Assembly: GCA_964016885.1 (NCBI GenBank)
Contig: OZ024741.1
Coordinates: 343,914,001 to 343,978,000 of the forward strand
Direction of reading: 5' to 3'
DNA: 64,000 bases
Source of the DNA: Eledone cirrhosa
Lineage: Eukaryota
Position numbers and translations under genes: made by a program. The notes under the pieces were generated by a model. The model saw only the letters and a program-made list of their open reading frames with translations, was not told where the DNA came from and did not search any database. Positions 1 to 64,000 of this stretch are shown here, piece after piece (the stretch's first letter is position 1; the number at the start of each line of letters is the position of its first letter).

Positions 1-16082: not shown

Positions 16083-16127
16083 AATATTGGACTAGTTTCG
16101 ATGTTGTTACATCTCATCAGCAATATT
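16083..16127 (-). ncRNA. Canonical minimal type I HHR with extended stem I
   Basis: aatattg-CTGATGA-gatgt aaca acatc-GAAA-C TA G-TC-caatatt. Stem I extends via 16051-16078 pairing with 16136-16156. Confidence 0.92.
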
Positions 16128-16253
16128 TACCCATCCTCCGGCCCCTCTAGAGAATCGTAAAAGCACATATCGTTATATGCTTTTTCTATGAAAATTAGTA
16201 GTGGGCAGACTAATTTGCATAGAGCGTGAGTACGTACCGGTTCAGCGGAAGCG

Positions 16254-16498
16254 ATAAAAACAAATAACGAAACGAAATTAAATTTCGTTTCGTTTGTAAC
16301 TCACTTTTGTATGACTGACGCTTAAACAATTAAGTTAGAAGTGTACATCCACATATGTATACTGAAATACTAGTATGCATATAAATACACACACACGTAT
16401 ACATATGTGGATGTACACTTCTAACTTAATTGTTTAAGCGTCAGTCATACAAAAGTGAGTTACAAACGAAACGAAATTTAATTTCGTTTCGTTATTTG

Positions 16499-16505
<7 letters not shown>
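16254..16505. repeat. Fold-back inverted repeat
   Basis: 16254-16360 is the reverse complement of 16398-16505. 15860-15945 is a direct copy of the centre. Confidence 0.85.
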
Positions 16506-16542
<37 letters not shown>

Positions 16543-16675
16543 ATAGCCGTCGCGTTCTGACTTTTTTATATAATCATACACTACTATTCTAAATATTGAG
16601 TATTCTATTGAGTAATGATTTAATTAGTTTTAAACTGGTTATATCCTAATTTATATATATATATATATATATAAG

Positions 16676-17572
<897 letters not shown>

Positions 17573-17706
17573 TATATATATATATATATATATACGTGTG
17601 TCTGTGTGTGTGTGTGTCTCTGTCTGTCTGTGTGTGTGTGTGTGTGTGTGTGTATTTGTGTATGTTGTGTGTGTGTCTGTGTGTATATCTATATACATAT
17701 ATATGT

Positions 17707-17780
17707 AGCCGCCTCTGTGGCCTAGTGGTAGGTATTAGAGACGGTTGAGACACTGGTCTTGGGTTCATCTCTGCCAGAAT
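17707..17780 (+). mobile_element. tRNA-like SINE head
   Basis: A-box TGGCCTAGTGG and degenerate B-box GGGTTCATCTC; no intact cloverleaf. Confidence 0.45.
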
Positions 17781-18001
17781 GTACATTAAATATTATTTTT
17801 GTATTTTCCTATTTACACATCTCACTACTTGAATGTATGTTAACGCCAGAGTAACAGGCAAATTTGATAAGCGGCTTAGGCCGATTTGTCATCTATCCAT
17901 GGGTAGAGTGAAATATATTTTATAAATTTCAAATATCATTTAGGAAAATACACGTAATTTAAGCTGGAAAAAGTCAAATATTCCAATATGTATTGATAAC
18001 C

Positions 18002-18118
<117 letters not shown>

Positions 18119-18436
18119 ATGAAAATAAAAAGTTACGGGCGAGAAAGAGGACATTATTCATCATTAGTTGTCTGCTAGGAATCATCGATATTTCTTCGCG
18201 TTAGAGACAATATATCTCAACCTAGTAAGATCAACAACTAAAATAAGTTATTGGGATAAAAAAGGGGAGAAAGAGAAAAAAATACGTAAACAGACACGAA
18301 ATGTAAAACAACGTATATATGATTCCAGTTCCTCAGAGAAATAGCAACACAACCTGGAGCTGGACATATCGATGTATTGATGGAATAAAACACACTTCAA
18401 CAAACATGTGCACCTGTCTTTCCCACACCAATTCGG

Positions 18437-18492
18437 ACTGCCTGAAGATGGTCACAACCAATGATGGCTGTCACCGAAATATATATAGCAGT
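18437..18492 (+). ncRNA. Type I HHR in mini-element 18318-18645
   Basis: actgc-CTGAAGA-t ggtcacaacca atga tggctgtcacc-GAAA-T ATAT A-TA-gcagt, with AATAAA downstream. Confidence 0.85.
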
Positions 18493-18802
18493 ATATCTAT
18501 AATTTATAATAAAACGAAGCCAAATTTCACCAATTTGACTTAATTATTTTACATTACTCCGGAGTAAACAAACCAACCTGCGTACCTCGTCGAGTGCTCC
18601 AATCTGCATACTGAGGTGTCGGTAAACAACCAACATATACTCAATATATATATATATGAACATCACCTAAAAAAGCACAAGAAAATACATAAAAATGCAT
18701 TCTTCACTCGGCTACGTAGATAATTAAAATATATAAATATTTGTGCTCTAAGCGACCGAACTGTACAATATATTTACATATATACATATATGCATACATA
18801 TA

Positions 18803-18920
18803 GGCGCGTGGATGAGTGGTTAGATAATTGGATTCCAAATCGTGAGATAGTGAGTTCGAATCACGACCGGGTAATGCGTTATGTTCTTGAGCAAGACACT
18901 GTATTTCACGTTGCTCCTTC
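18803..18920 (+). mobile_element. tRNA-derived SINE family B, partial
   Basis: A and B boxes then GTTCTTGAGCAAGACACT...TTCACGTTGCTCC; same family as 48705-48965. Confidence 0.75.
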
Positions 18921-19214
18921 TACCTGGTAGTGCGACAGATAGATAGTTTTAGTAATTGAAAGACCAATGGAAACATTCATACTTCGGTCTGATTTGACAA
19001 AAGTCGGAAGTCGATCCAATGTCGATATATATATATATACAGACACAACTTTATTGTACAGTTCGGCCGCTTAGAGCACAAATGAATATATATTTTAATT
19101 TGTCCATTTCAGGATACAACTATAAGCAATATAATTCTATAAACCCCTTGATTATTTATTTTCTTGTGCTTGTTAGGGTGATGGTCATACCTTCTTATGA
19201 AGACCAAATATGGC

Positions 19215-19260
19215 GATAGACAGCACTGTTTCAAGATTTGTTAATCTCTCATCAGAGGTG
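19215..19260 (-). ncRNA. HHR core without adjacent stem I
   Basis: CTGATGA-g agatt aaca aatct t-GAAA-CAG TG CTG-TC. Confidence 0.55.
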
Positions 19261-19420
19261 TCCACTCATCCAGTAGTAGCGTGACTATCATCTGTTTATT
19301 GTATCTAGACATATATTGTATGTTTTCGTATACACGCTTAATATTTTGAAGGTTCTGCAAATAAAGTATACTCCTAATTGTAATGGTTCACTTATTCTGA
19401 CAAAAGCAAACACACACCTA

Positions 19421-19511
<91 letters not shown>

Positions 19512-19745
19512 TATGCATGTATACGTACATACATATATGTATACAGACGTACAGTAGCACGCACATATATATATATATATACATATATATATACATATGC
19601 ATACAGGTACACATACATATATGCACGTATCAGTTTAGAGGCGCTAACGTCGCTTTGTTCGTTTGTAAACAAACTGAACAGCCTGAATTTATGCCATACG
19701 GTGTTAAGGCAACCACGTCACCTTTTTGTTCAACACTGACACAGG

Positions 19746-19790
19746 AACGATGTACTAGTTTCAAGCTTGTTAGCTATCATCAGCACCGTT
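19746..19790 (-). ncRNA. Array HHR, representative unit
   Basis: aacggtg-CTGATGA-tagctaacaagctt-GAAA-CTAG-TA-catcgtt. Predicted cleavage after GUA, between 19753 and 19752. Confidence 0.93.
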
Positions 19791-19818
19791 TACCCATCTG
19801 CCAGATAGTTGAACGTTC

Positions 19819-19871
19819 GAAAGTATATACTTTCCTTATGAAAATTAACGGCTGAGCAGCCTAATTTGCAT
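19819..19871 (-). promoter_or_regulatory. Putative octamer-dyad plus TATA promoter module, repeated in each unit
   Basis: Minus strand ATGCAAATTAGGCTG-ct-CAGCCGTTAATTTTCAT, then GAAAGTATATACTTTC about 30 nt before the HHR. Also conserved at 16165-16220 and 46740-46795. Confidence 0.55.
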
Positions 19872-20030
19872 ATTGAGTGAGTTAAATCGGTCAGGCATAC
19901 CGAAAACGATAAATTGAAACAAAATGAAAACGAAATTTCATTTCTCACTCTTAGTATGGCACTTACCTAAATGTAAGTATGCATGTATACGTACATACAT
20001 ATATGTATACAGACGTACAGTAGCACGCAC

Positions 20031-20061
<31 letters not shown>

Positions 20062-22365
20062 CATATGCATACAGGTACACATACATATATGCACGTATCA
20101 GTTTAGCGGCGCTAACGTCGCTTTGTTCGTTTGTAAACAAACTGAACAGCCTGAATTTATGCCATACGGTGTTAAGGCAACCACGTCACCTTTTTGTTCA
20201 AGACTGACACAGGAACGATGTACTAGTTTCAAGCTTGTTAGCTATCATCAGCACCGTTTACCCATCTGCCAGATAGTTGAACGTTCGAAAGTATATACTT
20301 TCCTTATGAAAATTAACGGCTGAGCAGCCTAATTTGCATATTGAGTGAGTTAAATCGGTCAGGCATACCGAAAACGATAAATTGAAACAAAATGAAAACG
20401 AAATTTCATTTCTCACTCTTAGTATGGCACTTACTTAAATGTAAGTATGCATGTATACGTACATACATATATGTATACAGACGTACAGTAGCACGCACAT
20501 ATATATATATATATACATATATATATACATATGCATACAGGTACACATACATATATGCACGTATCAGTTTAGCGGCGCAAACGTCGCTTTGTTCGTTTGT
20601 AAACAAACTGAACAGCCTGAATTTATGCCATACGGTGTTAAGGCAACCACGTCACCTTTTTGTTCAACACTGACACAGGAACGATGTACTAGTTTCAAGC
20701 TTGTTAGCTATCATCAGCACCGTTTACCCATCTGCCAGATAGTTGAACGTTCGAAAGTATATACTTTCCTTATGAAAATTAAAGGCTGAGCAGCCTAATT
20801 TGCATATTGAGTGAGTTAAATCGGTCAGGCATACCGAAAACGATAAATTGAAACAAAATGAAAACGAAATTTCATTTCTCACTCTTAGTATGGCACTTAC
20901 CTAAATGTAAGTATGCATGTATACGTACATACATATATGTATACAGACGTACAGTAGCACGCACATATATATATATATATACATATATATATACATATGC
21001 ATACAGGTACACATACATATATGCACGTATCAGTTTAGCGGCGCTAACGTCGCTTTGTTCGTTTGTAAACAAACTGAACAGCCTGAATTTATGCCATACG
21101 GTGTTAAGGCAACCACGTCACCTTTTTGTTCAACACTGACACAGGAACGGTGTACTAGTTTCAAGCTTGTTAGCTATCATCAGCACCGTTTACCCATCTG
21201 CCAGATAGTTGAACGTTCGAAAGTATATACTTTCCTTATGAAAATTAACGGCTGAGCAGCCTAATTTGCATATTGAGTGAGTTAAATCGGTCAGGCATAC
21301 CGAAAACGATAAATTGAAACAAAATGAAAACGAAATTTCATTTCTCACTCTTAGTATGGCACTTACTTAAATGTAAGTATGCATGTATACGTACATACAT
21401 ATATGTATACAGACGTACAGTAGCACGCACATATATATATATATATACATATATATATACATATGCATACAGGTACACATACATATATGCACGTATCAGT
21501 TTAGCGGCGCAAACGTCGCTTTGTTCGTTTGTAAACAAACTGAACAGCCTGAATTTATGCCATACGGTGTTAAGGCAACCACGTCACCTTTTTGTTCAAC
21601 ACTGACACAGGAACGATGTACTAGTTTCAAGCTTGTTAGCTATCATCAGCACCGTTTACCCATCTGCCAGATAGTTGAACGTTCGAAAGTATATACTTTC
21701 CTTATGAAAATTAAAGGCTGAGCAGCCTAATTTGCATATTGAGTGAGTTAAATCGGTCAGGCATACCGAAAACGATAAATTGAAACAAAATGAAAACGAA
21801 ATTTCATTTCTCACTCTTAGTATGGCACTTACCTAAATGTAAGTATGCATGTATACGTACATACATATATGTATACAGACGTACAGTAGCACGCACATAT
21901 ATATATATATATACATATATATATACATATGCATACAGGTACACATACATATATGCACGTATCAGTTTAGCGGCGCTAACGTCGCTTTGTTCGTTTGTAA
22001 ACAAACTGAACAGCCTGAATTTATGCCATACGGTGTTAAGGCAACCACGTCACCTTTTTGTTCAACACTGACACAGGAACGGTGTACTAGTTTCAAGCTT
22101 GTTAGCTATCATCAGCACCGTTTACCCATCTGCCAGATAGTTGAAGGTTCGAAAGTATATACTTTCGAACCTTCAACTATCTGGCAGATGGGTAAACGGT
22201 GCTGATGATAGCTAACAAGCTTGAAACTAGTACACCGTTCCTGTGTCAGTGTTGAACAAAAAGGTGACGTGGTTGCCTTAACACCGTATGCATAAATTCA
22301 GGCTGTTCAGTTTGTTTACAAACGATCAAAGCGACGTTAGCGCCGCTAAACTGATACGTGCATAT

Positions 22366-22565
22366 NNNNNNNNNNNNNNNNNNNNNNNNNNNNNNNNNNN
22401 NNNNNNNNNNNNNNNNNNNNNNNNNNNNNNNNNNNNNNNNNNNNNNNNNNNNNNNNNNNNNNNNNNNNNNNNNNNNNNNNNNNNNNNNNNNNNNNNNNNN
22501 NNNNNNNNNNNNNNNNNNNNNNNNNNNNNNNNNNNNNNNNNNNNNNNNNNNNNNNNNNNNNNNNN
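22366..22565. other. Assembly gap (200 N)
   Basis: Run of N. Confidence 1.
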
Positions 22566-22629
22566 GTGTGTGATGAAATTGAGAGTGTATGTATGTATTT
22601 ATGTATGTATATATGTATGTATATATTAT

Positions 22630-23225
22630 GTCAGGTCACCAGTTGGTGCTACTGGTAACATGTATCCCAGTACAACCTGTCTCATGGTCGGGTCGTTGGC
22701 GACTAAACTGGCAACCCCACCAAGATTTCTTGGTGGGGAGGGTGACTTTGGACATCCTGCAGGACCTAAAAACAAAACATGTCAAAGGACAAAGGAGCTC
22801 TAAAGAGTCAATTACTGGGAGAGATGACCCTTAGCCTTTGTCAAGGCAGAATTCTAGGAGAAGGAAAACTCTGATATAACACCTGCAACCCTTATGGTAT
22901 CCAATGATGTTGACTTGTACTTCTATTTTGGTAAACATCATCTTGGTTAAGAGAGTGGGACTAGCTTTGTGCAGTGCCTTTGCTCACTATAAAAGCTTCA
23001 CGACACCGGCATTGCTTTATATCTGGAGATCTCTCTGCACTTGTCGTCACACTGGTACCCATGGGCCCAGCACTATGTGTCAATAATTGTCACAATGTAG
23101 TGTTTGTACCAGAGTTTTCAAGTCGCTAGCTGGACTAAAAAGTCACACTCGTTGAGCGCATCGGTAGGCGGTTCTCCTACATGGATATAAAGTAGTGGCC
23201 GTACTCGAAAACGAGTTGGCAGCCA
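22630..23225 (+). mobile_element. Possible RTE-clade LINE 5' UTR fragment
   Basis: Contains CTAGGAGAAGGAAAACTCTGA, a motif recalled from RTE 5' UTRs; no ORF. Confidence 0.35.
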
Positions 23226-23314
23226 TCATATATGTATGCATATATGTATTTATGCATTTATGTATATATGTATTTATGTATGTATGTATGTACCTATGCT
23301 GTTATGAAATAATT

Positions 23315-23605
23315 GTTTCTACTTTTGACACAAAGCCAGCAATTATTCCAGTGTATTACTGGTACTTTATTTTATCGACCCCGTAAGGATGAAAGGCAAA
23401 GTTAACCTGGACCGGATTTGAACTCAGACCGTAAAGAGACGTAACTATGCTAGAAAGCATGGCGTCTGACCCTCTACCGATACTGCCATGAAATAATAAA
23501 CATTATTATCATTTTTGCCTTTCATCTTTACGGGGGTCGATAAAATAAAGTAACCAGTAATGCACTGGTAATTGCTGGCATTGTGCTTAAAGTAGATAAC
23601 AATTA
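23315..23605. mobile_element. SINE family A (minus, 23315-23490) plus inverted partial copy (23515-23605)
   Basis: GCCTTTCATCCTTACGGGGTCGATAAAATAAAGTACCAGT body in both orientations. Confidence 0.85.
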
Positions 23606-23659
23606 TTATCATTACTAAATTGCACTTCAGTGTTTATTATGTGCATTGTGCATCTACTA

Positions 23660-24090
23660 TGTGTATATGTATCTGTACATATGTATCTTATACAGTAAGT
23701 ATCTATATGTACATATGTATCTCTGTTACATATGTATCTATATGTATCTTACTATTCTTGTATCTCCTGTATACATATGTATCTATATGTACATATGTAT
23801 CTCTGTATACATAAGTATCTATATGTACATATGTATCTCTGTATACATAAGTATCTATATGTACATATGTTATCTCTGTATACATATGTATCTATATGTA
23901 CAATATTTTATCTCTGTATAGATATTGTATCTATATGTACATATGTATCTCTGTATACATATGTTATCTATATGTACATATGTATCTCTGTTATACATAT
24001 GTATCTATATGTTAGATATGTATCTCTGTATATATATGGTATTCTATATGTACATATGTATTCTACATGTACATGTATATCTCTGTTTGT
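23660..24090. repeat. ~36-bp minisatellite
   Basis: GTATCTATATGTACATATGTATCTCTGTATACATAA-like units. Confidence 0.85.
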
Positions 24091-24214
24091 TTCCCCTGTA
24101 TTTCTGTATATTTTACTGTTTTTATCACCCTGTTCTGTTTTTACCCATATAATCAATCTTAAGTATTGACTATTTTCCCACATTCAATGGGATTATATTG
24201 CCATTGATTTTAAT

Positions 24215-24425
24215 AATGGTTTTCTTATATCAGGCACAAGGCTCAGCAATTTGGGGGGTAGGGAAAGTCGATTAAATCGACGCCAGTGGGTGACTGGTAC
24301 TTTATTTTATCTACCTCGTAAGGATGAAAGGCAAAGTTAACCACATTTGAACTCATATCATAAAGGGCCGTAACTCTATGCTGCAAAGCATTGGTGTCCG
24401 GACTCTCTACTGATACTGCCAATTG
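24215..24425 (-). mobile_element. SINE family A
   Basis: Reverse complement of the family head and body. Confidence 0.85.
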
Positions 24426-24467
24426 ATTTTAATAATCACATTCTTCTTATCAACATTATTCATATTA

Positions 24468-24496
24468 TTGTGTCGTTGTTGTTGTTGTGGTGATGG

Positions 24497-24527
<31 letters not shown>

Positions 24528-25240
24528 CTTATTCTTGTTATTGTTGTTTTTTATTGTCGTTGTTGTTATTGTTGTTGTTGCTGTTGTTGTTGGTGGTGGT
24601 GGTGGTGTTCGTGTTCTTTGTTGTTGTTGTTGTTGTTGTTGTTGTTGCTGTTGTCATTATTGTTGTTGTTGTGGTTATTGTTCTTGTTCTTGTTATTATT
24701 GTTTTAAGTTGGTGGTGTGTGGAAGTTGTAGTGGTGTTGTTGTTGTTATTGTGCTGTTGTTTTTGCTGTTGTTGTTGGTGGTGGAAGTTGTAGTTTGGTG
24801 TTGTTGTATTGTTGTTGTTATTGTTGTTCTTGTTTGTTCTTGTTCTTTTGTTCTTGTTCTTGTTTTCTTGGTATTGTTGTATTGTTATTGTTGTTATTGT
24901 TATTATTATTGTTATTGTTGATATTGTTGTTATTGTTGTTATTGCTATTGTTATTGGTTATTGTTGTTATTGTTTTCTTGTTCTTGTTCCTGTTATTGTT
25001 GCTGTTTTTATTGTTGTTGTTGTTCTTGTTATTGCTATTGTTATTGTTATTCTTGTTCTTGTTCCTGTTATTGTTCCTGTTTTTATTGTTGTTGTTGTTC
25101 TTGTTATTGCTATTGTTATTGTTATTCTTGTTCTTGTTCCTGTTATTGTTCCTGTTTTTATTGTTGTTGTTGTTCTTTGTTATTGCTATTGTTATTGTTG
25201 TTGTCGTCGTTGTTGCCGTTGTTGCTGTTGTTGTTGTTAT
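24468..25240. repeat. Compound (TTG)n microsatellite with ~66-bp higher-order units
   Basis: TTG/TTA/TTC triplets; a 66-bp block repeats about 3 times at 24975-25180. Confidence 0.9.
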
Positions 25241-25454
25241 CTTATATTTTTATTGCGTGTCTCTTTAACAACACTACCTAACTTTGCTCTGTGAGACTTG
25301 TGTATAGCCAGGTTTATGTTGGTGTTTATTGTAATAAAAATACGTAACATGTTTGCGTTACATACTGCTGTGGTGTTCTATACATTCTGCATGTTTCTAT
25401 ATCCTAAGGTTACGATTTTATGCATGTTCTATTATTATTGTTATTAAATATACA

Positions 25455-25865
25455 GTGAATTGGCCGAATCAGTCGAGTGTCTGACACCCTGCTTTACGGT
25501 ATAGAGTTACTTCCATTTACAGCATGAGTTCAGATCCTACGAGGTTAGCTTTGCCTTTCATCCTTACGGTGTCGATGAAATAAAAGCACCAGTAATGCAC
25601 TGGGGTAGATTTAATCGACTTTCCCGTCCCCTTCAAATTGTTGGCATTGTGCCTAGAATAGAAACAATTTTTTTAGAGGGCCGTGGATTCGCAGTATCAG
25701 TAGCGCGTCTGACACCCTGCTTGTTGGCATAGAGTTGCGGCCCTTTACATTCTGACTCAAATCACCCCAGGGTTAGCTTTGTCTTTCAATCTTTACGGAG
25801 TCGATAACCAGTAAGTGCCAGTAACGTACTGGGGTAGGTTTAATCAACTCCCCTTCCCCAAAATA
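25455..25865 (+). mobile_element. Two tandem SINE family A copies
   Basis: Two successive head and body units. Confidence 0.8.
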
Positions 25866-25899
25866 GTAAAAATCATTATTATTACCAAAGCACGTATTA

Positions 25900-28800
25900 T
25901 TATATGAAATGTTTTCGTTTTTCAAGTTCCAATTATTAGGTTATCTTTATTTCTAGACCTTTATAAAGGGATACTTTTTTTTCCATTTCTTTTAGTGAAA
26001 TATTGTCACCTGTATGATTAAAACATTTATGAAGCATTTCATTGTCTGGTGGTCTTTGACACAAATCTTCTTCCGATTACTCCTTGATCTATTTTATACG
26101 TATTGGTATTTTCCAGAGTATTGTTCATTCTTTGAGACTTTTTCCTGTGTATGTCTACACACACTCTTTTGAATGTAAAACTTCCAAGGTATGTAAATCA
26201 CAAGTTTGCAGCAGACATATCTATTGCATGACTAAAACTAGCAACCATGGTTGCCATCGTTTTTTCAAGGCGTTCTGTAGGCACATTATTTGCTTAGATT
26301 CTAGTCTTTTAACAATTTATTGTTATTATTTCTTCTCCATAAACTATATGTATTTCAACTTCCGTTTTGAATTTGTTGGATTCTTTAAAGACGGAAAATA
26401 AACTTATTTTGTTTTGTTTAGTTCCGTAGATATCTGGTATTAACATCATACAGTATTCGTTACTAGGTAATTCATCTGTACTATATTGAATATTTTATAA
26501 TCATCTTCTAGTTGCAAAAGGTATCTACCTCCCAGTAATTGTGGTACATATAATCTTTCTATATTAGGTTTTCTGTGGTTTATTCTGTTTACAATCATTA
26601 TTTTTCTTGTTCGTTTATCGTCCAATTAAGAGTATTGTGAAAGCGGCAAATTAATTAAATGTTTTGCAGTATTTGTTTCGTCTTTCTGCCTAGTATAGTG
26701 CAACTATACCTTTTATCCTTTCGATGTCGATAAAAACATGTACCACTCTAGTCATGGGGGGGGGGGGTCCTCGATATCTCCTTCTCACTTCCTCTCTTTC
26801 TCACTCACGCTCATTCTCTCGAAGAAATCAGCTTTGTTCAGACCTGGAGAGGGGATGGTCCCCACCAAATTTAAAGAGACGCTGTATGCTACTATGGGGC
26901 CCCAAAGACTCCATTAGAAGTTACGGGTTTAAAGAAAGAAGAAGAATCTAACTGAAAGACATTACTGGGACTTTACGACTACATTATACAATGAGTTCTA
27001 TTTTAATTATTAATCAATGTTGGCTTTAATATTCCCTCTTAATCATTTCCTTCATTCGTGTGTGTTATACTCTGTCTAGTTTATAGGTTCCTAAGTATTT
27101 GTATGCCCTGGGTTGGTTTAAGTTTCTTACTTCCATTTTTTTCTTTATTCGGCATCATGTTAGTGTTTTATTTAAATTTCCTCATTTTAAGTTTTCCTTA
27201 GCGCATATTCTAAAATACGCACCTCATTCCAGTTTCTCTCCACGATCGATATATTGACTGCAGTAGAGTTTCTAGTTGTTTATGATCTGCAACGTTCACA
27301 TTTTGATCATACATATACAAAATATATTTTCATTTTCTTAAAGTATCACATTAAATTTGTGCTCATGTTCAATATTTTATTCTAAATTTTGGAATTTTAT
27401 GTTCTCGTTCGTACCTTTCAGTTATTCTTGCACTGTGTGATTTACTTAATCTGCAAATATCACCTCCCACAATTGTTCAGATGAAGTGTTCATTGGTTTG
27501 ACCAATCCTGACCATGGTGATTCCTTCGTTGTCCAGACTCCTTACACCAACTATTTTATTTCTATTATTGTTGTTTCCTCAATTTCTTGTTAGAATGATT
27601 TATGGTTTTAACCAAACAGCTTATTTTGTTCAAAGAACCATTGGCATTTTTCACACCGGCGTATTTTTTGAAATTTATAGATGGATCTTTTCTTTCAGGC
27701 TTTCGTTAATTCTGTTATTTCATTTTTTTATTTATATTATATAGCTGTAGTATTTACCTCTCCTTCATTTTATTCAATTCTGTTGTTTTGATTTTGATTT
27801 CGGTAAAGGATGAGATATATTTTATATCTATAAATGATCCCATGTTCTTTAATTGGGTTTCGATATTCTTATTTGAGTTTATTCATAGAAGGACCTTGTT
27901 TTCTTTGTAACAGCAGTGAAGTGATTGGTGCATATACTATTGGGCCGTCAAGTATCAATTTAGTAGAAATTTGTAGAGAAAAAGCAAATTTCTACAAATT
28001 TTATACTTGATGACCTAAAAGGGCGATGGTTTGGCAAATATTTAGATCATCGGATAGAATGTTTTGCGATAATTCTTGTCTTCATTCTTCTAAGCACCAG
28101 GTAATCACTGGGATCTATTTAATTCACTAACTCCTATCTTACATCTATATTTGAAAGGATTATTATATCTAGCCATGTGATACTGATATTTATATCAAAT
28201 TTAATTACGTTTTTGATGATGAGCTTAGCCTTTATTTTTTAAACGTTATTGCTTCGTAATCGCTGTTTTTCGTTGATCCATAGGAATAATGTTCAATTCT
28301 TGAATTATTTCTAATTTCAGATTATCATGGTCATGATTTCTGCCATTAGGATTCCTTATTTCTAAATCTTCTACACATTCATTTTTATTTATATTTTTTT
28401 TTTCGGGTTTTGTTGGTTAGTACTCTATAGTTGTGTTAGGGTTTAATTTTATTTTGTTTGTTATTTACTTTGATTATTTTGCATGTAATATGTGTATGTT
28501 TCAGATTTGATCCTAGTTCGGTGATTTTCCCTTGTGCGTACAGTTGTTATATTTTTTTTATTTTGAAGTGTTTCTGTATCTATAGCATATTTTTGATTTT
28601 GATAATATATTTACTTAAATTATAACTCTCATGGTATTCCAAGTTACTTTTAGTGTTAATATCATTTTCAAAATTGTTATATTTTGTGGGTAGAATGTAA
28701 CTGCATGTGCATTTTGCATAGAATTATATTTCTCTCTTGTGGAATTATGATTTTATTCCTTTTATTTGCTATACTTATGAAATAAAATTTGACACATTGA

Positions 28801-28900
28801 AAACAATTGTTATTGCTATGTTGATAATTAGTACGTTTTTGTAATTTTAATGGAAAATTATTAAAGGTTTCTTTAGTGCTCTCTCGTGTTTTGATTGTGT
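25900..28900 (-). pseudogene. Heavily decayed R4/Dong-like LINE RT fragments, interrupted by SINE relics
   Basis: Minus-strand peptides YILYMYDQ (cf. HLLYMDD, ~27320), AYKYLG (~27100) and NIERLYVPQLLGGRYL (cf. ERLYLPRxxGGRGL, ~26540). Boundaries approximate. Confidence 0.55.
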
Positions 28901-29538
28901 ACTAAAGTTCTATATTATTGACGTTTTCTCACGTTCTATGACAGAATCATATTAATATAAGTACCAGAGAAGCAGTGGAAATTTGGTGGCAATACCTAAG
29001 TCGATCACATTTGACATATTAATGTATCGTCAAATATATTTCGTCGGAACTTGTCTATAGCATCTTAAGCCAATGCGTGGTATGTCTTTCTCGAAAATAC
29101 GTCACATATACGTATTGTAGATGTAGATAATTCATTCAATATATTTAACGTTGATGGCCTGTTACTGTTTTGTAAATGTAATCTTTTTCGGTAGGATTAT
29201 CCTGATATGAATATTTCATCATTTCCAGGATAATATTACTTTTTTTATATTTGGCACAAGTTGGATAAACTAAAAGCTATAGAAATTAATACCTTTCTGG
29301 TTGTTCCTCACGATTAACTTCCGTTTCATAATAAATTGGTTGAATAAAAGTAACACCGCTAACAACATACACAGAGCGCGTAGCTGAAACAGAACGCAAG
29401 AAGGCAGAACACATGGCCCGAGGCATTTTATCCGACGCTCTAACAATAAGGACAGTACATCCATCCATACATACATATATACATACATACATACACACAT
29501 ACAGACACACATACATACATGCATATATACGTACATTA

Positions 29539-29591
<53 letters not shown>

Positions 29592-30133
29592 CAAACCTCC
29601 ATACATACACACACGTTGAACTTAAACCTCTAAGTATAACTTTAAAAACGTATAAATGTTAACATTTCTGGAAGCTTAAAGACGTAATTAAAATTCATTA
29701 GTGATCAAAAATAAAATACAGCGTTCAGTAACTGTAGATATTTTACGATCTGCCATACATTAATACACATATACTACTCACCAAAATCGAGTTCCATCTA
29801 TGCAACTAGAACATATCCGATTGGATCAATTTCTGAACTTTTTTCCCTATCTTGCTGTGGAATATAAAATCACATAGAGCATTAAAAATGTTCTTCGTAT
29901 TTGTATGGTTGTATTATCAACTTTTTTAAACACTTTTATACACACACAAACACACACACATATATATATATATATATATTTATATATATGAATGTATGTC
30001 TATATATATATATATATTTGTGTGTATATATATAAAATTACAAAATATGAGGATATAATAGACAAAAATATACCTATTTTTTCTTCAAAGTCCCGACTGT
30101 AGTTTCGCCGATATATATATACATATATGTGGC

Positions 30134-30174
<41 letters not shown>

Positions 30175-30176
<2 letters not shown>

Positions 30177-32855
30177 AAGATGAATATAAAATGAAAGTGC
30201 TTTTATAAAGGAATTTATTAGGTATTGACATATCTTTCTGTAACAGACGGAATACCTATGTATCGCTGCTTGCGTAATCATATAATGTTAGCAAGTATTC
30301 GATAGCAAATGTATAATCAGTTGTCACTTCTTCAGAGATATTGGATAAATTGGAAAAAATCAGAAAAATCAAAGTATTTATATTAGTTGTAAGAAAGGAA
30401 GAAGAGAAGGGATAGTATATGACAGGTGGCAATTCAATTTGCTGGTAAACAAGTATATAGAAGGTTTTTAATGAGAATACAATGAGTATATGGCTTATTT
30501 TATCTAAATAAGAATTTTTGGGAGTGCCTATTATAATCTATATTTGACCAAGGGACAGGACTGGTCGTTTGGTGTAGTAGTATTAATACAGTTATAAAGT
30601 GTCAAGTAAGGAAGAGAGAGATTTTCACTGATACTGTATACTAACAATGCTGGTAGCCTGCTGGTATATGCATTAGGAAATTGAAATAAGAAATCTCATT
30701 TTATCTATAGCAGTTTATATTAAATGGTAAATAATAGAAGAGTTCATAGAATTAAGACTAGTAGAGAATGTTAATATGTATTTTGACAATCAAACGGAGA
30801 TGGAGACAGGCGTTCAATCCTGGTAGTGTTTGTAATATGAAAATGTAGATTTCAAGCGATGGTTACAGTATAACGATCGCTCTATTTTGTTATTTAATAA
30901 AATATTTTTGGATTTCATAATACAAAATATTTCCATATTACACAATTTACAAAATTCCTATCCTGGATATTATGCAGGGGCATGAACTATTATATCCCAT
31001 TTTAGGTTAAATTGTTGGTTATTTTCGCGCAGCTGCCAAGCCTTGTCTGCGAGTGTTGTTACATAACACTGGTTTTCATGTTTTATCGAGTAACGATGTC
31101 TATAAAGGCGAGATTTGAAGGAGGCAGCTGTAGACCCCACATAGTACCACTTCTGGCTACCCGATTCGATAGTACATTTGTATATGATGTTGCGTTCAAG
31201 ACACTGATTGTTCAACGGACACATTCCTGGTTGAACACAGTTACAGTTATAATTATGCGTTGTTGTATTACCATGGCTGGGTTGATGAGGTTGCTTAGGC
31301 AGGACGGGATGTTGTTTTGTGATGTTATAGCCGATGTTTTCCGTGTATTGTTATGTGTTGGAAGGCGTTTATACAACCGTTTTGCGTTAAGCTTTTTTAT
31401 ATGTTGTTCAATATGAGGGGCGATTGAATATGAAAGTCGAATAGTGTTAGGGTTTAAGATTTTATTATATTTATGTGATGTTGGAAAATGTTTTTTAACT
31501 AATCGAAAGAATTGTGAGGGTAAATTGGTTTTAATAGAGTTGTTATAGACCGGGTTGTACCATATATACTCTTTACATCGCCTTCTGTTTGGTGGTGTGC
31601 GACTATTAGTGTGTCTATTGCGGTAGTGTATGTATGGTGGTGATTCTATGCTATTTCTACCTCTATGAGATTTATTTTAGGTGTTTTGGTGATCGTCGAC
31701 TCTATACTCTATATTATCTAGGTGTCCAGCCTTCCTAGAGTGCATCATCATAATATTCGGCATGTTCTTTGAAGGTTTGCTGGTTGGACGACAGGCGGGA
31801 GATTCTAAGGGAAATATTTCTAGGGATGGATTTAATTATAGAGGGTGGATGGTTAGAACCCGTATTTACATATTTAAGGTTCTCATTTAGTTTATGGAAA
31901 GGTTTAATTGTTTCTGTATTGAGATTCAAAGTAACATCAAGGAAATTAACCTCTTTGAGGTTATATTCAAACGTAATATTTAATCCTAGTTCCTTATAAA
32001 GCTTTCTAATATTTTTACGCATCCTTTCTAAATTCTGGTTATTCATATGCTTAACTAATAGGAGCGCATCGTCACGGTAGAGTCCACCGTGGCGATCCTT
32101 GCATTTTCCTTGTAGTCTGTGGGTGATATAAATTCCCACAAGATCAGTTACTTCCGCCGAATCATTGGAACCCATAGTTATATCAAAATTAGGTCTATCT
32201 TTGCGAACCCATTAGCTATTATCAAATTTAACAATAGTTTTCCTCGCTTCCATAATAATACTAATTTCATCATCCGTAAGGTCGGAGTTAGCCTTAGCGA
32301 ACGAAAGGGCTTCATGCAGAGTATCAGGTGAGATTGAGGTATAATACTCATCAATATCGAACTGAATAAATTTTGATTTCTTCTTATCAGTAATGCTATT
32401 AAACCATCTTATTGCCTCATGGGTGTTACCCCATAGTTTAATATCTACTTTAGCCTTAACTTGGGGGATAATTCTGTCTAATATATATTGGCTAATTTTG
32501 CTTGTATCAGATTTAGAGGGGCATATAAGTCTAATTTTAGAATCAGTATCGAACTTTACTTTATGGTCCTTCAGGTTGAAGGATGGTATAGCTGGTGTTA
32601 AGGGTTGCGTTCTATCGTCAATACAAAGTTTTTTTAACAATTTTACATGCCGAGTTGTTGATGTTTCTAAGTGTAGCTTCATTAGTTTTCTTGTATTTTT
32701 TATGCAATTCCTTACGGATGAAGTTATTGTAAGTGTCCACATCCATGGTATATACGTTTGATGTTTTGTCTGCTCTAACAATAATTCCATTGGCGTTTAT
32801 TAGATTATTGAGCAGTGCCGTGATGTCATTCTGTAGTTTATTGTTTTTCCGTTTT
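30175..32855 (-). mobile_element. Penelope-like element 3 (same clade as PLE2), 5'-truncated
   Basis: RT and GIY-YIG remnant, 3' UTR, degenerate long-stem-II HHR (30221-30340), AATAAA, and (TA)n on both sides. Confidence 0.9.
30850..32850 (-). pseudogene. PLE3 RT and GIY-YIG, disrupted
   Basis: ADKTSNVY; LKDHK; IRLICPSKSD; FIQFDIDEYYTSIS; MGSNDSAEVTDLVG; GGLYRDD; CPLNNQCLERNIIY...YVGST; CKLCNME. In-frame TAA at 32212. Confidence 0.92.
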
Positions 32856-33106
32856 GTATATATATATATATAAAGAGAGATATTTACGAATAGTTGCCGA
32901 CGACCGCCGAAACGTAAACACATTTTTAACGGCTGCATATCGAGGAAAGCGAACTTTATTTTTATTTACATTCGAACTTCCTGTCTGACAAACGCGTACT
33001 GAATAATCGGTTTATAACAATCTTTCTGTACCTTCGAAATGTACATAACGAAATTACGTGTTAGAATAAAATAATGTTGAATATGTTATACCGTATTTCT
33101 TTCTTC

Positions 33107-33219
<113 letters not shown>

Positions 33220-33385
33220 CGTATATAGTAGATGTATTTCTATTGTACAAATGGAAAATTGACGCAACAATTAATTATTAATATTGTATATATTCCTGTC
33301 ATCAGAGAACTGAGAAATCTTGAACGAATTATTGTCTGTACAATTGTACAATGGCATACGTCTTCATTTACCAGAATATTTACCG

Positions 33386-33417
<32 letters not shown>

Positions 33418-33645
33418 TGCTTACGCACGTGCACAAGTATAGCTCTTTTTACAAACCGTCTTTTTCTCCATTTCATGGAGATGCGCTCCATCATCCAATT
33501 TTCTAAAAAATAAAATATACACAAAACGCCAGCACTAACTCTTTTGCAGGATATGTCAACATGAATGAACCTGTTATTTTTATCTAAAGACATCTTTTCC
33601 AATTCCAACCCGCCCGTCCCCTCAATCTATTTTATTTCTCATTAT

Positions 33646-33682
33646 TTCTTCTGATGAAGGACTAGCGTCCGAAATATTAAAA
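33646..33682 (+). ncRNA. Minimal HHR core; second copy 36503-36537 on minus
   Basis: CTGATGA-a ggac tagc gtcc-GAAA-TATTA. Flanks 33420-33690 are homologous to 36495-36760 in opposite orientation. Confidence 0.6.
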
Positions 33683-33767
33683 CCCTCTGATATATATACA
33701 TATATATATATATACATATATGCATATATATATTTATATATATATATGTATGTATATATATATATAT

Positions 33768-34092
33768 ATACAAATATATTACACAAATAGAAGTGTGTTA
33801 CACAGTGAAATGTGTGTAAAGAGTTATTACAAGTGATTTTTACCGTTACTGTATAGAAAACTGCACATTTCTGTGGTGAAACGAACTTAATTCGTATCAG
33901 CAAACTTATAGTTATAAGGTTAGTAATTTAAAATCTACTTCAGAGATTTGATTCTGACTTAGGTTTTTTTTCTATTTAATTGCTAAACCTGTAGATATTG
34001 TTTTCTATACAGTAACGGTAAAAATCTCTTGTAATAATTCTTTACACACATTTCACTGTGTAACACACTTCTATTTGTGTAATATCTTTGTA
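33768..34092. repeat. Inverted repeat pair, ~95-bp arms
   Basis: 33768-33862 is approximately the reverse complement of 34000-34092. Confidence 0.85.
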
Positions 34093-34182
34093 TCTGAACT
34101 CAGAAGAAAATTCTCTATTCTTCTTTGAGCTAATATTATTATTATTACTGTGAACTGCAGAACGCTCTTATTTCCGATCCTA

Positions 34183-34274
<92 letters not shown>

Positions 34275-35053
34275 GGTAAACAGAAATAACAACACAATCG
34301 ATACAGTATATGGAAGGGATATATTAGGTTATGTGTGCTTGTGTATGTATGTATATGTGTTTGGATTATGTGTATCTACGTATCTACGTAAATATGTATA
34401 TATAAGTGTGTATGTGTATACATTTGTTTGTAATTCATTGAAATGTAGGCGACGCATATATTAAGTATATGTTATATGCATCAAAATCGAAGCCTCTAAA
34501 TGCAATAGCGCAGTGAATAGATATTTGTTATTACTAAAATATATAAAACTACTTTTTTGACCAAAGAAAAAAAATAATATGTGGTTTCATGTGTTCTAGG
34601 AAGTTCAGCTCGTGATAAACTAGTAATAGACGTCAGGGAAAAAATTATTGAATTTTTATTTAAATTACTCAAGTAGTTTTACTGACTTAAAACAGATCCG
34701 GTTTCACAAATATACTAGTAGGTGTTCAAAGTTATATTAAAATATATTATAGACACGTAATATATATTTGAGAATTCGAATCTATTTTCCGTCTGAAATT
34801 TTCAAATTTAACAACAAAAAATTATATTGTATAATTTTACAGTCTAACTCTTCCATTACCAGATTATTTTTTGCTGAAGATTCTAGGAAGATGAAACCAT
34901 TCGGGGGGTGGGGGGGTGGGGGTGTCAAATTTTTGATAATTGTTTGTTATATAGAATTTTTCGGCAATTTATGAAATCAAAAATTTCATTCAAATTGTTA
35001 TATGCAGCATTTATTTAATAGAAGCCTTCCCGTTATGTAAATGTATTATGTAA

Positions 35054-35170
<117 letters not shown>

Positions 35171-35266
35171 ACGACACAACATACATATATGTGTATCATA
35201 TTTCTATATATAAACCTATGTATATCTATCTATATCTGTATATACGTATATAAATATATAAATATA

Positions 35267-35343
<77 letters not shown>

Positions 35344-35440
35344 TCCTGTATTTCCTAATGTTTGTTGAGTGGGTTGGAAATTGGTCGGAGTATCTCTAAT
35401 AGCTTTCTCCGTTGATGTAATTATATATATATATATATAT

Positions 35441-35638
35441 ATAACGAAGCAGGAGTGGTAAGGAACCAGATGGACCATAACCCACCAAAGTACTCAATAC
35501 TTAAAGCAGTAGAGTTGGTAATAGGAAAATGTTTGACCTCGATGGCAGAGCTGAAGCCGATTCGATGGATATTTCTGGACAGTCCAGAAATAGCCGTCGA
35601 AACGGCTTGAGCTCTGCCGTCGGGGTCAAACATTTTCC

Positions 35639-35640
<2 letters not shown>
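35441..35640. mobile_element. Fold-back fragment of the PLE4 pseudo-LTR
   Basis: Homologous to 15690-15830; inverts at ~35581; embedded in (TA)n. Confidence 0.85.
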
Positions 35641-35721
<81 letters not shown>

Positions 35722-36228
35722 ATAAAGGCTATTCTGATTGGATATTGATCAATCCTATGTAAACATATTCTAAAAATATGCACACACTACATTTTGTTTT
35801 TAAATTGTATTTATTTACTACTAAGATTATCTATAATAGTTTTCTTCTTAATAATTATTTACTATAAAAATAGCATCATCATCATCATCATTATCATCAT
35901 CATCATCACCGCCATCATCATTTAATGTTTCATTTTCCATGCTAGTATGGGTTAAAAAATGTTTTAGGAAAATTTACCTTTTGCATCTACTTGTCTATTT
36001 TTGATATCAAACGTCTTCTTCGCCTAAAATTTCCATATTGAAAAAATAGAAACAAAAAAATAATAAAAACACCATTATATTGTATAAAGCAGCCGCTAAC
36101 TTTGATAACCAGTTTCTTTCCTGTTGAGCTTTCTAGAAAGGAAACCATTTTGTTTTGTTTTACTTTTGTTTTGTTACTTTTCTGTTACTTTTTCTATGAA
36201 AGAATAATATTATCTACATTATTCAGTC

Positions 36229-36300
<72 letters not shown>

Positions 36301-36782
36301 ATAAACAACACAATATAATTATTCCATTACCCAAGGTTTCACGAAGATGGGCGACCCCATCAGAGGGGCCCAAAGTCGTTAATCAAAAGTAAAATTAATA
36401 TATATATATGTGTATGTGTGTGTATGTAAAAGGTAAACAGAAATAACAACACAATCGGTACAGTATATGGAAGGAATATATTAAGTTAATGCAGGAAGAG
36501 GGGCTTAACCTTTCGGACGCTAGTCTTTCATCAGAAAAAAGAATGAGAAATAGGCTAGATTGAAGGGACAGGCGGGGTGGAATTGGAAAAAATGTCTTTA
36601 GAAAAAAATAACGGGTCCATTCATGTTGACATCTCTTGGAAAACTAATGATGTTGGCGTTTTCTGTATGATAGTATGATATACTTTTTAGAAAAGTTCGC
36701 GTCTACCTCAAATTGAAAAAAAAACGTTTTGTATAAATAACTGTACTTGTGCGCGTGCGTATGCGTGTGTGTGTGTGTCCGC

Positions 36783-36814
<32 letters not shown>

Positions 36815-37540
36815 GTGTGTGTTATTATACGTCCGCACAAAGCTAAGAAGATATGTGTGTATATGTAAGTAAAGGAGTGTGTGTGTGCTTGTAAGTACGA
36901 AGCTATGAACTAAAGTATGTTAATGTAAGGGTGTGTGTGTGTGTGTATACAGAGCTGTAAAGGGAAATTGTAGTGTTCATATTTTGTTGGTCTGTATTAG
37001 TTGTCCTGTATTAGTTGTAACGAGTCACCAGGAATCGAACTCATTAACAAAATGAGAGGGACAATTGTTTTAAAAAAGAGTTTTATAATGTAAATAAAAT
37101 ATATAAAGTATAACCGGTTTCGATATATTAGTCAAATCTATCTTATCGAATGTTGAGTATTACAATTAAAAAGAAAAAGAATTAAAAATTAATAATTAAA
37201 GATTTAAAATTAGGTGTTGAGGCAAGTTTTTTCCTCTTTCTTGTTGAGAAAGAGACTGGAGATTTCATTTTTCCAGTTTCCTATGCACACACATTTCTTC
37301 ACTTAGCCCACCCCAACTACATTTTAATCAAACTATATCCAGACCGTCGAGAATTGACCGAATGCAAACGTACCTACATCTACGCACTTGTTGTTGAAAC
37401 GGCAAAAGTTGAACCGTAGGCCAGAAAATCCTTATAATATATAAACACCCATGACTGTCTAAATGTTTATATAATCTATTGTAAATTATTTAACCCACCA
37501 CTAATAGATGAGCATAATATACAATGTATAATATAATCTC

Positions 37541-37604
<64 letters not shown>

Positions 37605-37811
37605 ATATATATATATATATATAAACATCCAATGCTATTATGTGAATAGTGTGTCAATTGGATCGATCGCAATCGATTAAGGCCTTGAGCTGATCATTTG
37701 TGAAACACGTGTTACGCGTGATTATGAATAAAATTTATTGTGCTTAATACATACCTGCATATGTACACCGACACACACACAAACACACACACACACACAC
37801 ACACGCATACG

Positions 37812-37948
<137 letters not shown>

Positions 37949-38147
37949 GTAAATATATACATATACATATAATTCAATTTAAGAAAGTTGGTTGATCAGA
38001 TAATCCAACAACATTTGTTGTAAACAGACGTAAACCCCTCTATGATTTGTATTCCTTAAAATGTTATCAATAAGGTGTCAACTGGGGTGTCGATATTATA
38101 GAGAAGAGAGACAGTTCTAAATGTACATCCTCTGTTTATTATATAAT

Positions 38148-38218
38148 CCTGTTACACGTATTTCGAAGATGTCAGAGTGGTTGCTTAATAACCCGTTGAC
38201 GCGTTCTCTTCAGACAGG
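38148..38218 (-). ncRNA. Type I HHR
   Basis: cctgt-CTGAAGA-gaacgcgtca...tgacatcttc-GAAA-T ACGT G-TA-acagg, followed by AATAAA. Confidence 0.82.
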
Positions 38219-38297
38219 TGGAAAGTTGTGTTTTTGTTTTTGATATATGATATATGTATATATATGTATATATTTCATGCAATTGACTTATGTTTCG

Positions 38298-38368
<71 letters not shown>

Positions 38369-38946
38369 CACCTCTATTATTTTAAATATATATATATATA
38401 TATACAAATAAATTATCGAGAATCGGAACCTCGGCCCACGAAATAACGAAACACAATCTTCGAAATCTGTGGCAAAGTGGTCAATAGTTTGGATAAACCA
38501 GAGCTATAACTAACGTTTAATACCAACACACTGAGACGATGCTTAAACAATCATTCGCACAGCCGAAAATACGACCAAGAAAATTCGGGTCAGACAAATA
38601 AAAATATATATGAATGAAAAATTTACCCGGACCCCCTGGAAAGATGGTAAATTCCAGCATTTGGGTTTCTGCGGCTCCTAAATCAGTTACCGTCAGCTTA
38701 AATAAAAAAATATCCGGCTTCTGGTAAGATGATGAACAAGGAAGCCACTTTTTCAACAGGCGTTTAGTTCAATAATACAAGGGAACCCGTTACTAAATCC
38801 ACGTGGCGACTAGCAAGGGAGGGAACCCCTATATTAGGCGAATGAATTCAGTGGTGTATATTATTGTAGAAATACAAAATATCACATATCGAATTAGAGT
38901 TCTCAACAGACGGGTTAAAATATATACACACAGACACATAAACTCA

Positions 38947-39022
<76 letters not shown>

Positions 39023-39565
39023 TGAGTTTATGTGTCTGTGTGTATATAGTTTGGTGTTTTGCATTGATATTTGTTTAACTCACGATTAATTCAAATTTTA
39101 ATGTAAGAGACGCAAGTCAAACACTGCATCACACCTACGTAAACAGGTACATGTATAACATATATAAAAAATGATGAACATATAGGCATATGTGAATAGG
39201 CATATGTACAATTGTACTCGCTACTTCAAACTAATTTAATCCTAACGAATAACATTCATAAGACATTGATTGGTGCAGTAAGAATCACAGTAACTAGCAG
39301 TCACTGATAACAGGGGGCGCAAGTTCTCCTACCCCGATGCGATGTCCAGAGATTCTGGTATTGAAATCCATGACTTGGCAACGGCAATGTACGACAGATC
39401 CACTTGGAGATCAATTGTAGAGTCGATTTCGGCAGAGGCCGCCGGATGAAGATGATGATGAAGAAGCACATATCGAAAGAATGACGCAATGGTATCGAAC
39501 CAGAGTGCATCAGGTTTGGTATTTCTAACCAGATAGCTATGCAAGTAATAAATATGCATTTCTTA

Positions 39566-39601
<36 letters not shown>

Positions 39602-39604
<3 letters not shown>

Positions 39605-40386
39605 ATAATAATAAAATTGAAGACTAAAATCCAAAGAGGGCTCGATAAGGAAAATATATATCAGATATATAAGAACCGTAGAGCAAATATTTATTAAAAT
39701 AACAGATTAAAGTTTAAGCAAAGAATCGCTGCTTTCACCCTTAACGGGATCTTCTGAAACTAACAAAGTCAATCTGTAAACGCAGAACTGGATATTTCAA
39801 AAAACGTTGCAACCGGAGGAAGACATACCCATGGTAAGGTTTTGCGTATGCTTGTGTATGTACGTATTTGTTTGCGTGTATGTATTTATTTGTTTCTATT
39901 ACTTCTGTATTGTATTTATTTACTTTGTTCTTAACTCTGTAGCGGAGATTCATTTGGTCTCCTAGTTAGAATTTTAGTCTACGATTTCTGCTATACCATT
40001 TACGTGGTTTTGTCTTTGCGTGCTATTGTTCTCCACGCTCCACATATGACTTATTATCTTCGTTTTTTCGTTCATCGCCAGAGAACGTCTCTATGCACCA
40101 CCTAAGAGAACATTAGTCTACGACCTCTTTTATACCATAAACGTGGTTTTGTGTTTGCGCGTAATTGTTTTTCACCGCTCCTATTAATGACGTATTATTC
40201 GTTTTTTCCCGTTCTTTGCCAGCGAACGTTACCACGAACCAAAGTATCGTCTTCCTGTCTTCCTCCGGTTGCAACGTTTTTTGAAATATCCAGTTCTGCG
40301 TTTACAGATTGACTTTGTTAGTTTCAGAAGATCCCGTTAAGGGTGAAAGCAGCGATTCTTTGCTTAAACTTGAATCTGTTATTTTA

Positions 40387-40392
<6 letters not shown>
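39602..40392. mobile_element. Inverted-arm element with CAGAAGA-core HHR in both arms
   Basis: 39690-39825 is the reverse complement of 40256-40392. HHRs at 39711-39761 (minus) and 40320-40370 (plus). Further fragments at 13580-13712, 40810-40880 and 41000-41058. Confidence 0.75.
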
Positions 40393-40439
<47 letters not shown>

Positions 40440-40452
<13 letters not shown>

Positions 40453-41051
40453 GAGGTGTCTGTGTGTCTGTTTCCCTAAAACTCGAGAAGTACCCAAACG
40501 GTTTTTTTCAAACTTTATACATGTAACTCGTATGACCCCAGAAGTGTTTTGAGCAAAACAAAATTCAAATGTTCAATGCCCTAGGGACCGCATTAGGCGA
40601 TTTAGCGATCTCTTTCTCTTTCCCTTAGTCTTTCTCTTTTTAGATAGATACATAGATATGACGTCGCGCCTTCATAATATCTGTCTGTATGCCTGACTGT
40701 CTGCATTACGTCATTATGATGCGATCAGTGTGTGTGTGTATATATATTCTTATGCCAGGGAACGTCTTCACGAACCAAAGTATCGTCTTCCTGTTTTCCA
40801 GATTGATTTTTTTTAGTTTAAGAAGATCCCGTTAAGGTTGAAAGCAGCGATTCTTTGCTTAAACATTAATATGTTATTTTAATATAGATATTCGTGTACA
40901 GATATTTTTCCATACACAAAAACAAAATATAAACAAACAAGGCCAAAGATTACATCAATTAGTCTTAGTGTATGTACTTCATACTGCTTTTAGGTAGAAT
41001 ATCCCGTTAAGGGTGAAAGCAGTGATTCTTTGCTTAAACTTTAGTCTGTTA

Positions 41052-41087
<36 letters not shown>

Positions 41088-41233
41088 TATATTTATGGAC
41101 AGATATTTTTGCATACACAATAACAAAATATAAACAAACGTATTTATTTCACGAGGTTCGATAAGGATAAATATATATCAAATATATAAGAACCCTCTCG
41201 CAAATCCCGAGCAACGCCGGGCCATTCTGCTAG
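40440..41233 (+). mobile_element. Non-autonomous Helitron-like element
   Basis: 5' TATATAAAA..GTCTGTGTGTCTG..AAACTC; 3' hairpin CCCGAGCAACGCCGGG followed by CTAG|T. The 5' TC is obscured by (TA)n. Confidence 0.65.
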
Positions 41234-41667
41234 TATATGTATATATTTACGTCTATGTACGTAAATGACACTTACATGGTGTTTGTGGACAGAATAAAAT
41301 ATTGTCAGGAAGTAAGCTACAAGACAAAAAGAAACACAGAAAGAGAGATGAAAGAGAGAGAGCGAGGGGGTGGGAGAAATAGAGGGGGAGAGGGGGGGGG
41401 GGGGTGTAAAGCAGACTGAAAGAGAAGGAGAAAATAAAACAGATGAATGACAAACCCACATTCAAAACATAAACATTCTGATTCACTATGTGTACATATA
41501 TATCGGAGTATGTGTGTGTGTATATGTGCGTGTGTGTGTATGTGTGTGTACGGGTGAGTGTGTGTGTATGTGTGTGTGTCTGTGTGCATGTATCTATCTA
41601 TCTCCCTCTCTATATATGTATATATATGTGTACAAATGTATGTGTATAAATGTATATAAACATATAA

Positions 41668-41703
<36 letters not shown>

Positions 41704-41729
41704 ATCTGTGCATTGTATAAATGAAAATA

Positions 41730-41782
<53 letters not shown>

Positions 41783-41865
41783 ACATATATGCATACATTA
41801 CATATAAATATATATATGTATATTTATATTCTATTACACATATAAATACATATATATATATATAC

Positions 41866-41937
<72 letters not shown>

Positions 41938-42126
41938 TAATGTCTATATATGTATATATTTACGCCTACATCTACATATACATACACTAATAAGACTTTG
42001 GGTGATATATTCAATGATATAGAAATATCGATATTTTATGAGTCGTTATATATATAAGACGTGATAAGTTATGAAGTGCCATATACACGAACACACACAT
42101 GTATATGTACATATATACACACACAC

Positions 42127-42157
<31 letters not shown>

Positions 42158-43112
42158 CAGAGAGAGAGACATAGATAGATATACATACATACATACATAC
42201 ATACATACATACATACATACATACATACATACATACATACATACATACATACAAATACAAATATAAATAAATATATATATATATATATATAAATGTATGT
42301 ATGTATGTATGTATGTATCTTTACACGTTTATTTAAGGTTACATGTATACATATATATATCCAGATATATTAATATATGTATATAAAATTGTGCATGTAT
42401 GTATATGTATGCGTGCGTTATATTAATTTTTTTTGTTATGTAAAACCACACCTTTATATATATACCTCTATATAAATATACCAATATATATAGATGCGTG
42501 TGTATATATGCATTCCTACATACATATACGTACATAGTTATACACTTTTCTCTGTTAGTATAGTGTGTATATGAGGGCGTATATGCGTGATTATATGCTT
42601 CTTTATGGGTGCGTATATGTGCGTATATGCTTTATGTGTGAGAGAGTTCTGCTATTGATTCAGTTGAAAGAGATAGGCTGGAATAATTTAACACCAGAAC
42701 AACCATTTCAGCTGGTGCATGAGGTTAAACACGGTTGCTTAGCAACCAGATCGATAATTCTTCTGACTTCACATGTACATAAACACATACACAGACATAT
42801 GCACCTCATAAACGCAAATAGATATCCGTGAATGGTTGTTCTTGCATATGTACATATATATAGATATGAAACATATTAATAAATATATACATATACATAT
42901 ATATTTGTCTATGAATATATATATTCATATTATATATATGTATGTATATATATATATGTGTGTGAGTGTGTGTGTGTGTGTTTATATAGATATACATTCA
43001 TATACATACATATATATGTATATATATATATATATACGCACATACATATACATATATATATATATGTATATATATATACAAACATATATATGTATATATA
43101 ATATATATATGC

Positions 43113-43182
<70 letters not shown>

Positions 43183-43799
43183 TATACATGTGTGTTGTGC
43201 TTTTGTGCGTGGACCACGGTTGAATATTCAGGAGAAACGTTCGGTCTTTTGCGTAAAAATTATTTAGATTTATCTTGATGAAGGTCTATATCTCGAAATG
43301 TAATTCGATGTCTTTTCCTATCTTCCTACACGCTTACTTGATTATCATTTCTGTACTTCTATTTTGTGGCTTTATTCTTTATTCAATACAAAATCTCCCA
43401 CGTGTACGGAAGGTTTTTATTTTCTATTATGCGTGTATAAATGTATATTTAATAACACGTACTTCTCGTCTCTGCCAATTTCCCTGGCCTTTTTTCACCT
43501 CTCGTCTGTCTTCCTTTTTCTTCCTCAAACCTCATCTCATCTTTTTTCTTCCCCTATCGTCTGATGTACTACTAACCTCCGAAACCTTAAGATGCTTTTC
43601 CAACTATGCATGGTATGATATGATATGGACCCGTAATTCCTGAGGAATCGTAGAGGCAGCATATTGATATACGGCGTTCCTAGGGCACCTTTTTAAAACA
43701 TGGTGTAGCCCATCTCCTCTTCAAGTGTGAATACAGCAGATTTCTTCCAGAGAAAGAGAGAAGGGGAGTGCGAAAGAAGTCTAAAGGAAGAATAGACAC

Positions 43800-44580
43800 C
43801 AATACTTGACCGGTACTTATTTTTCGACAATTAATCGATGAAAGACAAAGTTGACCTCGGCGGGATTTGAACTCAGAAAGCAGAGAGCCAGAATGAATAT
43901 TACAAAGCATTTTATCTGACGCCCTAATGACTCTGCCAATTCACCGCCTATGTATATATGTCTAAAAAAAAAAAGTCTAAAGTCTGTCTTAAGCTAGAAG
44001 GCTCATTTGGCTGGTGCTTATCCCGGTTTCATGGCATGAAGCGACTGAGAGTACAAGACTCCTCCCTGGACAGGACGCCAGTCCATCGCAGGGTTAAACC
44101 TCCAGCTATTGCTGGTACTCATTTTCAGCTGAGTATACTGGAGCAACGTGAAATGAAGTGTTTTGCTCAAGAACACAACACGCAGCCCAGGAATCGAGCC
44201 CACGACATTATGATCGTAAGTCCAACACCCTTACCACTAGGCCAGGTGCCTCCACTAACTTGTATATATTTATAGACTCATAAATCGTGGTGGAGTTGTT
44301 GGGGCACCAGAGTGACATACAGCGTGTCTGAGCCAGGTTTAAAGCTGGTGTAGCCCATCTCCTCCCCAGGTCTGAACAGCGTTTTTATAGTTATCAACTA
44401 TTATTTATCAGTAGAGGGTCGGACGTCATGCTTTGCAGCATAGAGTTACGGCCCTTTATGGTCTGAGTTCAAATCCCGCTGAGGTTAACTTTGCCTTTCA
44501 TCCTTACGGGGTCGATAAAATAAAGTACCAGTAATGCACTGGGATAATTACTGGCCTTGTGCCAAAAGTAGAAACAATTA
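43800..44580. mobile_element. SINE cluster: A (minus 43800-43950), B (minus 43975-44255), A (plus 44405-44580)
   Basis: Family motifs as in the other copies. Confidence 0.85.
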
Positions 44581-45059
44581 TTATATTTATCTTCATTGCG
44601 ACGACTATTATTTTATTGTATTGTCCTACTCTGCTCATTTTTAACTAACTGTGTAATGATCAATGGCATGGCCGAATATTAAACTAGTTAAGAACTTTAA
44701 TCCATCTCTTTATTTCTTTAGATATGCTCTGTGTTTACGTCTATCTTTCTGTATCTTTTTCATTAAAGTATCTCTCGTTTCTTCCAACTATTACTATATA
44801 AATACATTGGGCTCTATGTAATACGATTTGGCACTTATATACTTTCTTATATAACTCTCTACATACACACAGAGTTATATAGCCTTACTCTTATATATAT
44901 ACATATGCAGTCAAGTTTGTAGGATAACATTAGTGCATATGATAATTGTATCGATATCAATCAACAACGGGTTCGATCATAATGTTTGGAGCTCGACTCT
45001 GCCTCATCTCATCAAATATGCGTTAATAAGCGCAATAATTATATATATATATATATTTA

Positions 45060-45113
<54 letters not shown>

Positions 45114-45185
45114 AAACAGTTCTAGTCCAGTAGAAGCCATTTCTATATTAAATATGCGTATGTATATATATATATATATATATAT

Positions 45186-45387
45186 GTAAATATCTTTAAG
45201 TCGTTTGGAAGCCTCGACAATGCAAATGGGTAAATCTCCGGCTAACAAGGTCCGGTGGTGGAGAGAGAGATGTAAGTGGGTGTATGTTGAGATGCGTGGT
45301 GTGTATAAGATGTGTGAGATGTGTAGAATGAAGGAGATTTACCCATTTGCATTGTCGAGGCTTCCAAACGACTTAAAGATATTTACT
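45186..45387. repeat. Inverted repeat pair, ~54-bp arms
   Basis: GTAAATATCTTTAAG...AAATCTCC and its reverse complement at 45333-45387. Confidence 0.85.
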
Positions 45388-45421
45388 TATTGTTCCACAA
45401 TGCTTCAAGCAAACTTCAATA

Positions 45422-45459
<38 letters not shown>

Positions 45460-45519
45460 TAAATTTGCTTTCGCTCTAACATAGCGGATAAGACTCACGA
45501 ATGCATATATATATATAAT

Positions 45520-46105
45520 AAATGTAATCTGAGTTTATGGAATATTAATAACATTCGATTCGTTTGCAATTATGCAAACAAACCTCAATTTTATCGCCAT
45601 GTCAGTACAATGAACACTTCATTCTTGCTCTTGTGTTGGCATGCGAACACAACTGCAGACACTAATGTTTCTGGGTATCACCCTTCATCAGTACAGCTCA
45701 CTGTTCACATGTCAAACTGTCAGAGCTAGTGAAAGTATATACTATTTTCAAAAATTCACAGTGACTGGACGGCCTGATTTGCATATTAGCAGACTGGCTG
45801 ATCAGTCAGATCTGCATATTAGCAGATCCACTGATCAGCCATATTTGCATATCAGTCACTGTGTATTTTTGAAAGTAGCATATATTTTCACTAGCTCAGA
45901 CAGTTTGGCAGGTGACCAGTGAGCTGTACTGATGAAGGGTGATACCTAGAAACATTAGTGTCTGCAGTTCTCTTCACATGCCAACACAAGGGCAAGAATA
46001 AAGTGTTCATTCTACTGACATGGCTATAAAATTGAGGCTTGTTTGCATAATTGCAAACGAATCGAATGTTATTATTATTATTCGAAAAACTTAGATTACA
46101 TTTAT
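45520..46105. mobile_element. Fold-back element with two divergent intact HHRs and central octamer repeats
   Basis: HHRs at 45651-45698 (minus) and 45921-45970 (plus): gagctgta-CTGATGA-agggtgataccta-GAAA-CATTAGTG-TC-tgcagttc. ATTTGCAT at 45777 and 45843, ATCTGCAT at 45810. Confidence 0.85.
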
Positions 46106-46235
46106 TGTATTCAGCCATGTAGAGCGAAATTTTCTTTTATATATATATATATATTCATATATAAGTTATTCCGGGTTGAATCAGGGGTAACCACAGTAAG
46201 GTACTCAATACATAGGAGAGTATAAAAGTGTTAAT

Positions 46236-46348
46236 TATAGATGAGATTCTACAGGACTAGAACTGTTTCATTCTTTAGAAATCATCAGGAATCTCAATGA
46301 TGATTTCTAAAGAATGAAACAGTTCTAGTCCTGTAGAATCTCATCTAT
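46236..46348. mobile_element. Short fold-back with HHR (46243-46295, minus)
   Basis: gagattc-CTGATGA-tttctaaagaat-GAAAC-AGTTCTA-GTC-ctgta-gaatctc. The mirror arm lacks the 5' C-T of the core. Confidence 0.65.
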
Positions 46349-46355
46349 ATTAAAA

Positions 46356-46447
<92 letters not shown>

Positions 46448-46454
46448 GGAAGAG

Positions 46455-47075
46455 GATGAAACGAAATTTCATTTCTCACTCTTAGTACAGCTTGTATTTA
46501 AATGTAACTATGTATGTATACGTACATACATATATTTATACAGACTTACGGTAGTATGTATATATATATACATACATGCACACATATATATATATATATA
46601 TATGTACGTATGGGTTTACCGACCATTTATTATAATGCTTGGTTTGTTTGTAAGAGTACTAAGAGTGAGAAATGAAATTTCGTTTCATTCTTTTCCATTC
46701 ATTTATCGTTTTCGGTGCGCCCGGCCGACTAACTCACTCGATATGCAAATTAGGCTGCTCAGCCGTTAATATGCATAAGGAAAGTATATACTTTCAGACG
46801 TTCAACCATCTGACAGAAAGGTATACAGTACTGACGAAAGCTAATAAGCTTGATACAATACATCGTTCCCTTGTCAGTGTTGAACAAAAAGGTGACGATG
46901 GTTGCCTGAACACTGTACGGCGTAATTCGGGCTGTTTGTTGTTTACAAACAAACCGAGCATTATAATAAATGTTCGGTAAACCCATACGTACATATATAT
47001 GTGTGCATGTATGTATATATATACATACTACTGTACGACTGTACACATATATGTATGTACGTATACATACATACT

Positions 47076-47080
<5 letters not shown>
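46455..47080. mobile_element. Diverged inverted pair of the 466-bp HHR family
   Basis: Same octamer dyad and TATA palindrome; degenerate HHR (CTGACGA...GATAC) at ~46825-46868; AATAAA at ~46965. Confidence 0.85.
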
Positions 47081-47116
<36 letters not shown>

Positions 47117-47211
47117 GCATATATGTAGAGGTTATATTTAATTTGTTGGGATACAACAAGCTAAATATTTTTATAACTGATATAAAGCACTCAACAAATT
47201 ATTGGAGTAAA

Positions 47212-47516
47212 TATACAATATATTAACAAATGGAAACTATATTTATCAAACCATATTTATTTCATTATACATATTTCAAGGGCCACCAGAGCAAACTATG
47301 GTGCGCTTTCATTAGATAAAATATAATATCCAGGAGATTCCAACCAGAATGGTTGCATTTGTTAAGGGTATGTCAATATTTATTTATAAAACTAACCTAT
47401 ATTATATTTTATCTGATGAAAGCGCACCATAGTTTGCTCTGGTGGCCCTTGAAATATGTATAATGAAATAAATATGGTTTTATAAATATAGTTTCCATTT
47501 GTTAATATATTGTATA
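47212..47516. mobile_element. Fold-back element with HHR (47407-47468 plus; mutated mirror 47260-47321 minus)
   Basis: ttttat-CTGATGA-aagcgcacca...tggtggccctt-GAAA-T ATGT A-TA-atgaaa, then AATAAA. Confidence 0.8.
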
Positions 47517-47623
47517 TGCATATATATATATATATATTATACATATATATATAGTGCACCTTTATCCCCTCCTCTTACTCGCTCTTGCCCTCTCCCCCCC
47601 TCGCTCTCTCTCTCTCTCTCTCT

Positions 47624-48252
<629 letters not shown>

Positions 48253-48704
48253 GAGAAAGAGAGAGAAAGCGAATGACAGACAGATAGAACGACCGATATA
48301 TAGATATAGAATGTCTTACGACATTAATTTCTTAGATGACACTCTACCGAACACCGATATATATATATAATATTATGTTAGTTATGAATCAAAGTTTTAG
48401 CTGCAATAGTGCAGATATAAATCGAATTGTTTGAGGCATTCACAAAACACTCAGTGGAGCGAAAAGTTAAATTTCTCGCCCACTGTTAACATCTAAAGTT
48501 ATATAAATATGTCAACAGGAATATTTCGATGAGGTGTATATACCCATAGTATATAACCACAGCAACGACAAATACAAATAGGTAGAAGTCTGACCTCGAC
48601 CAGCTCGATTCGCTAGACGACTGTATATACATTATACACACCCACACACACACACATACATCCATACATACACGCCCAGCCCCACCATACGCACATATAT
48701 ATAT

Positions 48705-48965
48705 AGTGGAGGCACGTGGCCTAGTGGTAAGGTTGTCGGACTAACGATCATAACGTTGTGGGTTCGATTCCTGAGATGCATGTTGTGTTCTTGAGCAAAA
48801 CACTTCATTTCACGTTGCTCCAGTATACTCAGCTGAAAATGAGTGTTTAACCCTGCGATGGACTGGCGTCCTATCCAGGAGGGAGTCTTGATCTCCAGTC
48901 GCTTCACTCCATGAAACCGGCATAAGCACCGGCCAAATGAGCCTTCTGGATTAAGACAAACTTTA
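48705..48965 (+). mobile_element. tRNA-derived SINE family B
   Basis: A-box TGGCCTAGTGG, B-box GGTTCGATTCC; body matches 43975-44255 in reverse. Confidence 0.88.
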
Positions 48966-49060
48966 GATATATATATACATATATATAGAGAGAGAGGTAG
49001 AACACTGGAAGGTAATATCCTTAGTGGTAGAGCACTCAGTCCATGGGACGAATTAGGTAG

Positions 49061-49205
49061 AAGTGGTAACACAACAGTTAGTTCACCATACCGAGAATAA
49101 TTGTTTCACCTTAGCGGATCCTCAGCTTGTACTGCAGTATGAGCTGAGGATCCGCTAAGGTGAAACAATTCTTCTCGGTACGGTGAACTAACTGTTGTGT
49201 TACCA

Positions 49206-49208
<3 letters not shown>
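49061..49208. mobile_element. Short fold-back with degenerate minimal HHR (49141-49176, plus)
   Basis: gag-CTGAGGA-tcc gctaa ggt-GAAAC-AATT-CTT-ctc; palindrome centre ~49135. Confidence 0.65.
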
Positions 49209-49244
<36 letters not shown>

Positions 49245-49248
<4 letters not shown>

Positions 49249-49775
49249 AATGAATAATAACAGGTAGACATCATAAAAAGGTAATTTATTCCGTATGCTT
49301 ACAAATGTTTCCACGGTGGTTGTACAGCCTAGTTATGCTATGTGCAAATTTACAACTATTTGCAAAACTCAATTATCAAATGCTGTGACCACTGTATCAT
49401 CAGAGCAGAATGGTTAAAATGTACAATGTACATTGTACATTTTAACCATTGTACATTTTAACCATTCTGCTCTGATGATACAGTGGTCACAGCATTTGAT
49501 AATTGAGTTTTGCAAATAGTTGTAAATTTGCACATAGCATAACTAGGCTGTACAACCACTGTGGAAACATTTGTAAGCACACGGAATAAATTACCTTTTT
49601 ATGATGTCTACCTGTTATTATTGATTCTTTATCTACACTCCGGAATACAGAAGGATCAGGAACTAAGTTTCTTCAACAATTCTTCCATAACTCGTTGAGT
49701 AACCTCCCACCGTACGTCAACCATATCCAGTGTAGTAATTAACCATTACTGCATCTAGGATAATCCTATACCTAA

Positions 49776-49780
<5 letters not shown>
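49245..49780. mobile_element. Fold-back element with two intact long-stem-II HHRs
   Basis: tgct-CTGATGA-tacagtggt...accactgtg-GAAA-C ATTT G-TA-agca at 49468-49579 (plus) and 49296-49407 (minus), each followed by AATAAA. Confidence 0.88.
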
Positions 49781-49820
<40 letters not shown>

Positions 49821-49896
49821 TAAATGTTGTCCCTAGAATTATTAGATAAATTATATACAATTTCCTCTCCAGAAACTTTATGTATATGTAAATATT

Positions 49897-50014
<118 letters not shown>

Positions 50015-50334
50015 GAGAGAGAGAGACAGACAGAGAGAGAGACAGAGAGCGCGAGAGATTGAATTGTGTGACCCCACTGTCCCACTGTCTTAATAATAAG
50101 GTGCTTTGCATTAAAAACCTACATATTAGATCAAATTTGACACTGTTATCATTGGTTTAACTTAGCAGTTCTTAATCTCAACAGGCGAATTGGAAATGGC
50201 ATATCGTAACACCTATCCATTAACACAACAAAACTTGAAAGGAGGATTTCTTCGGGCGTTCCATAGGAATCTTTACTACAGAAATCACCTTCGTTTAGAA
50301 AATTTGTCATCCATCTTCTGCATATTATTTATTT

Positions 50335-50855
50335 CAATTTGTTTCTACTTTCGGCACAAGGCCAGCAACAGCCCAATACATCACTGGTACTTTATTTTAT
50401 CGACCGCATAAGGATGAAAGGCAAAGTTAACCTCGACTTGATTTGAACTCAGACCGTAAAGGGACGTAAGTATCGGTAGAGGGTTGGACGCCATGCTTTC
50501 TAGCATAGAGTTACGTCCCTTTATGATCTGAGTTCAAATCCCGCCGAGGTTAACTTTGCCTTTCATCCTTACGGGTTCGATAAAATAAAGTACCAGTAAT
50601 GTGCTGGGTAATTTTTGGCCTTGTGCCTAAAGTAGAAACAATTATTTATTTCAATTTCAAGGAGGGCGGTGAATTGGCAGTATCGGTAGAGCGTTGGACG
50701 CCATGCTTTCTAGCATGGTTACGTCCCTTTACGGTCTGAGTTCAAATCCCGTCGAGGTTAACTTTGCCTTTCATCCTTATGCGGTCGATAAAATAAAGTA
50801 CCAGTGATGTATTGGGTTATTGCTGGCCTTGTGCCGAAAGTAGAAACAATTATTC
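50335..50855. mobile_element. SINE family A cluster (minus, plus, plus)
   Basis: 50335-50470 mirrors the copy at 50720-50855. Confidence 0.88.
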
Positions 50856-51474
50856 ACTTCAATTTTATCAGTGTTTTAAATAGTCCAGTTTCTCGTGTTT
50901 ATAGACTACTTGATAGACTACTTATTTAGTAGGTTGAATGCCTAACTGGGTATATATATACATACATTGAGTATGCAGACATGTAAGCACGTAAATATGT
51001 TTGATATACATGTTACCCTTTAAATGAAAAACAAATATGAATGTTCGTAATCGATTTTTTTAACCCTAGTTGGAGTTACGTCAGAGAATATGTACATCAA
51101 ACAAACAAAACTAAATACATAAAAGACGGTGTTATATAGTGTTGTATTGTAAGTGTAGTAATAATCAGATCAGTGTATTTATTTTCATACTTTAGAGCCT
51201 ATATTCGTTGCGAAATGCACAGTTTAATATATATTAAAATTCACTACCATTTAGAATTTAACTTAACCATTTCATAAAAAGCGTTTCGTAATTTACGTAG
51301 CAGTGTTCATGATATTACGATGTTACCACAGCTTGGGTGTTAGCCGATATATTGAACTTATACAACCATAAATAATTAATAAATGCAATGTAATTTCCCC
51401 ACTGTGACATGCTTGTTCCATTTCTATGTAGTTTACTATTTTATTGGCTGTTAATAAATAAAATTATTGCTATT

Positions 51475-52345
51475 AGCGGTGGATTGACAGTATGGTTGAG
51501 AATCGGACACCATGTTTTGTAGCATAGAGTTGCGGCCCATTACGGTCTTGGTTCAAATCCTGCCGAGGTTAACTTTGCCTTTCATCCTTACGGGGTCGAT
51601 AAATTAAAGTACCAGTCACACACAGGGGTCGATTTAATCGATTTACCCCTCCCCTAAATGGCTGACCTTGTGCCTATACTAGAAATCATTATTAGGAGAG
51701 CAGGTGGACTGGCAGTATCGGTAGAGGGTCGGACGCCATGCTTTGCAGCATAGAGTTACGGCGCTTTATGGTCTGAGTTCAAATCCCGCCGAGGTTAACT
51801 TTGCCTTTCATCCTTACGGGGTCGATAAAATAAAGTACCAGTAATGCACTGGGTAATTTGTTGGCCTTGTGCCTAACGTAGAAACAATTATTAGGAGAGC
51901 AGTGGATTGGTAGTATCGGTAGGGTGCCGGACAACATTCTGTGTAGCATAGAGTTACGACCCTTTATATTGTGAGTGCATATCCCGCCGAGGTTAACTCT
52001 GTCTTTCATCTTTACGGGGACGATAAAATAAAGTACCAGTAAGCACTGGGGTCGATTTAATCGACTCCCCCACCCCAAATAGATTGCTGGGCTTATACCT
52101 ATATAAGATACCATTATTATTGCCAGGGAATTGACAGAATCGGTAGAGCGTTTGATACAAGGCTTCGCGGGATAGAGTTACGGCGCTTTACGTTCTGAGT
52201 TCAAATCCCGCCGAGGTTAGCGTTGCCTTCTATCCTTACGGGATCGATAAAATAAAGTACCAGTAATGCACTGGGGTCAATTTAATCGACTTTCCTCTCC
52301 ACAAAATTGCTGGCCTTGTGCCTATAGTAGAAATCATTATTATTA
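51475..52345 (+). mobile_element. Four head-to-tail SINE family A copies
   Basis: ~200-220-bp units, each ending in (ATT)n directly followed by the next head. Confidence 0.9.
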
Positions 52346-52741
52346 TTGGATTTTGCTTTATTTTCAAATATTGAAATTGTTGTTACGTCCATCTTGGTTT
52401 CGGGGTCGGGGTCGGGTGGGGGGACTTTGGCCAAATTATTTGAACTTTACAATTCGAATTTTTCCAAAGAAAAATTTTTTTAATGAGGTGACATCCCCGC
52501 CATATCCAGCCAGAGCAGCTAGAACATCATATCACGTGACAGCCAACGGACTGGACTCTAAAGTCACCACTACCACCACTATATACATCACAAACAAGGC
52601 CACGGTCATCCCCACCCAACCACCACCAACAACAATAACAACAGCAACAACAATAACAACAACAGCAACGATAACAGCAGCAGCAGCAGAAACAGCAACA
52701 GCTGAAACAGAGCAGCAGTAGTAGCAGCAGCAACAACAACG

Positions 52742-52782
<41 letters not shown>

Positions 52783-52942
52783 ATCAGCAGCAACAACCAC
52801 AGCAACAACCACAGCAACAACAACGGCAACGACAACAAAAACAGAAGAAGCAGCAACAACGGCAGCAACAGCGACAACAATAACAACAACGACGACGACG
52901 ACGACACCAGCAGAAACAACAACGGCAGCAGCAACAGCAGCA

Positions 52943-53370
52943 ACAAGGCACAGTATCTATGCAGCTGGAAAGTTCAATCGATGCCACCACCTGACGCGTC
53001 GTCATTCGCCGGGAATTTCGCCCACCACCGATCCAGCATCAACGCCTACAATCAGTCTTTAGGTGCCACCCAAATGAAGAGAGTGAGCAAACTCTCTCCA
53101 AAGAAGATAGGAACCATCTCGTCCGCTTCCGCAGTGGACATCACACGTCATTAAGGAGGAGGCTCCATATGATCGTCCAAGCGGAAATCAACACATGCCG
53201 TCTGTGCGGAGGGGGAAGAAGAATCCTTCAAACATCTTTGGATGAGATGTCCGGCCTTGATGGTGGTTTGTAATCACCACCAACTCGGCTCCAGCATGGA
53301 TGAACTCGTGCGTCTCCCACACGCCAGTCTAGCGCTACTGAGGGCAATCCTCAGGCGCTTGCGAGAAGAA
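52943..53370 (+). pseudogene. LINE ORF2 C-terminal CCHC fragment within (CAA/CAG/GAC)n
   Basis: LVRFRSGHHTSLRRRLHMI...CRLC...[frameshift]EEESFKHLWMRCPAL, ending into (CAA)n. Confidence 0.7.
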
Positions 53371-54199
53371 GAAAACAAACAGCAGCGACAACAACATCAA
53401 CAACAACAACCAGCAATAACAACAACGACGACAACGATGACAACAGCAGAAACAACAACGGCAGCGGCAAAATCAGCAACAACAACGGCAACAACGGATA
53501 CAAAAAGCAAGTTCACAGCAACGATTGAGAAAATTATGGAATTGTTCCATATAGACTTGAGCAGGAGTAATGAATGTTTGACTGAGGCAACCAAACTTTA
53601 AAAGATGAGAAAACCTGGGCCAACATATGTGTTCTTCCCGGGGTGTTGTCTACGGTGGAAGAATCTTTTACGTACAGATATATCGGCTTCAAAGCCATAA
53701 TATACTCTGTGATTCCCTGTAAATTGGACCAATTCATAATGTTTCTCTTTTAGATTGGAAGAAGGACAACGAAGAACCGAATTACTGGGATCTCGCCAGA
53801 ATTAGACATCTCGTGGATCCTAATATGCATCGACATGGAGGGAAGCGAAACCCTCCTGGAAGTAAAGAAGACCCGGAGCAAGAATTGATCTGGGATTAAT
53901 CAGGAAATACTTCTCCAGATAGATCAAATCAGAGAAGATTGACAATATCCCAGACATAATTCAGCTTCCGGTTGGCGGGAGCTTCGTGTAGTTATTGAGG
54001 ACAAAAATCTTAGGTGTCACTGATGAACGTTCTGTGCTCTGTAGTAGAGATCCACAGAGTATCATTGATGCTAACTTCATGACTCCAACAACAACTACAA
54101 AAGCACCAGCAGCGAACAACCATACAAACAACACCAACACCGACAGCAGCAGCAACATCAACGACACCAACACCAACAACCGCAGAAGATTGTGAGTAG

Positions 54200-55000
54200 G
54201 AGGATTAATTGGTCAGTTAGGGTCCATATGTTATTGATCTCTATATTTTGTAGTTAGGTTATATTTTAGTTTCTTAATTCTTTCTATTATTGCTTCTTCA
54301 TCTTATTCACAGTAGTCCGTTATTCTAGCTTCTGTTATATAATTGTTGGTCTCCTTGAAGACTGAAATCAAATTGAGTTTTGTTCCTCTTGTAAAATTCT
54401 ATTAGTTTCTTTCTTTATTCTTCATATGACTGATTCACAGTCTTACAGAGATACTTTGTAATTGTTTAGTATTTTAGTTTCAGAAAAACCTACCACAATT
54501 GGTTCGTAATAAATATAATATTTCTTTGTTTTGTTGTGTTATTGTGTTAACTTATTTGTTGGTGTATTCTGAATTACAGTTATTATTTTCCCATGGTCTT
54601 GTCTAGACTTGCTAATTCATTTAACTTGAAGCTGGAAATATTATAACTTAGAGTTAATATTTAGCTCACTTTTAAGTACTAAAACAATGAATCTATAATA
54701 TTCCTTTGTAGCCTTTTCTTACATTTGGGTAGTTCGTTAATTCGTTGATATTTGTATGTCTGTGTTTCGTGTAATTCTATTATCTGTCTTTATTATGTAA
54801 CCTGTTATTATTGGTTTATACATATTTTCCACTTTATAGGATGTTCGTGGCGCGTTATTCCAAACAGAATTTAATATCAGTCTCAAAAGGATTCTGTTTA
54901 CACTGTGTAACTGAGTGACAATTTGTTTCTTCGTCTACTGTATTGAATAATGCAGATGACAAACAAGTTAGGTAATCCATTTACAGGAAATTGTTTATGT
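54200..55000 (-). pseudogene. Decayed R4/Dong-like LINE fragment
   Basis: LSYNISSFKLNELASLDKTMGKIIT resembles the Y..GI..W...EL..LDRKTRK.LT motif. Confidence 0.4.
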
Positions 55001-55029
55001 CAATATTGATAGCCTGTATATTCGTATCC

Positions 55030-55248
55030 AAGGGCGATGGATTGGCAGAATCGGTAGAGCGTCAAACACCATGCTATGCAGCATAGAGTTATGGCACTTT
55101 ACGTTCCGAGTTCAAATCCCACCGAGGTTAACTTTGCCTTTCATTCTTACGGGGTCGATAAAATAAAGTACCAGTAATGCACTGGCGTCGATTTAATCAT
55201 CTTACCCCTCACCCTAAATTGCTGGCCTTGTGCCTATAGTAGAAATCA
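55030..55248 (+). mobile_element. SINE family A
   Basis: Full head and body. Confidence 0.88.
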
Positions 55249-55570
55249 TATGTATTCATATCCAGTTTCGTTGTTGTTGTTACTATTGCTGCTCCTGCTG
55301 CTTTACTTGTTGTTATCGTTGTTGTTATTGTTGCTGTTGTTTGATCAAGCAGGCATCTGTTCAGAATTGTTTTAGCTGTGAAAACTGTCTTTTTGTTTAA
55401 GCCACATGGCTGCATAACTCAATGTGTCCAACATTTTAAAGGATGCTGGGGAGATTCTGCAGTTATTTCTAAAATGTCAACGAACCACACTGAGATCTCT
55501 TCATTTCGCTCCTTCCCTAACAACTACCAAATTATAACATCAACAACAAAACTTCAGCTGAAAACACATA

Positions 55571-56200
55571 TCTATATAATACTAAAAGTCTGTGATTGCT
55601 TGCTTGCTTGTCTGTAATACAGCCAAAAGGGCGCATAACGGGAACATACTTTGAAAAGAAGTTGACTCTGAAATAGGAATACACATGGAATAAAACAAGT
55701 TACACATAAATCGAAGCACGGGTTCCCGAGATAAGGGGGTTTTCTGGGTTGCCTTCATAAACAGAGAGAGAGAGAGAGAAAGATTGTGCTTGTGAGAGTG
55801 TAGATTGAAAGAGACATAGAGAGAGGGAGAGGATACAGAGAAGGAGAATGGAAGAGAGAAAGAGAGTTGGTGGTGGTGGTGTGTATATATATATATTGAG
55901 TGTGTGTATATATATATACGTGTGTGTATATGTGTGTGTGTGTGTGACTATGATCAGAGTATATAGATCACAGACACCCACATATGTATATACACAAACA
56001 TATACATATATATGTATACAAACACACACATTTATATATATATACATACACGCACGTATATATATGGGCCTTCCAGTTTCATTTCACATTATATACATAT
56101 CTGTGTATATTTTAATTATTTAAAAATTATTTTTAAGTGAACATGATTTTTTAAAAATATTTTGAAGTGAATGTGACCCAACGGGTCACGGGTACTCTAG
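55571..56200 (+). mobile_element. Non-autonomous Helitron (630 bp)
   Basis: 5' TC, (TGCT)n near the 5' end, 3' hairpin GTGACCC-aac-GGGTCAC, terminal CTAG; inserted between A and T with no TSD. Confidence 0.85.
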
Positions 56201-56464
56201 TAGGTTATTAAAAATCAAAACTGAAGATATTACATATGGAGCATCAAATGTGAGAATATGTTCTCTCCATTTTTCTATCAGACATCGTGTAGTAATCGGA
56301 GTCAAACTAAATTAAATAGGAAATATGATTGTAATAACAAGCAATAATAACTAGCACAATAAAACCAACAGTTTTAAAGAATATTTGTGGAAAACAAATG
56401 ACCGTAATATCTCCTTTGTTTCGGAAAACAAAAATACATTACACTATACTGGAAATTAGCTGCT

Positions 56465-57130
56465 CTGGAACAAGGCCTCCAATTTGAAGGCTGAGGGAAG
56501 TCGATGAGATCGACGCCAGTGCGTTAATGATATTTTATTTAAAGACTCCTTAAGGCTGAAAAACAAAGATCACCTCACATGGATTTGAATTCAGAACGTA
56601 AAGAGCTGTAACTCTTTGTCTCAAAACATGTTGTCTGACGCTCTGTCAATACTGCCAACGTACCACCCTAATGCGGTAAAAGACTGCAAGAAAAAAAAAA
56701 CATTATACTGTGAAGCACAGATGATACGTTTAAAAATTCAGTATCCAGAATTATCGTTCAACTTCGAACTTATTATTTTAGTTAGAAAATATGAGGCAGC
56801 CTTTTTAAATCCAATTGGCTGAACTTGGACTATTGACAAAGAACACGGAGCTTTCTAATCCACATGCTACAGATAAACATCGCAAACCTAATAATTAACA
56901 GTTCAAAAATGTAGTGGATTGACACAATTGGTAAATAGTGGGATAAAATGCAATAGTGGTAAGTGTTCTGGTACATCGTATTCTAAGTTCCAATACTACA
57001 GTGATCAACTTTGCATTTCGGCCTTAAGGAAGAGACCAAATAAAGCACAAGTCAAGAACTAGCGCTGATTTAATTGATATTACTTTTCCTCAAAATTTGT
57101 GGGTTCTGTGTTTAAATTAGGAATCAATAT
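56465..57130. mobile_element. Two degenerate SINE family A copies (minus 56465-56665; plus 56910-57130)
   Basis: Diverged family motifs. Confidence 0.6.
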
Positions 57131-57459
57131 ATATCGATTGAAGGAGTGTGCGGAGTATTAAGAAAAGAACAAGACACTCATTTTAAATAAAATTAATTTA
57201 TAAAGACCTTTCTGTACATTCTTGCTACCGAAACAAACTGCAAAGCAAAATAAACAATAATAAACTGAAGGCATTGATTCTACTACGTTAAGGGTACAAC
57301 AGATACAGTATAATTCAATGAAAAAGTTGTTCCATTGATAAAAAAAGAACTATGGAATTAAAAGCAAAAGCAACATTTTTCAGACGTTTGGACTAAGTAT
57401 ATTTGTGTCTTAAGATGTACAAAGAAAGCCAAATACACATACACACACATAAACACACA

Positions 57460-57586
<127 letters not shown>

Positions 57587-57620
57587 CGAAATGGTATGGT
57601 ATGCTCCGAAATCATTAGAC

Positions 57621-57715
57621 GTGTCCGTCGAACCTGCGGGCCCAGAATCACAGAATCAGACAGATCAACACAATGATCGCGTCTCGAGCTGTCCGCCGGC
57701 GAAACAATTATAACA
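57621..57715 (+). ncRNA. Degenerate HHR relic
   Basis: gtgt-CCGTCGA-acctgcggg...tccgccggc-GAAAC-AATT-ATA-acac, then AATAAA. Confidence 0.45.
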
Positions 57716-57771
57716 CACAATAAATTGAGTTCAGATGCATCACTGATTTTTCGTTTTCTATTCTATATATG

Positions 57772-57869
<98 letters not shown>

Positions 57870-58071
57870 TGAATTAATTGTCTTATGTTGTTTATTACAT
57901 AACTAAAAGGCTCTGTAGCCTACATAGAGCACTCTCCTTTCCTTTACCTTTCCTACGGAAATACTTCATATATATATATATGTATATATATATTTTTTGT
58001 TATACTTTGGGAGGGTTATGCTGCCAATGCACGTTTTCAGATAAGAAATCTTGCAAAACAAATTCAAAAAC

Positions 58072-58303
<232 letters not shown>

Positions 58304-58543
58304 ATATATATATAAATATATATGGGATAATAAGTTATCGCTTTAGGTAATCCAGTTAGAGGTTGTGAGTACTCTGTACTATTGATAGCTTCAGTATTCC
58401 GATGATTTGATCAGAGACGCACACTGTATTTAAAGCCGAGTGACGCAATTTCGAGTGATCAGCGGCCGTTAGACTCACCTGATCAATGAAACAATTGGGG
58501 TGAAACCCTTTTTGTACAGCCGACCATGTTATTCTTCAATCTT

Positions 58544-58591
<48 letters not shown>

Positions 58592-60166
58592 AATATATAT
58601 ATATAAATATATATGTATATATTCATGGAAGCACACACACTCTCACGCGCGCACACATGCACAAAAACAAGTAACTCAACGACACACACAAACGTCGGCA
58701 CAAAAACTAGTGTGCACACACCAACAATATTAGATTCAACGAAACGCATGTGTACAGGCACACAGAAGTATTAATGCACACCTACCAATTCCACCCCATC
58801 GGCACACACCCAACATCATTTATGACATACATGGACCCATCACGTCGTCTCACACTCCCGAATATCCTATCACCTCCAACCTTTTTAACAGACTCTCGTG
58901 TGTCTATCTGTTCTCTCTCTCCGAACTCTCCATTTCCCGACGAAGGACTTCCGTCTGTAGCACCGAACCTTCCTCTAATTCCTCTAAGACTTTGTGTTTT
59001 CGAATACTCGTGTTTATTTTATTTATCTCCTCTCTCTCCCTCTCTCTGTATTGCGACTATGTATTTATTGCGATTGAAACGAAGAAAAACGTGGGAACTA
59101 GATAAAAATATACTTTTATATAAATTCACAGTATATCCTATATCTTCTGGCGTGATCATGTCTCTGGTAATTAGACATTCAAAGAAATATATGGATGCAT
59201 GATGCCTTCAGTTTCCTTAATACAAAGAGATCAATTTAAGCATGTCATTGTTCATATAGAGTTTGATGAGGAAACCGTAAATATATGAAATTACTCGGTA
59301 CATTAAGAACAAAAATAAGATCAAGGTTTCTCTTCTGTGATGAAGCTATCAATTATTTTGTCATCATATATAGGTTATGCACCTTTTTTTCTCCGCCAAA
59401 ATGCAGATTGGAAAATCTGATGAAGTCTTTGGTAGGTATGACAAGAGCACAAATTGTAAAATATATGTCAAACACACATCGGTCAGTAAGAGCTGAATCC
59501 GTCATAGGTGGGTGTGACAACATTTAAAATATATTATGAGATATTGAAAGTGACTCGGAACAAACACCTAATGCACGATATGAAGCAGACACTGGCAGAC
59601 AAAGCGGATTTTGTGAAAATTGCTTTGATGGCCAAAATCTGGAATATAATTTGTGTACAACTCAACAGCACAAACAAAGATTTTCAAGGTTTAGAATTTG
59701 ACTAACTGATAATGTATAAACGTTTCTAAAATCCATTCAGGATAGGTATTAATTGTTAAAACTTAAAAAATATATATGACAAGTTTATTGGATTTATAAA
59801 ATAAATTTTATTCTAAAATTGCATTTTTGGAAGTAAATTGTTATTTTTAAATATTGTGTGTCATCAGTGGGGGTGATGTTTATTTTCACTGCTGTCAACT
59901 GCAATAGATCAGAAAATGGTTGGTAAATCCTGGCATGAATAAATCTTTCATTTCTAATCTGAATCTGTCAAATATAAATTAAACATTTGAAATCAATACC
60001 TAATATTTAACATTAATTGCTGTCACTATTCACTTACTAATTATCTATTGTTAACAAAATTATTATAGTTTATAAAATGTACTTCTTCATAATATGGTTT
60101 GGTATTTAGAGAATGGATTGATGACACAATCATATATACATAAATCCATATATATGCATTAACTAA

Positions 60167-60207
<41 letters not shown>

Positions 60208-60312
60208 TTAAGGCCAGTTACGACACCCAGAAACGTACTGACTTGAGAGATGTTTTATACCTTAAATATTTCTATAAAGTTATTACCACACAGAGACCCT
60301 GACACACACACA

Positions 60313-60348
<36 letters not shown>

Positions 60349-60511
60349 GTATAAATGTATATATATATAAATTCCAAAATCGCTGACTGAATACACTCGT
60401 GATTTCTCTCAAAATCTTCTTTACGTTACATTCCTTATATTTCTCAGTCTATCTTATACAAAATATCTACATTAAAAATGATATTAACATACCTTAACAC
60501 TAGCCAAATAA

Positions 60512-60730
60512 CGATTTCTAGTATAGGCACAAGGCCAACAATTTGGCGGGGGGGGGGGGTCGATTATACAGACTCCAGTACGTTACTGGTACTTTATTTT
60601 ATCGACCCCGTAAGGATGAAAAGCAAAGTTAACCTCGGCGGGATTTGAACTTAGATCATAATGGGCTGTAACTCTATGCTGCAAAGCATGTTGTCCGACT
60701 CTCTACCGATACTGCCAATCCATCGCCCTA
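60512..60730 (-). mobile_element. SINE family A
   Basis: Full copy in reverse complement. Confidence 0.88.
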
Positions 60731-62807
60731 CACTACCCAAATAGTAATTAATGAGTACATAATTAATAAATAAAAATGGGGACGTAAAAGTTAAGATGAC
60801 TTGAACTACCTGTACAGTTAAACATTAAAAGTTCTAAGCAAACTTTATAAATATTTATTAACAATCACACACAAAACAGAAATCGCTTTATACAGTATAT
60901 ATCTGAATGAAAACAATATTCTCCACTGAGTAGATTTATAAAAGCAGAGATAGAAATATTGATCACCATCCTATAATTCTAGGTGAGGTGAGGATGAATT
61001 AAGACGTTTACTGTAAGGTATGTTCATATCAACTCCTACCACCAAATCATCACCATCAACCACTAACCACTAAATATATCTTCACCACCACTCTCTAGAA
61101 GAGATCTACTGAACCATCTAATTTGATCCACACCATCATAGTTTTTCACAATGAATTGTATTTCTAAATAAGTACTTTTCAGTAAACCTCTTAATTCATC
61201 CTCACTCCCACCTATTGATAAGAAGTGGAGCCTTGGTTCACAAATGCCTCGTATGACCAAAAATATGACCGAATATAAAACATTTCGGAATTTTAGTTGA
61301 GCTTTTATTGTCGAATGTTTTTTTTCTAGTTGATATATCTATCTATCCCTATACCTATTTACGTGATATGCACATAACTGAGATGCAGTAGTTCCTTCAA
61401 AATTCCATGTGCGTTTCGGCCAATCCTTTGGACTGAACCATTTCAAAGGTGAAACATGGTTTCTGAAACCATAAAGGAACTATATACGAGAGATTAAAAT
61501 AGTTATTTAATGGCCGGTATGTTCTGGTTGATATTTTTGTTATATTTCCCCCTATTGCTCATTTGTAATGATATGTTTTACATTCTTTGAAAATTATCTC
61601 CTGTTTTAATGGTTGATATATTTCTATATATGTTATTCGCCTTTGAATTTATATATGTATATATACAATTAGATTAAATTACTATCATGATTACATAACG
61701 CGAATACTCGTGTTTCATTATGGTACTGAAATACTCCACCACATAGGTTTGCGAAAAATATGGATAAAGTAAAGGAGAGAACTGTAATATAGTCTAGTAA
61801 AGGGATCTACGTAACGTTCATATACATAGAGACATAGTTACGTATAACCGCAAACCGTTCTTTAGAAGTCATATCCGCTAGCCTCAATCTGGCCTAGACA
61901 AATTCTTCAAAATTAATTTCGTTTCATGTGTACAGTGGCTGAAGAAATTAAAACGTGTATTCAAGCATCTCTTATACGAATCTAAGTTTTTAGAATAACC
62001 CACCTTTCATCTATGCATAAATAAACATTCCACGATTCATTAACGTTGAGTCTTTATCTTTGTCGGTATCGTTGAGGTTCCACACAAAGCATGCGGGCTT
62101 CGTTGCATATTTCTTGACTGTGTTTTTTAAGGGAAACGGCTTTTGAAGCGGCTCGCTGTCGTGCCTACAGAGGTTATATGTTTGGTTAAGGGGCATATTT
62201 CTGGTTTTCTGCACGAGAAACCGGGTATCAGAACACTCAGGTGATTCTTTTAGATGTGTAATTTTATATTTTCGATGCAGGAATAGCCACTTTACTGAGT
62301 GGTGGTAGAATATTTGTACTTATGAGATTATGACATACAGGAGGATGTTTTAGTGGAAAAAAGCCAACTCGCAACTCCATAGAAATATTAAACGAAACAA
62401 TATATTCTGGAAATGAACCTACCATAATATGGCGAACCGATGAGTTGGAGTATTTCAATACATTAATGAAACGCACGTATTTGTGTTATGTAATTGTTGT
62501 AGTTATTTAATCTAATTGTACATCTCAACATCTTCTAGGGGCTCCGTACTCTGATAGGTTTAGATAACTTCTAGCTAATTTCTACAATAATATATATATA
62601 TATATATTTATTTATTTATTTACTGCATTAAGTGTGGTAGAAACTCGAGTACGGCTATAAATTTATGGTACCGATTTACGTGTGTTGTATCGAGGCCGAT
62701 AAGTTTGTGTCTACTCTGGGATTTACACGTAACCTTACCTATTGAGTATGCTGAGATACAACCATTACTAACAGAGAAACTTTATGGTAGTACTGTTAGC
62801 TTCTTAG

Positions 62808-62894
<87 letters not shown>

Positions 62895-63911
62895 TTATAA
62901 GAATCAAAGTTTTGTTCAAATCATTCATATGCTTACAATTGTTTCCTCCAAACCGAGGTTTGGATTGTTCGGAGCAGTTTATTAATGAATGAACACATAT
63001 ATGACCTCCTTTTCAACCCAAGAGACATACAGATACATATGCAAACATTGTTGCTTGGTGGGTCGACATCCATTATAACATTTAGTGTACATTTAGAGAT
63101 TACATTCATATTAAAAGAGGATAAAATCAAAAATTCAGGTTAAAATATATGAAATTAATGTGATAGGATAGTCATAAGCAGTTATTGAGTGCAATAGTTA
63201 CACGTGTGGCAAGCACGTGTGTCTTGTTTATATAATGCTATAGTGCAGCAGAGTGTTACATGTAATAGAAGCACTTACACGGGTGATCAAGAGTGTTAAG
63301 GGGGTTGAACTGGTAGTGAATCCTTTATATAAACGTTATAGCCTGTGCGTGGAGAAATAATATAAACATTAAAAATATTGGAAATACGTAGCAAAGCGAT
63401 GATATTGATTTCATGTACAGCACCATTTTCACAGTCCGGGGAGCGTATTATTCAGATTATATGCCCCTCACATAATCCACGATGATTCGATATTGGGCGT
63501 TTGACGATTCTGCTAGAGTATCGTAGTTTGTTGGTCTTTAGCTCAATATAGCAGGTTGTTAAGATGCGAGGATCAACATCGAATTAATTTCCGGAAGTGT
63601 GTGTGTGACTAAGGGGAGTTAATGCGTGCGGGGAGGTAACTCAGTGGTTTCTATGACTAAATATTAAATGGTGTCTCAAAATAGTCCCTATCTTGTATGG
63701 TTATATACAGTTTCTAAAAATTTAAAGTGTCTTAACTATAATGTAGTCTATTAAGAAGTACTAAAGGTGTTCATATTAGGGTGATTATCCTCCATTATAG
63801 AGTGCCACAATTGAATATTTCACACGATGAGAGAGATTTCCAAATCAATGATCATTGTGATTGTAGTCTACTCACAGAACCTGGCAGGGTGATTATAGAA
63901 TCACTTCTATA

Positions 63912-64000
63912 TATAATTGTTTCTACATTTGGCACAAGGCCAGCAAATTACCCAGTGCATTACTGGTACTTTATTTTATCGACCCCGTAAGGATGAAAGG
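63912..64000 (-). mobile_element. SINE family A 3' part, cut by the window edge
   Basis: Family body in reverse complement. Confidence 0.85.

Follow-up and report, generated by a model that had tools for sequence, protein, structure and literature searches.

Short non-coding tandem repeats with a hammerhead ribozyme are known in animals as metazoan non-LTR retrozymes, for which a cycle of cleavage, ligation and copying of circular RNA was proposed (PMC7229834). Copying of animal retrozymes from circles by Penelope-type enzymes has been suggested since 2020 through co-occurrence, and in 2026 through homology. The latter study surveyed 31 vertebrates, 3 insects and a coral, argued from homology and co-occurrence and, in its available text, favoured local unequal crossover (bioRxiv 10.64898/2026.07.22.740005). 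Retrozymes as a class, and their connection with Penelope-like elements, have thus been published before. In insertions of Penelope-like elements themselves, the copies form partial tandems, one arm is inverted and 5'-truncated, and just one of the ends has a tail; the Hydra clade carries hammerheads and a CxCx5C linker and inserts into (TA)n, and the Naiads likewise target (TA)n and form tails (bioRxiv 10.1101/2021.04.23.441226). The protein PAc makes a nick in each strand of AT-rich DNA and begins cDNA synthesis at two adjacent internal sites, which bound the tail; it took unprocessed RNA as substrate, and its own hammerhead was dispensable in vitro (PMC11167929).

In the window, the whole stretch of 64,000 nucleotides of Eledone cirrhosa DNA that was analysed, a tandem hammerhead repeat meets an inverted arm of the same unit beside an assembly gap:

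19423 to 19507, no strand: (TA)n target microsatellite, adjoining end A of the long arm
19508 to 22166, minus strand: long arm of 5.7 head-to-tail 466-bp units, which begins at unit 385 and stops at A, the short 3' end (unit 245-251)
21775 to 21840, minus strand: putative 'tail' in unit 1, bounded by A (unit 245-251) and B (unit 305-310), the two fixed 3' ends, which by analogy with PMC11167929 would be the start sites of reverse transcription
22067 to 22129, minus strand: type I hammerhead 1, the first of six, with C3 at 22115 and predicted cleavage after 22085
22151 to 22166, no strand: 16-bp palindrome of the unit, the meeting point of both arms, centred at 22158/22159
22151 to 22365, plus strand: inverted second arm, likewise beginning at unit 385 and interrupted by the assembly gap
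22188 to 22250, plus strand: seventh hammerhead, in the inverted arm, with C3 at 22202
22366 to 22565, no strand: assembly gap of 200 N, which conceals the far end of the inverted arm

Unit positions are numbered from the base just 3' of the predicted cleavage site. TRF gave a period of 466 with 5.7 copies and 98% matches over 19508-22166, so that the 466-bp tandem with six minus-strand hammerheads, described in the earlier note, stands. The same note had taken 19509..22365 as one array; this holds for the long arm, whereas 22151-22365 is the inverted arm with its own hammerhead. The five full units of the long arm follow the order A-B-A-B-C of variant types (not to be confused with ends A and B) and differ by four substitutions, the last unit having one further substitution and one TA insertion. 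No credible ORF was found among the ATG-started frames on both strands of the unit, in line with the previous reading: the longest frames, 48 aa in sense and 112 aa in antisense, both cross the TA-rich stretch. The GC content of 36.5% is under the 45-50% criterion for retrozymes. The predicted fold of the unit reaches -158 kcal/mol with its ends closed by stem I, and its z of -9.1 is inflated by self-complementary TA runs. Matches to Rfam miRNA precursors at E-value level were rejected as the hairpin and TA runs of the window.

All six minus-strand hammerheads show the core of CUGAUGA, GAAA and GUA that had been read before, with C3 at 22115, 21649, 21183, 20717, 20251 and 19783 and predicted cleavage after 22085, 21619, 21153, 20687, 20221 and 19753; the position proposed in the note (19753/19752) is thus right for the last unit. 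Helices I, II and III stand in type I order around a core of the form CUGANGA / GAAA / UH, and this order and the purely tandem units led us to reject a plant LTR retrozyme, in which type III hammerheads lie in LTRs flanking a middle region. Helix I has the 7 bp previously assigned to it, extended beyond a small bulge, with one G.U pair in 4/6 of the minus-strand units. At 10.1-11.1, hammerheads normally have G-C. Helix II here has the four Watson-Crick pairs claimed earlier and a 4-nt loop, but its base is U.U instead of G-C. This U.U is fixed in the window family, since copies with a base other than U at 10.1 in the same context number just 31 genome-wide, as against 10,294 exact cores; none of the 31 is G-C, and a canonical G-C master version of the family was rejected on this ground. 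A stem III of 2 bp, as had been assumed, would require a 2-nt loop and was therefore replaced by a single A-U pair closed by the palindromic loop CUAG. The word 'intact' is thus true of the catalytic core alone, and cleavage activity is a prediction from sequence.

Closure of helix III was computed at +5.4 kcal/mol for the monomer and -6.8 kcal/mol for a duplex of two copies, and these modelled energetics fit the dimer-dependent design reported for metazoan type I motifs (PMC4209133). In axolotl, the two weakening features were described separately, each in its own family; both families were weak as monomers and better as dimers, and the U.U base of helix II occurs in the active HHR_Amex2 (PMC7229834). 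Because the window hammerhead has both features, its monomers should, by analogy, cleave poorly. An Rfam search, suggested in the note, gave no match of any kind at gathering score in the whole window; below it, Hammerhead_HH9 reached 18.5-20.4 bits against a gathering score of 52, with E of 0.1-0.4, as five entries among the 150 of 176 matches listed.

The note also proposed a genome-wide count of copies. The 37-nt core of the window family has 10,294 exact matches at many loci in the 3.0-Gb genome and its reversed control has 0, and this contrast, together with the covariation of the helices across subfamilies, argues that the hammerhead is not a chance occurrence. Among 12 subfamily representatives, 89.4% of cells were paired as against 77.4% after shuffling and at most 46% in slid controls, 7 of 18 helix pairs were changed on both sides, and the core varied only at positions 7 and 17; these measures are inflated by relatedness, as the set consists of 12 hand-picked related sequences of the window family and its sister family F2. 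As far as such sequences allow, the pattern of conservation is that of a selected hammerhead. The tandem array of the note turns out to be one arm of a two-armed insertion, which belongs to a dispersed mobile family and is not a local satellite. A word of the young subfamily alone has 4,739 matches genome-wide. With tandem type I hammerhead units that are non-coding, low in GC and dispersed, the family is a metazoan non-LTR retrozyme by sequence criteria, with circular or linear monomer RNA as predicted products.

The insertions have a characteristic anatomy. Typically, two arms lie head-to-head with an overlap of a few bases, and each ends in (TA)n, its 3' end falling at unit 242-255 (A) or 298-312 (B), about 60 nt apart. 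Arms were mapped in 59 sources at first and then in 139 loci (259 arms), which were picked by pattern searches and are not a random sample. The 88 head-to-head pairs comprise 53 A+B, 1 B+B and 0 A+A, the other 34 having an unclassifiable end, and 4 further pairs truncated by the locus edge were left out of the count. Hence 53/54 classifiable pairs combine one end of each type (P = 3e-15 for at most one same-type pair in 54), and tail-to-tail neighbours occurred as one pair only in the first 59 sources. An inverted 5'-truncated arm with a tail at one end only was thus found in these 53/54 pairs, and two fixed 3' ends with one of each per pair are, by analogy, the 'tail' signature of Penelope-like elements. 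At the window locus only end A is visible, and since the long arm ends there, the rule predicts that the concealed end of the inverted arm is the long end B (about 310) in (TA)n. Two more insertions of the same family lie in the window:

16671 to 17574, no strand: second insertion, arms head-to-head, which end in (TA)n at 16671 (B) and at about 17571 (A); its hammerhead, on the plus strand, has C3 at 17256
46459 to 47083, no strand: older decayed two-armed copy

The length of the window array itself might have another origin, namely local DNA-level duplication, or assembly expansion beside the gap, of a real insertion of one or two units. Of the 15 genome-wide matches to a rare variant at unit 370, only those at this locus are spaced 932 bp apart, so that the A-B-A-B order is local and could come from a single 932-bp duplication; moreover, the contig ends in a hairpin at the gap. 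On the other hand, many loci have arrays of 3-30 units that are free of gaps and end properly at A and B, a period-2 order extends over 9 units in L084, and the hairpin junction motif of the window was matched 15 times at 9 genomic places, of which 3/8 loci examined show clean A+B ends. We therefore hold this origin to be very improbable, and it would concern the window locus only, not the family.

A sister family, F2, supports the same anatomy. It is represented in the window next to the second insertion, and its comparison with the window unit brings out a further conserved part:

15862 to 16505, no strand: F2 copy with two arms that end at F2's own A and B sites, C3 at 16120 (minus strand)
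21686 to 21738, minus strand: three blocks conserved with F2 outside the ribozyme, at unit 347-358, 372-382 and 391-399

The F2 unit of 466-468 bp is identical to the window unit at 301/466 positions (65%) and has 7,630 exact cores genome-wide, so that a single genome contains about 18,000 exact ribozyme cores of the two families together. Its hammerhead has a GUC site and the canonical G10.1-C11.1, in place of the U.U of the window family. The two families have the same unit length, a similar multibranch fold and a covarying hammerhead, and the two-armed loci of F2 are A+B in 12/14 cases with 0 same-type pairs. The three blocks are the best conserved parts of the unit outside the ribozyme and the TA-rich part. 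Among them are what we take to be a TATA-like word and, 88 nt ahead of the core, an octamer-like one, and the same spacing of such words recurs before a third hammerhead family at 45.8 kb of the window. Judged from these words, the blocks are perhaps a candidate internal snRNA-type promoter, such as newt satellite 2 was stated to carry (PMC2220036). A search of sequencing runs listed no RNA run among the holders. Contigs of four of the six runs listed were compared, one run showing very high depth and three, under other organism labels, 1-5 low-depth contigs; these bear on neither expression nor range.

Regarding the template, the earlier note allowed linear cleaved monomers beside circles. 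These should leave 5' ends at the cleavage site, but a genome-wide pattern test gave no pile-up there above two control positions: 13 hits (10 true) at the site against 24 (23) and 13 (7) at the controls. An early count of 5/112 starts at the site was discarded as mostly an artefact of the single-unit query, because 4/5 flanks continue upstream. Moreover, the arms cross the cleavage site, often many times. Linear cleaved monomers are thus not the template of reverse transcription, which must be circles or uncleaved multimers. A ribozyme that appears to be selected, in insertions that ignore its cut, is most simply explained by cleavage, ligation and rolling-circle copying.

The order of units within arrays gives a mixed picture. 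A rare variant is present in every unit of both arms in L197 (7/7) and L224 (8/8), and in one F2 lineage 52/54 units at four loci are identical, with up to 17+7 units per insertion. Units are uniform in L081, L202 and L206 and nearly so in L196 and L197; period 2 is seen in the window and L084, and partly in L080 and L205. L195 has blocks, L194 is partly of period 3, with an ordered mixed string partly common to both arms, and L082, L083, L085, L201 and L203 have no period, so that a general period-2 structure was rejected. The 30-unit F2 arm of L222+223 is a mosaic of mixed units. A footprint of RNA editing, suspected because one F2 lineage has three A>G changes in a stretch of 6 nt, was also rejected, as the haplotype has 70 matches at 7 places and there is no general bias (A>G vs T>C 13 vs 19 in 85 loci of the window family and 16 vs 15 in 23 F2 loci). 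Since this haplotype is not private, a mother array may have supplied it.

These data bear on a second explanation, with the same element and the same type of enzyme, in which the template is the uncleaved linear multimer from long source arrays and the hammerhead trims read-through or is being lost. It would agree with the weak ribozyme (fixed U.U and 1-bp helix III), with the mosaic or ordered mixed arrays, with the preference of PAc for unprocessed RNA (PMC11167929) and with the uniform F2 lineage, whose 17-unit arm could be a source. However, a ribozyme that destroys its template should decay, yet this one covaries between families at 65% identity; unit length and a similar fold are kept in both families; and cleaved linear oligomers would give the 5' pile-up that was not seen. 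We regard this explanation as rather unlikely, while both template forms may be in use.

As to the enzyme, the window contains a candidate of the Hydra clade, outside the array:

30170 to 32860, minus strand: broken Hydra-clade Penelope-like element with RT, CxCx5C linker and C-terminal GIY-YIG, ending in (TA)n, a member of a candidate partner family

The GIY-YIG match of the Hydra-type element had an E of 0.007, below cut-off. A genome search for the Hydra endonuclease gave 47,289 first-look candidates, and L246 has an uninterrupted frame of 783 aa between two terminal repeats. This candidate partner has the C-terminal GIY-YIG, the CxCx5C linker and the (TA)n target; its atlas neighbours carry GIY-YIG and RT-associated families, and Pfam on the whole frame gave nothing significant. 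A core-like hammerhead word is present in the terminal repeat of L246. The ends of 30 Hydra-type copies were also of two kinds, 14 short and 11 with a tail of about 100 nt (3 elsewhere, 2 unscored).

In L042, L045 and L113, the last of which was drawn from the Hydra-selected locus set, the repeat is joined directly to Hydra-type sequence, and of the two ends, counted over both elements, one is short and the other long: in L045 a single insertion is bounded by the B arm of the retrozyme and the short end of the Hydra-type element, and L042 and L113 combine a Hydra tail end with a retrozyme A end. L058 and L090 follow the same rule in joins to another non-coding family. There are 11 joins in all, and those in L169, L085, L143 and L049 and two in L173 misfit or are unresolved, the repeat being tail-to-tail with HydB in L169 and joined to another Penelope-like clade in L085. 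The unit has no likeness to three Hydra-type families or to the other non-coding family (blastn E<=1), so that the partner was not identified by homology. The joins may have arisen by deletion where insertions neighbour each other in one TA run, and obeying the rule in 3/3 joins has a chance of 1 in 8; because deletion between clustered insertions remains a rival for the joins, the assignment of a Hydra-clade helper is suggestive only.

Another (TA)n-targeting clade of Penelope-like elements, Naiad or Neptune, could be the mover instead. Naiads share the (TA)n target and the tail (bioRxiv 10.1101/2021.04.23.441226), in L085 the repeat is joined to a Penelope-like element of another kind, and the unit lacks homology to Hydra repeats. 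Against this, all three rule-obeying joins to coding elements are Hydra-type, and Hydra endonuclease candidates are very abundant in a survey that covered Hydra only. Another clade seems quite improbable as the mover.

We consider it probable, from the anatomy of the insertions, that the window family is a non-autonomous non-LTR retrozyme copied via circles with a borrowed RT/GIY-YIG protein, whose source is a Penelope-like element that targets (TA)n and most likely belongs to the Hydra clade. The non-LTR retrozyme with Penelope-type mobilisation foreseen in the note is thus supported by the 10,294 cores, the 53/54 A+B pairs, the ends of F2 and the Hydra-type ends. In such a cycle, multimeric arrays would be transcribed, perhaps from the internal snRNA-type promoter. 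Pairs of hammerheads would cleave as dimers via the palindromic helix III, slowly in the window family, and the resulting monomers and short oligomers would be circularised, as their structure and known retrozymes suggest. A Penelope-like protein would then nick both (TA)n strands, with cDNAs starting at A and, about 60 nt downstream, at B; the pattern of ends is observed, and the enzyme is deduced from it. Each cDNA would pass the cleavage/ligation junction for one to more than 10 units, a crossing that is seen in the arms and that we attribute to a circle. Finally, the cDNA ends would be joined head-to-head by short microhomology, seen in the window as the 16-bp palindrome, and the window array would be one product of such a cycle.

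Some observations speak against this mechanism. The mosaic or non-uniform arrays (the 30-unit F2 arm, L194, L082, L085) are easier to reconcile with linear multimers than with monomer circles. In vitro, PAc worked on unprocessed RNA and its hammerhead was not required (PMC11167929), and only 1/9 predicted Xenopus dimers was cleaved in vitro (bioRxiv 10.64898/2026.07.22.740005). More tentatively, and with somewhat less than even confidence, the insertions may be read as a fossil record of rolling-circle reverse transcription, in which each subunit of a dimeric Hydra-clade protein would make up to tens of rounds from opposite (TA)n strands on a ribozyme-made circle of about 466 nt with its own snRNA-type promoter and two fixed start sites. 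The circle would be an RNA parasite selected for recognition of its structure, not for homology to its helper, and monomer and dimer circles would give the period-1 and period-2 arrays, the A-B-A-B order of the window array being of the latter kind. Structure-based recognition is suggested by the same circle size and similar fold in two families at 65% identity.

On sequence grounds, this family of non-LTR retrozymes is new, and the genomic evidence that its mobilisation is of the Penelope type is unusually direct. The claim that it was undescribed holds for the family itself and not for its class: no description of the window family or of two-armed retrozyme insertions was found in the main texts of the open-access PMC and bioRxiv literature, outside Repbase and Dfam, and the main text of a 2026 repeat annotation of Octopus vulgaris does not mention ribozymes or retrozymes. 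Compared with the available text of the earlier retrozyme papers, the thousands of insertions, the Penelope signature of two start sites and the joins to the Hydra clade are new; so is the presence, in the same genome, of a lineage of identical units that is very young and of a candidate helper whose frame is uninterrupted. Thus, helper and template form can be tested in one in vitro system, which bears on why Penelope-type RNAs retain hammerheads.

Among known systems, the metazoan non-LTR retrozymes of coral, mussel and axolotl share with this family the short, non-coding, low-GC tandem units, one type I hammerhead of canonical size per unit, thousands of copies and the co-occurrence of Penelope-like elements, for which mobilisation from circles was proposed there (PMC7229834). 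The present unit is longer than the RNAs of 170-400 nt reported in that paper, its hammerhead has a palindromic 1-bp helix III like HHR_Amex1 together with a U.U base of helix II like HHR_Amex2, and the available text of that paper does not describe paired head-to-head arms that end in (TA)n at fixed A and B sites. The retrozymes derived from Penelope pLTRs also occur as monomer, dimer and multimer copies and are linked to Penelope-like elements; unlike the Xenopus cases, our unit has no homology to three Hydra families, and the link here consists of insertion anatomy and chimeras (bioRxiv 10.64898/2026.07.22.740005). Newt satellite 2 and schistosome Sm-alpha are likewise tandem hammerhead repeats, a likeness in description; the internal snRNA-type promoter of newt satellite 2 (PMC2220036) has as its counterpart here one deduced from the three conserved blocks only. 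Finally, the Hydra clade of Penelope-like elements (bioRxiv 10.1101/2021.04.23.441226) and PAc/Poseidon (PMC11167929) resemble the family, as far as the available texts describe them, in partial tandems, an inverted 5'-truncated arm, a tail at one end, the (TA)n target and a hammerhead in the repeat. It differs from these elements in having no ORF, a tail of about 60 nt as against 30-40, arms of up to tens of units and a full-size hammerhead in place of the minimal type of Penelope-like elements (PMC4209133).

The sister retrozyme family F2 carries a canonical hammerhead, with 7,630 exact cores genome-wide, and its longest arms (an arm being one of the head-to-head halves of an insertion) consist of 30 units. 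For cleavage assays, F2 makes a better candidate than F1, the reported family. Retrozyme copies of F2 include the following:

Window 15862-16505
G000:C1:5737500-5753500, elsewhere in the genome
Loci L221 and L247-L250, elsewhere in the genome

The last five loci represent a very young F2 lineage, whose haplotype gave 70 matches in 7 places. Three A>G changes, all inside 6 nt, abolished its octamer-like word, one of the conserved blocks of the candidate internal promoter upstream of the hammerhead core. RNA editing is at most a possible origin of these changes. The lineage without this word was nonetheless dispersed, as long arrays of identical units.

There are also other hammerheads in the window and beyond. 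In a third, two-armed family (window 45580-46060), helix III is longer, while the octamer-like and TATA-like words are spaced as in F1 and F2. A further tandem hammerhead repeat of period 310 (L080:5300-6750) has the palindromic loop CGCG and an inverted first copy, and the loops of still other families are GUAC or CAAUUG. A single decayed hammerhead-like motif (window 19205-19265, minus strand) lies 250 bp from the end of the main F1 array.

A two-armed element of about 2 kb in (TA)n, with one short and one long end and no long ORF, occupies window 13843-15830; at L058 and L090, its short-end arm is paired with retrozyme B arms, those with the long 3' end of the unit. Many short head-to-head fold-back insertions are found in TA runs of the window:

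13590-13720
33820-34150
46240-46355
47150-47510
47660-48145
49080-49210

Several contain hammerhead-like cores. These insertions are probably the ends of further Penelope-like families. Broken Penelope-like coding elements are present in the window:

2502-3912, plus strand, GC-rich, of a different type
9200-10932, minus strand
30170-32860, minus strand, with the Hydra linker (CxCx5C)

At L085:3675-7164, a retrozyme arm of seven segments lies within a Penelope-like RT of another type, and a 192-bp stretch present twice flanks this arm at an offset.

Near-identical pieces of the F1 unit were present at low depth in sequencing runs X3, X5 and X6, which bear three other organism labels; one matching contig is 470 nt. 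Finally, an abundant, partly tandem short interspersed repeat (window 23309-23609, 50340-52275 and others) presumably resembles the tRNA-derived SINEs of octopus.

Follow-up and report, generated by a model that had tools for sequence, protein, structure and literature searches.

The alternation of unit types seen in a hammerhead-bearing tandem array of the window (the whole stretch of 64,000 nucleotides analysed here) comes down to a single two-unit block that occurs in two copies, preceded by two non-conforming units, and this arrangement probably arose by local duplication after the array had been inserted. Tandem Repeats Finder delimits 5.7 copies of a 466-bp unit (GC about 36%) at 19508–22166, which is one unit more on the left than in the preliminary description, where the array was placed at 19960..22150. 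Alignment of the six units reveals eight variable features, among them the three linked sites on which that description relied: site 1 (TTACCTAA/TTACTTAA) reads C, T, C, T and C at 19967, 20435, 20901, 21367 and 21833, site 2 (GCGCTAAC/GCGCAAAC) reads T, A, T, A and T at 20113, 20579, 21045, 21511 and 21977, and site 3 (AATTAACGG/AATTAAAGG) reads C, A, C and A at 20317, 20783, 21249 and 21715. The linkage stands as it was given, but the strict A/B alternation drawn from it does not extend over the array. The extra leftmost unit is A-type at both sites within its span (19645 T, 19849 C), the order of units is A-A-B-A′-B-A′ with two B units only, and the A units are themselves unlike, the first full A unit lacking the stem I change of the later ones and carrying a private G at 20202 and an AT insertion at 20049–50. 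That stem I change, a G-U pair replaced by G-C, is present at 21150 and 22082 as had been reported (21146 and 22078 are the motif starts). The 932-bp higher-order dimer is correct as to its period, 20219–21213 being identical to 21151–22145 over 995 bp with 0 mismatches (the longest exact run at an offset of 466 is 143 bp), and not as to its extent, a single block being repeated once. Four substitutions recur at exactly 932 bp, and the pattern is therefore more than chance. Relative to the usual state of the family, A units are marked by one derived base and B units by two. The features of the array are collected in Table 1.

Table 1. Features of the array and its flanks (window coordinates; M0 to M5, monomers in RNA order between predicted cut sites).
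Feature	Position	Strand	Details
(TA)n microsatellite, likely insertion target of the array	19423..19507	.	family 3′ ends adjoin (TA)n in the examples inspected
Tandem array, 5.7 x 466 bp	19508..22166	-	RNA sense minus; 3′ end at 19508 of the '~250' class
First-copied part, partial M0 and monomer M1 (468 nt), non-conforming to the block	19508..20220	-	private changes 19639, 20049-50, 20202; only shared block marker, C at 19967
Predicted hammerhead	19746..19790	-	cut 19752/19753; stem I G-U
Predicted hammerhead	20214..20258	-	cut 20220/20221; G-U; Rfam Hammerhead_HH9 18.5 bits, cut-off 52
Block copy 1 (M2+M3)	20221..21152	-	markers 20579 A, 20783 A, 20901 C, 21150 G
Predicted hammerhead	20680..20724	-	cut 20686/20687; G-U
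Predicted hammerhead	21146..21190	-	cut 21152/21153; stem I G-C variant (21150)
Block copy 2 (M4+M5), identical	21153..22084	-	markers 21511 A, 21715 A, 21833 C, 22082 G; two-unit distances 0, 0
Predicted hammerhead	21612..21656	-	cut 21618/21619; G-U
Predicted hammerhead	22078..22122	-	cut 22084/22085; stem I G-C variant (22082)
16-bp palindrome of the unit, fold-back centre	22151..22166	.	same symmetric junction at unrelated locus L073
Inverted arm, ends at assembly gap	22167..22365	+	mirrors 21951-22150 with two differences
Seventh predicted hammerhead, in inverted arm	22195-22239	+	G-C variant
200-N assembly gap, hides remainder of inverted arm	22366..22565	.	

Read in RNA order, M5 equals M3 and M4 equals M2 exactly, and M1 differs from M3 by three substitutions and the AT indel. 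The reference monomer was taken from L133+34, a flawless 12-monomer sister insertion with no variable site, against which M3 and M5 hold three changes of their own, M2 and M4 one, and M1 one of M3's three changes plus two private ones. One of the block alleles is lacking in M0 and two in M1, such that three of the four are absent from the two together. Private changes number 3 in the 713 nt of M0–M1 versus 1 in the 1,946 nt of the rest (rough post hoc Poisson p = 0.003), with none in M2–M5, and the C at 19967/20901/21833 alternates across all five full monomers. Reverse transcription round one dimeric circle, which had been proposed as the origin of the pattern, does not fit such a record, as it would require three reversions in M0–M1 together with an uneven spread of private changes; at the window it is unsupported because the first-copied units lack three of the four block alleles and hold three of the four private changes. 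The DNA-level duplication (unequal crossover) that had been named beside it fits the window better. At the far end of the array, the inverted arm has the changes at 22082 and 22146 in common with the adjacent unit. An artefactual origin of the fold-back was ruled out by 60 divergent junctions in 172 loci and by the identical symmetric junction in L073. Open reading frames of at least 120 aa over the array comprise only microsatellite read-throughs or frames running into the gap.

Each unit carries on the minus strand a predicted minimal type I hammerhead motif, in the order stem I, CUGAUGA, stem II (4 bp, with U.U at its base), GAAA, the ACUAGU palindrome of stem III, and UA before the cut. 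The six motifs are identical across the 45 nt preceding the predicted cut. The short palindromic stem III and the double-hammerhead fold of the preliminary description are both recovered in the predictions, the double fold being no more than 1.0 kcal/mol from the free minimum and more stable than two single hammerheads by 16 kcal/mol in 5/5 neighbouring pairs, with like and unlike pairs folding equally well. The G-C variant, predicted to stabilise one stem I by about 2.6–2.7 kcal/mol, is the only change within the ribozyme, and the three A/B sites lie outside it. The A/B alternation has no predicted effect on cleavage, and the link once drawn between alternation and double-hammerhead chemistry is weak because the ribozymes are identical and like and unlike pairs are equally predicted to fold. 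The U.U below stem II may reduce hammerhead activity; on account of it, a strict hammerhead pattern, which does not admit U.U at that place, returned only other hammerhead-like motifs and not those of the array. Rfam gave 0 matches in the window at gathering thresholds, and relaxing the limit to E ≤ 10 added nothing but HH9 below its threshold and miRNA look-alikes from the TA hairpin. The predicted monomer fold is stable (z −9.1), partly owing to the TA hairpin. The six RNA sequencing runs listed each contain at most 0.07 of the words of the stretch, and 14 sequencing runs from 11 organisms contain 0.26–0.74.

The exact 48-nt ribozyme core has 8,135 matches in the 3.0-Gb genome, in dispersed copies that range from monomers to multimers, with arms of 0–31 complete monomers and a unit of 455–600 bp that holds a TA microsatellite. 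This unit is short, below 50% GC and devoid of LTR, PBS and ORF, and the family belongs to the class of animal non-LTR retrozymes. Its properties were assessed on a non-random sample of 172 loci. Among the subset of loci examined for their ends, 165 of 186 mapped RNA 3′ ends cluster in two bins of 20 nt, chiefly at positions 251 and 310 of the monomer, and these two fixed ends, 59 nt apart, run directly into (TA)n in the examples inspected. Opposite-strand neighbours in the same subset meet in 47 divergent versus 3 convergent junctions. Both ends were mapped in 43 of 49 divergent loci and lie at fixed sites in 37, and 36 of these 37 double-arm loci combine one ~250 end with one ~310 end (binomial p = 3e-10). 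The array of the window terminates at the 250-class site. We infer two primings per insertion, and the family is likely spread by Penelope-type retrotransposons (PLEs). PLE-like protein matches were obtained in 37 of 210 sequences, with no match lying a fixed distance behind the cut site. The one PLE family examined (781-aa open frames; L251–L297) yielded no autonomous partner with the same unit, as it has no hammerhead at a constant place before the ORF and no pLTR match to the unit among the BLAST matches listed.

The window contains several further elements. An older double-arm insertion of the family at 16671–17568 (~90% identical) has TA tracts at both ends and a 36-bp duplication at its junction near 17031–17107, and a third, more diverged copy (~79%) with an inverted piece lies at 46459–47077. 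A related hammerhead repeat occupies 15860–16505, with its own fold-back at 16254–16505 and a minus-strand motif at 16120 that has CUAG and AACA loops as in the family and stems I and II of different sequence. Other motifs resembling type I hammerheads and having palindromic stem III loops lie at 45929, 47413 and 47781 (+) and at 38213 (-), several of them inside long inverted repeats (45513–46110, 47211–47517, 47627–48174). Broken Penelope-like RT/GIY-YIG fragments, with Pfam GIY-YIG below the cut-off, lie at 2502–3912 (+), 9676–10932 (-) and 30970–32796 (-), the last of them from a family whose 781-aa open frames are numerous and nearly identical, some of them being paired in tandem or divergently. 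Finally, 13840–14255 and 15346–15752 form a 416-bp inverted repeat pair (94%) around ~1.1 kb of unrelated sequence, with an adjoining TA tract.

Alternating (ABAB) arrays were found at other loci as well, so the concern voiced in the preliminary description, that the pattern might be unique to this one, falls away; the variable sites of these arrays differ from those of the window. Loci were drawn from the first 100 listed core matches and from rare-variant searches, multi-hit arrays being kept whatever their spacing (a non-random sample). In a separate search seeded with rare words, 20202 G stood in the best-matching unit of most loci, which was taken as a selection effect of the seeding and left aside. 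The lag test covered 42 arms with at least four monomers, the window and the segmental duplicate L235 having been dropped. Of note for the latter, L234 and L235 (C14:25.09 and 25.39 Mb) are near-identical 10-monomer arrays 300 kb apart, either a segmental duplicate or a false duplication, and were counted once. A shared variant is present in 30 of the 42 arms and none in 12. Across the 30, the mean relative distance at lags 1 to 6 was 1.11, 0.80, 1.08, 1.02, 1.03 and 0.98, and lag 2 beat lag 1 in 18 arms and lost in 11 (permutation p = 0.0005; p = 0.011 when the 7 arms retrieved as multi-hits of variants of the window are excluded, and p = 0.004 without L091+92, the insertion at C4:72.04 Mb). 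The best lag was 1 in 5 arms, 2 in 11, 3 in 6, 4 in 2, 5 in 1 and 6 in 5, and linked pairs give a milder picture (36/339 at lag 1, 49/297 at lag 2, 21/255 at lag 3). In this sample the two-unit bias is thus real but small, blocks of other lengths being common as well. Duplicated blocks of 3, 4 and 6 units are present in further arrays, so block duplication at the DNA level does occur in the family. Long older arrays (L085–L087, C3:356463000–356490000; L094, C2:379.86 Mb) contain near-exact six-unit duplications (distances 0–2) set among diverged monomers. Higher-order satellite repeats, such as alpha-satellite dimers, consist of a block of diverged monomers repeated at higher identity than that between neighbouring monomers. 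The family resembles them in its blocks of 2, 3, 4 and 6 units, but its arrays are short (2–30 units), dispersed, and begin as retrotransposed insertions, and the window has two block copies.

The second arm of an insertion was used as a control, under the assumption that it was primed on the same RNA as the first. On the long arm of L177 the markers give M2 = M4 and M3 = M5 and are absent from the first-copied units; the second arm covers the same three sites in 2–3 units each and shows no alternating alleles, with private changes on each arm. L089, L093 and L138 agree with this pattern at lesser coverage, and L183, which has no second arm, shares the non-conforming 3′ end of L177. Including L177 and L183, the first-copied end is non-conforming in four other short period-2 arrays (L089, L093, L177, L183). 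Judged by the order of their variants, L177, L089, L093, L138 and L183 read as duplication after insertion, and the layout of the window appears the same. Differences do, in other loci, occur on both arms: in L078+79 and L103 at offsets of one unit and of four or five units, respectively, which makes the same-molecule assumption unsafe, and in L091+92 in phase. The arms of L078+79 (C1:69578000–69587000) have in common a unit type of 458 nt and a single substitution, with an offset of one monomer between the arms, and a three-unit pattern runs for two rounds, which suggests a mixed multimeric template.

The clearest alternation occurs in L091+92 (C4:72039700–72048600), an (AB)7.5 array from end to end. 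Its 15 monomers alternate at 5 sites with one exception in 75 cells, its five private changes are all unshared, and both of its ends, at 251 and 310, lie in TA tracts. The short arm, read from its own 3′ end, is B-A-B in phase. The RNA template of this insertion is likely to have alternated, and a dimer circle is the simplest explanation, the alternatives being a long linear (AB)n transcript from a donor that has since been lost, or expansion of a B-A-B seed at the DNA level. A genome search with one marker revealed no donor, and the microsatellite lengths of the A units (478, 482, 478, 482, 488, 478, 482, 478) hint at a four-unit substructure. We tentatively raise the possibility that the family sometimes retrotransposes from two-unit RNA circles, in which case the reverse transcriptase may have rolled ~7.5 times round one 950-nt circle at L091+92 while a second primer copied that circle from 59 nt away. 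Were this so, L091+92 would supply direct evidence, from a genome, for the model of a rolling circular template that has long been advanced for retrozymes and PLE tandems, and copying from two-unit circles would have left partial traces in the repeated block of the window and in the two-unit bias across the family.

For the window itself we favour local duplication after insertion as the probable source of the A/B pattern. A Penelope-like enzyme would have nicked both strands of the TA tract, two cDNAs would have been primed on a multimeric or circular RNA at its two fixed internal sites, and these cDNAs would have been joined back to back, here via the 16-nt palindrome. M0–M3 each stand 1–3 changes from the family's young master type, a divergence that would precede the last step, an unequal exchange or slippage in two-unit register by which M2+M3 would have been copied into M4+M5. 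The C common to M1, M3 and M5 may derive from an earlier two-unit event or from a template that already alternated at that site. Consistent with local duplication, exact identity is confined to the two copies of a single block, and the four markers of the window (19, 62, 6 and 17 exact genome matches) do not co-occur, even two at a time, at any other locus, so that no donor or sibling was found in the assembly. The explanation needs only one recent event, in addition to an account of the C at 19967/20901/21833 and the copying of two changes across the palindrome. This last is its main weakness, as the inverted arm has both the G-C variant and the 22146 change of the adjacent unit; should the arm represent a separate cDNA, the template already carried the G-C variant. 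It also counts against local duplication that duplicating one unit ought to be no harder than duplicating two and yet two-unit linked pairs are more frequent, that template-borne differences lie on both arms in L091+92, L078+79 and L103, and that the array, known as assembled sequence only, lies at the end of a contig.

Were the block made during reverse transcription, M0–M3 would have been copied from the transcript of a diverged donor, with subsequent re-entry into the M2+M3 RNA, either as a 932-nt circle or as a cut dimer reached by a template jump, and all markers would come from the template. In this form the dimeric circle of the preliminary description is compatible with the sequence. 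Such an origin would accommodate the G-C variant of the arm and the absence of private changes from M2–M5, and it draws on the alternating templates that likely exist at C4:72.04 Mb and on the two-unit excess across the family (p = 0.0005). The exact period also begins at 20219, two bases from the predicted cut 20220/20221, but the breakpoint may lie anywhere in the 360-bp interval 20219–20578, so its closeness to the cut site is uninformative and its phase was dropped as evidence. We consider such an origin rather unlikely, as it requires a template switch and a donor that is absent from the assembly, the other arm shows no alternating alleles in L177 and L089, the RNA runs contain at most 0.07 of the words of the stretch, and a dimer circle with two ribozymes would be predicted to form a double hammerhead and cut itself, in line with the view, in the accessible part of PMC4209133, that the dimer requirement protects monomer circles and not dimer circles. 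Assembly error, by false duplication or haplotype merge at a contig end beside a long palindrome, would explain a 995-bp match without mismatch in an array that ends 200 bp before a gap, and the two differences of the arm do lie near the contig end. It is nonetheless improbable, given that the gap-free arrays L177 and L183 have the same layout with later private changes, that L073 has the same fold-back junction, and that M1 is a third type and not either of two haplotypes. Least probable is that the unit types are selected functional partners, for example strong-stem and weak-stem ribozymes whose one-sided cutting releases dimers. The G-C change provides the predicted gain in stem I (about 2.6–2.7 kcal/mol), occurs at 62 places in the genome, and falls at even unit spacing in four non-mirror multi-hit cases (the window and three arrays); against this, none of the three A/B sites falls within the ribozyme, the variable sites of other alternating arrays are different ones, the markers of the window are private to the locus, and 12 of 42 arrays have no shared variant.

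The family agrees with the animal non-LTR retrozymes, as far as the accessible text of PMC7229834 describes them, in its non-coding tandem units with one type I hammerhead each, GC <50%, and thousands of copies from monomers to multimers, and with the axolotl retrozymes in a short helix III that is predicted to need dimers (PMC7229834; bioRxiv 10.64898/2026.07.22.740005, available in part). It departs from them in its unit of 455–600 bp, at or above the range of 150–450 bp given in the accessible parts of these two sources, in the TA microsatellite within the unit, and in being known from DNA only. The available portion of the bioRxiv report also records that 8/9 Xenopus dimers failed to cleave, and argues that non-LTR retrozymes represent non-autonomous PLE derivatives with local expansion by unequal crossover. 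Neither alternating unit types nor inverted arms are described in the accessible parts of the two sources, and no account of alternating hammerhead-array units or of a two-arm reading of the template was found in a literature coverage that excludes most subscription papers and supplements. Likenesses to the PLEs are equally evident. PLE pLTR hammerheads share the small palindromic helix III (PMC4209133, in the part available), and PLE anatomy, in the accessible text of PMC8557442, combines tandem copies with an inverted 5′-truncated copy, a tail at one end only, and AT-rich or (TA)n targets, as seen in the family. The family differs from PLEs in lacking an ORF and in a tail of 59 nt versus 30–40 bp. 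For the anole element PAc, two internal reverse-transcription start sites and the cutting and extension of both strands are reported in vitro (PMC11167929, as far as available), comparable to the two start sites and two-strand priming that the ends of the family suggest. The one-end-of-each rule (36/37) is here put in numbers for the family.

At its own coordinates, the pattern of the window would be an ordinary two-unit duplication in a retrozyme-type array, and its value lies in the family. The arm-end rule of the family would correspond in vivo to what the anole element shows in vitro, namely two start sites and priming on both strands. The order of variants on two arms separates template-borne differences from later DNA differences, which renders the unproven circular-template model testable from genomes, and one locus, at C4:72.04 Mb, likely already displays an alternating template.
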